Of a stretch of 64,000 nucleotides of DNA, positions 1-64,000 are shown piece by piece. Within the stretch, counting starts at the first letter, position 1. Every line of letters begins with the position of its first letter. The translations under genes were made by a program, and so were the position numbers. Origin of the DNA: Candidatus Bathyarchaeota archaeon (GTDB lineage Archaea; Thermoproteota; Bathyarchaeia; Bathyarchaeales; Bathycorpusculaceae); assembly GCA_963715865.1 (NCBI GenBank), contig OY970280.1:2112001-2176000 (forward strand). The letters run 5' to 3'. The notes under the pieces were generated by a model. That model ran no database searches. It saw only the letters and a list, made by a program, of their open reading frames with translations, and had not been told where the DNA came from.

Positions 1-38
1 TGCCTTGGTTTTCAGCACATGCCGACGCCCTTTGTATT

Positions 39-1109
39 TTGACAATTCTGGCTTTTTCAACAATATTCTTCGTTAATCTAGAAAGCGGATCTCTTTGGGC
101 TGCCGACGAGCAAACGTACTCTCAATGGGCATTCCACATGGTTAAGAGCGGAGACTACCTGACGCCTTGGGCTTTTGGCACTTTAACATTCTGGGTAAGT
201 AAACCGCCGCTCTTCATGTGGCTGATGTCTCTTGCCTACCAAGTCTTCGGGGTTAGTAATTTCTCCTCAAGGCTTTGGAGTCCCATATTCGGCACCTTAT
301 CCTTAGTTCTTGTCTTCTATTTGGGAAAGAAACTCTATAACTCGTACGTAGGGTTTCTGTCGGCTATAGTTTTAGGGACGTTTACAACCTTCTTCGCGTT
401 TGCAAGACACGCTATGACTGATGTTCCTTTCGTCTTCTTCATGTTAGCTAGCACATACTTTTTTGTTTTAAGCGAGAAAACAGAAAATACTAATCGATAC
501 GTGGCTTTAAGCGGCCTGTTCTTTGGCTTGGCGTTAATGACAAAGCAGATTGAAGCCTTGTTACTTCCGCTAATCATGTTTATCTATTTAGCGGCCACAA
601 AGAAAAGCATCCGGTTTCTCTTCACAAAACGCTTTACTCTTTTTTTGGGAATTGGGTTTCTATTTTTTTCCCCTTGGCTGATCTACATGAACTTTCGTTT
701 TGGATCGGAGTTTTGGCAGTCCTATTTCGTGTATAGCGCCGTTACGCGAACGGTTAGTCCTATTGAGGGTCATGGTGGAGGTTACCTCTTCTATTTTAGC
801 TACTTAGCCACTAACGAAATGGTTTGGGCAATATTGCTGCCTTTTGCGGCAGGCCTCTGTGCAGTCAATGCCGTTATTAAGCGTTCAAAAGAAGACACTT
901 TAATTCTTACTTGGATGTCGATTGTGCTTGTAGTGTTCACTTTTGTTCAAACAAAACTTTACTGGTATATCCTGCCAGCTTTACCGGCTTTCGCCATTGC
1001 CATAAGCAGTTTTCTATATCAACTATCAAAGAAAATACATTTCCGCACGCTACCTTCATCTAAATCCCAAAAGGCGGTTGAAATAGCTAAGTTCCAGAAG
1101 CAGCGATAA
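39..1109 (+). CDS. ArnT/PMT-like (GT39/GT83) membrane glycosyltransferase, probably 5'-truncated by the window edge
   Basis: Multi-TM ORF with DE-x-x-Y, KPPL, RL-x-S, TD-x-P, GL-x-x-x-TK and TKLYWYILP motifs typical of lipid-linked sugar transferases. Confidence 0.8.
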   Translation: MTILAFSTIFFVNLESGSLWAADEQTYSQWAFHMVKSGDYLTPWAFGTLTFWVSKPPLFMWLMSLAYQVFGVSNFSSRLWSPIFGTLSLVLVFYLGKKLYNSYVGFLSAIVLGTFTTFFAFARHAMTDVPFVFFMLASTYFFVLSEKTENTNRYVALSGLFFGLALMTKQIEALLLPLIMFIYLAATKKSIRFLFTKRFTLFLGIGFLFFSPWLIYMNFRFGSEFWQSYFVYSAVTRTVSPIEGHGGGYLFYFSYLATNEMVWAILLPFAAGLCAVNAVIKRSKEDTLILTWMSIVLVVFTFVQTKLYWYILPALPAFAIAISSFLYQLSKKIHFRTLPSSKSQKAVEIAKFQKQR

Positions 1110-1178
1110 AGTAAACAGTAAGTTAGTCATTTTCTACGATTAAAAAATGTGCCAGCAGAAGTGAATATTTACATGGGG

Positions 1179-1257
1179 TGGCGGGCCCGCTGGGATTTGA
1201 ACCCAGGACCTCCGGCTCCGCAGGCCGGTGTCATAATCCGTACTAGACGACGAGCCC
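1179..1257 (-). tRNA. tRNA-Arg(GCG)
   Basis: Reverse complement GGGCTCG...CCGGC-CTGCGGA-GCCGG...GGTTCAAATCC...CGGGCCCGCCA folds as a cloverleaf; anticodon GCG; CCA encoded. Confidence 0.95.
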
Positions 1258-1356
1258 AGTGCTTGTTTTTGTGCCCCGAAAATGAGGGCAAAATAGTAAA
1301 TACTTTGCTTAAACTTAAAAATAGTGGTCTAATATGGCATGTGTTATTTTTGTTTC

Positions 1357-1476
1357 TTTAGGAAAAGTTATTTTGAATTGGGTTCCTTTGCCAACTTTGC
1401 TCTCAAACGTTATTCTGCCACCCTGTGCCTCAACTAAGCGTTTAACAACGGCTAAACCGAAGCCTTGCCCTTTAGA
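1357..1476 (-). pseudogene. Orphan C-terminal fragment of a histidine kinase HATPase_c domain
   Basis: Minus frame reads SKGQGFGLAVVKRLVEAQGGRITFESKVGKGTQFKITFP (G2 box), nearly matching the end of the kinase at 36892-40350; no start codon, in-frame stop just upstream. Confidence 0.75.
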
Positions 1477-1759
1477 ATATGTATCTTTTTTGCTATGAAG
1501 ATTAGGTCAAAAAAGAGGGAAGGGAAGGTCAATTTTAACTAGTAAAACTAGGTCCAAAAATGAGGTACCGATAGGTAGCGTGCTATTAGCATGGAAATCA
1601 CTTCAAATTTGAGGTGTAGGGGCAGGCCTCTTTTTAGCTAGGAGAACTACTCTTAAAAAGAGGGTACCCCTTTGGGTCAGCCGCTTGAAGCAAACCTTTG
1701 CATGCTTAGGACAGATGGTTTATTTGCAATTCAAAAAAAAGAAAGTTACTGCTAAACTG

Positions 1760-3362
1760 CTAACTTTTGCTTACGACCCTCTTGAGAGCAGCGATGACGT
1801 TTTGTTTGCCCATAGCAAGCACATATGGACCTAATCGTGGACCCTGCGGCGCGCCCATCAAAATCTTATACAGCGTTTTGAAGAAGCCGCTGGGCTGTAT
1901 GCCGTTGTTTTTTGCAGCGTTAAAGATGGCGTTTTGGATTTTATCCGCTTCATTTTCAGCTTCCAGTTTTGTGATTAACTCGGTGATAGCTTTTTTCTCT
2001 TCGCTTGTCAGGGTTACATCTGTTTCTTTGATTTCTTCAAAGTCCCTAATCCAGTTCAACGCGAACTCAATACGCTGCTTTAAGCCAGCGTCTAAGGCTT
2101 GGTTTTTCTGGAGGTAACCGTAACTTTGCAGTTTCTCAGTCACGTAATCCTCTAGGCATTCTTTGGGCGCCATTTTAACAAGAAACGCCATTAAATTATA
2201 GGGCACGTGAACGCTGGGCTTAGCTGGTGGCTTCATGACATAGCAGTACTCAAACAAGCCGCTAAGCTTCGTGGCTTCTTTTTCGCCTACTTGTTTTTTG
2301 CCGAAATAAACGTCTTCGAGGTAATCAAGCTCATTCATGTATGCTGGAATATCAGATACATCCAAGGTTCGTGTGCCAACAAACCGTTTAAGCATCAGCA
2401 AAAGCAGCGATTGAGGAGAACCGTAACGGAACCACACCTGTGGCGTGAAAACGTTGCCAGCAGATTTGGAAATTTTCTTTCCGCCTTTATCGAGGAACAT
2501 TTCGTATTTTGCGTGCGAAGGCGGCTCAAAACACAGGACTTCACGGCATATTCGATCGTTGATTTTCACTGAGTCAGCGATGTCTTTTCCGTAAGCTTCA
2601 AACCGTATATCCAAAGCTTTCCAGCGAGCTGCAAACTCGCCTTTCCAAGTTAATTTCCCCTCACCTTTAGTTATGTCGGCTTCGCCTTCGTGCCCACAGC
2701 CTTCGATAAGTCTGCCACGGATCTCTAAGCCTTCGCATCTGTAGAGGACTTTATCAGTTTTTGGGTCGAATTTGTAGGCTCTTGTGGTGTAGATGCGTCC
2801 GCAGTTACTGCAGACTGGGAAGAAAGGCAGAACTTCGGTGTAGCGTTCTTGGCCGACTTCTTCTTTGACAATTTCGCCTACTTTCTTGGCATTCAATAGT
2901 ATGGTTCTGATTTCGTTTAGCAGCAAGCCTTTCTCGTAGACTTCCTTAGCTGAAAAGTAGCGGTATTCTATTCCGCACTTATCCAGAGACTCAAGAAGAA
3001 GCGAACTCATGTGTTTACCGTAGCTTTCATGACAACCAAACGGGTCAGGGATACTGGACACTGGATAACCAAGATACTTCTCCAAATCCTTTGATAACCC
3101 AACCGGAACTTTTCGTCAAGCCGTCCTTGTCGTCGCAGTAAGCAACCAACTCAGAATTAAAACCTAAACCCTTCAAAGCAAGCGTAACGGCGTACGAACG
3201 TGCGGCGTCGCCTAGGCTGCCGATGTGTGGGAAACCTGAGGCGCCGAGACCCATCTCCGTGCGGATTTTATCCATGTTTCTGCCTAGCTGACGCTCTCTG
3301 TCGATTACTTTCTTGGCCATCATGTCGTACCATGTGCCGCGTCCAATAGTCTCTTCACTCAT
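1760..3362 (-). CDS. lysS: Class I lysyl-tRNA synthetase (frameshift near 3110 joins ORFs 3045-3395 and 1760-3085)
   Basis: SGFPHIGS (HIGH-like), YGKD, KISKSAGN (KMSKS-like) and QGPRLG motifs of LysRS1. Confidence 0.93.
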
Positions 3363-3429
3363 AACGTTGAGCCTTCTGCAATTGTGACTGTGCATTGGAA
3401 TAGAAAAATGTTTAGAGCCGAAAAAAGGC

Positions 3430-3777
3430 TCAAGGTTTCTTTCGTCTCAAGGCTGCAACGATGGCTATGGCGCCGAGCACAAGCAGTAGTAAAGCTAACG
3501 AGTAAAGATAGCTTGTCTTGAACAGCAACCAAGCACCGCCTAAAGCCATGAGAATCACGCCCATTTCCAGTGTACCGAATGGTTCACGTTCGTATTTCTG
3601 CGGGCTTTGAGCTCTGATGCCGGCAAGGATTAGTAGCCATACTCCAAACAGAACGAAGATTAAAGGGAAAATATTCAGCCAGTCTGCGAACACTTTTGCC
3701 GCGTATAGGAGTATGGCGACTACTGCGATTATGAAGAAAACGCCTATGGAGAGCAGTTGCCGTCTACTTTCAGACAT
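3430..3777 (-). CDS. Small four-TM membrane protein
   Basis: 115 aa, four hydrophobic segments, basic C-terminus; co-oriented with the SPFH gene. Confidence 0.7.
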   Translation of the reverse strand: MSESRRQLLSIGVFFIIAVVAILLYAAKVFADWLNIFPLIFVLFGVWLLILAGIRAQSPQKYEREPFGTLEMGVILMALGGAWLLFKTSYLYSLALLLLVLGAIAIVAALRRKKP

Positions 3778-3789
3778 TACTATGCCATC

Positions 3790-4773
3790 CTACGATATTG
3801 TTGCACCGCATTCGGGGCAGAACTTGGAGCTCGCAGGAATTGAGTGGCCGCATTTGGGACAGTTCATTGTGGCGGCTGAGGGAGGCGTAAGAGAAGTTCC
3901 GCATTCAGGACAGAACTTTGATGTAGCTGGAACATGTGCGCCGCATTTGGGACATATCACTAGTGCAGCTGTGGGCGCTTGTGCCTGAACCTGACCTTGC
4001 TGATTCATAATTTGAGGTATGAGCACCATGCCTGTGCCTAAGCCTGCACCGCCACCGCCTGATTGACCTAGAGACTGCGCTGCACTCTTCACCGTTTCCA
4101 TGCGCAAAACTGTGTCTGCTGGGGTGCTTCCAGTTTTAAGCCAAAACAGCCGTTCACGGTACTCAGGTGTGGTGTCGATGCCTTCGAAACGTAAGTCTGT
4201 TAGCTCGATGCCCACGCGTTTGAAGTAATCTAAGACCGAGTTTTTAACGATCACGGATGTCTCTTGAAGCCTAGTGAAGACCGTAATCAAGTCGTAGTGG
4301 GAAAGTTCTGCAATTATCTTTTCGTTAAGGAAGCCTCGGAGAAAGTTGTTGACATCTTCTGTTGTGTAAGCGTTTTGTCCACCCACAACTTCATTCACGA
4401 ACAGCGAAGCATCTTCGATTTTGAACAGGAATTGCCCAAACACTTTGAGTGGAGCCAACTCAGTGGTTTGTGCACTTGTACCCCATTTGCCATTGAAAAC
4501 TTTAGTGGCGATGTAGATGACTGCCGCTTTAAACGGCTTGTTGCTACCGAACCCTGCCAGACGCGTCAGTAAACTTGTAAGCAAAGGCAAATTCAACGTT
4601 GTCAGTGTGTGCCTGCCAGCATTGAAAACATCATAGGCTTTGCCATCCCTGAAGAACACTGCCATTTCGTACTCGTGCACGATAAGTTGGGCGCCCCATG
4701 TGATATCTTCGTTTGGGTACCTCCAAATTATGTCCTCTGGGCCAGCGTTTGTCCATTCTATTACTTGTGGCAT
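3790..4773 (-). CDS. SPFH/band-7 domain protein with C-terminal double zinc ribbon
   Basis: WGAQLIVHEYEMAVFFRDG and GRHTL SPFH_9-like N-terminus; two CPKCG...CPECG ribbons at the C-terminus. Confidence 0.85.
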   Translation of the reverse strand: MPQVIEWTNAGPEDIIWRYPNEDITWGAQLIVHEYEMAVFFRDGKAYDVFNAGRHTLTTLNLPLLTSLLTRLAGFGSNKPFKAAVIYIATKVFNGKWGTSAQTTELAPLKVFGQFLFKIEDASLFVNEVVGGQNAYTTEDVNNFLRGFLNEKIIAELSHYDLITVFTRLQETSVIVKNSVLDYFKRVGIELTDLRFEGIDTTPEYRERLFWLKTGSTPADTVLRMETVKSAAQSLGQSGGGGAGLGTGMVLIPQIMNQQGQVQAQAPTAALVICPKCGAHVPATSKFCPECGTSLTPPSAATMNCPKCGHSIPASSKFCPECGATIS

Positions 4774-4774
4774 T

Positions 4775-5296
4775 TTAACTCGCTCCTAAGATTACTTCAT
4801 TACGTTGATCAAACGTGTTTTCTAAACTTTCAAGCTTGTCAGTTACATTCTGAACTCTGGTCTTCAGGTTCGTAGTTACGCCGCTGGCTAAATCTGCTTT
4901 AAAAGCGTCAATTTCAGTAGTCAATGCGTTTATTCCGTCTATAAGCTTATTATCGAAATCTATCATGTGATCAAGATTTTCTTCTCTGACTTTGACAGCG
5001 TCAAAAAAGCCGCTGTACCCGTAAGAGGCATGATTAATTTTCTCAACAACACGGTCCATCTTAGCTAACAGGCGATCCATATCTGTCAGGACGTCGAAGT
5101 AGCGGCGGTCAGCCAACTTCTGCGAAATTTCCCTCAGATCTGTCTTTTCAATTGACAGTTTCAGGTACAGGTGATTCCTGATTAGCCTATCGCTTTCGCG
5201 GCGCAGTTCCTTCTCTTTGTAACCGCGGAAACCTGGAATAAACGCGGCTATCCGCTCAGGAAGGCGACATTTGACCTTGAACGTTTGATAATTCAT
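4775..5296 (-). CDS. Hypothetical alpha-helical protein
   Basis: 173 aa ORF abutting the SPFH gene; IPGFRGYKEKELRRESD motif, helical/coiled-coil composition. Confidence 0.75.
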   Translation of the reverse strand: MNYQTFKVKCRLPERIAAFIPGFRGYKEKELRRESDRLIRNHLYLKLSIEKTDLREISQKLADRRYFDVLTDMDRLLAKMDRVVEKINHASYGYSGFFDAVKVREENLDHMIDFDNKLIDGINALTTEIDAFKADLASGVTTNLKTRVQNVTDKLESLENTFDQRNEVILGAS

Positions 5297-5386
5297 CGTT
5301 TTTATCGCTCATTTTACATATCCGCCTTTTTTATTATTCGTTGATAATGAAAAGTCGCTTTTAAAGTTTGTTAGAGCAAATAAAGC

Positions 5387-6133
5387 TTAGAATCTTGAAG
5401 ATGGAATGTCACCTTTTAAGGCTGTTCCACGGTTCCTTCGATTATCAGTTGGTAATCTTTGCCTTTGTATTCATATTTGATGAACCAGATGGGCGCGTGC
5501 AGATAGACTGTCTGTTTCGGGGTTACTTCCGTTTTTATCTCAACTATTTTATCCACGTCCTGCTGGAGAAGGAAGCGATGGTGATCCTCGATTTGTTGCT
5601 TGGCAATTTCCAAGGCGGCATCGCGGTCCATTTCACTGTTTAAGAGTTTGGCGAAGCCTTCGATTTTGCGGAAGTCGAATGGGATTTTGCCTTCCAGAGG
5701 AACCTCGTATTCGTGAGTGGGAAAACCAGAAGCTTCCCGTGCCAAAACCAGCCATTCATATTCCTTGGAGATTGTGCCCTCTTTAACTATGGCTGGAGCT
5801 ATGCGTTCGAATATGCCCTTGTAAGTGCTCTTAGCCTCCACTGAAAACCACCCAAAACGGCAAATAAACCAAGTCTTTCTCAGTAATCTTTGATTTCCTA
5901 GCGAGGTCGCCTGGTTTCAAGAAGCCGCCGCGCATCCAAGCCTGAATCGGCTCATCTATACTTTTTTGATCAAACTTGTTCAGAATAAGCGAATGCTCAA
6001 ACGTGAATGCTTGTCCTGTCTCGATGACTGTGGTGAAGCCGCAGTATTTGCAGGTAGCAATGATTTCTCCTGGTTTAAACTCTACTGGAGCGCCGCAGTG
6101 GCTACACCTGATTTCTTGGGCTACAGCATCCAG
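5387..6133 (-). CDS. Zinc-ribbon protein (N-terminal CSHCGA...CKYCG), frameshifted near 5880 and 5430
   Basis: Minus frame from 6133 reads LDAVAQEIRCSHCGAPVEFKPGEIIATCKYCGF..., continuing after a frameshift into LPFW...VEAKSTY (ORF 5416-5841) and APIWFIKY. Confidence 0.65.
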
Positions 6134-6136
6134 TGT

Positions 6137-7526
6137 TTACGCCTTCAAATGTTCACGTTTCAAGATTTCCCGCGCAACGATTACGCCTGAAGATGAAGAT
6201 TGAATTAAGCCACGTGTTACGCCTGCACCGTCGCCGATGGTGAACATGTTTTGGATTTTGGTTTCCAACGCATTGGTTAGTTGCAGGTGTGAAGAGTAAA
6301 ATTTGACTTCTATGCCGTAGAGCAGCGTGTCTCTTGAGTGGATTCCTGGCGCTATCACGTCTAAGGCTTGAAGCATCTCACGTATGTCTGATAGGTAACG
6401 GTAGGGCAAAACGAAACTTAAGTCTCCTGGTGTAGCGTTCTTCAATGTTGGTACAACTACGCTTCTTGCTAAGCGTTCAGGTGTTGAGCGCCGCCCAGTA
6501 ACTAAGTCGCCTAAGCGCTGAACCATTACTCCTCCGCTTAAGAGGTTTGAAAGACGGGCAACATATTTGCCGTAAGCAATAGGTTCTTTGAAAGGTTCTG
6601 TGAAAGAGGTGCTGACTAGGATGGCGAAGTTTGTGTTATCGGTTTTTCTTTCAGCATAGCTTCCGCCGTTAACTGTTAAGACGCCATCATATGATTCCGT
6701 CGTGACTTCGCCGTAAGGTGAGACACAGAAAGTGCGGACTTGGTCATCGAAGAGTCGTGAGTAATAAACTAGTTTTGGCTCGTAAAGCTCTTTGGTTAGA
6801 TTCTCCATGACTGAAGCTAAAACTTCAACGCGTACGCCGATGTCAACTGGGTTGTTTATGGTTTTTAATCCGCGGACTTGAGCTTCTGTTTGAAGCCATT
6901 CTGCTCCGCTTCTGCCAGGAGCAATTATGACGTATTTGCCTATGGATTTTTTCGCCGTCAACTGTTTCCACTCCTTGGATGAGGTGGTTTTCAGCGATTA
7001 ATCCTTTCACATCTGTTTTTGGTCGGAATGTGATTTTGCCGTTGAGTTCTTTACGCATTCGATGTAGCGTTTCTAGGCATTTTTCTGTGCCCATGTGGCG
7101 AACTTCTTGCCTGATAAGCTTTAAACCCGCAAGTGACGCTTGGCGTTCGATTTCATCTACTTTTTCGCTGTCTCCGCCGTAAACTTGCTCGCTTGCCCCG
7201 AATTTTAGGTAGATGCTATCTACGTATTTTACCAGGGCTTGGAGCTCTTTGGTTGAAACGTACTGGTTTAGCCAACCACCAACTTCTGTTGACAAAGTTA
7301 GTTTTCCGTCACTGTAAGCGCCTGCTCCACCCCAGCCTGAAAGAACTGAGCATGGTTCACAATGGACACATTCGAACCCTCGGCTGGATGGGCATTTGCG
7401 TTTGTCTATGTCTGGTCCTCTGTCGAGTATTAGGACGTTTAAGTTTGTTTTCTCTGTTAGTTCTAGCGCTGAGAAGATGCCTGCTGGTCCTGCACCCACG
7501 ATTATTACGTCATATTTCATAGGCAC
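6137..7526 (-). CDS. NAD(P)/FAD-dependent oxidoreductase (COG2509-like), frameshift near 6950
   Basis: GAGPAG dinucleotide-binding motif, GWGGAGAYSDGKL, GDGAGVTRGLIQS; ORFs 6843-7526 and 6137-6961 form one protein. Confidence 0.88.
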
Positions 7527-7683
7527 TGCCCCCTTGGAACCCAGAACTACATGTAACAGGTGGCATATATTTGTTAGTGCATTTAATCATGGAAGCAGAT
7601 TGTCGATGCTTTTTGGGGAATTGCATAGGTATTTTTAAGATATATCTAAAGAACATTTATAATAATAAAAATGCCAATAGTGC

Positions 7684-8184
7684 ATGAAGAAAAACATGTC
7701 CAATAAGACACAATCCGAAAACATAGATGAATTAATCTCCGACTTCTCACGCTTCTACATACTCACCATACTGTACGAGGGACCAACACACGGTTACAGC
7801 ATAATCAGCAGATTCAAAAAAAGAGTCAAAAAAGAAGTGAGCCCAAGCCTAGTTTACCCGTTCCTGCAGCAACTAGAAGAAAAAGGCTTAGTTAAACACA
7901 CAATAAAACCGGTGGGCGAAAAAGAAAGAAAAATTTTCGAGCTAACACAGGCAGGAAGAGAATTATGCACTGATCTTTTCAAGCGCTTTGCCGAGCTAGT
8001 AGCAATCGCTATTGAACCAAGCCTCTACGTTTGCGCCCACTGCGGATGCAAAGTCTATGAAGGCGGCTACCGAGAAATCATCGATGGCAGAGAGACAGCG
8101 TTCTGCTGCATACATTGCGCTTACTCATATAAGGAAGCAAAGAAACTGGCAAAACAACTAAATGATACTGAGAAGCAAGCGTGA
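7684..8184 (+). CDS. PadR-family regulator with C-terminal TRASH-like Cys cluster
   Basis: HGYSII, SLVYPFLQQLEEKGLV and ELTQAG PadR motifs; C-terminal CAHCGC...FCCIHC. Confidence 0.85.
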   Translation: MKKNMSNKTQSENIDELISDFSRFYILTILYEGPTHGYSIISRFKKRVKKEVSPSLVYPFLQQLEEKGLVKHTIKPVGEKERKIFELTQAGRELCTDLFKRFAELVAIAIEPSLYVCAHCGCKVYEGGYREIIDGRETAFCCIHCAYSYKEAKKLAKQLNDTEKQA

Positions 8185-8238
8185 GCGATGCTAACTTTTT
8201 AAGAAAATAATTGAAAACAAAAAGTTTTTGAAGACTGA

Positions 8239-8517
8239 CTAGTCTTTTATTGCTTCAATAAAACTCATAACATTCCAAAGTTTTACCCGCGTGTAGGGCG
8301 GCATGTTTGGGTCTTGCAAAATTTCATCCAGAAGCGACACGGCGTTTGAAGCTCTCACTGCAGGCGTATATTCAGAGCTTTGCAGGGAATTCATAGCGTC
8401 TTTTGCGGAACGCCTGATGTTTCTTGGCGTTGTGCTGTCCTCAGAAACCTCTCCAAGCACTACTAACGCTTGCTTAATTTTGGCTTCGTATTCTTCAGCT
8501 TTTTTCTTTCGAACCAT
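8239..8517 (-). CDS. UPF0147 family protein
   Basis: EDSTTPRNIRRSA and DPNMPPYTRVKLWNV signature. Confidence 0.9.
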   Translation of the reverse strand: MVRKKKAEEYEAKIKQALVVLGEVSEDSTTPRNIRRSAKDAMNSLQSSEYTPAVRASNAVSLLDEILQDPNMPPYTRVKLWNVMSFIEAIKD

Positions 8518-8594
8518 AAATCGGCACTACCTACTGCACGTCACGCAGTAACTGCTTATATAAGCATTGATACGTATTTACTTTGGGGTTCTAA

Positions 8595-8960
8595 TTGCAA
8601 GAAAAAAAAGAAAACACACCTATTAAACGCATGGCTGACTTGCTAAGGCAAGGCGACACTTTAACCGACCTGTCATGCCCAGTCTGCGCTTCCCCACTCT
8701 TCAGACTAAAAGATGGCACATTATGGTGCGCAAAGGATGAAAAAAAAGTAGTAATAGTTAAAGAAGGCGAAGAACCACCAAAACAAGCCGCAGCCAGCAC
8801 AGCCTACGATAAACTCGAAGCAACACTCTTAGCGAAGATGCAAGATATTACAAGGCAAAATCGAAAAAACCGAAAACTTAGAAGAACTGCAAAAACTCAG
8901 CGTTGCACTATCTGAATTGCTAAACAGCCTGGAAAAGATAAGAAAATGAAGAAAGCCTGA
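8595..8960 (+). CDS. UPF0148 / autoantigen-p27-type zinc finger protein (frameshift near 8860)
   Basis: MADLLRQGDTL...CPVCASPLF...WC motif; divergent from UPF0147 as in many archaea. Confidence 0.8.
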
Positions 8961-8971
8961 GCAGGAATATC

Positions 8972-9466
8972 TTGACACTGGGTTTTTATGAAAATTTCCC
9001 CTCAAACATTCACATGGTTGAGAGCTTTAATTCAACTCTCTCAAGCAAGCAACTTCAACAAAGGCTAATCCAAGTTCTTTATGAAATAAACAGAAAGGAA
9101 TTCAGTTTTGAAGAAGTCGCTAACCCAACCATACCTGAATGTAAATTAATTTTTGAGTTCGGTTTGGCGGACGCTGAAGGCTTCAACTACATTGATGAGG
9201 AAGAAGCTAAAAAAAGTACTGAATCTTGCTTGGGAAAAGAGCATTTGCATACAATGGATTTCTTCTGTGCCATACGTTACTACAAGGGCAATGCAGAAAA
9301 AAAGACCGCGCTAAAATTTGATTATTACCTTCTCCGAACTGTATACAACAGAGACATTTTGGAAATTCAAGTTTTCCATGAAAGAGGCCCAAGATACATT
9401 TCGCCAGAAGATTTAACACTGTTTATCTTTAACAAAACAAATGAAGCCTCAAAAGGAAAATTTTGA
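8972..9466 (+). CDS. Hypothetical protein
   Basis: 164 aa ORF with TTG start in apparent operon; no recognised motif. Confidence 0.65.
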   Translation: MTLGFYENFPSNIHMVESFNSTLSSKQLQQRLIQVLYEINRKEFSFEEVANPTIPECKLIFEFGLADAEGFNYIDEEEAKKSTESCLGKEHLHTMDFFCAIRYYKGNAEKKTALKFDYYLLRTVYNRDILEIQVFHERGPRYISPEDLTLFIFNKTNEASKGKF

Positions 9467-9626
9467 AAAAAGCAAACCCCTAGTTTCCATGCAATGGAAA
9501 GACAACGAGAGATATTTATTCTATATCCGAAAGTTATATTTCTAACAACAGTAATTCCGTAAAAGCGAAACGGCAACAGAACAAGGCAACTCATAAAAGA
9601 ACCAAGAAAACAGGAGCAAAATATAG

Positions 9627-10587
9627 TTGATTCCAATTGAAGTTTCTGCTCTCAAAAAATGCTATGGAGATTTGAAAGCCGTAGATGACATCTCATTCAC
9701 AGTTAACAAAGGTGAAGTTTTCGGTCTTTTAGGTCCAAACGGCGCAGGCAAAACCACCACCATAGAAATTTTAGAAGGCTTGCGAGAAAAGGACGGCGGC
9801 GACGTGAAGGTTCTTGGTCTTGACCCATGGAAAAACGGTTATGAACTTCACAAGAAAATCGGCGTTATACCTCAAGAGTTTACTTTTTTTGAAAAAACAA
9901 CTCCAAGAGAAGCCATAATATATTACGCTGACCTTTTCAACGTTAAAGTTAATCCAGATGAAATTTTAAAAGAAGTTTTGCTTGAGGATTCCGCTAAAGT
10001 CAATTTTGACAGCCTTTCTGGCGGACAAAAACAGAAAACAGGACTTGCTCTCTCACTTGTGAACACGCCTGAACTGCTCTTTCTTGACGAGCCCACCACT
10101 GGATTGGACCCGAACGCTCGAAGAGCAATCTGGGATGTCATACGGGGATTGAAAGCTAAGGGTAAAACAATCATTTTAACCACTCATTACTTAGATGAGG
10201 CACAGCAATTATGCGACAGAGTAGCCATCATGGACCATGGGCACATTGTTGCTATGGGAACCTCAGATGAAATCATTGAAGCAGCATGGGTCAGGAGAAA
10301 GACTTGAAATTCACGGAAGCCGAAAAATTGGCTGATTACATTAAAGCAAACACTGAATTACAAGTTGATTACGATAGAGCACAGAGGAGAAATCAGCATA
10401 CCGCTAAAACAGAAAATTGATGCGCTAGCAGCTTTGGCAGCTGCTGAACAGTCAAAAATGGACTGGGGAGAAATCCAAACACGCCAAGACAGCTTAGACG
10501 ACGTGTTCGTCAAGCTTGTCAGCGGAATGAGTTAATGAACAAGGCGAAATCGCATCTGAAGAAAATGAAAGCAAAACCAACAAATAA
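9627..10587 (+). CDS. ABC transporter ATP-binding protein (DrrA-like), 3' part frameshifted
   Basis: GPNGAGKTT, LSGGQKQ, DEPTTGLDP, TTHY; C-terminal SLDDVFVKL in a shifted frame. Confidence 0.9.
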
Positions 10588-10606
10588 TAAACGGAGGCGC
10601 TAAAAA

Positions 10607-11731
10607 ATGGTTAGTGGAAAAAGAATCTTTTCAGATTTCAAAGTCTTCAGCCGCGGATACTTAAGAAACAGGTTTGGATTATTCTTCGGATTAATATTCC
10701 CAGTAATTTTAATCTTGATTTTCGGCGCAATTTTTTCAGGCAGGTCTCAGGAACAATTAATGTTTATGCGCAAAACCAAGACACTGGACCGTTTGCTGTC
10801 ACCACAAATGGATATAGCTTCACAGTTTTTAAATGCGCTTAACAGTTCAAGCACAATCAGAGTCATAACAGTGAATGCTTCAGAGGACTTTTCAAAGTAC
10901 CTAGCTGCTCATTCATCATCTGACGGCATAGTTATTCCTGAAAACTTCTCTGCTAACTATTTGGCAGGCAATCAGGTGAACGTAACAGTTTACGGTAATC
11001 CAACATCAAGCACCAGCGGCATCGTAAGTGGAACAGTTAATGGAGTTATCAAACTATTTCAACCTGAACTATTACAAACAAAACGCCATACCCATCATCG
11101 GCATAACCCAGACTACGGTTAACACTCAGCAAACAAAATACATTGACTTTCTAATTCCAGGCTTGATTGGTTTTTCCATACTTGTAAGCCCAATGTTCTC
11201 TCTGGTTAACATTTCCTCAGAATACAAGAAGACAAAACTGTTCAAGCAACTATCGCTTACACCGCTGACAAAAATGGAGTGGCTAGCCTCTAAGGTGCTT
11301 TGGTACATTGTTTTGACAATCGCAAGCTTTCTGCTCATGGTTGGCGTGGGAATCTTTGCTGTTCGGTGCACACGTCACCTTAACCGTTTGGCTCATACCC
11401 TTCCTAGTTTTGGGTCCAATGCTTTTCGCTTCACTAGGCATGCTTGTTGGAACAGTAACAAAGAACCCTGAAACTGCAGGCGTAATAGGCAACATAGTGA
11501 CTTTTCCAATGATGTTCCTTTCGGGCACATTCTTCCCCATCAGCATCATGCCACAATACTTGCAGACCATCGCTCACGTGCTGCCACTATTCTACATAAT
11601 TGAGGGCTTAAACAACGTCATGGTTTACGGAAACTACATGGGAGCAGTAATTGACCTTGCAGTCGTCGCAGTCATAACAGCCGTAATCTTCGTTGCTGGC
11701 AGTTAGACTGTTCAAGTGGAGAGAAGACTAA
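10607..11731 (+). CDS. ABC-2 type transporter permease, several frameshifts
   Basis: ORFs 10607-11122, 11028-11471 and 11341-11706 together give ABC-2 motifs (YIDFLIPGLIG, FLSGTFFP, LPLFYII). Confidence 0.85.
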
Positions 11732-11759
11732 ACCACAAACTTTTCACTTTTTTCAAGTG

Positions 11760-12360
11760 CTATTTACACGTTTTAAGTAAACTCAAAACTTTTGAATACA
11801 GTGCATCTGCTACTGCATCTTTTGGTTTGTCACCATCTATCCTGATAAGCTCACCTTTCTCAACGAACTTAAGGTAGACTTCTCGAACTTTTTGCTGTAT
11901 TTCTAAAGTTTCCATCACAGACTTCTTTCTCTGCAAACGCTCCAGCACTCGTTCTGGAGAAACATCGATAAAAATGCCGAAATCTGGCTGCAAAGCATGA
12001 GAGTTAATTGTTTTAATCCAATCTAAGCTAAGACCAGCACTGCCTTGGTAGGCTAAAGACGAGTAAATGTAGCGGTCGCAGATTACCAGTTTCCCTTCGG
12101 CTAAAGCGGGTATTATCTCGTTTTCTATGTGCTCAATGCGGTCTGCGGCAAACAGTAATGCTTCAGCTTCTGTTGGCAGACGTTTTTCTTCGTAAAGGCA
12201 GCATTCTCGGATGAAAGTGCCTATTTTGCCATGGCTAGGTTCTGAAGTGTAAACTGCATTGTAGCTTTTGTGAGAGCCTTTCGGTAAGTAGTTCTGCCTG
12301 TGTGGTTTTTCCGCTTCCGTCTAAGCCTTCGATGCAGATGAAAACGCCTTTCTTACCCAT
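11760..12360 (-). CDS. tmk: Thymidylate kinase (frameshift near 12270)
   Basis: From ATG 12360: FICIEGLDGSGKTTQA; then EP, LLFAADR, ICDRYIYSSLAYQG and PDFGIFIDV. Confidence 0.92.
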
Positions 12361-12431
12361 GTTTTTCAACTCGGCTGGTTAGCGTTACACATTATAGGGA
12401 GATACATAAATATAACTTACAACTGCGAGGC

Positions 12432-13717
12432 TTGCTTGTGCCTAAGGCTTACTGGGGAGAAATAAAGGATCCCGTACACGGGTACGTGTACATTACCGAA
12501 GCAGAAAAAAACATTATTGATTCGTATCCAATGCAGCGACTAAGGCGACTGCGGCAACTGGCAGGTTCAGAATACGTTTACCCAGGCGCCAACCACACAC
12601 GTTTTGAACACTGTGTCGGCGTCATGTATTTGGCAGGCAAAGTTTTGGAGAACCCTAACATTTCACGCGTCGTAAGCGATGAAGAAGTGGACATGTGCAG
12701 GATTTCAGCGTTGCTTCATGACGCTGGACATGGACCTTTCTCGCATGTTTTTGAGCAATTACTGATAAAAGAATTGGAAAAAACGCATGAGGACATCACT
12801 TCATGGATTATTGAGAAAAGCGAAGTAGGCGATAAACTATCAAAGATGGGTTACAAGCCTCAAGAGGTAGCAGGACTTGCCGTTGGAAAACTGCATAAGC
12901 CAGGCAAAGCGTTTCTTGACCAAATAATAAGCAGCGCCGTGGACGTTGACAAGCAGGACTTCATCGTCCGAGATACTTATCACACTGGCGCTGAGTACGG
13001 TTTCATCGAGTTTTCCGTCTTATACATGCGCTTGATGTTTTAGGCGAAAATTTAGCCGTAGAACTCGGTGCCCTGTCAGCGTTGGAAGCGTTCATGATTG
13101 CTAGGATTGAATCGTTTAAGAGCATTTATTTCCACCGTGTTGGCAGAGCAGCGCAGATTATGCTGGCGACCGCCATGGAAAAAGCAAACAGCGAGTTAGG
13201 GTTGACGGCGTTTAAGACGCCTGAAGAGTATTTGGCGCTGGATGACTACACGGTTTGGTCAGCCCTCAAAAAATGTGAAGCATCCAAAGGAATAATTGGC
13301 AACCTAGAAAGGCGCAGAATGCTAAAATGCGCTTATGAGCGAACTTTCTACGAGAAGGACACTATGATATCGAATATTTTTGGTCGCGAATCATACAGGC
13401 GCCAAATGCAGAGTGAAATCGCCAAGGAAGCAGGCGTCGGCATTGAATCAGTGATAATTGACGTGCCCACGGTGCCATCCGTACCTTATCACCATGCGGT
13501 ACTTATGGAGTCGATGGAGATTCCTGTTTTCACAAGAAACCAAGCGGGCGAGAAAACGCTGCAGCGGCTAAGTGAGATTTCAAAGATTTTTGAAACACTC
13601 AAAGGCTTCATGAATATACTACGCGTGTACACTGATGCAGCTGACCGTGAAAAAGTGGAGAAGGCAACCGCTAAAATCTTGGGCAAAATTCCATCCGCAG
13701 CAAAAATCTCGTTTTAA
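12432..13717 (+). CDS. HD-domain phosphohydrolase, SAMHD1/dGTPase-like (frameshift near 13010)
   Basis: IKDPVHG, QRLRRLRQL, YPGANHTRFEH, LLHDAGHGPFSH, DVDKQDFIVRD, IYFHR. Confidence 0.9.
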
Positions 13718-13919
13718 CGCTTTTTCTTAAATACTAGTCATGCTTAAGAAGAAAATAGAGAGAGCTTTAGATAGCGCATGGAAAGGGAGCAATGGTGTCG
13801 AAAGAAACTAAAGATAATCTGAAGACAAGAAAATTATAAGTGTCAGAATTAAAAGAAAAACTGAACCAAAGGCAGAGCCTGCTTTACTTTTCAGTCAAAA
13901 AGAGATTCGAAGATTCGTC

Positions 13920-14321
13920 ATGGAATTCGTTTCTTCATGGATAAGAGGAGACATCATAATCCGTTTCCCAACAGCAGCTGAACTAGCCAAAAAGACCCCG
14001 CTAAGCATTGCATTTCCAACTGACCCTTCGGTTAACGCTGAACTAAAAATTAAAGAACACTATGTGGACCAGTTATCCATAATTGCTGGAATAAAACCCG
14101 CTTCCGCTGATGAGCAAGAAAAAGCCATATCTGAAGTTTTCAAAATGCTGCTAATGTTCCGCTCAGCAAACAGAATCGAAGGCAAAATCATCTCAAATGA
14201 CCTAGAAAAAAGAATCGAAGAACTAGAAAAAACGGCAAAAAACCAGGGCAAACTTGTTGAGCAGATAACTGGATTTTTGTTTAAACCAAAAAGCCAAAAC
14301 AAGAAAGCCCAAGCTAGCTAA
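13920..14321 (+). CDS. Hypothetical protein with C-terminal coiled coil (true start possibly upstream)
   Basis: 133 aa ORF; LEKRIEELEK coiled-coil segment. Confidence 0.55.
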   Translation: MEFVSSWIRGDIIIRFPTAAELAKKTPLSIAFPTDPSVNAELKIKEHYVDQLSIIAGIKPASADEQEKAISEVFKMLLMFRSANRIEGKIISNDLEKRIEELEKTAKNQGKLVEQITGFLFKPKSQNKKAQAS

Positions 14322-14391
14322 AAGCCTGATTCTGGAAGGGTAAGGTTTATTCGAGTGAAAAAGCATTCTGCTTGATGCTTTTAAGCAAAGG

Positions 14392-14469
14392 GCTCCGGTA
14401 GTATAGTCCGGTCAAGTATTCCGGCCTTTCGAGCCGGCGACCCGGGTCCGAATCCCGGCCGGAGCACCA
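14392..14469 (+). tRNA. tRNA-Glu(TTC)
   Basis: GCTCCGG/CCGGAGC acceptor stem, CCGGC-CTTTCGA-GCCGG anticodon arm, CCA encoded. Confidence 0.95.
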
Positions 14470-14652
14470 ATTATTCTACAATCGAACGCACAAAACATCC
14501 CAAATGATAATCGTTAACATCAACCATACAAGTCCTAACCGATTGGTTAGCAACAAAAAAAGTATTTCAGGGAAGGAGCTAAATAGTCTTCACTGAGCAA
14601 TATAGTTTTTAACAAGGCATTAACGCAAAACAAATGAAGGAGAAAAATCACT

Positions 14653-16189
14653 TTGACTACTAACGCCATAAATTCAGTTTACAAGCAACTTTTAGCAAAA
14701 ACTGAAGATCTAATGGTGCTACAAACAGCTGAAGGCATAATCCACTGGGACATGGAAACCATGATGCCCCCAGGAGCAGTAGAGCAACGAAGCCAACAGT
14801 TGTCATTGCTAAGTCGGATTCATCATAAAATGAGCACTGACCCAGAAATAGGAAAACTCTTGAACACCATACAAGCAAGCTCCGAATATGAAGCGCTCGG
14901 CCAAGCGGAAAAACGCAACATTTACCTAATCCAAAAAAGCTACCGAGAACAAACTAGTTTGCCTGAAAAACTAGTGGCTGACCTTGCCAAGCAAGAAGTA
15001 ATAACGGTAAATGTTTGGAAAAAAGCTAAAGCCCAAAAAAACTTCAACCTCTTCAAAGCTGACCTGCAAAAACTTTTAGATTTAAGCAAGCAAGCTGCAG
15101 AAATTCTTATGAAAGTTAAGGAAACCAAAACGTCATATGAAGCGGCGATTGATAATTTCGAACCTAAAATGACTGCGGATCAGATTACGGCAACGTTTAG
15201 TCAACTTCAGCAGGGCTTAAAACAGCTAATAGGTAAAATTCAAGCTATCCCAAACAAGCCAGATACAGCAATACTTTATTTGCCAGTTCCAGCGGAGAAC
15301 CAACGCCAAATCGCTCAACTCTTAACACAAACATTAGGCTACGACACTACCTCGCCTGCGGCGCATGGAAGAATTGATGAGACAGAACATCCCTTTACCA
15401 CAGGCTACTATGACGATGTACGCATAACCACGCATTATCACCTAAACAATTATGCAAACTCAATCTTCTCCGTACTTCATGAGACAGGACATGCGCTCTA
15501 CGAGCAGAACCTCAACCCAAAATGGAAGTATCAACCAATAGGTTCCACATGCTCCTATGGTGTACATGAGTCGCAATCACGCTTTTATGAAAACGTAATA
15601 GGCCGCTCGAAAGAGTTCTGGTCAAGCTTTATGCCTAAACTCAAAAAAGCAGCCCCAGACCTTGCCAATGTTGAATTAGACCAGTTTGTCCACGCTATCA
15701 ACAAGGTTGAACCGTCAAAAATCCGCATTGAAGCCGATGAGGTAACATACAACTTGCATGTGATTATACGCTTTGAAATTGAAAGAGACCTTTTCGCCGA
15801 TAAAATCGACAGTCAACGAGCTCCCTGAGGTATGGAATCAGAAATACACTGATTATCTTGGCGTAAAAGTTGAAAATGACTCTGAAGGAGTAATGCAGGA
15901 CACGCATTGGGCAAGCGGATTATACGGTTATTTCCCAAGCTACACGCTAGGCAACATTTACAGTGGACAAATAACCGCTTCAATCACCAAAGACCTCCCG
16001 AACTGGCGCAACCAACTCTCACAAGGAAAACTAAACCTCGTTAACGATTGGCTAAAAAGAAACATTTACAGTCAAGGAGACCTCTATGACCCAGAAGAGC
16101 TCATCAAGAAAGCAACTGGAAGAAATTTGGATTCTGAACCCTACTTACAATACCTAAATGAAAAATACGGCAATCTTTATGGCTTTTGA
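14653..16189 (+). CDS. Carboxypeptidase M32 (Taq-type), frameshift near 15790
   Basis: HPFT, DVRITT, HETGH (HExxH), HESQS, IRIEADEVTY, GVMQDTHW, YFPSYTLG. Confidence 0.93.
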
Positions 16190-16392
16190 ACGGGCGTTTT
16201 CTTTGTCAATTCCTTGTATATGTAAATAATAAGGTAGGCTGCGATTGCGCCGATGAATAAGTAAACGCCAATGTAACCGATAATTGTATTATAAGTGTTG
16301 GCGCCGTATAGGAAGAGCAAAAAACCCAATACGAATATGCCTAAACATGCCCAGTCAGTCCAAGACATCCGGATTGCCTCATAATGAAGCAT
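16177..16392 (-). CDS. Small two-TM membrane protein
   Basis: Two hydrophobic helices and a basic tail. Confidence 0.6.
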   Translation of the reverse strand: MLHYEAIRMSWTDWACLGIFVLGFLLFLYGANTYNTIIGYIGVYLFIGAIAAYLIIYIYKELTKKTPVQKP

Positions 16393-16586
16393 TCAATAAA
16401 ACTTTAAGGTATATAGATTTACCGATAAACTTTTCTCAAGGACACCGTTTACCGCTTCCCCAAAGAAAAACAAACATTGATCGACAACCTACCGCTAAAA
16501 TCAGACCGACCATCCTTAATGCCTTTTCAACCTTCCGACACTTTTATATATAAGATGAGATAGAGAGAGCGCTGAGGCTAAAATAA

Positions 16587-18029
16587 ATGTCGGGAGCAGA
16601 TGTTAAAAAGCCAGAAACTCGAGAAGAATTTATTAAAATGTTGACTGAAGCAGCAAAAAAAGAAGTTGGCTCAAAAAATAAGCCGACAAAACCGACAATC
16701 GTCGGAACAGCAAAAGAAATAGACATTCACAGGGATACACTTTACACATGGTTAAAGGAGTTCAATGTCGATTTCAAAGAGATTGTTGACCGTATACCGA
16801 CAGTGGTTGCTGACGTCGCTGACGAAAAATCAGGAAGCACTTACTTAATCGGTGAATCTTTGGTTGGAGAAGGAAACGAAGTAGCACACATCGATCTGAT
16901 GATAGGCGACAAAAATGGCCCAGTTGGCCAAGCGTTCGCTAATGGCATGACAAGTCTATCAGCCGGCCATACGCCACTGCTCGCAGTTATAAGACCTAAT
17001 TTGCCGCCGAAACCCCACACACTAATAGTGCCTAAAGTAACCATTAAGAACATGGAGGACACAGGAAAAATTTTTGGCCCCGCACAAGCCGCAGTTGCCA
17101 AAGCTATCGCTGATTCTGCAGAAGAAGGAATCATCCCCGCAGACAAACTTGATGAGTGGGTTATCATTTGCAGCGTGTTTGTTCATCCAAAAGCAAGCGA
17201 TTACCGAAGAATATACCAGTACAATTACGGCGCAACAAAAATGGCGCTGCAACGAGCATTAAAGAAGTACCCATCACTTGAAAAGATAATCTATGATAAA
17301 GACCGTGCAAAGCATCCGATAATGGGCTTCAAAGTTCCACGCTTATGGAGACCCCCATACCTGCAGATTTCAATGGACGCACCCGAGCTTGAGAAAACCA
17401 AGAAAATCCTCGCTCAACTTCCAGGAAGTGACAGAATTATCATTGAAGCCGGAACACCACTAATCAAACGTTACGGAACAAGAGTGATCAATGACCTGAG
17501 ACAAGTAGCGAAAGACTCGTTCATAGTTGCAGACCTAAAAACGCTCGACGTTGGAAAAGTCGAAGTGGACATAGCCTATGAAGATACCGCAGATGCAGTG
17601 GTTGCTGCTGGATTAGCGCCACCTGAAACTCTTGATGCATTCGTACATGAAGCAAAAAGACTTGGAATATACGCTGTCATAGACATGCTAAACGTTGAAG
17701 ATGTTCTTGAAAAACTCAAATCACTCAAAGAATTCCCTGACGTCGTCATATTGCACAGGGGAATCGATCAAGAAAGCGGAAGAACCTGCGGACTTGAACG
17801 TATACAAATGATACGCGAAGCTTTCCCAAACAAAAAATATCTAATCGCTGTTGCAGGCGGAATAGTACCAGAAACAGCCAAAGAAGCCTTAGAAAAAGGC
17901 GCTGACATCCTAATCGTCGGAAGATACGTCACGCAGTCAAAAGATATTGAGCGTTCAGTAAGAGACTTCCTTGAGCTAACGCCAAGCATGCGCGAAGACA
18001 TCGACCTATTCAGAGTCCACACAGAATAA
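16587..18029 (+). CDS. fae-hps: Bifunctional formaldehyde-activating enzyme / 3-hexulose-6-phosphate synthase with extra N-terminal HTH
   Basis: [26 protein letters not shown] and [10 protein letters not shown] (Fae); [21 protein letters not shown] and AVAGGI (Hps). Confidence 0.92.
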
Positions 18030-18038
18030 ACTTGAACC

Positions 18039-18069
18039 CGAGCGAAAGCTCGCTCTTTCTTTTTTCTTT
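18039..18069 (+). terminator. Hairpin plus T-tract terminator of fae-hps
   Basis: CGAGC-GAAA-GCTCG GNRA hairpin followed by CTCTTTCTTTTTTCTTT, 10 nt after the stop codon. Confidence 0.65.
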
Positions 18070-18078
18070 GTTCACGTT

Positions 18079-19308
18079 TTACGAGAACAATTTTAGAGTT
18101 ATGAAGGCAATCAAGAAAACTACAGCGGCAACTAGGAAAGTTGGTAGATAATTCAAGTGTGTAGCAAGGAAAGGTCCAAGGAAGGAGCCTACTGCTGCGC
18201 CTAAGCCGACGAGCCCGTCGAAAAAGCCTGTTTTTCCCTCAGGTATAAGCTCCATTGAAAGGGAAAGCATCATAATATAGTACATGGCATACGCGAAGCC
18301 GATGAAAATTAGAAAAATCCCAGTCAGGATCGTAGGTGAAAAAGCAAACTCAATAACGCCCACGAAGGCAAAAATGAGGAGGCTTCGTAAGAGCACAAAG
18401 CGCGGCATTTGTTTTCTTATATCCATCGTTCTTGCCCGGCCACGAATTAAAAAGTAACCCGCTGTTGCCCCAACCGAGTTTAGAATGTATGCGAAGTATA
18501 CCATAGACTGCTGCCCGCCAAAAAGTCCTTTTAGATATATTGGTAGCGGCGTAAAGAAGAGGCTTGATGCAAGAGAAAACATCACTATTGCCAAGGCAAA
18601 CCCAAGAAAACTATCTTCTTTAAGCGAACCATCCCAGCGCAATCCATCCATAAGCCTAGATGAGGATTCTACGCCACGATAGGTGTAATCTATCCTTCTC
18701 TCTATGCCTACTAAGCGCCTTTCAAAAATCATCAATGGGTCGGCAATAAGCAATATGGATAAGACGAATGCAGTCACACTCAAGCCACTGCAAAGATACA
18801 GAGTGTAAGTTGACAAAGTAGCAATGCTAAGACTCGATGCAAACGCGAATAATCCAATGGCTAGACCAACAATGAAGCCGATTTCTGTGAGCCCCTCATA
18901 AAAGCCGTAGGATTTTTCCCAGTCATCGCGGCTATAATGCTCGGCGATAAGCACGTTTTTGGGCGATTCGTGTGCTACATGGAGCATTTGCATGACAACA
19001 TACAAGACAACAAATAGAAGGATGTTTTGGGCAAATGGAAGCGTCATAAGGAAGAGAATAACCGCTGACGAAAGGAAAGAAAGAAGAATAAACACTTTGT
19101 AATGTCTCGTGGCGTCACAAAGGTACCCCCATAGGAACGAGGCAGGAATGGAGCAGAATATGGCGATTGACGTCATGACTCCCAGAGCAACCAGCGGCCC
19201 ACCTAGGATGCTGGTGTTTTTGAAAGCTACCACGTACAGCGGTATGAAGACGCTTAGTAATCCGAACGCTATCTCGTGAAAGAAGAACCCTAGCCGCCAC
19301 ATAGCCAA
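18079..19308 (-). CDS. MFS transporter
   Basis: About 12 TM segments, WGYLCDATRHYK loop-2 motif. Confidence 0.85.
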   Translation of the reverse strand: MAMWRLGFFFHEIAFGLLSVFIPLYVVAFKNTSILGGPLVALGVMTSIAIFCSIPASFLWGYLCDATRHYKVFILLSFLSSAVILFLMTLPFAQNILLFVVLYVVMQMLHVAHESPKNVLIAEHYSRDDWEKSYGFYEGLTEIGFIVGLAIGLFAFASSLSIATLSTYTLYLCSGLSVTAFVLSILLIADPLMIFERRLVGIERRIDYTYRGVESSSRLMDGLRWDGSLKEDSFLGFALAIVMFSLASSLFFTPLPIYLKGLFGGQQSMVYFAYILNSVGATAGYFLIRGRARTMDIRKQMPRFVLLRSLLIFAFVGVIEFAFSPTILTGIFLIFIGFAYAMYYIMMLSLSMELIPEGKTGFFDGLVGLGAAVGSFLGPFLATHLNYLPTFLVAAVVFLIAFITLKLFS

Positions 19309-19449
19309 AGGACGACTTCAAAGCTAAATTAAAACGTTTACCTGAATAATCTTAACTCATTTAAAAGGTAGGCATAGAGACAACATTTTTCATAAATCCT
19401 TAATAGAGAGTTGCCCAACTTCATACTCCGCTGGAGAGTTAATCAGCAA

Positions 19450-19842
19450 ATGGCAAAGTTTAAGATAATAGTATCCGATCCAGAAGCAGGAACTTCAAAA
19501 GTTGTTGAGCTTGAAGAAGCACGGGCAGTACCGTTCATTGGTAGAAGAATTGGCGAAATAATCGATGGCGCAGTAGTAGATTTACCAGCGCATAAAGTGC
19601 AAATAATGGGCGGCTCCGACAAAGATGGCGTCCCCATGAGAGGAAACGTTCATGGTGGCGTTCGCCGAAATGTTGTGCTTAGCGGTGGAGCGGGCTTTAG
19701 CCCTAAGAAAAAAGGAGAAAGAAAACGTAAAGCAGTTCGAGGAAGCACAATAACAGATGAAATCGTGCAGATTAACATGAAAATTGTTGAAAAACCAGCC
19801 GCAAAAGCAACTGAAGCCAAAGCTCAACAAGCTGCAAAATAA
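19450..19842 (+). CDS. rps6e: 30S ribosomal protein S6e (eS6)
   Basis: FKIIVSDP, GGSDKDGVPM, GERKRKAVRG. Confidence 0.96.
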   Translation: MAKFKIIVSDPEAGTSKVVELEEARAVPFIGRRIGEIIDGAVVDLPAHKVQIMGGSDKDGVPMRGNVHGGVRRNVVLSGGAGFSPKKKGERKRKAVRGSTITDEIVQINMKIVEKPAAKATEAKAQQAAK

Positions 19843-19935
19843 GCACCAATTTGATGAAGTACATGCTTAAAACTTATAAACTTCCATAATTAATTCTTCC
19901 ATAATTCATCAGATTTATGTAAGAAGAAGAATAAC

Positions 19936-21186
19936 ATGAGTAACACTAGTAAAGCCTTGCCTAAGCAGCCAGAAGTCAACATCGGCACCATAGGCCACGT
20001 GGACCATGGGAAAACAACACTGGTGCAAGCATTAACTGGCGTTTGGGCGTCAAGGCATAGCGAAGAACTCAAAAGAGGCATCACCATAAAACTGGGCTAT
20101 GCGGACATGCCAATTTACAAGTGCCCAAAATGCGAGCCTCCAAAAAACTATACAGTTAAGCCTTATTGTGAAGGCTGTAATTCTGAAGCAGAATTTGTTC
20201 GAGCTATAAGTTTTGTTGACGCACCAGGGCATGAAGCGTTAATGGCTACTATGCTTTCTGGTGCAGCCATAATGGATGGCGCGATTTTGGTTATTGCAGC
20301 TGATGAGCCGTGTCCTCAACCGCAGACACGAGAGCACCTTGCAGCTGCTGAAGTTAGCGGCATAAAGAATTTGATTATTGTTCAGAACAAGATTGACATT
20401 GTAGATGAGAAAAGAGCGCTAGAAAGCTATAAAGAAATCAAAAACTTCGTTAAGGGCACAGTGGCCGAGAAGGCGCCGATTATTCCAATCTCAGCTCAGC
20501 GTGGAATAAACATTGACGTGCTGCTTGGCGCTATTGAAACAATTATTCCTTCGCCGAAGAGGGATGAAACCAAGCCGCCGCTCATGTATATTGTTCGCTC
20601 TTTTGACGTTAACAAGCCTGGAACCGCCATTGAGGAGCTGGAAGGCGGCATCATCGGTGGAACCATAGCTCAAGGAAAATTTGCTGTTGGAGAAGAAATA
20701 GAAATTCGCCCAGGAATCAGCGTTGAAAGAGAAGGCAAAACCGTTTACGACCCATTAATCAGCGAAATAGTTAGTTTGCATGCTGGCGAAGGAAGCGTGA
20801 AAGAAGCCACTTGCGGAGGTCTGGTTGGAGTAGGAACCTTACTGGACCCATCATATTCAAAAGCAGACGGCTTAACAGGCAGCATCGCTGGGAAAGCAGG
20901 AATGCTTCCGCCAACATTGACAGAGCTTACTTTGGAAACTCACGTTTTGGAGAGAGCGGTGGGAACAAAAGAGCTTTTGAAGGTTGAAAAATTTAATCCT
21001 GATGAAGTATTGTTGCTTCATGTTGGTGCCGCCGTGAACGTTGGCAAAGTTGTTTCAATAAAGCAAAACGTGATTAAAGTTAAGTTGACTAGGCCGATTT
21101 GCGCTTTGCCAGATTCCAGAGTTGCCATTAGCAGGAAAATTACTGCTCGTTGGAGACTTATTGGATACGGGCTCATAGTAAAGTAG
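19936..21186 (+). CDS. eif2g: Translation initiation factor 2 gamma subunit (aIF2gamma)
   Basis: GHVDHGKTT, RGITIKLGYA, DAPGHE, NKID, Zn knuckle, WRLIGYG. Confidence 0.98.
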   Translation: MSNTSKALPKQPEVNIGTIGHVDHGKTTLVQALTGVWASRHSEELKRGITIKLGYADMPIYKCPKCEPPKNYTVKPYCEGCNSEAEFVRAISFVDAPGHEALMATMLSGAAIMDGAILVIAADEPCPQPQTREHLAAAEVSGIKNLIIVQNKIDIVDEKRALESYKEIKNFVKGTVAEKAPIIPISAQRGINIDVLLGAIETIIPSPKRDETKPPLMYIVRSFDVNKPGTAIEELEGGIIGGTIAQGKFAVGEEIEIRPGISVEREGKTVYDPLISEIVSLHAGEGSVKEATCGGLVGVGTLLDPSYSKADGLTGSIAGKAGMLPPTLTELTLETHVLERAVGTKELLKVEKFNPDEVLLLHVGAAVNVGKVVSIKQNVIKVKLTRPICALPDSRVAISRKITARWRLIGYGLIVK

Positions 21187-21194
21187 GCAACTGT

Positions 21195-21632
21195 TTATTC
21201 TGTAGGTTTTATTATGCCCGTTTTCTTTAAGAAATCGTGTGCTTTTTGCAATACGTCCTTAGCGTTTTTGAAGGTTAGTTTTTCCATGGCATGCTGGTAG
21301 TCTAGCCAGGCGTAGTCTATGTGCTCGAAGGACAACTGTACTTTATCAGTGTACGCTTCTATTAGGAAGAATACGACTTCTTTGTGGATTGTTAAGCCTT
21401 GCCGCCTGTAAAAGTAAGCGATTGTTTCTTTGAAGCCATCTATGAATTGGGCGTTGGTTATGCTTGTTTCCTCTTTTAGTTCACGAATAACTGTTTCTTT
21501 TTCGCTTTCATTTGGTTCAACATTGCCCTTAACAAAATCCCAATGTCCCGCTTCATAATTGAGAAGAAGATAATCTGTAGAGGCATCTTTTTTTATGAAT
21601 ACTACTGCACCACAAGATTTCTCACGGAGCAT
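21195..21632 (-). CDS. Nudix hydrolase, asymmetric Ap4A hydrolase-like
   Basis: SCGAVVF, GHWDFVKG, Nudix box GNVEPNESEKETVIRELKEET. Confidence 0.88.
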   Translation of the reverse strand: MLREKSCGAVVFIKKDASTDYLLLNYEAGHWDFVKGNVEPNESEKETVIRELKEETSITNAQFIDGFKETIAYFYRRQGLTIHKEVVFFLIEAYTDKVQLSFEHIDYAWLDYQHAMEKLTFKNAKDVLQKAHDFLKKTGIIKPTE

Positions 21633-21788
21633 AAATTCACCTGACTGTTGCTCAATTCATTTACTTAAGGTATTTAAAGTGATAGTAATATCAAGACTAT
21701 GCTGTATCCTATCAAGTGCGAGAAAAATTTTTTGTGAAAATTTTTAAGCACGCAAAATAAACGTTTAAGGAATCAGGAGCCATGCCAA

Positions 21789-22211
21789 GTGTCCGCTTCA
21801 CCTAAGAGAAATGAACCGTTAAAAGTTATTTTGGATTCAAACGCATTATTTGTTCCGCTTAAGTTTAAACTTGATATTTTTGTGGAAGTTGAGCGTTTGT
21901 TGAATCGGAATGTTGATTTTGTTTTGCTTTCGCCTGTTAAACGCGAACTTGAACTTCTCGCCGCGAAGGATTCGCCTAAAATTCGTAGGGGAGCTGTTTA
22001 CGCGTTGAAGCTCGCCGAAAAATGCAGGTACGTTGCAGTTGATGACGATGAAAAGTTGCAAACTGACGATGTTATAGTTAAGGTGGCTAAAGCTTGGAAT
22101 TCGCCTGTGTTTACCAACGATAGGCAATTACGGAGGAGGCTAAGAAATATAAGTGTGCCAGTGATTTATGTGAGACAAAAATCGCGCTTAGAGATTGAAG
22201 GATTGATATAA
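21789..22211 (+). CDS. PIN-domain protein (Fcf1/Utp24-like)
   Basis: VILDSNAL, DDVIV and VFTNDRQLRRRL; conserved position upstream of rpo7. Confidence 0.9.
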   Translation: MSASPKRNEPLKVILDSNALFVPLKFKLDIFVEVERLLNRNVDFVLLSPVKRELELLAAKDSPKIRRGAVYALKLAEKCRYVAVDDDEKLQTDDVIVKVAKAWNSPVFTNDRQLRRRLRNISVPVIYVRQKSRLEIEGLI

Positions 22212-22213
22212 CT

Positions 22214-22801
22214 ATGTTTAAGCTCATAACACTACAGGATACTATCCGCATTCCGCCCGAAACCTTCGGCAACCCTTTGGAAAAAGTGGGCCGTGAACAG
22301 GTTAAACAGAAGTATGAAGGAATCGTAGATGAGGAATTAGGGTACGTAATTGCAGTTACAAGTATAGAGGTAAGCCCTATTGGCAAAATAATTCCAGGCG
22401 ACGGAGCAACCTACCATAAAGTATCGTTCTCACTGTTAACGTTCTACCCGATAATTCAGGAAGTTGTGGAGGGAGATGTGGTTGAAATCGCAGATTTCGG
22501 CGCGTTCGTACGCATCGGACCAGTTGACGCGCTACTTCATGTTTCACAACTTATGGATGACTACATCTCTTATGATGAAAAGCAAGGAGTGTTGCTTGGA
22601 AAAGAAACTAAAAGAAAACTAACAGCAGGCGACCAAGTGCGCGTTAGAATAACCGCGGTTTCGCTTGGCAGAGCTGGAAGTTCAGGAAAAATCGGCGTCA
22701 CCGCAAGACAACCATCCTTAGGTAAACTTGAATGGTTAAAGATGGAGACACCTGAGGCGTCTCAGAAGAAACCAGCTGAAGGTAAAGAAAAAGAAGAATA
22801 A
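22214..22801 (+). CDS. rpo7: RNA polymerase subunit Rpo7 (E')
   Basis: IRIPP, GDGATY, S1 domain FGAFVRIGPVDALLHVSQ. Confidence 0.96.
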   Translation: MFKLITLQDTIRIPPETFGNPLEKVGREQVKQKYEGIVDEELGYVIAVTSIEVSPIGKIIPGDGATYHKVSFSLLTFYPIIQEVVEGDVVEIADFGAFVRIGPVDALLHVSQLMDDYISYDEKQGVLLGKETKRKLTAGDQVRVRITAVSLGRAGSSGKIGVTARQPSLGKLEWLKMETPEASQKKPAEGKEKEE

Positions 22802-22818
22802 ATCAGGAGTGGATTTGA

Positions 22819-23004
22819 ATGAATGAGAAAGCATGTACAAACTGTCATTTTATAACTAAAGAAAACGTATGCCCCAAATGTAAATCGACAAGTTTTAGCG
22901 AAGACTACAGCGGCTTAGTGGTTATGTTTGACCCGGAAAACTCCGCTATCGCAAAAGCTATGAACATAAAAGAAAAAGGCAAATACGCTCTAAAAGTGCG
23001 GTAA
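22819..23004 (+). CDS. spt4: Transcription elongation factor Spt4 (RpoE'')
   Basis: KACTNC...CPKC, GKYALKVR. Confidence 0.95.
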   Translation: MNEKACTNCHFITKENVCPKCKSTSFSEDYSGLVVMFDPENSAIAKAMNIKEKGKYALKVR

Positions 23005-23071
23005 TCCGTAAAGAGATAGCGCGGTAACTTCATAACATACCAAGTCTTTCTATTCGGTAAGGTTTGAGACA

Positions 23072-23620
23072 ATGACTGTAGCTTACAGTGTTACACCGGA
23101 GCTACGCACGAAATTCAAGGAACCATTTGGCACCCTAATTCAAGGCTCATTCGACGAAACAATGAGTAAAATGAAAGAACTAATTGAGAAGGAAAAGCCG
23201 CCAAAGGTAATTTCAGTCGGAGATGTCGTCTCACGCAACTTACATGAACATAATATTCACCCTCAACTTACCATAATCGATAATAAATTTCTCAGAAAAC
23301 AAACCATGCCCGAAAAAGCTTCAGTAGAAAAAACGGTTCACGTGAATAATCCCAAAGGAACAATAACACATGAAGCAATCTTAGCAATCAATGAAGCCTT
23401 AGAAAAAAACGAGCACACGCACATTGTCGTTGATGGCGAGGAAGATTTACTTACACTCATAGCCGTTTTAAACGCTCCAGAAAACGCTGTTGTTGTTTAT
23501 GGGCAACCGTATTCGGGCATTGTTGTCGTTAAGGTTACGTCGGAAAAAAAAGCTGAGGCTCGGCAATTCCTAAAAGCTATGAAACCCTTCGAAAAGCTAA
23601 ATAAGAAGAAAACTGTATGA
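23072..23620 (+). CDS. GTP-dependent dephospho-CoA kinase (DUF359)
   Basis: SVGDVVS, NPKGTIT, VDGEEDLLTL, VYGQP. Confidence 0.92.
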   Translation: MTVAYSVTPELRTKFKEPFGTLIQGSFDETMSKMKELIEKEKPPKVISVGDVVSRNLHEHNIHPQLTIIDNKFLRKQTMPEKASVEKTVHVNNPKGTITHEAILAINEALEKNEHTHIVVDGEEDLLTLIAVLNAPENAVVVYGQPYSGIVVVKVTSEKKAEARQFLKAMKPFEKLNKKKTV

Positions 23621-23643
23621 ACTTACGCCTTAAGTGAATATTA

Positions 23644-23955
23644 ATGCAAGTCAAAATAGATTCAACCAAGGATAACCCGCTTCTGAAACGAAAAGAAGTA
23701 GGCTTCACTATTATTCAAGGTCCAAAAGAGAAAACTCCCCAGAGGCTAGAAGTAAAGAAAGCTATAGCCATTGAAATGAAAATTGGTGATGAGGTAGTTT
23801 TCGTTAAGAGAATGCATACTAAAACGGGAACGAACATTACGCAGGGAGTTGCTAATGTGTACCAGACTGTTGAGCAAGCTAAACTAGTTGAACCTGAATA
23901 TATCAGGAAACGTAACAGTCCACCTGAAAAGCCCAAAGAAGAGGCGACGGCATAA
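23644..23955 (+). CDS. rps24e: 30S ribosomal protein S24e
   Basis: NPLLKRKE, TP-x-R, ANVY motif and synteny. Confidence 0.92.
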   Translation: MQVKIDSTKDNPLLKRKEVGFTIIQGPKEKTPQRLEVKKAIAIEMKIGDEVVFVKRMHTKTGTNITQGVANVYQTVEQAKLVEPEYIRKRNSPPEKPKEEATA

Positions 23956-24251
23956 TGTCCAAGAAAGTAGCAAAGAAAGAAGACCCAGCAGCAGCACCAA
24001 AGAAGGAAGAGGCAAAACCAGCGGCAGCGGCGGAAGCAGCGCCAGCGGCGAAACCTCAGAAAGCTGAGAAAAAAAGGGAAAAGAAACACCGAGAGGAAAA
24101 AGGAGTTCACGCAATGTACAAAATAGAAGGAAACAAAGTCGCTAGGGCACGCCCAACCTGCGAGCGATGTGGACCTGGATACTTTATGGCAGACCACAAT
24201 GACAGGTACACTTGCGGGCACTGCGGTTTTACAAGGTATAAGCAGAAATAA
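23955..24251 (+). CDS. rps27ae: 30S ribosomal protein S27ae (eS31) with Ala/Lys/Glu-rich N-terminal extension
   Basis: CERCGPGYFMADH...RYTCGHCGFT. Confidence 0.93.
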   Translation: MSKKVAKKEDPAAAPKKEEAKPAAAAEAAPAAKPQKAEKKREKKHREEKGVHAMYKIEGNKVARARPTCERCGPGYFMADHNDRYTCGHCGFTRYKQK

Positions 24252-24296
24252 ACAGTTTTAAATTCTCCTAGCACGATTAGGTTCTGATGACCCGTA

Positions 24297-24725
24297 ATGC
24301 TTAGAGTAAACGTGGTAATAACCAGCATTTCTGCTGAACGCTTTTGGGATATAAGGAAACCAATCCCGCCCATTCAGATAAATACCAATATCAACGTTGT
24401 CGGTATGGAAAAGAAGCAGGATGAATCTTTGGAAGTACCATTTGTTTTATCAATTGCCTATAATCCATCCATCGCTCAGATGAGTCTAAAAGGAAATGCT
24501 TACGTCACAGGCGAGAAAACTGAAGTTGACAAAGTTCTCAAAGAGTATGATCAAAAGAAGCCTCCAGCACCAATAATAATTCAATCGATTTCCAATGTTG
24601 TCTTCATTGAATCAGTGCTTATATCTAGAACATTGAACATTCCGCCGCCAATTCCGCTGCCGCAGATTCCTGAAGCTGGAAAACCGCCGAGCTCTAAACC
24701 TGAAGGAAGAGACTACAGCGCTTAA
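24297..24725 (+). CDS. Conserved archaeal hypothetical protein, possibly SecB-like fold
   Basis: Four beta-strand-like segments then a helix and NIPPPIPLP tail. Confidence 0.7.
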   Translation: MLRVNVVITSISAERFWDIRKPIPPIQINTNINVVGMEKKQDESLEVPFVLSIAYNPSIAQMSLKGNAYVTGEKTEVDKVLKEYDQKKPPAPIIIQSISNVVFIESVLISRTLNIPPPIPLPQIPEAGKPPSSKPEGRDYSA

Positions 24726-24782
24726 CTGCCAATGTTCTTCAGAGGAACCCTTTAAATTTCCAAGCTACGGCATCAGCAATTT

Positions 24783-24977
24783 TTAGTTCAATTGGAAACT
24801 GAGAATGTGCACAGTAAAACCTTCTTCCTGCAGTGAAGCAGCTAAATACAAAAGGGAAAGTGGAACCTGTGGGTCAGGCGCTTTAAGTTTTCCTGGAAAA
24901 ACAAGCAAAACATCTCTTCGATTATCGCCGAAATATACGTTGCAAAAATGTGATAAACATGTCTGGGGATTAATCAA
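24783..24977 (-). pseudogene. N-terminal remnant of a B12-binding radical SAM protein
   Basis: DVLLVFP...PLSLLYLAASLQEEGFTVHIL matches the start of cobalamin-binding domains of class B radical SAM proteins; stops after about 45 aa. Confidence 0.6.
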
Positions 24978-25178
24978 TCCTAAAAAGCCTCGCTAGTAAA
25001 CCATTCAGAATTGCCCTTTTAATCCTTCCTAATTTTTTTTAAAAAAAATGAAGTGCTACGTTTAGACCTATGGTCTGTTAGAACACTGTTTTGAGTAAGG
25101 AGTCTAGTAAATCCGGCAAAAGAGATTTTTGTATACGAAAGCATCAACGAAACAAAGTAAAAGTTGGAAAAAACGGGT

Positions 25179-25583
25179 TTATTTTAGCGGTACATACATT
25201 GAAGAGCGTGATGCACCGATACCTGGTGTTCCATGCCTAACAGGCTTGTTTGTTATCGCGAATTCGCCAAGGTAATGCCCAATCATTTCAGGTTTAATGT
25301 CGACTTTAACGAATTCTTTGCCGTTGTGCACACTGATTTTTGAGCCAACCATTTCTGGCAGAATAATGAGGTCGCGCACGTGAGTTTTAAGGTTGACTTC
25401 TTTGCCTTGTTTTTGAGCTTCTTTAGCTTCTCGCAACTTCTCCAGCAAAATGCGTTGTTCAGGAGTTAAACCTCTCTGCAAGCTTCTTCTTTGACGCGAA
25501 GGAAGCAAATTAATGAATTCATCCATAGACATGCCTATCAAACTATTCAAGCTGTGTCCACGGTAACTAAATTCTTTCGGCAT
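25179..25583 (-). CDS. rps19p: 30S ribosomal protein S19 (uS19)
   Basis: [31 protein letters not shown]. Confidence 0.97.
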
Positions 25584-25637
25584 TTTTTATCTTCACCTTA
25601 AACTCATTCTTAAACGCTATAAACCTTCTGCCAATTC

Positions 25638-26378
25638 TTAACGGATTGCGCGCTTCTTTTTCTGTCCTGGACCTCTTGCAGCGATTAATCCAACTTTTTG
25701 TCCTGGTGGTGCGCCGTGAGACGTTGTTGTACATCTGCGAGCGCTTCGTTTACTGCTACCGTATGGGTGGCAAGCGGGAACCATTTTTCGTCCGCTAGTT
25801 CTTGGATACTTGTGACCTTTAGCTTTCATCCAATGGAATTTCGCGCCTGCCTTCAGGAAAGGCTTCTCGATTCTTCCAGAGGCAGAAACGACACCTATAG
25901 TTGTCAAGCAGTAATCATTAACGTATCTTGTTCGCCCTGAAGGCAACCGTATCATTGTGCCTTGTGGAGTGTGACCGACAACAGTTGCGTAAGCACCTGA
26001 AGATTTCGCCATTTTGCCACCATCGCCTGGACGAAGTTCAAGGTCACAAACTATAGTTCCTTCAGGCACTTTTCCCAAAGGAAGAATGTTGCCTATTTCA
26101 GCTGTTGCTTTTCCACCGAAGCAAATTTGCTGTCCAGTGAATATACCTTCAGGAGTAACAGTGTAGCATGATAAACCATTTTCAAATTTCACTAAAGCTA
26201 ATGGTGCACCACGTCCTGGATCATGAACAAGGGAGTCTACAACACCGCTAATCGAAGCCTCAAAAGCTTCTTTAGGCGCTACTGCAGGATACTTCGCAGG
26301 AGCAACTCTCTTGTGCGTTGAAGCCCGCCAGTTTTGGCCACCGCGACCACGTCTTTGAACACGAATTCGTTTTCCCAT
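25638..26378 (-). CDS. rpl2p: 50S ribosomal protein L2 (uL2)
   Basis: MGKRIRVQRRG, HDPGRGAPL, RPGDGGK, GQKVGLIAAR. Confidence 0.97.
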   Translation of the reverse strand: MGKRIRVQRRGRGGQNWRASTHKRVAPAKYPAVAPKEAFEASISGVVDSLVHDPGRGAPLALVKFENGLSCYTVTPEGIFTGQQICFGGKATAEIGNILPLGKVPEGTIVCDLELRPGDGGKMAKSSGAYATVVGHTPQGTMIRLPSGRTRYVNDYCLTTIGVVSASGRIEKPFLKAGAKFHWMKAKGHKYPRTSGRKMVPACHPYGSSKRSARRCTTTSHGAPPGQKVGLIAARGPGQKKKRAIR

Positions 26379-26398
26379 AAGTCATGCCTTCAAATAAT

Positions 26399-26659
26399 TT
26401 ATAATATTCCAAGTTTAATAGCAACATCTGAAGCCTTGAATTCAGGAGTAAGTTTTACAAAGGCTTTTTTTACGCCTTGAGGAGTGATAAGCAAATTTAC
26501 TTTGCTTACTTTAACTTCGTAAAGTTGCTCAACAGCGCGTTTCACGTCGCTTTTGTCAGCTTTCAAGTTAACTATGAATATAAGCTTGTTATCTCGTTCA
26601 ACCATTAAACTTGCTGATTCCGTCATTAACGGGTGAGATATAACTTCGTTGACGTCCAT
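26399..26659 (-). CDS. rpl23: 50S ribosomal protein L23 (uL23)
   Basis: NKLIFIV, KKAFVKL, A-x-KLGI. Confidence 0.96.
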   Translation of the reverse strand: MDVNEVISHPLMTESASLMVERDNKLIFIVNLKADKSDVKRAVEQLYEVKVSKVNLLITPQGVKKAFVKLTPEFKASDVAIKLGIL

Positions 26660-27453
26660 TATGCACTTTCTCCTTCACCGTAGAGTTTATCCAATCTTTC
26701 AATTGCGCCATTTGTCCACAACGTTAATCGTCCCGGATGAGTCCCTGGCGCCAACATTTCAGTATTAAGGTTAGCTACAGTAGTAACTTCAACGCCTGGA
26801 ACGTTACTTGCAGCGTTCGCTAAGCCTTTATTCTCAACCATCACAATAAGTGGTCCAACGGCTTGCTTCATTTTTCTGCCTCTGTGCTTGCCTTTGCCTG
26901 CGCGGATTTTTCGGCTGTCTCGCACTCGAGTAATGTCTTGTATGACGCCTAATTTTGTGAGGGCTTCCTCGACTTCTTTAGCCTTCGTTAAACCTTCGAT
27001 GGCATTGTCAACTATCAAGGGTATCTGAAGAGCATTGTCAATCCTGTGACCGCGTGAAGCTACCGTGTCTTTTTGTGCGGTGGCTGCAATCGCTGAAAAT
27101 AATGCTAATTTAGCCTCTTTCTTTGGGATGCTTTTTAGGATTTTCTTTTCGGCTCTTGGCGGATGAGGTTGCCTTCCTTTAACTGTGCTTGGGGCAAAAG
27201 CTGCTCTTCCTCCGCCGCCTTTAAGGCGGGGAACTCTTGAAATTCCGCCGCCTGTTCCGCGCGATTCTGCAGTGGTTCTTTTTCCAGCCATGGGGTCTCT
27301 GCCTTGAGGCTGCAGTCTGCTGGATTGTATGGCTAGTACTGCACGTTTTATCACGTCTGGTCTAAGCGGTGTTGAAAAAACGTTTGGAAGTGTTATTTTT
27401 CCTGTTGATTTGCCTTGAATGTCAAAGATTTTTGCGGTTTTCTGTTTTGCCAT
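26659..27453 (-). CDS. rpl4p: 50S ribosomal protein L4 (uL4)
   Basis: RPDVIKRA, AESRGTG, IRAGKGK, LAPGTHPGRLT. Confidence 0.97.
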   Translation of the reverse strand: MAKQKTAKIFDIQGKSTGKITLPNVFSTPLRPDVIKRAVLAIQSSRLQPQGRDPMAGKRTTAESRGTGGGISRVPRLKGGGGRAAFAPSTVKGRQPHPPRAEKKILKSIPKKEAKLALFSAIAATAQKDTVASRGHRIDNALQIPLIVDNAIEGLTKAKEVEEALTKLGVIQDITRVRDSRKIRAGKGKHRGRKMKQAVGPLIVMVENKGLANAASNVPGVEVTTVANLNTEMLAPGTHPGRLTLWTNGAIERLDKLYGEGESA

Positions 27454-27465
27454 GATTTTTCAACC

Positions 27466-28479
27466 TTATTTTCCTTGAGGAGATTCCAGCGATATATATG
27501 TGACTTGTGGTGGAGCTTCAGGTATTTCTCTTGGTGGGCGAGCAGGAACACGCAGGCGTATTTGGCGTTTTTCTGTTCCTGGAACACTTCCTTCAATTAA
27601 GATGTATGGTCCTTTAACTTCGCCATAGCGGATGTAACCGCCTTTAACAGTTACTTCTTTGCCGTCTTTGCCGATTTTTAATATGCGCTTGTTATATTCT
27701 ATGCGTTGGTGGTAACCCATTTGTCCTGCTCGTGGTACCGAGTACGTGACATGGTGAGGGTTCCATGGACCTAAAGTGGCGACGCCACGTTTTGTTTTTC
27801 GGCCTTTATGCTGAAGTATGGCTACTCCCCAACGTTTAACTGGACCTTGGAAGCCTTTGCCAGTGGTGATTCCAGCAATATCTGCGTATTGTCCATCTTT
27901 GAATACTTCTTCTGGTGTTACTGTGTTTCCTAAAAGTTGTTTGGCGTATTCTAGTTGTTGCGGGATTGTTCCTCCGCCAATTTGGATTTCTGAAATTTCA
28001 GGTTTCTTTTTGGAGAGGCTGGTTTGTGTGGGTTGAGTAGCTGTTACAACGCGGATTGTGACGGTTTGGTCGAGGTTTTGCTGGACTTTCTCGAGCATTG
28101 CTTCTGTGTTAAAGTTTTCTGGAAGAACCAGTGCACGGTCTAGGATTGCTGGTGGATCTTTCATCCAGACTTCTGTTATGTTTTGGAGCCCGTATGGTGT
28201 TTTCATGTAAGTTCTAAAGCCACATACAAGTATAGGTGGCGTTTCTAGAATGGTTGCTGCTCGCATGACTTCTTTTCCAAAGTGAGGAGAACGTTTACGA
28301 TCTTCAATGGCAAAGACATAAGTCATGCCTGCTTTATAGGCTGAAAAACCCAAAAGCCTAGGAGAATCAGACTTTATCACTGGCCAGTAACGGATTCGCG
28401 CAACTGGTTTTTTAGCGCGTTTCATAGGTAAATAAGCAAGTGAACCATGTTTTGGAGCATGCTTTTTACGATGTCCCAT
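27466..28479 (-). CDS. rpl3p: 50S ribosomal protein L3 (uL3)
   Basis: APKHGSL, YKAGMT, TTGKGFQGPVKRWG, RAGQMGYHQR. Confidence 0.97.
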   Translation of the reverse strand: MGHRKKHAPKHGSLAYLPMKRAKKPVARIRYWPVIKSDSPRLLGFSAYKAGMTYVFAIEDRKRSPHFGKEVMRAATILETPPILVCGFRTYMKTPYGLQNITEVWMKDPPAILDRALVLPENFNTEAMLEKVQQNLDQTVTIRVVTATQPTQTSLSKKKPEISEIQIGGGTIPQQLEYAKQLLGNTVTPEEVFKDGQYADIAGITTGKGFQGPVKRWGVAILQHKGRKTKRGVATLGPWNPHHVTYSVPRAGQMGYHQRIEYNKRILKIGKDGKEVTVKGGYIRYGEVKGPYILIEGSVPGTEKRQIRLRVPARPPREIPEAPPQVTYISLESPQGK

Positions 28480-28633
28480 TGTACTTCCACTTCGCGCCTT
28501 TAGCAAATAGTAAATAAAGTTATAAACGTTACCATTAAAAATAAGAAACCAAGTTGCTTTCTAGTAATCATACAAAGTACAGTTCCTTATTTGGTATAAA
28601 ATATCTTTTTGGCTTGAACTTAACCTAGATTTT

Positions 28634-28993
28634 ATAGTCGCAACTAATCGCAGCGCAATAGTCGCAACTATTGAGCCTGTTTTGGAGATGATTTTTTGTT
28701 CAGACAATTGAGTTGTCAGAGTAGCCTGCTGTAGTATAGTGATAGTGAAGCCAAACGCTAAAGTGATGACTATTGAGCCTGCTTCGGCGCATTTATGATA
28801 AAGGCAGTTTTTCTTGGAGAGCGGTTGATGTTATAAGAATGCATGTCAAAGGCTAGGCGCGAATGTTCAAACATCCCGTAAAAGTTTTGTTCAAACAATC
28901 CAGCCCGCAAAGACTTGAGCCCGAAAAGACTAAAGTAGTATAGTCAAAGTCAAGCCCGATGGCAAAGTTATAACTATTAAGCCCTCTATAGAC
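28634..28993 (+). repeat. Degenerate same-frame ~54-bp repeats in the rpl3-tRNA-Ser intergenic region
   Basis: Gap-free alignable units at 28634, 28736 and 28940 sharing ATAGT...AAAGT..ACTATT(G/A)AGCC. Confidence 0.5.
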
Positions 28994-29114
28994 GCTTCGA
29001 GCTTTATGACGGTAGTATAATTCGCACTTTGCCCACATCAATAGTGCACACTAAGAGACAGCTTTCTCTCGGCTGGAAATGTTTTTAGACCACTGACGCA
29101 ATCGTTCTATTCAA

Positions 29115-29236
29115 GCCGGGGTGGCAGAGCGGTTAATGCGCCGGCCTCGAGATCTTAGAAAAGAGGGCTAAGCCAGAAGGCAAGTTAGCCGGTGGGCCTT
29201 GTGCTCGCAGGGGTTCGAGTCCCTTCCCCGGCGCCA
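29115..29236 (+). tRNA. tRNA-Ser(CGA) with 35-nt intron at 37/38 (29152-29186)
   Basis: GCCGGGG/CCCCGGC acceptor stem; anticodon loop CT-CGA-G|intron|A; long variable arm; GGTTCGAGTCC T arm; CCA encoded. Confidence 0.93.
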
Positions 29237-31184
29237 CTTCAATGTTAGCATGAATACTCGAATCGCGCGTTATTTGCTTTTTTTCTTTCATTTGTCTTTT
29301 TTTCTTGACGTAGACTACTGCTGCTGCAAAAGTTGCGACTAAGAGAATTAACAAGTAAACGTTTTGAGCTGACAATCCGCTGCCGCCAGTTGCTTTATTA
29401 TTGTTCTCGGGTGGTTGAGTGGTGTTATTTGGAGTTTGGACTTTCAAATCTTTGAAAATTACGGCGCTGTCTACGTTATTTGTTATTAACATTGTCATTT
29501 CATTGCTGTTCAGTGTATCGTATGGAGTTGCCATGCTTTCTATGAGAGTCCCATCTGAGTTGTATAAATTAGCGGTTATTCCGTTCTCTGATATGCTTGC
29601 TGTAACCTTATACCAAGTGTTTTCTGTTATGCTCTCAGTAGCGTTCATGAAAGCGGTGTTGCTTCCATTATCTTGTCTTATGGTAGACACGTCATCATCG
29701 TTTAGTCCTCTAACGTTTAAGCTGTAATTTCCGTTATTATTTTGAAGGATAAAGCAAAACTGATTGTTTATTGTTTGATTAAAATCGTCTGGCAATCTTA
29801 GAGGCGCCATATCTGTCGGCACATTTATTGGTACTGTTATTGTCTTCTCAGGTATCTCTATTGTTTTTGTTTGCCTGTTTCTTCCAGTGATTATTGTAAG
29901 TTCGCTTGCTGGTATTGTTACTGTCTTTGTTGGAACGTTCGATACTGTATGCCCTGCTTGTAATACAATGAAATCGTAGCTAAATGAAACATTTGCCCCC
30001 AAGGAGATACTGAGAAAATCGTTAACCCCCTGCATTGGGCGAGTTACATAAGCTGCAGCGCTTGCTTGCCCATATATGTAGTTATAGTCGTCAGTCTGAA
30101 ACTGAACAAATGATGCAGGCCCGACAAAAACTGTTAGTGTTTCGCTGTCGGCACCAGCATAATTTGAAGCACCGCTCCAGCTTGTTGTAATGTAGTATGT
30201 GCCTGCTGAGGTGAAGTTCCAAGTCATCATGTACCTGCCAAAATCATCTGTAACTGTTCTGAAGTAATCATAGGAAGATCCGGCACGACTACTACTAACG
30301 TATATAGAGACGTTTTCCCCTGAGTACGGTGGTGAAATTGAGCCTGAAATCGTAAGAGCCCGGGTATTTTCTTCAACGCTGGATGGTCCTTGGGACAGAT
30401 TTACGGTTATGGAAGAAGGGAGTAAAGAAGTGTCCAAACTTGATGAAACCTGTGCTGGTGATGATTTCTCAGTGTTCTCAAGGGAAATAATCACAGGTAT
30501 CGCGTTAGCAAGGAGTTCAGATTGGTCACCAACCTTCCAGTCCGCTTCAGGGGTGGCTTCAGCTGTCCAATAAGTTTTGTTGTTGTACTCGAAACTGGTG
30601 GGCGTCAACAACGAAGTGTGATAGATGGGCGTGTAGGGTAGGTAAACTCCAACATTCATGTGACCGGGGTTTATCCCTGTGTAGTGAATTAAAACAACAT
30701 CTAAGCCTCCTGCCTTCATGATGGAAGCCGCAAGTAGTGACAGCGCAACGCAATCTCCAGAATTGTCTACAAGGGTTTCAATAGGATATTTGGGGCTGCT
30801 AATATTATATGGGATTTGATGAACCAGCGTTAACACGGCATCAGCAAACTGTTCGTTGCTGTAGGGCAGATTGCGAGTAATTTTTTGAATGCTCTCCGCG
30901 ATGGGTTCGACAGCTTGAGGCGTTACAAATTTTGCGTAATCACTGTCGCAATTTACTGTATGGCTTATGTTACTATAATAGTCGTAGAGTGAAGGCGGTT
31001 CAGAAACATACAACTTTTGGTTGAGGAGCCCGTACTGAGCTTGAAAAATATAGGTTTTTTCGTAGGTGCCTGCTATAGAGGTAGGTGTTATGAAAACTAG
31101 TAACAAAATGCTAATGAGAAGGACGCTGGCTTTCAGGTACTTAAAACTCATACAAACCCAGCAAGTACTTTTTTTTACTATCAT
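29133..31184 (-). CDS. Secreted/membrane-anchored transglutaminase-like protein with Ig-like and beta-sandwich domains (3' end uncertain, overlaps the tRNA)
   Basis: N-terminal signal/TM; GDCVALS...GHMNVGV (Cys-His); Ser/Thr/Asn-rich beta domains (GTYYITTSWSG); C-terminal TM followed by KKKR. Confidence 0.75.
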   Translation of the reverse strand: MIVKKSTCWVCMSFKYLKASVLLISILLLVFITPTSIAGTYEKTYIFQAQYGLLNQKLYVSEPPSLYDYYSNISHTVNCDSDYAKFVTPQAVEPIAESIQKITRNLPYSNEQFADAVLTLVHQIPYNISSPKYPIETLVDNSGDCVALSLLAASIMKAGGLDVVLIHYTGINPGHMNVGVYLPYTPIYHTSLLTPTSFEYNNKTYWTAEATPEADWKVGDQSELLANAIPVIISLENTEKSSPAQVSSSLDTSLLPSSITVNLSQGPSSVEENTRALTISGSISPPYSGENVSIYVSSSRAGSSYDYFRTVTDDFGRYMMTWNFTSAGTYYITTSWSGASNYAGADSETLTVFVGPASFVQFQTDDYNYIYGQASAAAYVTRPMQGVNDFLSISLGANVSFSYDFIVLQAGHTVSNVPTKTVTIPASELTIITGRNRQTKTIEIPEKTITVPINVPTDMAPLRLPDDFNQTINNQFCFILQNNNGNYSLNVRGLNDDDVSTIRQDNGSNTAFMNATESITENTWYKVTASISENGITANLYNSDGTLIESMATPYDTLNSNEMTMLITNNVDSAVIFKDLKVQTPNNTTQPPENNNKATGGSGLSAQNVYLLILLVATFAAAVVYVKKKRQMKEKKQITRDSSIHANIEVAPGKGLEPLRAQGPPANLPSGLALFSKISRPAH

Positions 31185-31278
31185 CCGAGCTTTGAATAAA
31201 GCGCGTTATATATTTTTTGCGTTTCTGCCCCTTTTATTTATTTTTATGTTTCGGTCAACAGTCTCTGAATGGAATTAA

Positions 31279-31287
31279 TTTAATATA
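31279..31287 (+). promoter_or_regulatory. Putative TATA box of queT
   Basis: TTTAATATA about 25 nt upstream of the aptamer 5' end. Confidence 0.55.
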
Positions 31288-31309
31288 GTCGAGAAGGATA
31301 GTCCTCTGT

Positions 31310-31345
31310 GGTAGTTTCCGTATTTAACCTACCTTAAAAAACCGG
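31310..31345 (+). ncRNA. Candidate class I preQ1 (preQ0/preQ1) riboswitch aptamer
   Basis: GGTAG-TTTCCG-TATTTAAC-CTACC-TTAAAAAA-CCGG: 5-bp P1, U after P1, UAAC before the P1 3' strand, A-rich L3, P2 pairing that overlaps SD GGTGA; directly 5' of queT. Confidence 0.8.
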
Positions 31346-31352
31346 TGAGAAA

Positions 31353-31844
31353 ATGAAACTAAATACCAAAAAACTGACAATTATCGCTGTTTTTGCATCC
31401 TTATACACGGTCGGAGTAGTCTTCTTGGCACCAATAAGCTTCGGTGTCTATCAAGTAAGGTTAGCCGATGCTATGCTTCCACTATCGATGATTTTTGGAG
31501 TCCCAGGTGCATTGGGTTTTAGCTTGGGCTGCATAGTCTCTAACGTTTATGGCGGGCTTGGAATAATTGATGTTGTTGGTGGTGCAGCCGCAAATCTTGT
31601 TGCCTGCACTCTAGCTTGGTATATAGGCGGTAAGGGGCGAGGTATTCAACGATTTCTGGGAAGTATTGTAGAAACAGGAATCGTCACTTTGATAGTTGGA
31701 GGATATCTTTCACTGATATTTCAGGTTCCTGTGGAGGTCGGTCTTTTGGGAGTACTTGTTGGGTCTACAATAGCGATAAACGTTATAGGGTTTCCAATAG
31801 AAGAAGTAATTCGGCGAAGCAAAATTTTTAGAAAATACAGCTAA
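31353..31844 (+). CDS. queT: QueT-family 7-deazaguanine (queuosine precursor) transporter
   Basis: LAPISFGVYQVRLADA, GCIVSN and GIIDVVGG match the QueT signature (ISFGxxQxRxxE...GCxIAN...GxxDxxxG). Confidence 0.88.
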   Translation: MKLNTKKLTIIAVFASLYTVGVVFLAPISFGVYQVRLADAMLPLSMIFGVPGALGFSLGCIVSNVYGGLGIIDVVGGAAANLVACTLAWYIGGKGRGIQRFLGSIVETGIVTLIVGGYLSLIFQVPVEVGLLGVLVGSTIAINVIGFPIEEVIRRSKIFRKYS

Positions 31845-31896
31845 GATTAAGCAAAAAGTATTTATCAACGCAAGATGCTTAATTTAAGCTTTAACT

Positions 31897-31933
31897 GATA
31901 TCGGTATTTCGATATCGGTTAGGCGGCGATATC
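31897..31933. promoter_or_regulatory. Putative PadR operator
   Basis: GATATCG-N6-CGATATC inverted repeat (31897-31916) plus a third CGATATC at 31927-31933 just before the padR start. Confidence 0.6.
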
Positions 31934-31935
31934 AA

Positions 31936-32367
31936 ATGTGGGGTCATGAACATAAATGGAAGTATTTCAGGAAAGGAGGACTCAGAATGTGGGTTCTCTC
32001 CATACTTCAGCAGTCACCAAGAAATGGCGCTGAAATAATGGATCAAATTGAAATAGCCACTCAAGGTTGGTGGAGACCGTCCCCAGGCTCTGTTTACCCA
32101 TTGCTTGAAGAGTTGCAAAAAGAGGGAAACATCAAAAAACTCGAAGACGGCAGGTATGAAATCACAGAAAAAGGCAAGCAAGAATTCGAGTGGCCATGGG
32201 GCATGCCAAAAAAGCAATCACACACCGTGGACGAAGTCATAGCGGAGATAAATGTTTACGTTTCGTATCTTGAAGACCTTGCCAAATCAGACAATTCCAA
32301 ACTTGCTCCGTTCTCACAGAAGATCAAAGAATTACAGGCAAGACTCTCAAAAATCGGGACAGGTTGA
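31936..32367 (+). CDS. PadR-family transcriptional regulator
   Basis: WRPSPGSVYPLLEELQKEG, YEITEKG. Confidence 0.92.
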   Translation: MWGHEHKWKYFRKGGLRMWVLSILQQSPRNGAEIMDQIEIATQGWWRPSPGSVYPLLEELQKEGNIKKLEDGRYEITEKGKQEFEWPWGMPKKQSHTVDEVIAEINVYVSYLEDLAKSDNSKLAPFSQKIKELQARLSKIGTG

Positions 32368-32373
32368 TCCAAC

Positions 32374-33402
32374 ATGACTGCAACGCAAGTAGGAACTCCG
32401 TTGTCTTCGGCCATTGTGAAGGTCGAAAAACTCTCAAAAACCTTCGGCAATTTGAAAGCCGTTGACAACGTTAGCTTCGAGATCAAAGAAGGAGAAATTT
32501 TCGGCTTACTCGGCCCCAATGGAGCTGGCAAGACCACCACTATAAACATGCTTACTACTCTGCTCAAGCCTACTTCTGGAGACGCGAAAGTTTGTGGCTT
32601 CAACATACTCAAACAGGCAAACGAAGTGCGAAGAAACGTCGGAGTTGTGCCGCAAGAGTACACAGCTGATGAAGACATGACAGGAAAAAACAACATCCTT
32701 CTCTGCGCCGATCTCTACGGCATACCCAGAAGTGATTCAAAACCACATGCAGAAGAGCTGCTAAAACTGGTGGAGCTTCAAGACGCTGCAAACAAAAAGG
32801 TCAGCACATACTCGGGAGGAATGCGCAGGAGACTGGAGCTCGCATGCGGTTTGATCAATTATCCGAGACTGTTGTTCTTGGATGAACCAACGCTTGGCCT
32901 TGACGTTCAAACACGCACCGCAGTCTGGAAATACATAAAAACGCTGAAAGAGGAATATCGCATGACTCTTTTAATGACAACTCACTACCTCGAAGAAGCT
33001 GACTCGCTTTGCGATAGAATAGCGATAATCGATCACGGCCACATCATAAAAATTGGTTCACCCGAAGAGCTAAAGGAAAGCGTCGGAGGGGACGTAATTA
33101 TTATAGTCATCAAGGAACTGGAGCCGGATATTTCATCCGATATTGCACAGATAAAGTTGGTAAAAGACGTTAAGAAAAACAATAACACTTACCGCATCAA
33201 GGCGGAGCTTGGAGAGGAAGCCTCGCCACAGATCACGGATCTAATTCGATCCAAGGGGCTTCACGTAACGAGAGTCTCGTTAACAAAGCCAACCTTGGAC
33301 GAGGCATACCTAGAATTTACAGGGCGCAGCCTAAGGGAAGAAGAAGTTGACAAGCTCCAGATGTTTCGTCAACGTGTGACTATAAGGAGAGCAAGATCGT
33401 AG
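32374..33402 (+). CDS. ABC exporter ATP-binding subunit (DrrA-like)
   Basis: GPNGAGKTT, YSGGMRRRL, DEPTLGLD, TTHYLEEAD, PTLDEAYL. Confidence 0.93.
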   Translation: MTATQVGTPLSSAIVKVEKLSKTFGNLKAVDNVSFEIKEGEIFGLLGPNGAGKTTTINMLTTLLKPTSGDAKVCGFNILKQANEVRRNVGVVPQEYTADEDMTGKNNILLCADLYGIPRSDSKPHAEELLKLVELQDAANKKVSTYSGGMRRRLELACGLINYPRLLFLDEPTLGLDVQTRTAVWKYIKTLKEEYRMTLLMTTHYLEEADSLCDRIAIIDHGHIIKIGSPEELKESVGGDVIIIVIKELEPDISSDIAQIKLVKDVKKNNNTYRIKAELGEEASPQITDLIRSKGLHVTRVSLTKPTLDEAYLEFTGRSLREEEVDKLQMFRQRVTIRRARS

Positions 33403-33414
33403 AAGTGAAAAGCC

Positions 33415-34350
33415 ATGGACAAGACTGAATCAAAAAAAGAAATGCCATTAGAAGGTCCCACTGTTCAAGAAAAACAAACCGAAGTTTCTGCAGGGAAAGA
33501 CAGAACATTAAGAACCCCTCCGAAGCTTAACAGGAGTCCCCTGCATGGTTTATGGGCGCTAACAAACAGAGACTTGAGAAAGTGGTACACTAACCCAGTC
33601 CAGCTCATTGTGTCGTTAATCCAACCGATAGTCTGGCTAGGGCTGTTCGGGAAAGCCTTGAACTTTGGGTCTTTCATTTCCGGCTCAGGAGCCTCACCAG
33701 CACAACAAAACGCGATTTTGCAGAGTTTTTTCGGCACAACCAGCTACTTTTCATTTTTGGCTTGTGGAATGCTTGCCTTCATAGTCCTCTTTACTTCTGC
33801 GTTCAGCGGAATGTCGGTCGTTTTTGACCGCAGGTTTGGTTTCCTAAACAAGGCATTAAGCACACCAGTGGCACGCGGATCGATCGTAATGGGCAAAATC
33901 CTGCAAAGCGTTGGCAGGTCACTGGTTCAAGCCGCCATAATCCTGGTCATCGCGGTGCTGCTAGGGATGGACACAACTCATTTCACCGTCCCCGGAATTG
34001 CGGGAACATTCGTCGTCATTTTCCTCATGGGCATGGGATTATCCGCGCTGTTCACCATGCTCGCATTAAGGTCAGCTGATTGGCAGACTCAAATGGCGAT
34101 AATCAACCTGATTAACCTCCCGTTGCTATTCGCAAGCAACGCACTGTTCCCGACAAAAATAATGCCAACATGGCTTCAAGACGTCGTAAAGGTCAACCCA
34201 GTCAGTTACGCTAATGACGCGACAAGGCAACTTTTGATAGGCGCGACGGGCATGAACAATCTTCTAGTAGACTTTGCGATCCTCATCGGGTTTGCGGCAA
34301 TACTGTCTGCAGTCGGAATCGTCCTCTCTTGGAAACTCCTCGCCAAATAA
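33415..34350 (+). CDS. ABC-2 exporter permease (DrrB-like)
   Basis: LIQPIVWL, DRRFGFL, ASNALFP, NPVSYA. Confidence 0.9.
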   Translation: MDKTESKKEMPLEGPTVQEKQTEVSAGKDRTLRTPPKLNRSPLHGLWALTNRDLRKWYTNPVQLIVSLIQPIVWLGLFGKALNFGSFISGSGASPAQQNAILQSFFGTTSYFSFLACGMLAFIVLFTSAFSGMSVVFDRRFGFLNKALSTPVARGSIVMGKILQSVGRSLVQAAIILVIAVLLGMDTTHFTVPGIAGTFVVIFLMGMGLSALFTMLALRSADWQTQMAIINLINLPLLFASNALFPTKIMPTWLQDVVKVNPVSYANDATRQLLIGATGMNNLLVDFAILIGFAAILSAVGIVLSWKLLAK

Positions 34351-34372
34351 ACCTATAAAAAAGGATGTTAAG

Positions 34373-34912
34373 TTGACAGAAAAATCAGTAAAGAACAATA
34401 ATCCAATTTGGATAGCCCGAGATCTCGCAAGATGCAGCGGGTGTCGAAAATGCGAAATCGCCTGCTCTCTAAGTCACGAAAACAGAATCTGGCCTGAAGC
34501 ATCTAGAGTCCATGTGTTCATGCTGGTTCCAGGCACAGAATTTCCCCACTTATGCACGCAATGTGAAGATTATCCTTGCGTTGAAGCTTGCCCATTCAAA
34601 GCTCTTGCCGTAAACAAGGGTACCAGCGCCGTCACCGTTAACGTGGAGAAGTGCACGGGTTGCGGTAAATGCATAGATGCCTGCCCTGGGAAAGTACCGC
34701 ATGTTCACCCGCAAACTAAGAAGATTTTGATCTGTGACCTGTGCGGTGGCGATCCGAAGTGCGCCAAAGTTTGCCAGGAAGGAGGCTGGAACTGCTTAAG
34801 AGTTGTTGAGCGAGAGGATCATGAGTTTAAGCTTTATGCACGTGCTCCTGAGGAGACTGCTAGAAACCTTGCGATTAAGCTGTACGGCGAGAAAGCGGAG
34901 GAGTTTCTCTAA
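34373..34912 (+). CDS. Multi-[4Fe-4S] ferredoxin-like subunit (DmsB/HycB type)
   Basis: CSGCRKCEIAC, CTQCEDYPCVEAC, CTGCGKCIDACP, CDLCGGDPKCAKVC. Confidence 0.92.
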   Translation: MTEKSVKNNNPIWIARDLARCSGCRKCEIACSLSHENRIWPEASRVHVFMLVPGTEFPHLCTQCEDYPCVEACPFKALAVNKGTSAVTVNVEKCTGCGKCIDACPGKVPHVHPQTKKILICDLCGGDPKCAKVCQEGGWNCLRVVEREDHEFKLYARAPEETARNLAIKLYGEKAEEFL

Positions 34913-36789
34913 TGCTAGGTTACGCTGGAAAATTCTTGGAAGTTGACCTTTCAAATCTAAGCTTCAAAAACACTACGCTTCCTGAAGAGTGGCTTAAAGA
35001 CTATATCGGCGGCAGAGCGCTAGCTGCAAAAATCCTAAGTGAAAGACTCATTCACAAATGGGAAAACGTGGACCCACTTGGACCGGAAAATATCCTGCTG
35101 TTTCTGCCTGGACCTTTCACGGGATATTTCCCAGGCGGCAGAACCTGCGTTACAGGCAAATCACCTCAAAGCAACGGTGTGGTGGGCTCCACGGTTGGTG
35201 GCGAGTTCGGCGTAGAACTTCGATGTGCAGGTTACGACGGCATAATCGTGTTGGGCAAAGCTGAGAAGCCAGTTTACTTGTTCATTAAGGATTCCGATGT
35301 GGAGTTGAGGGATGCCAGCGGCGTCTGGGGCAAAGACGCTAAACAAACCGATGCTTTGTTGAACCGGGAATGCCGACGGTTGTTGGCTGAGCGTTATCCG
35401 CATGTGGGTGTTTGGAAGGAGCCTGCTAAACTGTACATTGGACCAGCGGGTGAACGGAAAGTTCGGACCTCGGTGGTTGTGGCTAAGTGGACTCATGCGG
35501 CGGGTTACGGTGGATACGGTGCGGTTATGGGGTCAAAAAACCTTAAAGCAGTCGCCGTTAAAGGCACGGGACCCTTGCCTGAAGTGGCGGATTTGGAGAA
35601 AATCAAGCTGATGATTGATGAAGTCTGCAGAGGCTCATACCGTAACGTGTTGTGGCGCAGGTGGGGAACCGGCGGGGGCGGCTACAGTTTCGGCGCAGAA
35701 ACCAGTTCTGAGCCTGTTCGCAATTGGCAAGAAGAGTGGCATGACCAGAAAAGCTACGGCGTGGACCAGTTTGAGAACAAGGTTTGGGTAAAACCTGCAT
35801 GGAGCGATTTCGGTTGCCCCACAAACTGCTTGAAAATTAGCTGCATCCGTGCAGGCAAGTACAAAGGCGCTATAACTGATAATCCTGATTACGAGCTGCA
35901 AGCTTTTCTAGGTCCCAATTTGGGTTTGTTTACGCCTGAAGAGAACGTATACTTGTCCTCGCTTGTTGAAGATTTAGGCATGTGCGGCATTCAAGCTGGC
36001 AGCGTCTTGGGTTTTGCGGCTGAACTGTTCCAACGCGGTATCCTAACCAAGGCTGACATGGATGGTTTAGAGTTGAAATGGGGCGACGCCGACGCTTTTG
36101 CTGCATTGGCAAAGAAAATTGCCCTAAGAGAAGGCATAGGCGACTTGCTTGCAGAAGGCACATACCGTGCAGCACTTAAGCTTGGAAAGTTGAAAGGCAA
36201 AAACCTTCTGCCTTACGCTGTAACTAGCAAAGGCATCAGTATAGGCGCGCACGGCATCCGAAGCGGAAGAGACTTCTCGCGGGAAATAGGCTTCGCCTGC
36301 AGCGTGCAGGGTGGCGACCACTCATCCATGACTGACTTGCCCATTGACGGGTGGGGCAGCGAGATTTGGCAAATATTCAATGATTCAGCAGTATTGTGCA
36401 TTTTCACTTCGTTCAGTTTAACTCCAAAATTCAGATACGAATTCTACAATGCAATCACAGGACAAAGCCTCAGTCGCAAGGGATGGCTGAACGGCGGCGG
36501 ATTGAAAACGCTGCAGATACAGCGGGCTCTTCTGCTTCTCGGCGGACCAGATTTGAAGTGGAACCCGAAAGTTGACGATGATAACCCAGCGAGGTTCTAT
36601 GAGCCGTTGCCAACGGGACCCTGCAAGGGACAAGCCGCTGACAGGACAAGCGTTAAACAGAAAGTGCGGCAGTACTACGAGCAAGCAGGCTGGGACCAAA
36701 ACGGCGTACCTGCATCGGCAATTCTGGCTAAACTGGAACTAGAATATGTTGATCAGAGTTTGAGCAGGCTACAATACAGAGTATCGTAG
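34912..36789 (+). CDS. aor: Tungsten-dependent aldehyde:ferredoxin oxidoreductase family large subunit
   Basis: YIGGRALA, KSPQS, GAVMGSKNLKAV, GCPTNC, YYEQAGWDQNGVP. Confidence 0.9.
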   Translation: MLGYAGKFLEVDLSNLSFKNTTLPEEWLKDYIGGRALAAKILSERLIHKWENVDPLGPENILLFLPGPFTGYFPGGRTCVTGKSPQSNGVVGSTVGGEFGVELRCAGYDGIIVLGKAEKPVYLFIKDSDVELRDASGVWGKDAKQTDALLNRECRRLLAERYPHVGVWKEPAKLYIGPAGERKVRTSVVVAKWTHAAGYGGYGAVMGSKNLKAVAVKGTGPLPEVADLEKIKLMIDEVCRGSYRNVLWRRWGTGGGGYSFGAETSSEPVRNWQEEWHDQKSYGVDQFENKVWVKPAWSDFGCPTNCLKISCIRAGKYKGAITDNPDYELQAFLGPNLGLFTPEENVYLSSLVEDLGMCGIQAGSVLGFAAELFQRGILTKADMDGLELKWGDADAFAALAKKIALREGIGDLLAEGTYRAALKLGKLKGKNLLPYAVTSKGISIGAHGIRSGRDFSREIGFACSVQGGDHSSMTDLPIDGWGSEIWQIFNDSAVLCIFTSFSLTPKFRYEFYNAITGQSLSRKGWLNGGGLKTLQIQRALLLLGGPDLKWNPKVDDDNPARFYEPLPTGPCKGQAADRTSVKQKVRQYYEQAGWDQNGVPASAILAKLELEYVDQSLSRLQYRVS

Positions 36790-36891
36790 TAGTTTAGCCA
36801 AACATTATCAAAAAATCTTCAACGTTCTCCACAATTTTTTTGCCTGCGTTTTTTAAAAAAATTCTATATACTTTAAATCGAAGCGTACGCA

Positions 36892-39800
36892 ATGAATTTA
36901 GACAAAGTAATGGAGAGATTAAAATTAACCCACGAGAATGCTGGCAGTTTAAGGAGGTTTGGCGTAAGCCTCGTTGGTTCTGTTCCTTGGGGAACGCATC
37001 TTTGCCAGTTTTACGAGTCAAAACAAGACCTCATTGACATTTTGGTTCCCTATTTTACTGAGGGCTTGCGCAGTAACGAGTTTTGCATGTGGATAACTTC
37101 GCCGCCTCTTGAAGTAGAAGAAGCAAGAGAAGCGCTTCAAAAAGCTGTTCCCGATTTGGATGAATACTTCAAGAAAGGGCAAATTGAGATAACCTCTTAC
37201 AACAACTGGTACTTGTTGGAAGGCAAGTTTGATTCAAACAGAGTCCTGCAGGGCTGGGTAGAAAAAGAGAAATTAGCACTGAAACGCGGCTTCGAGGGAA
37301 TGCGGCTCACAGGAAACACCTTTTGGATTGAACGCGAACTCTGGAACAGTTTTGTCGATTATGAAGAAGCAATAAACTCAGTCGTTGGACAACACCGTAT
37401 GATTGCCTTGTGCACTTACTGCCTAAAGAAATGCAACGGCACAGACATTCTCGATGTGATACGCAACCATGCGGGCACCCTGATAAAGCAGGGCGACAAG
37501 TGGAGTTTGGTTGAAGATGTTTTGCACCACAAGAAGACCGAAGAGGCGCTCAAAGTAAGAGAGCAGGATTACCTCTCTTTGTTCTCAAATATTATGGATG
37601 GCTTTGCTTACTGCAAAATGTTATTTGACCAGCACGGCAAACCAGTTGACTTCATTTACCTACAAATCAATGACGCCTTTGAAAGAATAACTGGGCTGAA
37701 AAGAGAGCTTGTGGTTGGAAGAAAGGTTACTGAAGCGATACCAGGAACCGAAAAAATCCATCCTGAATTGTTAGAAATTTACGGTAGAGTTGCCAAAACT
37801 GGGAAAAACGAAAAATTTGAAGTCTTCTTTAAGCCTCTAAGCTTATGGCTATCCATTTCTGTATACAGCCCACAAAAAGGCTATTTTGCCGCTGTATTTG
37901 AAGACATTACAGAACGCAAGCACGCCGAGCAGGAGCTTTGGCAGGCAAAGAACGATTGGGAACGCACCTTCGACGCCGTTCCAGACTTGATAGCAGTACT
38001 AGATAACAAGCATAGAATCGTGCGAGCCAACCGAGCTATGGCAGAGCAACTAGGAGTTACGCCGCAACAAGCCATCGGACTAAGCTGCTACAAATGTGTA
38101 CACGGCTCGAGCCTTCCACCAGAGTTCTGTCCTCACGTCAAAACCCTACAGGACGGCAAAGAACACATTGCAGAGGTTCATGAACCCCGCCTCGGAGGCG
38201 ACTTCTTAGTAAGTACGACCCCTCTCAGAGATGAACAGGGACGGATGATTGGTTCGGTGCATGTTGCCAGAAACATCACTGAGCGCAAACAAAACGAAGA
38301 GAAGCTTCGCAAGCTTAACCGCACCCTCAGAGCCATCAGTAACAGCAACCAAGCCCTCATGCGCGCCACGGATGAAGCATCATTTCTGCAAGAAGCATGC
38401 AGGATAATTGCGGAAGATTGCGGCTATAAGATGGTGTGGGTAGGATTAGCTGAGGACGACGAAGCTAAATCGGTTCGACCCGTTGCTTACGCTGGTTTCG
38501 AAAAAGGTTACCTTGACGCATTGAAAATTACTTGGTCAGACACAGAACGGGGACGTGGCCCCACAGGAAGGGCGATTAGCACCGGCCAGCCGCAGTTCTG
38601 CCAGAACATGCAAGCTGACCCAACGTTTAAGCCGTGGCGGGAAGAAGCACTCAAACGAGGCTACGCCTCATCTATCGCTTTGCCTCTAAAATCGGGCAAC
38701 AAAGTCTTCGGCGCCTTAACCATGTATTCTACAGAACCTAGCGCTTGTTCAGCAGATGAAGTTAAGCTACTAACCGAATTGGCAAATGACTTTGCGCATG
38801 GAATAATGATGCTTCACCTGCGCGCGGAAAAGGAGCGCTCGGAAGCTGAAATACGAAAGCAAGCAGCTCTAATCAACTTAAGTCCAGACGGCATCATTGT
38901 TCGAGAGTTGGAAGGCACTATAACCTTCTGGAGCAAAGGCGCCGAAAAACTGTACGGTTGGACAAAAGAAGAGGCCACCGGACAAAGTGCACACAAACTT
39001 TTAAAAACGAAATTCCCTGAACCATACGAAAGCATAATTGCAAAGCTTAAACAGACCGGGAAGTGGTCTGGAGAACTAATTCACACAGCCAAAACAGGAA
39101 GACGACTGACAGTTCAAAGCTGGTGGCAACCAAAACTTGACCAACATGGCGAAATCGTGGAACTCATGGAATCAAACGTGGACATTACTGAACGCAATAA
39201 GGCAGAGAATGAGCTTCGAGAAACACGAGATTATCTTGAGAGCCTGCTAAATTATGCTAACGCGCCTGTAATAGTGTGGGACCCACAATTTAGAATAACA
39301 TTATTCAATCACGCATTCGAACGACTGACAGGTCTAAACGCTTATGATGTGATAGAAAAACCCTTGGAAATACTGTTCCCAGAAGATAAGAAAGGAGAGG
39401 CAATGGCACATATTAAGCGCACACTTGAGGGTGAATATTGGGAGACAGTGGAAATTCCAATCCTCGATGTTGATGGAAACGTGAAAACAGTGCTGTGGAA
39501 TTCAGCCAACATCTACGATCCAAACGGCAAAGCGATTGTAGCTACAATCGCTCAAGGACACGATATTACCGTGCGCAAACAGATGGAAAAGAAGCTTGAA
39601 GAATACTCAAAGCACCTGGAGCAATTGGTTGAAGAACGCACAAAGCAACTGAGGGATTCAGAGAGACTTGCAACTATTGGCGCAACTGCAGGTATGGTTG
39701 GGCATGATATTCGCAATCCACTGCAAGCTATTATTGGCGATATCTTTTTGGCAAAAACAGATTTGTCTTCCCTCACTGACAGCGAACAAAAAACCTCAGT

Positions 39801-40350
39801 TCAAGAGAGCTTATTTGAAATTGAAAAGAACGTTGAGTACATTAACAAGATCGTGGCTGACCTTCAAGACTTCGCCAAACCGCTCAATCCCACTGTTATG
39901 GAGATTGACTTAAAGCGTATAATTGATGAAGTGGTAAGTAACCGTAGGATTCCAGGAAACATCCAAGCTTTCATAAAGGTTGAAAAGAACGCTGAAAGAA
40001 TTGTTGCAGATTCAGCCTATGTTCAGCGTATTCTAAGTAACTTGGTGAACAACGCTGTTCAAGCCATGCCAAACGGCGGAAAACTAACTGTACACTCATA
40101 TTGCGAAGGAAAAGACAATGTTATAACCGTTGAAGACACTGGCGTAGGCATACCTGAAGAAGCCAAAAGCAAACTGTTCACACCATTATTCACAACAAAA
40201 CCGAAAGGCCAAGGCTTCGGCTTAGCCGTGGTCAAACGCATGACAGAAGCATTAGGCGGCACAGTAACCTTCGAAAGCCAAGCAGATAACGGAACAAAGT
40301 TCATCGTTCGCTTACCTAAAAGAACAAACGGTAAGCAAGCATCCAAATAG
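36892..40350 (+). CDS. Sensor histidine kinase: MEDS-PAS-PAS-GAF-PAS-PAS-HisKA-HATPase_c
   Basis: WGTHLCQFY...MRLTG (MEDS); RNITER/DITER PAS ends; GRGPTGRA GAF; GHDIRNPL H-box; NLVNNA, DTGVGI, GQGFGL. Confidence 0.93.
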   Translation: MNLDKVMERLKLTHENAGSLRRFGVSLVGSVPWGTHLCQFYESKQDLIDILVPYFTEGLRSNEFCMWITSPPLEVEEAREALQKAVPDLDEYFKKGQIEITSYNNWYLLEGKFDSNRVLQGWVEKEKLALKRGFEGMRLTGNTFWIERELWNSFVDYEEAINSVVGQHRMIALCTYCLKKCNGTDILDVIRNHAGTLIKQGDKWSLVEDVLHHKKTEEALKVREQDYLSLFSNIMDGFAYCKMLFDQHGKPVDFIYLQINDAFERITGLKRELVVGRKVTEAIPGTEKIHPELLEIYGRVAKTGKNEKFEVFFKPLSLWLSISVYSPQKGYFAAVFEDITERKHAEQELWQAKNDWERTFDAVPDLIAVLDNKHRIVRANRAMAEQLGVTPQQAIGLSCYKCVHGSSLPPEFCPHVKTLQDGKEHIAEVHEPRLGGDFLVSTTPLRDEQGRMIGSVHVARNITERKQNEEKLRKLNRTLRAISNSNQALMRATDEASFLQEACRIIAEDCGYKMVWVGLAEDDEAKSVRPVAYAGFEKGYLDALKITWSDTERGRGPTGRAISTGQPQFCQNMQADPTFKPWREEALKRGYASSIALPLKSGNKVFGALTMYSTEPSACSADEVKLLTELANDFAHGIMMLHLRAEKERSEAEIRKQAALINLSPDGIIVRELEGTITFWSKGAEKLYGWTKEEATGQSAHKLLKTKFPEPYESIIAKLKQTGKWSGELIHTAKTGRRLTVQSWWQPKLDQHGEIVELMESNVDITERNKAENELRETRDYLESLLNYANAPVIVWDPQFRITLFNHAFERLTGLNAYDVIEKPLEILFPEDKKGEAMAHIKRTLEGEYWETVEIPILDVDGNVKTVLWNSANIYDPNGKAIVATIAQGHDITVRKQMEKKLEEYSKHLEQLVEERTKQLRDSERLATIGATAGMVGHDIRNPLQAIIGDIFLAKTDLSSLTDSEQKTSVQESLFEIEKNVEYINKIVADLQDFAKPLNPTVMEIDLKRIIDEVVSNRRIPGNIQAFIKVEKNAERIVADSAYVQRILSNLVNNAVQAMPNGGKLTVHSYCEGKDNVITVEDTGVGIPEEAKSKLFTPLFTTKPKGQGFGLAVVKRMTEALGGTVTFESQADNGTKFIVRLPKRTNGKQASK

Positions 40351-40360
40351 CTCAGCGCTT

Positions 40361-40648
40361 TTAACCCATAATGGTTGGGTGCGCATCTTCTTCATTAATG
40401 TGATGCATAACATGAATAGCTAACCCAGTGGCAGCACCTGCAGAAAGACCCAAAAGCAAATTATTAAGCCACGCATACTGCCCAACCAACCCCAAAACTA
40501 CAAGCACATCAAAAACCAATGCAACTGCCAGGTAGCCAACGCACCACATTTTTACGCTCATGCCTCTAGGCTTGTTTATGCCAATACCTCCTAGCATGCC
40601 AAGCATGACTAAAAAGCCTACTAGAGCGTAGATCCAATCGTAATTCAA
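40361..40648 (-). CDS. Small three-TM membrane protein
   Basis: Three hydrophobic segments. Confidence 0.65.
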   Translation of the reverse strand: MNYDWIYALVGFLVMLGMLGGIGINKPRGMSVKMWCVGYLAVALVFDVLVVLGLVGQYAWLNNLLLGLSAGAATGLAIHVMHHINEEDAHPTIMG

Positions 40649-40797
40649 ACTTTTTCACCTGTTAGTCTGGCTATGTTCATTTTGAGCTTAATTAGTTTAT
40701 CTAATACACGCATTCGTTAAAGATGCATTATTGTTAAGCAGAGTACATACCGTTAACTTTTTTTACTTTCAATCTAGAATCATAACAACCCAAGGAG

Positions 40798-42891
40798 GTG
40801 AATGCATTAACAAAATTCGACGCGAGACACTGCCATAAATGGGCACAACTTTTACTCAAGCGGCAACAAAAACTCAATCAAGCCTTAACAGCCATAACAG
40901 AAGACGACTTTGATTTGGCAAAGCATTTGTTTTCTCAAATTTTTACCGGAGTAAACGGCGGCAAACAAGCTGACCCAGGCATGGCTGGTTCACTCTTGTA
41001 CCACATGGCTATGGTTACCAAAATGGAATCGGAAACGCGCATGCTAATTGATGAGTTGCATGTAGACTTACCTGACATATCCCTAAAATTAAGCAAAATT
41101 TACAGCGACTTTGAATCCGACGCGAAGGAACTAACCAAAGAAATCACGCCTTTTAACCTAGATTTTCAGGAATTAGCCGCAACCCCACGCTTGGGAACGG
41201 TTGAGAAAATTAATCTTTTCTCAAATTTAACTAAAGAAAACAAAACAGTAGAAAGCATGCTAAACAACAAGAGCTCCAAATCAGGCGAAGCATTAGAAAA
41301 ATTGTTCCGTGCTTGGGCAGAGCAGATTATGCGAATGCGCTTAATCCAAGAGTACGAAACAATCAAGGGTTTACTAGTTACAGCTGAACTGGTAAAAACT
41401 ATCGGCGTGCCAGCGCTTGAGAATGCAATGGAGAGGGTGCAGGACAGGTTCGGTCAAGAAACCGTTAACATATCTCTTGACGTGACGCTTAAAGTCGGCA
41501 TGCGGAGGGAAAAACTGCAATCAATCATGTTAAGCGACCACTTCATAAATTACACCATGGATGTAGAGAAGCTTGATGGGCACATGGAGTTTTTGAATTG
41601 TCCGATTTTTGGAAGCCACAAATACGCCGAGGAAAAATACGGTGTAAACCCTGAAGTGTCGGCTCTTTTTTGCACTCATTTCTGTTTTGCTCATGCCAAA
41701 GCGATGCTGGAGACGGTTCTTCCTTTTCCATTTACACTTTGGCAGCCTAAACGCATGGCAACACATGGCAACTGCGAGTTTTACTTAAAACTTTCATACT
41801 CGCCTGTGGCCAAGGCGTTTGAACGGTTTATTCCGCTTGTTATGTCTTGGAACATCACTCGTGAATGCAACATGAAATGCTCTCATTGCTACATTAACGC
41901 TACAGAGAAAAAACTTGACAACGAATTAACCACTCAAGAAGCCAAAAAGCTCATGGATCAAATCTTCCAAGTTAGCAGACCTCTGCTAATACTAAGTGGC
42001 GGTGAACCGCTCTTGCGTCCTGACGTTTTTGAACTAATCAGCTACGGCTCAAAGAAAGGTTTGAAGATGGGGCTGGGAAGCAATGGAAGCCTCATTGATG
42101 ATGATGTAGCGAGAAAACTCAAGGAAGCCGGTATAGCCACTGTTTCCATTAGTTTGGATTCCCATATTCCAGCGCAGCATGATGAATTTCGAGGAGTTGC
42201 TGGTGCATGGGAAAAAGCGGTCCAAGCCTGCAAGGCTTTGAGAAAAAACAATGTGCTTGTTCAAGTCAACACAACTTTAACTCAGCAAAATTACAATCAA
42301 ATCGATGATATAATGTCATTGGCTGAAAGCATAGGCGTTGAAAACTTCCACTTGTTTTTCCTTGTTCCAACAGGTCGCGGAACCAAATTAACCGATATTT
42401 CCCCAGAAAAGTACGAGGAAATGATTACAAAAACTTTCGCAAAAACAGCTAATCACAAACTAAACGTGAGACCCTCTTGTGCACCACAGTTTATGCGAAT
42501 CGCCAAAGAGATGGGCTTAGATATGAGGCAGTGGATTCGCGGTTGCATCGCAGGATTATACTATTGCCGCATTTACCCCAACGGAGACGTAACACCCTGC
42601 CCATACTTACCAATTAAACTGGGAAACATACGGGAAAAAAGCTTCCAAGAAATATGGTTCAACTCAAAAGTCTTCAACGCGCTGAGGGATCCAAATTCAT
42701 TGAAGGGCAAATGTGGCGCCTGCGAATACCGCTCTTTATGCGGTGGCTGCCGAGCCCGCGCTTACGGTCTCTCAAACGATTTCATAGATTACTGCGGAGA
42801 CCTCCACGAACCTGCAGAGTTAAAAAGCGACTATCTAACTGAAGACCCATGGTGTGTCTATCAACCAAAAAAGCCCCCGCAAAAGCCATAA
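40798..42891 (+). CDS. Radical SAM/SPASM protein (AhbC/AhbD/NirJ-like) with ~345 aa N-terminal extension
   Basis: WNITRECNMKCSHC (CX3CX2C), SGGEPL, SCAPQFMR, GCIAG, PCPYLP, GKCGACEY...CGGCRARAY. Confidence 0.9.
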   Translation: MNALTKFDARHCHKWAQLLLKRQQKLNQALTAITEDDFDLAKHLFSQIFTGVNGGKQADPGMAGSLLYHMAMVTKMESETRMLIDELHVDLPDISLKLSKIYSDFESDAKELTKEITPFNLDFQELAATPRLGTVEKINLFSNLTKENKTVESMLNNKSSKSGEALEKLFRAWAEQIMRMRLIQEYETIKGLLVTAELVKTIGVPALENAMERVQDRFGQETVNISLDVTLKVGMRREKLQSIMLSDHFINYTMDVEKLDGHMEFLNCPIFGSHKYAEEKYGVNPEVSALFCTHFCFAHAKAMLETVLPFPFTLWQPKRMATHGNCEFYLKLSYSPVAKAFERFIPLVMSWNITRECNMKCSHCYINATEKKLDNELTTQEAKKLMDQIFQVSRPLLILSGGEPLLRPDVFELISYGSKKGLKMGLGSNGSLIDDDVARKLKEAGIATVSISLDSHIPAQHDEFRGVAGAWEKAVQACKALRKNNVLVQVNTTLTQQNYNQIDDIMSLAESIGVENFHLFFLVPTGRGTKLTDISPEKYEEMITKTFAKTANHKLNVRPSCAPQFMRIAKEMGLDMRQWIRGCIAGLYYCRIYPNGDVTPCPYLPIKLGNIREKSFQEIWFNSKVFNALRDPNSLKGKCGACEYRSLCGGCRARAYGLSNDFIDYCGDLHEPAELKSDYLTEDPWCVYQPKKPPQKP

Positions 42892-43240
42892 AAATCCTTA
42901 CCGAGTTCTGTTAAAGAAAACCGCTTTGCCAAAAATTGCTTGCGACAGAAACTATTTAAGACATCGTTGTCTTTCAAAAACTTTAACCGGCAGTTAAAAC
43001 GGCTTTGGCAGCCCGCGAAAACGTGTACTCGGTGACTGCGGACCATCAAACAAAAAATTTGATGGCGATGAAAACATGATAGGAGCCCACAAATCAACAA
43101 ATTCGAAAGGTGCATGTATAGCAACAGCTTCGGTGAAGCTTACAAAAAGTCACTTTAATTCTAATCTAACCCCAACTATTTTTGAACGTTAGGAGGCAAT
43201 CAGAATCTCACATGCTGGCCTTTCTAAAAGTTTCTGGGGA

Positions 43241-44404
43241 ATGTTCAAGGAGACATCGTTAGCTTACTTATTTGACGTAGCTGGGCTACTTGCTGGTTTC
43301 CTAGTCGCTTACCAACTTGGTGTTTTCAGGCTCTCACCCTGGGCCTTGGCTCTTTATCCAACACTTATAAGTACAAGAGTAATTAGCGGTTTACTTAGTG
43401 GCCGCTTAAGCACTGCCTTGCATCTTGGCACTATTTACCCTCGATTTTCTGGAAACACAAAAAGCTTCTATAAATTAATCGATGCCATAATTGTGTTAAC
43501 TTTAGTAACAAGCCTAACGGTTAGCTTAATTTCCTTGTTTTTCGGTTACTTGCTTTGGGGCATAACCCTAGCTGATTTCTCAGCAATAGTATCAGTAATG
43601 GTTGCAACATTAGCAATAGGTCTGCTTTTTTCTTTAGTAACAATTAAAGTTGCCTTTGTTTCTTTCAAACGAGGATTAGACCCTGACATCGTAGTTTATC
43701 CAATAATATCTACAGCAGTCAGCATTTTCATAACACTCTGTTACATTGGAGTGTTAAATCTGTTTTTCTTTTTGCCCTATCTTGGCAGATTAACAATTCT
43801 CGCCATCGGCTTTACACATGTATTTCTCGTTCTATACTTGATATCACAGGACAAGCAGGAACCTGAATTCCTGAAAACTATAAGCGAATCTCTGATTATG
43901 CTGCTGTTTGTATCCATAATGGTAACCCTAACTGGAACCATTTTCAAAGGAATAAGTAACTTCGCAGAAAACCGAAAAGAAATTTACACAATTTATCCAG
44001 CCTTAATTAACATGGTAAGCAATGTAGGCTCAGTTGTAGGCTCCACCGCTAACACTAAACTTGCTTTAGGTTTACTTACGCCCTCTTTCTCCTCAATAAA
44101 AAATCATACTAAAAACATTACCAGCGCCTGGGTAGCCTCGTTTTTAATCTTCACCGTTTTAGCCCTCATATCTCTAGCAGTTAACCGTGTGTTTTCACTA
44201 TCCAGTGTGCTTAACTTTATGGTGATAATTTGGTTATCCAATGTAATAGCTGTCATCGGCATAGCGCTCTTATCTTACGGGGTCTCGATATTAACATTCA
44301 AAAGAGGCTTGGATCCTGATAATTTTGTCATCCCAGTTGAAACCTCGTTCGCAACTATAGTAACCTCAACAGCTTTACTGTTAGCTTTACTTCTAATCAG
44401 GTAG
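43241..44404 (+). CDS. MgtE-type membrane-domain transporter (two repeats)
   Basis: SGRLSTALHLG, RGLDPD twice, GSVVGS. Confidence 0.85.
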   Translation: MFKETSLAYLFDVAGLLAGFLVAYQLGVFRLSPWALALYPTLISTRVISGLLSGRLSTALHLGTIYPRFSGNTKSFYKLIDAIIVLTLVTSLTVSLISLFFGYLLWGITLADFSAIVSVMVATLAIGLLFSLVTIKVAFVSFKRGLDPDIVVYPIISTAVSIFITLCYIGVLNLFFFLPYLGRLTILAIGFTHVFLVLYLISQDKQEPEFLKTISESLIMLLFVSIMVTLTGTIFKGISNFAENRKEIYTIYPALINMVSNVGSVVGSTANTKLALGLLTPSFSSIKNHTKNITSAWVASFLIFTVLALISLAVNRVFSLSSVLNFMVIIWLSNVIAVIGIALLSYGVSILTFKRGLDPDNFVIPVETSFATIVTSTALLLALLLIR

Positions 44405-44466
44405 CTGAGGAGCATGATTAAAATAATTCAGAGCAATATGTTATTGTGGAGTGCGACCTCTAGGGT

Positions 44467-45663
44467 ATGCCTAAATTTGAAAAGATAGAATACAAACCTA
44501 TCCCAGTCCGCGAGCTTTTACTTGAAATGAAAAATCTATCTGAACTAATGATTGATTTAGCCTATTCCTCAGCGTTGTATAATGATAAAGACCTTGCTGA
44601 AGACGTTCTCGCGCTTGAAAGTCGGGTAGACACGTTAGCATACCTTTTAGACATGGTAATAATGGTTGCTGCAAGAGACCCAAAAGACGCAGAGGCAATG
44701 GTTGGCATTTCCAAAGTGGCTTCTTCCACAGAAAAAATTTCAGATGCCGCCGCCGACATAGCAGCCATAGTAACGCGCAATATTGGCATTCACCCCATAG
44801 TTGGCGAAATTTTTGAAAAAGTGGAAGAGCGCTTAATGAAAGCGACCGTGAAAGCCAATTCAGCGATTGTCAAAAAAAGGATAGGTGAACTTGATTTAGC
44901 AGCAAGAATGGGCGTTGATATTATTGCCATCCGCCGAAATAACGATTGGATACTCAACCCCGAGGATGCAGAAAGAGTCTTCCAAGGGGACGTCCTAATT
45001 ACGCGTGGAGCGCCATCAGGCATTGAAGAGTTTAAAGATTTAGCTGAGGGAGAACTTGCAAAATTAGACGTTGAAAAACGCGTGAAATTTGAAGAAATAG
45101 TTTCAAGATTCGTTGAACTCAAGGACACATCCGAGTTAATGTTAGATTTAGCTTATTCTTCCCTCATGTTAAACAGTAAGGAACTAGCTGAAGAAGTCCA
45201 GCGCCTTGAAGAACGCATGGACCAAATGCACACTGATTTCGAACTGCTTGCTTTAACCAGCGACTTCAAAAAAGAAGAAGCCGCAGGTTTCCTAGGTTTA
45301 ATTCGGTTAGGTGTAGCTACAGAAAAAATTGCTGATGCAGCTGCAGATATTTCTGAGGTTGTTCTAAGAGGTATTGAACCGCACCCAGTTTTGAAGCTGA
45401 CAATTAAAGAAGCAGAGGAAACGGTTGCTCAAGCTTGTGTTACTGCGGATTCTCCGCTTGTAAATAAGACTTTAAAAGAAGCGCGTGTGCATGAAGAAAC
45501 CGGCATGTGGGTTTTAGTAATTAAAAGAGCAGATAAATGTGTGCGTCCTCGAGCAGACTCAAAAATCCAAGCAGGCGACGTATTGATTGCTTCAGGATAC
45601 GCTGAAGGCGCTGATGACCTAAAGAAGCTTGCTTCTCCAGCCCAAGCGTGCAATGTCGAATAG
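44467..45663 (+). CDS. Tandem PhoU-like/TrkA-C (RCK_C) regulatory protein
   Basis: Two MK(N/D)xSELMxDLAYS PhoU-like units, each followed by a TrkA-C domain (IIAIRR; VLVIKR). Confidence 0.88.
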   Translation: MPKFEKIEYKPIPVRELLLEMKNLSELMIDLAYSSALYNDKDLAEDVLALESRVDTLAYLLDMVIMVAARDPKDAEAMVGISKVASSTEKISDAAADIAAIVTRNIGIHPIVGEIFEKVEERLMKATVKANSAIVKKRIGELDLAARMGVDIIAIRRNNDWILNPEDAERVFQGDVLITRGAPSGIEEFKDLAEGELAKLDVEKRVKFEEIVSRFVELKDTSELMLDLAYSSLMLNSKELAEEVQRLEERMDQMHTDFELLALTSDFKKEEAAGFLGLIRLGVATEKIADAAADISEVVLRGIEPHPVLKLTIKEAEETVAQACVTADSPLVNKTLKEARVHEETGMWVLVIKRADKCVRPRADSKIQAGDVLIASGYAEGADDLKKLASPAQACNVE

Positions 45664-45739
45664 TCAGCATCTTTATTTCAGATTCATTAACACTATAAGC
45701 CAGTAACCCCCAATTTTAAAGGAGAGAGCCAGTTTATCG

Positions 45740-46104
45740 TTGGTTAAAGAGAAAACGAGGGAAAAAGAACGTTTACCTGCCCGAACCCTTCATGTAGGAA
45801 AGATTTCACTAAGCCACTTAAAACCTTAAATTTACAGCAGGATTCAGCAGAGCCATATGCCGCCTGCCCGTACTGTTTAACAAAAATAACCGAAGCGCAA
45901 ATGGAGGCCGATGATGAACCAGAGAAAACACAAGTTGAAACAGTTCTTCCTAAAGAAAAGCCAACTAAAAATAAAGAAAAACCACCCGCCTGCCACTACC
46001 ACCTTGGCTACTTAAGTGAACGGGAACAGAAAGAGCAAATTCCTGACGAATGCATCGTTTGTAAGGATATTGTTGAATGCATGCTTAGAAAAATGAGGAC
46101 GTAA
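45740..46104 (+). CDS. Small two-zinc-finger protein (5' frameshift near 45750)
   Basis: In frame with ORF 45901-46104, the upstream sequence reads TCPNPSC...CPYC; C-terminus CHYH...CIVC...C. Confidence 0.6.
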
Positions 46105-46189
46105 TTTTTAATAAATTTAGAATATTTTTGCCAAGATAATTATAATTAAAAAAACTGAAGAAGTGAAAGATAGGAAAAATTGAAGAAAG

Positions 46190-46555
46190 TTATTTCTTTT
46201 TCTTTGTTGTTGCTTTTTCTTCGGTGGCAGGCGCTTCAGCCGGTTTGACTGGCTCTGGCGTTTCTACTTTTGGTTCTTCCTTTTTCTCTTCGATTTCAGT
46301 TGTAATTTCTTCGATTGGTTTTGGAGGCGGTGTTGTAGCCATTGTCCAACCGATCCATGCTCCTATGAACATTATAGCTACGAAGGCTACGAAGACCGGT
46401 ATTGCGATTACCCAGAATTGAACGTTAGCAGTACCGCTGAGTAGTCCGATAGTAACGAGCCATTGTGGATAGAATAGTGTTACAATATATAATACTGCAA
46501 CCAGAACGCAAACGAGTAGTATTGCTCCACCTATTGCTTGATCTTTGCTAACCAT
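46190..46555 (-). CDS. Two-TM membrane protein, DPM2-like, with acidic/Pro/Lys tail
   Basis: DQAIG...LY and AIPV...FIGAWIGWTM helices; TPPPKPIEE tail. Confidence 0.75.
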   Translation of the reverse strand: MVSKDQAIGGAILLVCVLVAVLYIVTLFYPQWLVTIGLLSGTANVQFWVIAIPVFVAFVAIMFIGAWIGWTMATTPPPKPIEEITTEIEEKKEEPKVETPEPVKPAEAPATEEKATTKKKK

Positions 46556-46629
46556 TTAAGTCACCACTTTATAGCCATGTATTATCTCAAGCAATTTAAA
46601 GTTTGTCATGCTTTTTAGTGTGCTCTTGT

Positions 46630-47886
46630 TCATGTTGTTCCCATTTCCCATGTTGATAGGTACTTTTTCTGTTCAGCTGTAAGCTTGTCGATTTTTACGC
46701 CTATCGTTTTCAGTTTTAGTTCAGCGACTTTTTCATCGATTTCTTTTGGAACTGTGAAGACTTTTGGCGTTAACTTTGCTGTTTTGGCTATGTATTCCGC
46801 GCACAATGCTTGGTTAGCGAATGACATGTCCATGACTTCGGATGGATGCCCTTCTGCAGCGGCTAAGTTTACTAGTCTGCCTTCGGCTAAAAGGTAAAGT
46901 TTTCTGCCGTCTTTTAGTGTGTACTCTTCTAGGTTGGGGCGCATGGTTCTTTTAGCGGTTGACATTGATTCTAAATCTTTTATGTTTATTTCCACGTTGA
47001 AGTGCCCACTGTTAGCCATTATAGCGCCGTCCTTCATTTTTTGCATGTGCTCCTGCCGTATTACATTAATGTCTCCTGTGGCTGTTACGAATATGTCACC
47101 TATGGGCGCTGCTTCGGCTATTGGCATGGCGCGTAAGCCGTTCATTACTGCTTCCAATGCACGGATGGGCTGGACTTCTGTTATTATAACGTTGGCGCCT
47201 AAGCCTTGAGCTCGCATGGCTATGCCTCTTGAGCACCATCCGTACCCGCAGACTACGAAGGTTTTGCCTGCTATCAATGTGTTTGTGGCTCTTAGGATGC
47301 CGTCGATTGTGCTTTGTCCTGTTCCGTAGCGGTTGTCGAAGAGGTATTTTGTGTAAGCGTCGTTAACGGCTACGATGGGATATTTCAGGCTACCGTCCCT
47401 TTCCATCGCCCTTAAGCGGATTACTCCTGTAGTGGTTTCTTCTGTTCCACCTTTGACATTTTTTAGTTCAGCTTGGCGTTTGCTGTGTAAGGTACCGACT
47501 AAGTCTGCACCGTCGTCAAGGGTTATGGATGGCTTGTAATCTAGCACGTTGTCTATACACTTGTAGTATTCTTGGGTGTTTTGCCCTCTCCAAGCAAAAA
47601 CGTGAACACCTTTATCCGCTAATGCTGCAGCCACGTCATCTTGGGTTGAGAGCGGGTTGGAACCGCATAACACGATTTTGGCGCCTCCAGCTGTTAATGC
47701 TTGAACCAGAACGGCTGTCTCTTTTGTTACGTGGAGGCATGCACCTAAAGTCAGGCCTTTTAGGGGTTTTTCTTTTTCGAACCGGGTTTTAATCAGGTTT
47801 AGTACGGGCATGTGGCGTGATGCCCATTCGATCTGTAGATGACCTTGCGGTGCTAAATTTTTATCTTTAACTTGGAATTCTTCCAT
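46630..47886 (-). CDS. ahcY: Adenosylhomocysteinase
   Basis: [42 protein letters not shown]. Confidence 0.98.
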
Positions 47887-48052
47887 GAATATTCCTTCTT
47901 TTTTAGGAAGAGTGTGTCTTCTACCTATTTAGAATTTGCTTCACGTTAAGGGCAATTGCAATCAACGTTGGTACGTGGCCGACAACCACAGTTTATGGTT
48001 GGAAAAAGTTTAATTACAACTCGCTCAAAGCTAACTGTAAGAGGGTGCGTGA

Positions 48053-48658
48053 TTGAAGGAACCTTTTGCCAAATTTATTAAAGCCAATTTAGGACCCAAA
48101 ACGTTACTAATTACATGCGGATTGCCTGGAACTTGGAAAACAGAAACCTCAGAGGAAGTCTCAAAAATAAAAGGGTACCCCATTCTCCGAAGCGATTTAA
48201 TCCGTTTAGAAGTTTTAAAGAACGAGAATGTTTTTGATGCGAAAGTTGCAGGAAACATGAGTAAACGCATGTCCGTCTATGATGAAGTCTTTCGAAGGGC
48301 AGACGATTTGGCTGGAAAAAACGTTCCTGGCATTATTTTAGACGCAACCTTTGTCACTCAAGATTTAAGGCGGCGCGCAGCAGAAATTGCAGCGAAGCAT
48401 AACATGACGTTCATTATTTTGCAAACAAGCTGTCCTGAAGAAGTGTCTATCGCTAGGATTCAGAGGCGTACTAAAGAGAAGTATGAGTCAAACGCTTTAA
48501 CGGTAGAAGCGTACCTTGCTAACAAGAGCAAGTTTGAACCGGTGGACATTGAGGACCTAAAGAAAAATTATCCAACGCTCAAGACACTGCATTTAACAGT
48601 TGATACTTGCCGCGATAACACTGAGGACTGGTACGTTATAGGGATGGAAAAAAGGTAA
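48053..48658 (+). CDS. AAA_33 / COG0645 P-loop kinase
   Basis: GLPGTWKT P-loop, SDLIR, ILDATF, lid RIQRR. Confidence 0.82.
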   Translation: MKEPFAKFIKANLGPKTLLITCGLPGTWKTETSEEVSKIKGYPILRSDLIRLEVLKNENVFDAKVAGNMSKRMSVYDEVFRRADDLAGKNVPGIILDATFVTQDLRRRAAEIAAKHNMTFIILQTSCPEEVSIARIQRRTKEKYESNALTVEAYLANKSKFEPVDIEDLKKNYPTLKTLHLTVDTCRDNTEDWYVIGMEKR

Positions 48659-48675
48659 CGGGACACCGTTTCATA

Positions 48676-49542
48676 ATGATAATCGACTTACATATTCACT
48701 CCAAAGCTTCAGATGGAAAACTGACTGTTCAAGAAATTTTCAAAGAAGCAAAAAATCGAAACATCGGCTTTATGTCGATTACGGATCACGATTCTATTGG
48801 CTGCCAAACCCAAGCCTTAGCACTCGCTAAAATAGAGAATATTCGATATGTTTCTGGGGTCGAGTTAAACGTAACCTTCTCACACCCAAAGTACCACGAG
48901 AGCAAAGCGGTTTCGCTGGATTTCTTAGGCTACCAATTTGATGTCAATAATAAAGCGCTAGAAAGCAAGCTTGAGACAATGGCGAAATATCGAGAGGAAA
49001 GAGCAGCAAAAATCCTAGACAACCTTAACGCAGAATTCCAAAAAGAACACATAGCAACATTAACTAAGGATGATTTGAGGCAGATTGAAGAGTCAGTTGA
49101 CGGCGTGCTGGGCAGGCCTCACATTGCAGATTATTTGGTGAAGAAGAACATCGTTAAAACGCGACAGGAAGCCTTTGATAAATACCTTGTAAAGTGCGAC
49201 GTCCCCAAATACCCGCTTTACTTGGAAGAAGCATCAAAGCTTATCAGGGACGCTGGGGGAAAATTGGTTTTGGCTCATCCTAACGATCCTCATGGAACTT
49301 CGCTAGTAGCGTTAACTAAATCGTTACCGGAGCAAACGGAAATTATTCAAGAAAAAATGTTACCTTACATTGATGGCGTTGAATGTTGGCACTCAAGAAA
49401 CACGGCTGAAACAACAAACCACTATGTAAAGTTCGCAAAGGAACAGGGGTTAATGATGACGGGCGGAAGCGATTGCCACCAGAAACCAATCGTGATGGGT
49501 ACAGTTCAAGTTCCTGATTGGATAGTTAAGCAATTCGCATAA
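48676..49542 (+). CDS. PHP-domain phosphoesterase (TrpH/YciV-like)
   Basis: DLHIHSKASDG, ITDHD, GRPHIA, LAHP, TGGSDCH. Confidence 0.92.
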   Translation: MIIDLHIHSKASDGKLTVQEIFKEAKNRNIGFMSITDHDSIGCQTQALALAKIENIRYVSGVELNVTFSHPKYHESKAVSLDFLGYQFDVNNKALESKLETMAKYREERAAKILDNLNAEFQKEHIATLTKDDLRQIEESVDGVLGRPHIADYLVKKNIVKTRQEAFDKYLVKCDVPKYPLYLEEASKLIRDAGGKLVLAHPNDPHGTSLVALTKSLPEQTEIIQEKMLPYIDGVECWHSRNTAETTNHYVKFAKEQGLMMTGGSDCHQKPIVMGTVQVPDWIVKQFA

Positions 49543-49552
49543 TGAGAGCTTG

Positions 49553-50560
49553 TTACAGGTTTTTCGCGTAGTCGGCGGCTAGGTTGAAGTAGGCTTGTGC
49601 TTCTTTGGTTGCGGCTTTCTTTTCCTCGCTGTTCACGTTGGGGTCATCTAGTTTAAAGCTGATTACTTTACCACGTACATACGCCCTGTAGCACTTATAG
49701 AATGGAAGAAGCTTTGTTAACTGTTGGTCGTCAGAGTATGCTACATACCTATCAATGAAGTAAGCTGATAGGTCAGGCCTTTGTTGAAAGTCTAGGTCCA
49801 TGGCTAAAAATGCCACGTCTGAGGCTACGTCGGAGTACCTGAAGCGGTCGTTGAATTCTATAGCGTCAAAAATGTAGATTTTGTCTGTGATAAAGATGTT
49901 TCCTGAATGAATATCCCCGTGGCAGTCTCTAATTTTGCTGTCTTTTATTCTGCTTTCAAAAAGCGGCTTACTCTTCTCCATGAAGTTGGTGACTTTAGTC
50001 TCAATTAATTGGAACTTTGCCTGTGAGATTGTTTGACTGATGAATTTGAGGGTTTGCGCGAAATTTTCATCCCAGTTAGTCTTAACTATTTTCAGGGAAC
50101 CATACTCGTTTATTTCACTGCTCGTTTGTGCTTTGGAATGGAATTGCGCAATTATTCTTGCTATCTCATCAATCGTTTTATCGTCCACTTTGTTCTCTTT
50201 AAGGAGCACAGTCATGATTTTTTCTTGCGGCATACGCTTCATTTTTAAGGCATATTCAACGGTTTCGCCACCGCCTTTTATCTTGATAATTTTTGATTTG
50301 TTGATTGGTGCAACTTCAAGGTACATGTCTGGGCAAAGTCGTCTATTGAGCTCTAACTCTTTTTCACAGAAGAAGCGTCTCTTTTCAAGTGTGGAAAAGT
50401 CGAGAAATCCAAAGTTTACCGCTTTCTTCACTTTGTAAACAAAATTTTTAGTTAAGAAGATAAATGAGATGTGGGTTTGGATTAGTTCAATTTTGCCTGG
50501 GTCTTCAGGGTAAGCTTCAGGTTTCAGTAGGGCTTCGACCACTTGTTTTTGGGCGTGCAT
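49553..50560 (-). CDS. Aminoglycoside-phosphotransferase-like kinase (COG2187)
   Basis: IQTHIS, YKVKK, FSTLEKRRFFC, DCHGDIHSGN, FDAIEFNDRFR, YRAYVRGKV. Confidence 0.88.
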   Translation of the reverse strand: MHAQKQVVEALLKPEAYPEDPGKIELIQTHISFIFLTKNFVYKVKKAVNFGFLDFSTLEKRRFFCEKELELNRRLCPDMYLEVAPINKSKIIKIKGGGETVEYALKMKRMPQEKIMTVLLKENKVDDKTIDEIARIIAQFHSKAQTSSEINEYGSLKIVKTNWDENFAQTLKFISQTISQAKFQLIETKVTNFMEKSKPLFESRIKDSKIRDCHGDIHSGNIFITDKIYIFDAIEFNDRFRYSDVASDVAFLAMDLDFQQRPDLSAYFIDRYVAYSDDQQLTKLLPFYKCYRAYVRGKVISFKLDDPNVNSEEKKAATKEAQAYFNLAADYAKNL

Positions 50561-50815
50561 TGTTATGTTTCTTCCTTTAAAGCGGACACTCTTGTGAACA
50601 GGTATCCCAATAAATATAGGGATATCTATTTTGCGCGGTAACTTGATTGAGATATTACGATGATTTAATTAACTTTATATTCAGCCTGCTAAAGTAATTT
50701 AGGGATAGAAGTTGGAAACTGACACACCAAAGGACCTTAAAAAGTCACTCTTAAAGAGTGGCTATTCCAGTAACGCGACAAAAGAAATCGTCAAGTGGTA
50801 TTCTTCCCAGTATTC

Positions 50816-51439
50816 TTAGTCACGTTGAAATTGTTTCACATAACCTAAAACTTTGTCAGCCTGCTCTTTCGGAATGTGCTCATTCTGATACAGCGAATTA
50901 ACGATTTCAGAAATTTTAGCTAAAGCATGTACTCTGAAGCCGAGTTTCTCAAGGTTCTCTTTGCCACCTTGCTCCCGGTTTACAACCACCAGCAAGTGCT
51001 TAACGTTAGCGCCTAGCTCTTGCAGAGGTTTTATTCCTTCAACTTTGGATAAGCCTTCACTTACGACGTCATCGAAGAAAAGGATGCTATCGCCTTTTGA
51101 TACGTCTGCGCCCGCGATTCTGCCTGTAACCCCGTAGGCTTTTTCCTCTTTCCTGACCACGACACAGGGCAAGTTTACTTTGCAGGCGATACTTGGCACT
51201 ATCAACGCGCCCTTAAGCTCAATAGAGGCCAATTTGTCTATTCTATCAGAAAGCATTATCTGCTTAACCTGTTCAGCGGCAACCTCAGCTATGGCGCACA
51301 GATGTTCTGGTGAAGAAAGTAAACGGGCAAGGTCAATATAGTATGGGCTGATTGCTCCAGACTTAATTTTGAAAACCCCAAACTTAACGCATCCAGACAA
51401 ATAAAGAGCGGCAGCCACTTTATCGGTAATGCTTGACAT
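50816..51439 (-). CDS. pyrE: Orotate phosphoribosyltransferase
   Basis: FKIKSGAISPYYID, VRKEEKAYG, FFDDVVSEG. Confidence 0.9.
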   Translation of the reverse strand: MSSITDKVAAALYLSGCVKFGVFKIKSGAISPYYIDLARLLSSPEHLCAIAEVAAEQVKQIMLSDRIDKLASIELKGALIVPSIACKVNLPCVVVRKEEKAYGVTGRIAGADVSKGDSILFFDDVVSEGLSKVEGIKPLQELGANVKHLLVVVNREQGGKENLEKLGFRVHALAKISEIVNSLYQNEHIPKEQADKVLGYVKQFQRD

Positions 51440-51626
51440 GTGAATTATCCCTGATGTGAATGTAAACCAGGAAATTTAACCCTTTACCAGCACAAAAAGA
51501 GGTCAAGCAAAAGTTCAACCTCTCAATTTAACCTATAAATGAGGAAGGGAATGACCTTTCTGAGGACTAATACGCTTCAAGCCATAGTTTTTGTGTGAGC
51601 ACTATGGGTTCAAACTTGAAAGTAAG

Positions 51627-52598
51627 TTAAACGACTAAGTCTGCCATGTCTACACTGCGTTCATAAATCTGCCTAAGGAAAGACACCGCCGCCAAAAGTT
51701 GAGGCATCAAATCTAAAGAAGAGTCTTTTGCGACCCGTTCTATGCTTGAATAAGTTGCGTCGATTTTTCCCCGCAGGTTACGTACATTCTCTGCCAAAGA
51801 GATGTCTTTGGTTACAAAGGATTTCAACGCTTGCTCATGAGCTTCACAACAGATGGCTTGCAAATCAACCACCAACTTTTGCAGTTCCCCAGACAGCTTC
51901 ACTCCGTTGAGCGCTATTGCTTTAGCAGCCACCTGAACGCAGGCATCACCTATACCTTCAATTAAGCTTGCAGCCAAACGGTAATCCAAACATTCTATCG
52001 GAGTAATCCCAAGCTTCTCACTTAAACGTGGATTCTGAATTATTGTTCGCAAAATTCTAACCAACAAAAAATACAACCTATTACTCTCATCATCTCTGGC
52101 AACGACACTCTTAGCCAACTGCAAATCACCACAAATAAAAGAGGTAGCAACATCACGAGTCATCCCAGCAACAATGGCATAGTTACGTCGCAAAATTTTT
52201 TCAGGCAAAAACCCAGACGGCTCCAACAAGCACTGCAAAACTATCGCTGAAGAAGTCTCTTCGACAATCTCTAATCCAATTAGTGAACTTACAGTCAACT
52301 TGACAATGTTTCTGACATCATAAGCTATTCGGTCCTTTGCCTCAATGCGAATCACGTCATAACCAAGCAGATAACTACCAATAATTTCCCGACCCAAGTA
52401 AGGACCAACGCTTAAAGAAGCAATTCTAGGCTGCTGCTCAGCATCGTATTTTGAATCTACGACAAGCTTGCCGTTACTAGTTACTTCCAAATTCACTAAT
52501 TTGCCCTTTTTTAAACCGTTTTGTTGAGCCCAAGCTTTAGGCACACAAACAAAAAAAGTGCCCGTTGGCGTTTGTTGAACTTTGCGCAATTCACCCAT
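51627..52598 (-). CDS. AbrB-N-terminal PhoU-type phosphate uptake regulator
   Basis: RKVQQTPTGTFFVCVPKAW AbrB/SpoVT start, two PhoU repeats. Confidence 0.88.
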   Translation of the reverse strand: MGELRKVQQTPTGTFFVCVPKAWAQQNGLKKGKLVNLEVTSNGKLVVDSKYDAEQQPRIASLSVGPYLGREIIGSYLLGYDVIRIEAKDRIAYDVRNIVKLTVSSLIGLEIVEETSSAIVLQCLLEPSGFLPEKILRRNYAIVAGMTRDVATSFICGDLQLAKSVVARDDESNRLYFLLVRILRTIIQNPRLSEKLGITPIECLDYRLAASLIEGIGDACVQVAAKAIALNGVKLSGELQKLVVDLQAICCEAHEQALKSFVTKDISLAENVRNLRGKIDATYSSIERVAKDSSLDLMPQLLAAVSFLRQIYERSVDMADLVV

Positions 52599-52838
52599 AA
52601 TGGTACCCTAAGCGAGATATAACATATTTAAACTATACATCGCTTATATAAACTAAATTGATTTTGAATAATTAACGCTATAGCAACATTGCCCTACCTT
52701 CACTAAGTAAAATCATCAGAACCCTTAAACTTCAAAAAAGTTATCCTGTAAACAAAAAACAGTAAATAACTCAAAAGCATAAGAGCCTAAACATAAAAGT
52801 CAGGACTAAACCCGCTGGCTCGCAAGAACACGATCAAA

Positions 52839-54395
52839 ATGAGCGAAAAAGAAAAACTACAAAAAGCAATCGAAGCAACAATCGCAGCAGGATACCAACT
52901 AAATAGCGAAGCCTTTGAATTCTTAAGCCAAAACTCAGAGACGACCGATCCAGTCGGCATTATGAACTTAGCACTTCAAAGAATACAGGACTTACAGGAA
53001 AAACCAATCTTCATCGACAAAATTTTCTTAGAAACCTTACTACAACAGTTAACGGCGCCTATCCCAAAAACACAGTCCCAGCAACAGCAAAACGCCCTAG
53101 AACCACCAGAAAAACAGCAAACAAGTCTAGTTGAAAGCACTTTTTATCCGTACGCCAAGGATATAAAAGCAAGCATTAACGTTCTGGAAGATGCCACAGG
53201 CAAGCTTAGTTCCAACGGTACTCTCGAAGAATACTTGCAATATTTTCAAGACAGGTTTAAACGAATCGAACGCTTGTTAAGACAAAGAATCGACGTTAAA
53301 GCTGCAACACCGATACTAGAAGCGCTCAAGTCACCGGCTAAAACAAAACTCAAAATAATCTGTATGGTAACAGAAAAAAGAGAATCAAAAAATCAAATGA
53401 TACTATCAGTTGAAGATCTGCAAGGAAGCGCAACTGTCTTAGTGCCTCAAAAAGCACCAGAAGAAGTCCGCAAAAAAGCCCTACTTCTTTTGCTTGACCA
53501 AGTAATTTGCTTGGCAGTAATAAAAACAAGAAGCAACCTTTTCCTAGCTGAAGACATAATTTTTCCAGAAATAGGCAGAAAAACCCAACAAAGAGCCCAA
53601 GAACCAGTTTACGCTGTCTTAACGTCAGACCTTCACATTGGCAGCACTAAATTCCAAAAAGAAGCATTCAAACGATTCATACTCTGGCTTAATGGCAAAT
53701 ATGGAAACGAGCAAATGAAGGAAATAGCAAGCAGAGTAAAATATCTACTAATCGCAGGCGACATCGTTGACGGCGTTGGAATTTACCCCAACCAAGCAAA
53801 AGAGCTATCCATACGAGACGTGCACAAACAATACAACTTTGCTGCCAAGTACATGGAAAAAATCCCCGAGTACATCGAAATAATAATTTCTCCTGGCAAC
53901 CATGATGCCTCACGCAAAGCCTTACCCCAACCTGCCATACCACAAGATTATTTGAATGGACTTCAAGGTAAAAACATTCACTCAGTTGGAAGCCCATGCC
54001 TATTAAGCCTACATGGTGTGGAAGTTTTAATGTACCATGGCCGAAGCTTAGACGACATAATCGCTGTTATACCAGGAATGGACCATGAACACCCAGAAAA
54101 GGCAATGAAGCTACTCATGCAAAGCCGTCATTTAGCCCCACTTTACGGCGGCAAAACTATGTTATCACCCGAAAACCGAGATTACCTAGTAATAGACAGA
54201 GTGCCAGACATCTTCCACGCGGGGCACATTCACGTATTAGGTTACTGCAATTATCGTGGAGTACTGGTGGTAAATTCAGGCGGTTGGCAGGAACAGACAG
54301 AGTACATGGAAAAACTGGGGTTGGTCCCTACGCCAGGCAAAGTTCCAGTGGTGAACTTACAAACACTAGAAACAACCGTTCTCTCATTTAACTAA
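52839..54395 (+). CDS. polB: DNA polymerase D small subunit DP1
   Basis: SDLHIGS, GDIVDG, PGNHD, YHG, HLAP, FHAGHIH calcineurin-like exonuclease motifs plus OB fold. Confidence 0.96.
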   Translation: MSEKEKLQKAIEATIAAGYQLNSEAFEFLSQNSETTDPVGIMNLALQRIQDLQEKPIFIDKIFLETLLQQLTAPIPKTQSQQQQNALEPPEKQQTSLVESTFYPYAKDIKASINVLEDATGKLSSNGTLEEYLQYFQDRFKRIERLLRQRIDVKAATPILEALKSPAKTKLKIICMVTEKRESKNQMILSVEDLQGSATVLVPQKAPEEVRKKALLLLLDQVICLAVIKTRSNLFLAEDIIFPEIGRKTQQRAQEPVYAVLTSDLHIGSTKFQKEAFKRFILWLNGKYGNEQMKEIASRVKYLLIAGDIVDGVGIYPNQAKELSIRDVHKQYNFAAKYMEKIPEYIEIIISPGNHDASRKALPQPAIPQDYLNGLQGKNIHSVGSPCLLSLHGVEVLMYHGRSLDDIIAVIPGMDHEHPEKAMKLLMQSRHLAPLYGGKTMLSPENRDYLVIDRVPDIFHAGHIHVLGYCNYRGVLVVNSGGWQEQTEYMEKLGLVPTPGKVPVVNLQTLETTVLSFN

Positions 54396-54410
54396 GTGTC
54401 CCAGCAGTTT

Positions 54411-55652
54411 TCAGCTATCACTAATCGAGCGCTTATGAGAAACTTGCGGAGAATAATCGATTAAACGGCCAAATCGGCTATCACCGCCAAATACATCCTT
54501 AATAAGGCTTCGGGAAATTTCAAGCCTGATTTTTTTCGTTCTACCATACCGACCCATACTTACAACTTTCGCATTTACAAGACCCATGGAATCAAGCTCG
54601 TTAATTAAAGTGCCTAAACGGCGTTGTGTCAGAAGCCCAGCACCCAATTCGCCACAAAGTTCGTTGTAAACATCGTATATTTCGCCTGTAGTAGCACTTG
54701 ACTTGTTCAAGTGGTAAACGCTGAGAAGTACTAATGTGGAATGTAGCGTTAAATTTTTGAGAGCTTCAACCACTCGGTTATGCTCAATATTCTTCTCCGC
54801 CTGGCGTACATGCTCTTCTGTAATTACCTTAGCGCCTTGGCGCTCAGCAACTTCTCCAGCAACACGCAACAAATCCAGAGCTCGTCTCGCATCCCCATGC
54901 TCAGCAGCAGCCAAAGCTGAACAAATACTTAACGCTGAATCAGACAAAACGCCCTCTTGAAAGGATAATTTTGATCGTTCAAAAAGAATGTTTCGAAGTT
55001 CACCCGCATCGTACGGCCTAAAAACCAGTTCTTCCTCGCTAAGAGAACTAAAAACTCTAGGATCCAAAAATTCCTTCAATCGAAGGTCGTTTGATATGCC
55101 GATTATCGAAACCTTGCTCTTATGTAGAGTTTCATTTATCCTTGTTAGCTCATACATAAAAGCGTCTCCTCGGTCTTTGATCAAGGCATCAATTTCATCG
55201 AGAACTATGATAAAAATTATTCTGGAAGAATCTAAACCTGCTCTAAACCTATCAAAAACTTCACCAACAGACAAGCCTGTAAAAGGTATAGCCACACCAA
55301 GGTTTTGGCTTAGATTTGCGAAAACGCGGTATTCCGAACCGGTCATTCGGCAATTTATGTAACAAAATTTTACTGACGCACCATATTCTTTCGCCTTAGA
55401 TTCTAGATGGCTCAACACGTATTTTGTTACTGCTGTTTTTCCGGTTCCGGTTTGTCCATAAATAAAAATGTTAGAACATCTTGCATTCTTTAGGACTGGC
55501 GCAACAGTTTGTCCTAATAATCTTATTTGTTCTTCTCTGTGGGGTAATTTTTCAGGAAGATAATCGTGCCTCAGAACTTCTCTATCCTTAAACAATCGAA
55601 CTCCATTAACGAAATTTTCGAATACGTCATCTAATACGCTTGGATTTCCCAT
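54411..55652 (-). CDS. cdc6: Orc1/Cdc6 replication initiator
   Basis: LPHRE, GQTGTGKT, LDEID, GDARRALDLLR, C-terminal wHTH GRYGRT. Confidence 0.97.
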   Translation of the reverse strand: MGNPSVLDDVFENFVNGVRLFKDREVLRHDYLPEKLPHREEQIRLLGQTVAPVLKNARCSNIFIYGQTGTGKTAVTKYVLSHLESKAKEYGASVKFCYINCRMTGSEYRVFANLSQNLGVAIPFTGLSVGEVFDRFRAGLDSSRIIFIIVLDEIDALIKDRGDAFMYELTRINETLHKSKVSIIGISNDLRLKEFLDPRVFSSLSEEELVFRPYDAGELRNILFERSKLSFQEGVLSDSALSICSALAAAEHGDARRALDLLRVAGEVAERQGAKVITEEHVRQAEKNIEHNRVVEALKNLTLHSTLVLLSVYHLNKSSATTGEIYDVYNELCGELGAGLLTQRRLGTLINELDSMGLVNAKVVSMGRYGRTKKIRLEISRSLIKDVFGGDSRFGRLIDYSPQVSHKRSISDS

Positions 55653-55800
55653 TTACCCAATCTCACATTTTTCAGAGGCATCACTGTTATTTCGTGTGGA
55701 ACAGATAAAGCATATAGTACAAAAAACTGGTCTTGGAACACAATAATCCTAAAAAACGATGGAAACACTCGATAACAACTAAACAAAATGAGAGCAAGAC

Positions 55801-56267
55801 GCACCCCAATGTTTCTACTGGAAAAAAATCTTGTTTAAGAAGAAAATGACTTTATTTATATTAATGTAAATATACTCTGATAGGTAAGAAGTAATTTGGT
55901 ATATTAATAATTCCTATCCAAGATTTTAGATAAACAGTTTGCAAATATTTTTTCAAGCTTTCCTAGCTTCTTTTTAGCCTGAACACTTCGAGAGGAAACA
56001 TAGGGGTGCCCCTCCAAGTATTTTCCCAATGGTAAATTAAATTATTAAAAGCGGTAGTTAAGTTGTTTTAACCGTAACTAATTAAATTCTAAACAAAGTA
56101 TATTTTCAGAATTTTCGCGCTAAAGCCTTCCTATTTTTAGTTCACAAAACTGTGAATCCGTGTGAAATAGCATTAAAATTGTTCCTTTCTCAAGTCTCTT
56201 TTCATATAAATTACCCTTTTCCTGTCCTTTCCCTGTGAATAAGGCACCCCTTCACTTCTACTGGAAA
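55801..56267. other. Replication origin (oriC) with three ORB elements
   Basis: ORB1 55801-55824 (-) TTTCCAGTAGAAACATTGGGGTGC; ORB2 55987-56009 (+) TTCGAGAGGAAACATAGGGGTGC; ORB3 56244-56267 (-) TTTCCAGTAGAAGTGAAGGGGTGC; AT-rich spacers; directly upstream of cdc6. Confidence 0.9.
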
Positions 56268-56463
56268 AGTAAAACAAAGCCATAACTAAATTTTTTTAGC
56301 TGTTTCACTTTAGCGTGAAGCTGGTTATTGTAAAAAAACTGTATTTTTAATCGTTTTTTAATTTACAAGCTTGATATTGCCTTTTTTAATTCCTTTGTTT
56401 CACCATAACAGCTATAAGTTGTGAAGTGTAAAGCTTGTGAACAACCCTTAAGGTGTGCACCTA

Positions 56464-56892
56464 ATGCCAGCTCGTAAAATACGCGTTGAGCTGTTCGATA
56501 GCGATGGTAATCGATATACTATTGCTTTTGAGGGTCAGGTAACCCGTGATAAAGCTCTACGCCTCTTGGATCTTGTAGAATTGCTAGGTGGTGTACCGGG
56601 TGAGGGTCCAACTTTAGGTACAGGGGCTTCTTTACCAAATCGCGTCCTTTCGCGCTTTGAAAAAGTTCAGTTAGTGATTCAGAAAAGTTTTCCGTTAATT
56701 TGGTTTTCTTCAAAGGATATTCAGTCGATTTATGAGCAGGAACTTAAAGAGCCAATTAGCCTTAGTACAGTTTCCACTTATCTTTCAAGGATGGCAGGCA
56801 AAGGTATGCTTTTAAGGACTGGTGGACAAAACAATTTGAAGTATAAAACTGCAAACATTTCTCAAGCGACTATAAAGCAACGCATAAAGTAA
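56464..56892 (+). CDS. Origin-adjacent winged-helix protein
   Basis: C-terminal ISLSTVSTYLSRMAGKGMLLR helix-turn-helix/wing; divergent from cdc6. Confidence 0.8.
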   Translation: MPARKIRVELFDSDGNRYTIAFEGQVTRDKALRLLDLVELLGGVPGEGPTLGTGASLPNRVLSRFEKVQLVIQKSFPLIWFSSKDIQSIYEQELKEPISLSTVSTYLSRMAGKGMLLRTGGQNNLKYKTANISQATIKQRIK

Positions 56893-56977
56893 CTTGAGCA
56901 GCTAAGTGACGCAAAGCATAAAACTAAATTTAGTGTGACTAAGGATTGATTCCGTGAGCGCTTAGGGTAGAGTACAA

Positions 56978-57997
56978 TTGGATAAGAGTATTGAAGTAGA
57001 CTTCGGCGAAATGGAACATAAACTTAAATGTTATATTGATAAAGGCAGAATCGCTCTTGGAAGTCAAGTAAAAGAAGAACCGTTAGTAGCGGTAAAACCT
57101 GATGCTTCACTAATTAGGCCTCTAAAGAAAGTTACTACGTACATGGGCAGTTTCATTGCTGTTGACTGCTCCACTCGTACTTTAAAGCGAGCAAATAATT
57201 GGGGAGTATACTTAATGCGCGCCTCATGCGTTTCAGTTAGAGAGCGCGCAGTTGATTGGAGCTACTCAGAGAGAATTTGCACTGTTGTCGGGGACTCGCA
57301 TGTACGTAGGAGTTACCTGCAGGATTTTAGGATTGAATTAGAAAGTCAAGTTGCTCTGCGAATGCTTAAAGAACAACTAAGTAAGCCTTACCACGTACAT
57401 GGGGATGTACGTAGTATGTACCTTCTCCTAGATGGTGGTGGCTACTTTGGTGGTGAACGAAAGTTTAGAGTATCTCTTTATGAGGAATGCAAGAAAAATG
57501 GTGTTAGGCTTTTAGCCATCAGCAAGAATTCTCCTTCAATGCATGATGAGAAAGGCAGAGACTTAGTCGCTACTACGTACACCATGACCTCTCATCCAAT
57601 TTGGGTGTATTACCCCGTGCGGAAAGCAGACAAAGACAGAAGCTTGTATGGCGATATCGCTATCGTAAAGCTATGCGCTGAAAGCCAGCACGTTTTCCGT
57701 TGTGACATAATGGATTATCTTACCCAACAAGATATTGTTGAATTGCTTTCACCTTTAACCAGCGTCTGTGAGGATCCTCGATGTGTAGGTTATCCAATAA
57801 GCCTCTACTTGGCACACGAATTCTCGGCCCCTTCAAATTCTATGCTGTTTTCTTATCATGACCAGATTGAAGATAAACTAAATGAAGCAGGATTGCTTGA
57901 TGCTCTGAGAAGAGAAGAACGTTCATGCAGTTTTGCAGATGAGATTCATGGAGTAAAACACGCGTTTGAATGGGAGATGTGGGATGACCAATACTGA
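56978..57997 (+). CDS. nurA: NurA-family nuclease
   Basis: IAVDCS, LLLDG, ISKNS, GYPISLYLAH. Confidence 0.82.
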   Translation: MDKSIEVDFGEMEHKLKCYIDKGRIALGSQVKEEPLVAVKPDASLIRPLKKVTTYMGSFIAVDCSTRTLKRANNWGVYLMRASCVSVRERAVDWSYSERICTVVGDSHVRRSYLQDFRIELESQVALRMLKEQLSKPYHVHGDVRSMYLLLDGGGYFGGERKFRVSLYEECKKNGVRLLAISKNSPSMHDEKGRDLVATTYTMTSHPIWVYYPVRKADKDRSLYGDIAIVKLCAESQHVFRCDIMDYLTQQDIVELLSPLTSVCEDPRCVGYPISLYLAHEFSAPSNSMLFSYHDQIEDKLNEAGLLDALRREERSCSFADEIHGVKHAFEWEMWDDQY

Positions 57998-59513
57998 TTC
58001 AATAGGATTTGTTTGCGGAACAAAGGGCGATTCAGTTTCATTTCTAGTCAGCAAAAACATCGGATTATCGTTTGGCCAAATAGTACGCATTGACTCTGGC
58101 GAAAGAAACTTTTATGCCCGGGTCGTTAATTCTGAAAGCAGTTCAACCCTTGAAACAATAGAACAGTTGCGTGAGGCAGAAGGCAAAGAGGCATTTGGAC
58201 CATATTCAGCTTACAGAAGTGTGGAAGCGATCCTGTTTTTGGAAAAGAGAGGCGATACTTTGCGTTCGCCAACATTTAACCCAAACTACCGTGACAGAGT
58301 ATACGCCTCAACCGACGAAGACTGCTCCATATTAAAGCTCTCAGGCGAACTTGAAATTGGGTGCTTGCGTTCAGAAGACCAAGTCCTAAGCTCAGTAGGC
58401 ATAAACATTGAAGCTATACCCAAAATGATGGGCATGTTCGGCATGACCGGCTCTGGAAAAACAAACACCGAATTAATCATAAATGCTCAACTAATCGATA
58501 ACAGTCCAAGAACTGTGGCTCTAATTTACGACTTTGCCGGGCAACTTCTAGAGGGAAAAGAAATTAAAACACAAAGAGGTCTAAAAGATCACCCCTTATT
58601 CCACAGCAAAGTCCAATTCTACTCAGCTCAGGATGGAAAAATGGCTGTGGGCTTAAGCACTATAATCCCTGGCAAACTCGAAACTCTGTTTCCTGATATT
58701 CAGCCTCCTCAAAAACGGCTGGCATGGGCCTTGTATAGGCATTTTGGAGCTGACTGGATTCAAAGTGCCAGAGAACTGTATCATAATGAGGGAAACGTTG
58801 GTGTCCGTGCGCAAAAAGTTGTTGCTGACGCACTGATGCAAAAGCTCTCCTCCCTATCAAGTGACCTCTTCCCAGCTTCTAATTACAGTTTTGTTGAAAG
58901 TGTCCTTCAGAATATATGCAAAGGCATAACCTGCTTAATCGACATTTCAGGGCTTCGTTCGGAAGATCAAAACCGAATCGTTTGTTTATCTGCATCAGCA
59001 GTAGCTGAACATTATAAGCGTATGTGGGAAGATAACTTCGAGGAATGGCGAAAGCTTCCTACGCTGCTAATAACCCTTGAGGAAGCACACGAGTTTCTTG
59101 ATCCAAATAAGCCTCGGACAATTTTTTCTGATATTGCCCTTACATATCGCAAGTACAGGGTTGGGCTTAACGCTGTGACTCCAAGGCCTTCAAGGATTAA
59201 CTTTGACGTGTTTGCTGAGTTGTGGACTAAAGTGATAATGAAAACAGAGTTGAAGAAGGATAGACTTTACTTGACTGAAAATACTCCGTACATGGAGTAC
59301 AGTGAAACAGAAATAAAAATGCTTGACGTCGGTGAAGCTTTGCTTATTTCAGAGCCAAAGATCAAATTTGCTGTTCCAATCAAGGTAACGCATTATCCAG
59401 AGTACCTAGATAAGCATCGCAGGGTTGATTATGGGCTTCCTGATTCACCGAAACTTACGCAGATGGATGAGCGTCTTAAACGGTTGAGTGGGCAAGAGAC
59501 GCCTTCTTTGTAG
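57984..59513 (+). CDS. herA: HerA/FtsK-family ATPase (HAS barrel plus DUF87)
   Basis: N-terminal barrel; GMTGSGKT Walker A; LEEAH Walker B; RKYRVGL, TPRPS. Confidence 0.88.
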   Translation: MTNTDSIGFVCGTKGDSVSFLVSKNIGLSFGQIVRIDSGERNFYARVVNSESSSTLETIEQLREAEGKEAFGPYSAYRSVEAILFLEKRGDTLRSPTFNPNYRDRVYASTDEDCSILKLSGELEIGCLRSEDQVLSSVGINIEAIPKMMGMFGMTGSGKTNTELIINAQLIDNSPRTVALIYDFAGQLLEGKEIKTQRGLKDHPLFHSKVQFYSAQDGKMAVGLSTIIPGKLETLFPDIQPPQKRLAWALYRHFGADWIQSARELYHNEGNVGVRAQKVVADALMQKLSSLSSDLFPASNYSFVESVLQNICKGITCLIDISGLRSEDQNRIVCLSASAVAEHYKRMWEDNFEEWRKLPTLLITLEEAHEFLDPNKPRTIFSDIALTYRKYRVGLNAVTPRPSRINFDVFAELWTKVIMKTELKKDRLYLTENTPYMEYSETEIKMLDVGEALLISEPKIKFAVPIKVTHYPEYLDKHRRVDYGLPDSPKLTQMDERLKRLSGQETPSL

Positions 59514-59515
59514 GT

Positions 59516-60235
59516 TTATGTTTGTTGGCTGTTTTCGGTTTTCTTTAGTAGCTTTTCCATCTCTTTTTTGATACTGTACCTAAAGGGTATTTTGCCTACT
59601 TCCCTTTCCAAATAGCCTTCTTCATAAAGTTTCTTCATCAGTCTTGCTGTGTGCTCCCTGCTAAGTTGTACTCTGTCTTTGACTTCCGGCGCTGTCTTGG
59701 GGCCTTCTGAAGATAACATTTCCAGCACTGCAATTTCTGTATCTGTTAATGCAGCCATTGCTTTATCACGCTTGATTGGTATAACAGGTTCACCTTTAAT
59801 TTCGGGAGCAACAGTAAACTTTTGGATTTGCTCTTCAAAACCAGTTATTTTCACCCTTAACGTTTCCTGGGAATCTTCAATATCTTTGATTTTCGATTCC
59901 AAACTGGTTAATCCTGATAAAATGTTAGTGTTGTTCTGTGAAATAGCGCTGACTTGATTCTCTAAAGGCGCCATCTTCTTTTCAACGTTGTCCATCTTTT
60001 TAAGGCTTGTATCAGCTTTAGCAGAGCTTCCCTCAACTTTGTATGCAATAAGTTCTAATCTGTCGGCTTCACGCTTGAGTTCTCTGTTAAAACTGAGCAC
60101 AATGTCTTCGACAATATCCTTAGCTTTCTCGTATTCTTTTTGTGCCTTGCGTATTTGCCTATAATACTCCACTGATGCTGCTACTGTCGCAGCCAGCAAA
60201 ACGCCTAAGATTACAAGTGCAAAGTCAACCGTGCT
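59516..60235 (-). CDS. Membrane-anchored coiled-coil protein with C-terminal winged HTH
   Basis: In-frame VDFALVILGVLLAATVAASVEYY TM, long heptad region, LTDTEIAVLEML...SREHTARLMKKLYEEGYL wHTH; start codon needs a 1-nt homopolymer correction near 60237. Confidence 0.8.
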   Translation of the reverse strand, partial: STVDFALVILGVLLAATVAASVEYYRQIRKAQKEYEKAKDIVEDIVLSFNRELKREADRLELIAYKVEGSSAKADTSLKKMDNVEKKMAPLENQVSAISQNNTNILSGLTSLESKIKDIEDSQETLRVKITGFEEQIQKFTVAPEIKGEPVIPIKRDKAMAALTDTEIAVLEMLSSEGPKTAPEVKDRVQLSREHTARLMKKLYEEGYLEREVGKIPFRYSIKKEMEKLLKKTENSQQT

Positions 60236-60245
60236 TTTCCACCCC

Positions 60246-60519
60246 TGTGATTTAAGCGTGATTTAATCAGTTGCATCACACATCACAGTTCCCCATGGAC
60301 TTTTTAAGGTTTGCGGTGACATTCCCGCATGTTCTTATGATATCACACATCACAATCTTTTCTTTTGACTACTCCCCTCCCTGAAAGCCTGCTAAAACTC
60401 TTTAATTTAAGCTTATTTTGGCATTTAGGGCTTAAACGTAGCACGTGCGCTTCAATCTTTTTAACTTTAATTTTCTAGCTAAAAATTGTTGCTTAGTCCT
60501 GTGATTTGTGACGTCACAA
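60246..60519. repeat. TCAC/GTGA motif array 1
   Basis: ATCACACATCACA twice (60275, 60342), TGATTTAATCA (60259), palindrome TTGTGACGTCACAA (60506-60519). Confidence 0.7.
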
Positions 60520-61014
60520 GGGCTCTTCTGATGGGCTAGAAAGCCGTTTTAGGCTTGTTTCAAGCTCTTCCCGTATGATTTCTATGACTTTTAGATGGTC
60601 CTTTAGTTCCTCTTCCTTGTCAGGTGTGCCTTGATGTGCCTCGACATATTCGTGCAGTTTATTGGCTATTTCGAGATACGGGTCAAGAGTTGTGCTATCA
60701 AACACTCCTAAGTACCCTAAAAGTAGCACTGTATAAATCGATTTTATCACGTTTTCTTTGGACTGTTTTAACGTCCTGTTAAAGGCTCCGCGGCTTATTT
60801 TTGCCTTAGTTAGCCTTAAGTTGGCTTTTTCGTCGTATTTTAGCTGTTTGCCCGATATATTTTCGGCTAAAACGTCTATTAACAGTGTTTCAAGCTGTGT
60901 TTTGGTTAATTGGCTGTTTTTAGCGAGTATTTTGACAATGGGGTCGTTTAACGCTCCTGTTAACCATGCTTGAACGCTGTCTTTAAGCTTCAAACTGCTC
61001 ATCTCTTCCATCAT
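60514..61014 (-). CDS. Hypothetical HTH-containing protein
   Basis: LTKTQLETL...KISRGAFNRTLKQS resembles a sigma-like HTH. Confidence 0.75.
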   Translation of the reverse strand: MMEEMSSLKLKDSVQAWLTGALNDPIVKILAKNSQLTKTQLETLLIDVLAENISGKQLKYDEKANLRLTKAKISRGAFNRTLKQSKENVIKSIYTVLLLGYLGVFDSTTLDPYLEIANKLHEYVEAHQGTPDKEEELKDHLKVIEIIREELETSLKRLSSPSEEPL

Positions 61015-61368
61015 CTAAATGAATACACTTTTGTATACTGACTCGGGCTTTTTAAGGCTTATCCAATCAAAAATATGATCCTTACCTGCTATTAAAGCAG
61101 CCAAAAAACGGGTGAAATAGGAAAAGAAAGCAAAACAACTGCTCTTTGCAATTTAGAGGAATAAATGGCATATTTAACATATAAACGACTAAAATATTGA
61201 CTATTTAGCGGGCGCTTTCACGGATTTTAAACGATAATTACAGTTTTAAAACGTTTACTTGTCTTCTACTCTTTCTTATTTGGCAATTTTACTTTCTACT
61301 GCCAAATTATCGTTGCTCTTTATTTTGTAATCTTTTCAGGCCTTACTTTTTCCCTCATCAACTTCAGT

Positions 61369-61483
61369 GTGATTGGGTTAATAGGATTCGTGACGTCACC
61401 TGTCACGTTAAAATCACGCTGATTTAATCAAAAATCACTTGATATCACAAGATTGTGATACGTTTGTGATTTCTAATTATCAC
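61369..61483. repeat. TCAC/GTGA motif array 2
   Basis: GTGACGTCAC (61390), TGATTTAATCA (61420), TATCACA-N4-TGTGATA (61443-61460); ten RTCAC/GTGAY units in ~115 bp. Confidence 0.75.
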
Positions 61484-61512
61484 TATCTTCCAAGACTAGC
61501 TGCTATGTTTGT

Positions 61513-62355
61513 TTAGAGACTCTCTGAATATTCTTTTAATTTATCAAAAAGTTCAGGTCGCAAATCCCTTAAGGTAGGGATAAAGGTCTCTGCAGCTCTT
61601 AAGTCGCTGTAATCTACTTCACAGGTGATAAAGTCTTCTTCGTCATACTTTGCCTTTGCAAGAACGTCTCCAGTTGGGCTAACCAACCTGCTTCCTCCCC
61701 AAAATTGTAAGCCATCCTCAACGCCGGCAAGATTCACGTATGCAAGAAAAGCTGTGTTTTCTAAAGCTCTTGCAGCAGTTAATATTTCAAAGTAGCTCCT
61801 ACGTACAGCAGGCGACGCAGATATGCAAACTATCAGCTGTGCACCTTTCAATCGTGTAAGTCTAAGCACTTCTGGAAAGAAAACGTCATAGCATATGCAT
61901 AAACCTATATTTCCCAAATCAGTTTGGAAGGCAGCTGGTTGATAGCCAAGTCGGAAATATCTTTTCTCTTCGAATACGCTGTGAGTTGGCGGATACATTT
62001 TACGATATTTACCGATTAAACCTTGAGGTCCTACTAAGACTGCAGCGTTAAAGACCGTTGCTTGTGTTTTTTCGCTTAACTCCGGCATCCCAAAAATAAT
62101 ATGCATCCCTGTTTTCTTTGCTAATGCCTCTACTTTCTCAACTGTTGGTCCAGGTATTGTTTCAGCCAACTCATAGATTTGATCCCTGACTACGTAACCA
62201 GTCAACGAAAGCTCAGGGAAAATAACCAGATCCGCCGCTTGCTCCTTGGCTTTAAAGGTCAACTTTTCTATTTTCTGCAGATTCTCATTTTTGCTTTCAC
62301 GTTTGCTGCTTATCTGAGCAAGCGCAAGTTTAATTTTGTCCTTCATGTATTCCAC
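61513..62355 (-). CDS. Carbon-nitrogen hydrolase (nitrilase family), candidate glutaminase partner of NadE
   Basis: FPELSLTGY, YRK and ICYD triad; WGGS. Confidence 0.9.
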   Translation of the reverse strand: MEYMKDKIKLALAQISSKRESKNENLQKIEKLTFKAKEQAADLVIFPELSLTGYVVRDQIYELAETIPGPTVEKVEALAKKTGMHIIFGMPELSEKTQATVFNAAVLVGPQGLIGKYRKMYPPTHSVFEEKRYFRLGYQPAAFQTDLGNIGLCICYDVFFPEVLRLTRLKGAQLIVCISASPAVRRSYFEILTAARALENTAFLAYVNLAGVEDGLQFWGGSRLVSPTGDVLAKAKYDEEDFITCEVDYSDLRAAETFIPTLRDLRPELFDKLKEYSESL

Positions 62356-62358
62356 TTT

Positions 62359-63210
62359 TCAATAAGTATGTCTTGGAAGCCTAAAATCGTTTCCTACTGT
62401 TCTGTATCCAATTTTTGGAGCTATTGGCATTCTTCTTTTGTGTTCATTTGCTAACCATCTGGTCTTTACCTTTTCAACAATAGACTTCTGAATGCTTAGT
62501 TGATTTGCAATCTCTTCAGTAGTCATAAACCGCTCCAGCCCGTAAAGAATGAGGTCTAAGGTTTCATACTTGATGCCGAGTTCGTTTTCTGCAGTTTGGT
62601 TTGGCCAAAGTGCTGGTGTAGATGGTTTTAGCGCGAGTTCTTGTGGGATTCCTAAATGAATTGCGAGTTTGCGAACTTGCGTTTTATATAAATCCATTAT
62701 TGGCGTTATGTCTGCTGCCGCGTCTCCCCACTTTGTGAAGTAGCCCATCATTGTTTCTGATTTGTCAGAGCTTCCGCAAACTATTCTGTTAAGTTTGTTA
62801 GCGTAGTAGTAAAGGTAAATCATTCTAGTTCTTGCTTTAATGTTACCTTTACAAAGTCTATCTGATGGATCAAACACAGGAATAGCCTTGTAAAAGCATC
62901 CTAAAACAGCTGACATATCGCAGATTTGTGTTTCCAATTTGAATTTTTCTGCAACCACCCTAGCGTCATCAATGTCTTTTTGGTTAAACGTTTCCTTTTC
63001 CGGAAGCATAAGCCCTAAAACATGCTCTCCGCCTACTGAGAGACTTGAAAGCGCCGCTGTTGTTCCACTATCAATTCCTCCGGAAAGTCCAAGAACTACA
63101 CCCTTTGCTTGTGCGTTTTCGACGTACTCTTTAATGAAACGGCAAATTCTTTTTTCGGTCTCAGAAAAATCCAAGTCTAACACAGAAGAAGTTAACTTCA
63201 CTTGGCTCAC
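62359..63210 (-). CDS. nadE: NAD+ synthetase (synthetase domain only)
   Basis: GLSGGIDS, GNIKARTRM, SDKSE, GYFTKWGD, KTQV, PSTPALW, HKR. Confidence 0.95.
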   Translation of the reverse strand: MSQVKLTSSVLDLDFSETEKRICRFIKEYVENAQAKGVVLGLSGGIDSGTTAALSSLSVGGEHVLGLMLPEKETFNQKDIDDARVVAEKFKLETQICDMSAVLGCFYKAIPVFDPSDRLCKGNIKARTRMIYLYYYANKLNRIVCGSSDKSETMMGYFTKWGDAAADITPIMDLYKTQVRKLAIHLGIPQELALKPSTPALWPNQTAENELGIKYETLDLILYGLERFMTTEEIANQLSIQKSIVEKVKTRWLANEHKRRMPIAPKIGYRTVGNDFRLPRHTY

Positions 63211-63299
63211 GCAGCCTCATATTCTTGGTTCGTAGGCAAGTATTTAAGGACAAGCATAAATATAATTGAGCATTACCATCGATTTGGAAGGCTGTTATA

Positions 63300-63566
63300 T
63301 TGGGGCGAAGAAGGAAAAAAGTGGTTCACATTCCTAAGAAACGTTTGCCTAAATTCTTCTCTTGCCCTAAATGTGGAAAAGAAACAGTAAGGGTTGAAAT
63401 ATTCAGAGAAGACGGCCACGCTGTTGCACGTTGCAGTAGCTGCGGTCTTAAGGAAGAATTCCCAATTAAACCTGCCCAAGGCGAAGTTGACGTTTACTGC
63501 ACGCTCACCGACCGCGTTTATGGTTCCACAAAAAGAGCAACTGTAACAAACGTAAAAAAAGAGTAA
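63300..63566 (+). CDS. elf1: Transcription elongation factor Elf1 homologue
   Basis: MGRRRKK, FSCPKCG...CSSCG, VDVY. Confidence 0.9.
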   Translation: MGRRRKKVVHIPKKRLPKFFSCPKCGKETVRVEIFREDGHAVARCSSCGLKEEFPIKPAQGEVDVYCTLTDRVYGSTKRATVTNVKKE

Positions 63567-63582
63567 TTGAAGGATTGCTGGT

Positions 63583-64000
63583 ATGGTAGGGCCTGTCGAG
63601 AAGTACTTGCTCGAAAAAATAAAGACCCAAGGTTCAATCCACATAACTCTTGTTGATCCAGAAAAAATATCAGCCTCAGATGCTTCGCGTATTGCTGAAA
63701 ACTCTGAAAATAGCGGAACCTCCGCCATTATGATTGGAGGCTCAACTTTTGTTTCTCAAGCTCACCTTGACGATGTGGTAAAAGCCATTAAGTCCACTGT
63801 AAATATTCCCGCAATACTTTTCCCAAACAATATAACTGGAATAAGCAGCCACGCAGACGCCATATGGTTCATGTCACTTTTAAATTCGGTTGATCCTTAC
63901 TTTCTTATTGGCGCCCAGATTCTTGGAGCTCCACTCGTTAAAAAGTATGGTTTAGAACCAATTTCTATGGGCTACATTATTGTAGGCGAAGGTGGCACTG
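63583..64000 (+). CDS. Geranylgeranylglyceryl phosphate synthase (partial, runs off the window)
   Basis: HITLVDPEK, IMIGGST, ILFP, ADAIWFMSLLNS, MGYIIV. Confidence 0.92.
   Translation, partial: MVGPVEKYLLEKIKTQGSIHITLVDPEKISASDASRIAENSENSGTSAIMIGGSTFVSQAHLDDVVKAIKSTVNIPAILFPNNITGISSHADAIWFMSLLNSVDPYFLIGAQILGAPLVKKYGLEPISMGYIIVGEGGT

Follow-up and report, generated by a model that had tools for sequence, protein, structure and literature searches.

The window, by which we mean the whole stretch of 64,000 nucleotides from a Candidatus Bathyarchaeota archaeon that was analysed, carries a gene whose product matches the QueT family (PF06177), as an earlier note made from the letters alone had proposed (Table 1). 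No other QueT match occurs in the organism's own genome, which consists of a single contig of 2.35 Mb and is 97.9% complete. Downstream of queT, positions 31936-34350 encode a PadR-family regulator, an ABC ATPase resembling DrrA and a permease. On the other side of the gene, a tRNA gene with a 39-nt intron (29115-29233, plus strand) scores 46.6 bits with Rfam and overlaps the 3' end of an open reading frame on the minus strand (29133-31184), which encodes an Ig-like surface protein of 683 amino acids; the last ~30 codons of that reading frame are probably not real. A scan of the whole window with Rfam at the gathering threshold returned three tRNAs and nothing else. The subject of the present analysis is the short leader that separates the queT promoter from its start codon.

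Table 1. Promoter, leader and coding sequence of queT in the window.
Feature	Position	Strand	Remarks
TATA box TTTAATATA of the queT promoter	31279..31287	+	Read directly; a (T/C)TAATATA box is kept in related leaders
P1 5' strand GGUAG	31310..31314	+	Pairs with 31329-31333
L1 UUU	31315..31317	+	UU(U) invariant across alignments; U31315 corresponds to the uridine of L1 that contacts the ligand in preQ1-I
P2 5' strand CCG	31318..31320	+	Invariant in 44/44 type B leaders; same CCG in type A leaders
L2 UAUUUAAC (8 nt), with candidate specificity base C31328	31321..31328	+	Terminal AAC invariant
P1 3' strand CUACC	31329..31333	+	Complement of 31310-31314
L3: UU, A6 and unpaired conserved C31342	31334..31342	+	A6-7 invariant
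P2 3' strand CGG	31343..31345	+	Invariant; complementary to 31318-31320
Shine-Dalgarno GGUGA	31344..31348	+	Ends 4 nt before the AUG; first two G inside P2
queT coding sequence (163 aa)	31353..31844	+	PF06177 match, E 9e-24

The element at 31310-31345 reads GGUAG-UUU-CCG-UAUUUAAC-CUACC-UUAAAAAAC-CGG and is followed by UGAGAAA and the AUG of queT at 31353, so that the entire leader measures only ~43-45 nt. A second reading of the sequence confirmed this layout, the position of the TATA box and the placement of C31328, which directly adjoins the P1 3' strand (31329-31333), as the earlier note had described them. In related leaders the (T/C)TAATATA box lies 22-29 nt 5' of the element, and the spacer between the two varies freely; the transcription start is therefore predicted at P1 or a few nucleotides before it, so that the message would begin with the element, in agreement with what was originally proposed for the box. 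Two peat RNA runs of one study hint weakly that the message does carry the leader and is not leaderless: their contigs span positions 965-1107/1153 at the locus of a relative (L061, 79% identical) and run from inside the element into the coding sequence; these contigs are assembled and carry no start, strand or level, and their lack of cover upstream of position 954 proves nothing. No RNA library was listed as matching the window's own stretch. With regard to translation, GGUGA qualifies as a proper Shine-Dalgarno (SD) sequence because the 16S rRNA of the same genome ends in GGAUCACCUCC, which matches it as expected. Its distance from the start codon had been put at 5 nt and is shortened by one in Table 1.

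The second helix can be drawn in two registers. The contiguous form of P2 (C31318-G31345, C31319-G31344 and G31320-C31343, with C31342 unpaired) fits all 44 related leaders described below, and many variants would extend it by one further pair, U-G or U-A. The alternative, in which G31320 pairs with C31342 and C31343 is bulged, is also conceivable and mimics the P2 of Thermoanaerobacter tengcongensis; only in this bulged register does the A-run adjoin P2, whereas in the contiguous one 1-2 bases ending in C intervene. In either case the earlier proposal that P2 overlaps the SD sequence stands as far as the two G of GGUGA are concerned, and P2 would cover 2 of the 5 SD bases; the register given there calls for a small revision, to G31320-C31343 as in the contiguous P2.

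Taken by itself, the sequence of the window gives few indications of a structured RNA. Minimum free-energy folding of 31300-31360 does not form P1 and yields a z-score of +0.71, which is no more stable than shuffled sequences; such a failure is expected of a ligand-dependent pseudoknot and is uninformative. We also applied a generic preQ1-I-like descriptor, consisting of a 5-bp stem, a loop of the form U...AC, a run of five or more A and a 3-mer complementary to the loop, which matched 3 places in the organism's own genome against 1-5 in shuffled genomes. The single sequence by itself is not above chance. The element nevertheless stands above chance, because one of these three matches is the leader of the sole queT gene and because it is extremely conserved in orthologous leaders.

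For clarity, we refer to the AU-rich queT leader of the window as type B and to the GC-rich queT-leader pseudoknot of other relatives as type A. The type B element, 38 nt in the alignment, recurs in 44 leaders (19 distinct sequences) that belong to one QueT clade, common in MAGs and metagenomes of peat Bathyarchaeia. It precedes the start codon in the ~50 loci that have enough upstream sequence, among which QueT identity falls to ~58%. Between diverged pairs the mean pairwise identity amounts to 93.5% in the element; the 22 nt immediately before it reach 57%, the opening 360 nt of the coding sequence 62% and third codon positions 44.5%. A lack of conservation in orthologous leaders had been named beforehand as a refuting outcome; the conservation observed lies far beyond neutral expectation and does not refute the proposal. 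A covariance model built from the type B element (R1) scores 44-67 bits on the 44 leaders and finds one match per genome. Type B is rare: the class sample contained it in 2 of 151 genomes and the family sample in 4 of 151, to which one further genome (G018) and about a dozen named MAGs are to be added. Three type B queT loci (L046, L051 and P0091) bear the labels of Chloroflexia, Limnocylindrales and Verrucomicrobiae MAGs; in the QueT phylogeny the first two lie within the Bathyarchaeia clade, the QueT of the third is 72% identical to that of the window, and the contigs concerned are probably mis-binned.

Variation among the type B leaders is confined to few positions. CCG and CGG occur without any change, and CGG is always preceded by one or two pyrimidines ending in C. 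L2 follows the consensus UA-N-(A/U)-UAAC, with AAC invariant in 44/44 leaders; its length, which is 8 nt in the window and ranges over 7-9 nt among relatives, bears out the caveat, raised from the start, that this loop is longer than in the bacterial models. L3 consists of UU and A6-7, with an 8-nt insertion in one lineage. As to P1, the outer pair is GC in 13 of the 19 distinct leaders and AU in three, while the remaining three leave it unpaired; one mismatch apart, the inner four pairs do not change, and 95.8% of all P1 cells are paired. Covariation in orthologous leaders, to which the earlier note had looked for support of the fold, is not significant within type B because there is too little variation: a single pair covaries (GC to AU, in three sequences), the same pair is broken in three others, and the observed score is reached by 30 of 500 shuffles. 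For the same kind of reason the P2 pairing gains no covariation support within type B, because CCG and CGG never vary.

The sequence, conservation, position and gene context of 31310-31345, as well as its replacement of another queT leader (see below), are direct observations, and we regard it as very probable that this segment is a functional cis-acting leader element. Two explanations of such an element do not involve a ligand. One is a conserved 5'-UTR element that influences translation or mRNA stability, or that is bound by a protein or small RNA, and this would be in keeping with strong conservation accompanied by almost no covariation, as well as with the weak predicted structure. It is nonetheless improbable, since the element is specific to queT and present in one copy per genome, matches the ligand-pocket motifs of preQ1-I riboswitches in detail, and takes the place of a leader with covarying pseudoknot helices and SD sequestration that is found before two unrelated membrane-protein families. 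The other concerns the DNA rather than the RNA: the inverted repeat GGTAG...CTACC at the predicted transcription start could serve as an operator for a repressor, for which the PadR-family protein (31936-32367), whose gene starts 90 nt after queT, would be a candidate. However, the linkage of the PadR gene to queT is restricted to the closest relatives (QueT at least 85% identical) and is absent at the other element-bearing loci, so that this neighbour is not conserved with the element; moreover, the half-sites lie 14 nt apart and conservation extends over 38 asymmetric nucleotides, including the non-palindromic loop and the A-run. We consider an operator of this kind highly improbable.

The resemblance to known RNAs is closest for the preQ1-I riboswitches of bacteria. 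These form small H-type pseudoknots in which a specificity C lies directly before the P1 3' strand, conserved A's precede P2 and SD bases are located inside P2 (PMC11625349, PMC10622847). The specificity C follows a U in type I and an A in types II and III; types I and III have UU directly behind the P1 5' strand, and in type I a conserved tail C reads a second, stacked ligand (PMC11625349). The type B leaders possess a hairpin P1 of ~5 bp, as in preQ1-I (GGUAG/CUACC), and, present and invariant throughout, the UU after the P1 5' strand, the AC before the P1 3' strand, the A-run before P2, the predicted overlap of P2 with the SD sequence and a tail C as in type I. One part of the pocket differs, in that preQ1-I types I-III have a ligand-contacting A before the P2 3' strand where type B, if its P2 is contiguous, has C. 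In the type III switch of Escherichia coli, an A-to-C change just before the P2 3' strand abolished regulation (PMC10622847).

Among these types, type II, represented by T. tengcongensis queT and Bacillus subtilis queC, shares the most with the element of the window: the layout of an H-type pseudoknot with a 5-bp P1 and a predicted 3-bp P2, a U as first base of L1, a P2 that starts 3-4 nt into the loop, an L2 of the form UA...AC, a C adjoining the P1 3' strand, an L3 that begins UUAA and continues A-rich, the first two SD bases in P2, and the control of queT, which is proposed in the case of type B. The T. tengcongensis loop shows the G-UA...AC pattern as it is found in the window, and the L2 of the T. 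tengcongensis and B. subtilis aptamers measures 4-6 nt. Type II binds preQ0 as well as preQ1. Unlike type II, the type B leader resides in an archaeal host, its L2 is 4 nt longer than that of T. tengcongensis, its P2, CCG/CGG, departs from the consensus in bacteria and one or two C stand between the A-run and P2; in addition, its natural ligand is probably preQ0, as archaea make no queuosine.

The type III switch of E. coli yhhQ (L144, ~14177-14212) controls a 7-deazaguanine transporter at the level of translation, as is proposed for type B, and has in common with type B the UU after the P1 5' strand, a pyrimidine-rich loop start (UUCC...), the AC motif and an SD GG that is paired to loop CC in P2, a pairing that is predicted in type B. 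It departs from type B in its L2 of 3 nt, as against 7-9 nt in type B (8 in the window), in the long variable linker within its L3, and in its first SD base, an A that contacts the ligand where type B has C. Type I, as in Carnobacterium antarcticum, shares the UU after the P1 5' strand and the conserved C in the 3' tail, but has UC before the P1 3' strand where type B has AC. That type B might bind two ligands in the manner of type I would be pure speculation. As for the other two preQ1 classes, preQ1-II and preQ1-III (RF01054, RF02680) gave no Rfam match, and the ~43-nt leader has no room for P3/P4 or for an HLout pseudoknot of 80-100 nt; both were rejected.

A search with the Rfam model of preQ1-I (RF00522), as advised in the earlier note, yielded no match to the element at E<=10 on either 221 nt or 45 nt, that is, less than ~13 bits against a gathering cut-off of 39. 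Over the organism's own genome the same model produced 13 chance-level matches elsewhere, and the queT leader was not among them. We submitted the validated type III aptamer of the E. coli K-12 yhhQ leader (L144:14172-14216; GGGUUCCCUCACCCCAA...AAAAAGG) to RF00522 under the same settings, as a 45-nt stretch at E<=10, and it was missed as well. The negative outcome for the window therefore says little, as the model appears to have low power for short variants. Conversely, R1 did not recognise the yhhQ leader of E. coli and gave nothing but a chance match of 10.8 bits elsewhere, so that neither RF00522 nor R1 links the two.

The genome offers a metabolic context in which a 7-deazaguanine sensor would be plausible. 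It contains ArcTGT (283 bits), and TGT genes lie at G000:C1:1152079-1153050 and 252263-253186, namely ArcTGT and a second TGT-like open reading frame (346 aa, 76 bits). EcfT modules are present, too. In contrast to ArcTGT, neither QueD nor a full-length QueC was found in the genome, the only QueC matches being the 60-residue PP-loop N-termini of other enzymes. Together, the presence of ArcTGT and the failure to find QueD or a true QueC point to an apparent dependence on imported preQ0 for the synthesis of archaeosine, and the gene pattern appears to be that of a preQ0 auxotroph. In such an organism, feedback of preQ0 on its own importer is the expected design, and the choice of preQ0 rather than preQ1 as the effector, already made in the earlier note, proves sensible.

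We propose that 31310-31345, at the start of the queT mRNA, may act as a riboswitch of the translational OFF type and comprise both its aptamer and its expression platform. Its RNA could form a small H-type pseudoknot from P1 (31310-14/31329-33) and P2 (31318-20/31343-45). When a 7-deazaguanine accumulates, it would bind at the junction of P1 and P2 and thereby stabilise the weak, 3-bp P2; the likeliest ligand would be preQ0, the archaeosine precursor that the organism apparently cannot make. A stable P2 would then bury the first two bases of the SD sequence GGUGA and lower the translation of queT, whereas in the absence of the ligand P2 would be open and the transporter would be made. How the RNA would fold, which ligand it would bind and in which direction it would regulate are here deduced from conservation, context and resemblance. 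For the three propositions jointly, a preQ1-I-like pseudoknot, a ligand of the preQ0 type and occlusion of the SD sequence, we have somewhat more confidence than doubt.

The history of the queT leader within Bathyarchaeia adds a further line of evidence. Of the first 29 relatives sampled, 26 have the type A leader before queT; it is conserved as well, is longer still than type B and reads GGCGG-GUGAG-variable-CUCC(C/U)AC-CCG-UU-CCGCC-A-rich-C(C)CGG(G)-A-GUAGGGAGG. All P1 positions of type A are paired (100%) and two of the pairs covary, a fourth pair adjacent to its P2 (CCG/CGG) covaries, and the CUCC(C/U)AC segment, judged by eye, covaries with the SD sequence, with which it forms an SD/anti-SD helix. 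Rfam 15 contains no match to the type A leaders. A model of the motif GGCGG-GUGAG...anti-SD...CCG-UU-CCGCC (R2) detects type A in 94 of the 151 sampled Bathyarchaeia (73 of the 95 genomes of good quality), nearly always as a single copy, and also in other Thermoproteota, including Methanomethylicia. The leader stands mostly before queT, and in one family before an unrelated membrane protein of 233 aa. The loci concerned belong to the Bathyarchaeia family f35 (L117:1501-2267, L125:1501-2258 and L130:1501-2267), where the type A leader is followed by a multi-pass membrane protein of ~233 aa that is not QueT; scans against Pfam and NCBIfam assigned it to no family, and it is a candidate for a new 7-deazaguanine transporter.

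R2 has no match in the two type B genomes of the class sample (G000, the organism's own, and G169), a regular-expression scan of the own genome likewise found no type A, and R1 and R2 do not cross-detect. In the QueT phylogeny the 42 type B genes constitute one clade (100/98), which branches from within the type A genes and whose sisters belong to the same family; type B therefore replaced type A once, in situ, on the same gene. Horizontal transfer of queT together with a riboswitch from bacteria is ruled out by this same nesting of the type B QueT clade within the type A QueTs of Bathyarchaeia. The exchange of leaders on one gene argues for a common regulatory role of the two types. A queT gene of a hot-spring Bathyarchaeia genome (L052:1900-2000; QueT 57% identical) has neither leader; a hairpin GCCUCCGC...GUGGAGGUG would sequester its SD sequence, and may represent a third leader design.

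Both types share the gene, the location at the mRNA 5' end, a CCG/CGG P2, an A-rich L3, a C before P2 and the predicted masking of the SD sequence, and they are colinear from P1 through CCG, the junction, the P1 3' strand and the A-rich loop ending in C to the CGG that runs into the SD sequence. Only type A has the P1 GGCGG/CCGCC with the invariant GUGAG, and its L1 of 12-20 nt holds the anti-SD that pairs the whole SD sequence and is lost in type B. The L2 of type A is UU only, whereas that of type B is longer and ends in AAC; type A also lacks an unpaired C before the P1 3' strand, the C at this place covarying with G5.

This comparison bears directly on a third explanation, according to which the type B leader does sense a ligand but does so without the preQ1-I fold or pocket. 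It could be a trimmed type A leader in which the tail C31342 rather than C31328 acts as the specificity base, it could take up two ligands, or it could respond to some other 7-deazapurine or purine (archaeosine base, queuine, preQ1 or guanine). The descent of type B from ancestors that bore type A speaks for trimming, and the elements kept are exactly those common to both types (CCG/CGG, the A-run and the C before CGG). As the C before the P1 3' strand of type A is paired, covarying with G5, a pocket shared by the two may use the tail C, and type I preQ1-I uses a tail C for its second ligand. On the other hand, the terminal AAC of L2 is invariant in 44/44 type B leaders, which is hard to explain unless it has a role, and it matches the specificity motif of types II and III. 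We judge this third explanation rather unlikely, though it is the strongest of the rivals, and continue to prefer the preQ1-I-like pseudoknot.

From here we can speculate how the preferred structure might have arisen. A GC-rich leader of 60 nt would have been remodelled once into an AU-rich leader of 36 nt, which, adapted to preQ0, would represent the preQ1-I fold for the first time in archaea; type A and the bacterial preQ1-I switches would then have the same pocket architecture (the junction of P1 with a CCG/CGG P2, an A-minor L3 and the tail C), whether by descent or by convergence. We put this forward as a tentative scenario, about which we have more doubt than confidence.

Riboswitches are rare in archaea, the accepted cases being those for TPP and fluoride. 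The literature that we searched for archaeal preQ1 or preQ0 riboswitches contained none, in agreement with the earlier note, to which no described archaeal preQ1 switch was known, and a 2024 review of the preQ1 family names bacterial phyla only (PMC11625349). If our reading is true, the queT leader of the window would be of a riboswitch kind not yet described in archaea and, under the tentative scenario above, it would document natural riboswitch turnover on one gene within Bathyarchaeia. The presence of two leader designs on the same gene in sister lineages provides a natural comparison between a predicted full burial of the SD sequence (type A) and its proposed occlusion by 2 nt (type B), while the differences within the pocket, namely the C in place of a ligand-contacting A and the long L2, bear on how this fold discriminates between preQ0 and preQ1. 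An RNA of 36-40 nt is, furthermore, an easily tested object.

Altogether, if the element senses preQ0, it would show how archaea that are unable to make this precursor control its uptake, and it points to a cross-feeding of 7-deazaguanines in peat communities. The most interesting point, in our opinion, is the link that may thus exist between the archaeal type A class and the preQ1-I riboswitches of bacteria.

Follow-up and report, generated by a model that had tools for sequence, protein, structure and literature searches.

The mechanism of archaeal chromosome segregation is not understood, and reviews list only SegAB and the plasmid-encoded AspA-ParBA system (PMC7617429, PMC5120986). Sulfolobus SegAB and AspA-ParB-ParA of pNOB8 use centromere-like sites beside the gene and depend on a Walker ParA-type ATPase, and neither is anchored in the membrane; in the latter, the centromere is bound by AspA, a winged-helix protein (PMC5120986). 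Membrane attachment is found in another group, comprising RicO-ricS (Staphylococcus aureus), RocS (Streptococcus pneumoniae), RacA-ram (Bacillus subtilis) and pSK1 Par. These proteins combine an N-terminal MerR-type winged helix with a coiled coil and a C-terminal amphipathic helix or a DivIVA contact; their sites are origin-proximal and spread over ~600-700 kb, and they have no dedicated ATPase. For RicO and RocS, the combination of winged helix, coiled coil and membrane attachment is proven (10.64898/2026.03.06.710092; PMC11500499). Loss of such a protein leads to origin mispositioning or anucleate cells. In the literature searched, no archaeal DNA-membrane tether has been described.

The locus examined here lies in a window of 64,000 nucleotides from a Candidatus Bathyarchaeota archaeon, whose genome is closed (2.35 Mb). 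Its central protein, CCW, is composed of a membrane helix, a coiled coil and a winged helix, and may be an ATPase-free DNA-membrane tether that binds one centromere-like locus per chromosome; a probability of roughly 0.55 is given to this reading. Like the RicO group, CCW has a winged helix, a coiled coil and a predicted membrane attachment, its predicted sites are origin-proximal, and there is no dedicated ATPase. Unlike that group, it shows the reverse order, with the transmembrane (TM) helix first and the winged helix last; the latter is of the MarR/ArsR/TrmB type, the membrane element is a true TM helix, and the sites form one 1-2-kb patch at the protein's own gene. No homology between CCW and these proteins was detected. 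By analogy, CCW would work like RicO, RocS and RacA, but it is no member of their family. With SegAB and AspA-ParBA it shares the archaeal centromere-like sites beside the gene; unlike theirs, CCW loci have no ParA.

Two further systems resemble the locus in their DNA sites. MatP-matS of Escherichia coli uses GTGAC/GTCAC half-sites, and MatP is a coiled-coil protein that links a chromosomal domain to the envelope or divisome; matS sites often lie in coding DNA, have a 3-bp spacer and are scattered over the terminus, and the MatP fold is different. CCW loci share with it the half-sites (GTGAY/RTCAC), the coiled coil and sites in coding DNA, in a comparison made by motif alone. The parS heptads (WATCACW) bound by the ParB protein omega of pSM19035 have a near-identical ATCAC core; they are 7-bp direct and inverted repeats, and their arrays also serve as promoter operators (PMC9499535). 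Omega, however, is a ribbon-helix-helix protein that has a ParA partner (delta) and needs contiguous heptads, whereas the CCW units are dispersed (spacings of 5, 7 and 10-11 bp) and the module has neither ribbon-helix-helix protein nor ParA. The likeness is probably convergent.

CCW (238 amino acids; positions 59516-60232, minus strand) was delineated from its open reading frame (ORF), domain searches, a structure model and a comparison of start codons. An earlier note on this DNA had claimed a TM helix, a coiled coil and a winged helix-turn-helix (HTH) for the gene, and domain searches and model agree. The N-terminus is a signal-anchor TM helix (about residues 3-23), after which come YYR and basic residues; a coiled coil of ~110 residues, also matched in domain searches, leads into a flexible linker, and the C-terminus (about residues 150-238) is a MarR/TrmB-type winged helix with REHxxR in its recognition helix. 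In the structure model (mean pLDDT 89.6), the TM segment and the coiled coil form a single helix from residue 2 to 137 (pLDDT >90), the linker is of low confidence, and the winged helix follows it. A homodimer prediction scored 0.21 and is counted neither way. The 19-residue Kyte-Doolittle mean of the TM helix is ~1.9-3.1 among the CCW proteins of Bathyarchaeia and Nitrososphaeria. According to the positive-inside rule, basic residues flank a TM helix on its cytoplasmic side; as basic residues follow the helix in CCW, its C-terminus would be cytoplasmic.

The family is bounded, and clustering at 50% identity divides it into 1087 clusters. Among 57 Bathyarchaeia REHxxR does not vary; it is nearly invariant across the phylum and present in all 148 top family matches checked. 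The N-terminal TM helix was found in 118 of 148 top family representatives; the ~20% without it may include some truncated gene calls. In Pfam, the TrmB, MarR and HTH_27 models match CCW above their cut-offs, and every NCBIfam match lies far under its own (24 bits vs a cut-off of 90 for the Lrs14/Sta1 models). Neither ParB CTPase nor ribbon-helix-helix (SegB/omega) domains had a Pfam or NCBIfam match in CCW or in the neighbouring proteins HTH2 and W145 described below. The nearest folds to the winged helix are of the MarR, ArsR and Lrs14 types, with AspA among generic fold matches.

These affinities bear on a different reading of the locus, in which CCW would be a transcription factor bound to the membrane, perhaps until proteolysis or a cell-cycle cue sets it free, and the repeat arrays would be main and auxiliary looping operators for CCW, HTH2 or nearby origin genes. 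We consider this possible at rather long odds. Membrane-associated archaeal winged-helix regulators of the TrmB/MarR/Lrs14-like kind are known (COG2512), and CCW shares their winged-helix class, with weak profile matches. Unlike them, it has a long stalk, belongs to a bounded family and has no regulon elsewhere in this genome; nor does the structure model contain an extracellular sensor domain, which counts against a regulator.

The start codon of CCW is very probably the ACG at 60232, since this codon is kept in 18 of the 24 loci of the genus and its place is taken by ATG, GTG or TTG in the remaining six. Each ACG stands behind a purine-rich element at the same distance, and 16 of the 18 loci have no canonical in-frame start upstream. 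In the window, this element is a Shine-Dalgarno-like GGGGTG (60240-60245, minus strand; from the sequence and the genus comparison), 7 nt ahead of the ACG. The TTG at 60199 chosen by gene callers truncates the TM helix, and the database cluster representative of CCW starts with Met at exactly the ACG residue. An ACG start suggests tight control of CCW dosage, which fits a regulator too.

The replication origin lies on one side of the CCW gene. The origin-type cdc6/orc1 gene (54411-55652, minus strand; domain search) is followed by oriC (55653-56454, no strand), which an ORB search defined by three ORB boxes (55803-55823, 55987-56007 and ~56244-56268). On the other side of oriC is W145 (56464-56892, plus strand; locus comparison), an uncharacterised origin-adjacent winged-helix protein whose gene is convergent with that of CCW in most relatives. 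An identification of W145 with Sulfolobus UBP or any solved protein was rejected, as there was no convincing PDB sequence match; the UBP paper is silent on the lineages treated here.

Between W145 and CCW are nurA-like and herA-like genes (56978-59513, plus strand; domain search), and the earlier note had suggested the HerA pump as a possible partner. This suggestion did not hold: the pair is intact in only one of 24 genus loci, the present one, with a broken remnant in a locus designated L003. It occurs in 12 of 20 loci at family and order level, in none of 40 loci from other orders and in none of the Nitrososphaeria loci. Because they are missing from most CCW loci, the two genes are lineage-specific occupants of the slot and stand outside the CCW system.

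Upstream of CCW is HTH2 (166 amino acids; 60514-61014, minus strand; ORF and structure model), which had been taken for another HTH protein. That description stands in part. The structure model gives a confident all-helical fold in which residues 33-107 weakly resemble a LuxR/sigma4-type (tetra-helical) HTH, and this segment carries a conserved SRGxFxR; there is no Pfam or NCBIfam match and no named family. Beyond the weak HTH likeness, the fold search gave nothing above background, and matches in the Atlas were to unnamed clusters only. HTH2 is single-copy in 130 of 151 Bathyarchaeia.

The intergenic regions around these two genes hold three arrays of RTCAC/GTGAY units, located by motif count and given without strand; the reported counts of seven, three and ten proved exact on recount, and the units lie where they had been placed. 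Array A (60246-60354, seven half-sites at 60247-60353) has GTGAT units phased at 11 bp and two ATCAC pairs 7 bp apart, and encloses a TATA-like box (60302-60307; sigma-70 promoter scans are not applicable to archaea) and the CCW 5' leader. Array B (60500-60518) consists of a GTGAYRTCAC palindrome and one half-site, three units in all at 60501-60517; it overlaps the HTH2 stop codon and is the most conserved element among CCW-bearing Bathyarchaeia. Array C (61369-61483, ten half-sites with a palindrome at 61390) lies ~350 bp upstream of HTH2, at a position that in other lineages falls within nadE or aminotransferase coding sequence. The arrays are 4.0-5.4 kb from the ORB boxes.

The background is lower than the rate of about one unit per 250 bp that had been assumed: the genome has 5357 units, or one per 440 bp. 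The two densest 120-bp windows of all 2.35 Mb start at 61369 (ten units) and 60247 (seven), the next best having six; in three simulated order-3 Markov genomes no 120-bp window exceeded five. Of the three GTGAYRTCAC palindromes in the genome, two are in these arrays. As for the longer words said to be shared, GTGACGTCAC (at 60508 and 61390) and ATCACACATCACA (60275 and 60342) are indeed found nowhere else in the genome, but TGATTTAATCA (60259 and 61420) has four further copies elsewhere. Units in Bathyarchaeia are preferentially arranged as the 10-bp palindrome or as direct repeats spaced 7, 10, 11 and 21 bp.

Inverted units could in principle be RNA hairpins, in a leader structure or a small RNA, and not DNA sites at all. 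Array C has a good predicted RNA fold (z -4.65), and a hairpin can form in the leader of CCW. Yet none of 12 predicted pairs showed a compensatory change among 19 leaders, there was no Rfam match, and the sites point both ways and recur in mRNAs that are unrelated. Between species, the number of units in Array A shifts in 10-11-bp steps, close to a helical turn, with spacers free to vary, which again argues for DNA. Hardly any weight is left for the hairpins.

Which protein goes with the motif was assessed by ranking all 512 5-mers for enrichment in the locus vs its flanks, with no prior motif. In each of the eight groups with CCW, ATCAC or TCACA came first, and ATCAC ranked 1-3 of 512. In nine Bathyarchaeia loci that retain HTH2 and W145 but have no CCW, ATCAC ranked 467 of 512; CCW was not found in these genomes by single-sequence search, nor by profile search in the members sampled, and these CCW-less Bathyarchaeia form three separate subclades among CCW-positive lineages, within one larger clade. 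Arrays were also missing from a further 16 CCW-less W145 loci of five other families, with HTH2 retained in five of these loci (one count was borderline, p=0.03), so that none of 25 CCW-less loci forms them, this borderline count included. The loci are related by kinship and are not independent; the association of CCW with arrays recurs in ~8 lineages. Like the recognition helix of CCW, the motif stays the same throughout the phylum, which supports a match between the two.

That HTH2 or W145 binds the arrays in place of CCW is, on this evidence, very improbable. In Bathyarchaeia, HTH2 is the gene at the centre of the clusters, and the HTH-like segment with its SRGxFxR could suit a DNA binder. 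The 14 loci with HTH2 (mostly also with W145) and without CCW, however, have no arrays, and motif enrichment persists at CCW loci that have no HTH2 nearby. In Caldarchaeales, arrays accompany CCW-HTH2 and are missing at the W145 locus ~490-590 kb away. The comparison thus indicates that the arrays depend on CCW, and not on the HTH2 neighbour or the origin. Because arrays follow the presence of CCW across ~8 lineages, its winged helix is the predicted binder of YGTGAY.

The simplest explanation of such sites, also raised in the earlier note, is a multi-site autoregulatory operator, and part of it stands. Array A covers the CCW promoter in this genome; since it encloses the TATA-like box, leader and start, autoregulation of CCW is plausible. 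For the transcription-factor reading, the same arrangement, found throughout the order of Bathyarchaeia to which this genome belongs and bracketing the TATA-like box, leader, Shine-Dalgarno element and start codon, is a point in favour. So are four loci (L052, L055, L059 and L084) in which the arrays can still front an operon with a co-oriented inserted gene, and lac O2 is a precedent for an auxiliary looping operator within a gene.

What an operator explains less well is the behaviour of the arrays when the locus is rearranged. In seven loci, a divergent hypF separates the CCW start from the HTH2 3' end by 2.4-3.0 kb. The region 5' of CCW then has 0-4 sites, and 11-19 stay near the HTH2 3' end, within the 3'-terminal half of hypF and around the ends of the convergent genes. 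The arrays there lie 1.4-2.4 kb from the promoter that they would have to control.

The arrays are also written over coding DNA, which accommodates 201 of 780 clustered sites, about a quarter. In hypF, clusters beyond those of synonymous shuffles were found at ten distinct loci with the gene in the slot (p<=0.02) and in 0 of 22 copies outside it, and they coincide with altered residues. Three in-slot copies are exceptions, namely an inverted hypF, a locus with a TM-less CCW and a borderline case. For TM-less lineages, hypF overprinting is not claimed, because the totals were within those of synonymous shuffles; clustering was borderline. Similarly, nadE has 4-13 sites in the slot vs 0-4 elsewhere, and the aminotransferase 6-12 vs 1-4 in the paralogues of this genome. 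Among 35 Nitrosopumilaceae, the coding sequence of CCW holds 239 sites vs 54 expected and that of HTH2 178 vs 44, with the W145 and cdc6 coding sequences, as controls, neutral for the motif.

A search for a regulon elsewhere in this genome found none, stray clusters being coding or of low complexity. In the single RNA run located, coverage of the locus is too thin to inform on expression. Overprinting, displacement from the promoter and the lack of a regulon together make a single centromere-like site more likely than a simple operator; the arrays appear to act more like a positional cis-element.

Both genes and their arrays are conserved in other Bathyarchaeia, mostly origin-linked, and likewise in Nitrososphaeria. 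CCW was found in 35 of 41 close relatives, in 144 of 251 genomes of the phylum and, in a separate count, in 115 of 121 Nitrososphaeria (a tally in which the unpublished genome G445 is one count, with no other claim depending on it) and 87 of 87 sampled Nitrosopumilaceae. It is essentially always present in one copy per genome. Named carriers are Nitrosopumilus zosterae, Caldarchaeum, Methanomethylicaceae and Culexarchaeum; several families have no CCW, and it was not found in the families of the phylum presumed to include Sulfolobales. The order cdc6, oriC, W145 converging on CCW, HTH2 holds in most Bathyarchaeia and Nitrosopumilaceae, and in 15 of 18 other Nitrososphaeria cdc6 lies inside the 18-kb CCW locus. 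In both classes the ancestral position of the module is 1-5 kb from the ORBs, on one side of the origin.

This linkage is broken in two groups. In one family of Bathyarchaeia (f24), HTH2 is present in 29 of 35 genomes, and each of nine loci examined has both CCW and arrays; an origin-type cdc6 was found in one of the 35 genomes, no ORB at the CCW loci, and no ORB cluster in two near-complete genomes. In a complete Caldarchaeales genome, CCW is ~490 kb from W145. As the family keeps the module without them, the module is independent of Cdc6 and ORBs, and its linkage to the origin is ancestral and positional, as for parS, and not obligatory. The same findings make it improbable that the CCW complex controls replication near oriC, either by sequestering the fired origin at the membrane or by pausing a fork in the manner of RTP-Ter or SeqA. 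The ancestral site, 1-5 kb from the ORBs on one side, would suit such a role; the family with the full module and scarcely a cdc6 does not, and origins without the module are common.

The picture of a membrane tether is somewhat complicated by TM-less versions of CCW, which show weaker motif enrichment. At TM-less loci of the Methanomethylicia type it is still ~2-3-fold, so the membrane anchor is not universal. The proposal in the earlier note of a system linking the origin region to the membrane is partly supported, in that gene pair and arrays are conserved and mostly, though not obligatorily, linked to the origin.

From the motif, its co-occurrence with CCW, the overprinting, the protein architecture and the synteny, we infer a mode of binding, topology, oligomerisation, tethering and a role in segregation as follows. 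The N-terminal helix of CCW would be inserted in the cytoplasmic membrane with the C-terminus inside. CCW would probably oligomerise via its coiled coil and could reach ~15 nm into the cytoplasm, as judged from 110 helical residues. The winged-helix heads would bind many YGTGAY half-sites in 3-4 clusters over 1-2 kb, and the flexible linker would allow for differences in their spacing and orientation. Such a multivalent nucleoprotein patch could hold the normally origin-proximal locus at the membrane, so that the early-replicated region would be positioned or segregated with no ATPase devoted to the task. Partition proteins usually autoregulate, and sites that overlap the promoter, the leader and the weak ACG start of CCW may add autoregulation, which together with that start would keep CCW dosage low. 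HTH2 is likely to be accessory.

The CCW module is real, deeply conserved and undescribed; in the literature searched, which mostly excluded subscription journals, no relevant paper on it or on guessed Nitrosopumilus locus tags was found. If the tether reading holds, it is an archaeal DNA-membrane tether. More tentatively, and at somewhat less than even odds, CCW may be the ancestral chromosome-anchoring system of Thermoproteota, with a kinetochore-like membrane-spanning protein and a compact point centromere, and the main ATPase-free device for segregation or positioning in Bathyarchaeia and Nitrososphaeria, marine ammonia oxidisers included. The question of archaeal segregation becomes directly testable with the module, which supplies a protein family with a name, an exact motif and one locus, and which is carried by the named species N. 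zosterae. Even for a regulator, a motif kept across several archaeal classes, overprinted on unrelated enzymes and apparently shaping their amino acids would be unusual.

If CCW is ancestral in this sense, ParA-type cassettes would have replaced it in some lineages that lost it. There was no strong ParA match in ~100 loci with a TM-bearing or array-bearing CCW, and no AAA_31 match at E<=1e-10 in N. zosterae; the present genome has only a distant MinD-like gene. ParA genes stand beside HTH2 or oriC in five loci from three lineages (L254, L256, L266, L076 and L062), all without CCW or without its TM helix. This pattern, based on few and related genomes, is no more than suggestive; it counts against an operator as the whole function of the arrays. 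Some of these ParA loci also carry small partner genes or a nearby gene with a ParB domain.

W145, an uncharacterised winged-helix gene beside oriC (window 56464-56892, forward strand), adjoins ORB boxes (three lie in oriC here) in 166 of 251 Thermoproteota genomes. Its distribution in the Thermoproteota is broader than that of CCW, the membrane-helix/coiled-coil/winged-helix gene beside the GTGAY/RTCAC arrays (59516-60232, reverse strand), and ORB pairs that lack a nearby cdc6 often adjoin it; W145 is a candidate origin-associated factor. GTGAA/TTCAC units also lie near oriC (window 56141-56441). Around the origins of Bathyarchaeia without CCW, GTGAA ranks with the most strongly enriched 5-mers, and these units may therefore belong to W145 rather than to CCW.

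In the Bathyarchaeia family f24, an origin-type cdc6 was found in just one of 35 genomes. The two f24 genomes examined retain a cdc6 paralogue alone (~30% identity) and have no ORB cluster; neither W145 nor ORB boxes are present at the f24 DP1-CCW locus (for example L077, G158:C1, and L087, G152:C6). The family is possibly a naturally origin-less lineage. Families f21, f34 and f18 and genome G077 were grouped with it under the same observation.

In lineages without CCW, or without its TM helix, ParA genes adjoin oriC or HTH2 (the gene neighbouring CCW; 60514-61014, reverse strand) and are in some cases accompanied by small partner genes. This arrangement was found at five loci: L254:6221-10780, where a ParB-domain gene also lies nearby, L256:11136-12325, L266:9627-10807, L076:3586-4653, where parA is frameshifted, and L062:7713-8489. 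In family f23, which has no CCW, SMC-like and ScpA-like genes directly adjoin cdc6, as judged by eye from translations (L067:3102-5844 and L068).

Within the genus, nurA-herA has recently been lost, as shown by a frameshifted C-terminal herA remnant between W145 and CCW (L003:2244-2377). The ACG start codon of CCW (window 60230-60232) is conserved in 18 of 24 genus loci, where it mostly overlaps with an ATCAC unit; automated annotation places the start downstream of it, which truncates the TM helix.

At L051 (G047:C15), elements made up of a palindrome plus a half-site, among them a duplicated block, recur every ~1.0-1.5 kb across the 5-kb span between CCW and Elf1. Outside the window, four GTGAT/ATCAC units of the source genome form a small cluster between genes (G000:C1:716281-716345), which sits within an ATATCG-type low-complexity run ~5 kb from ftsZ.
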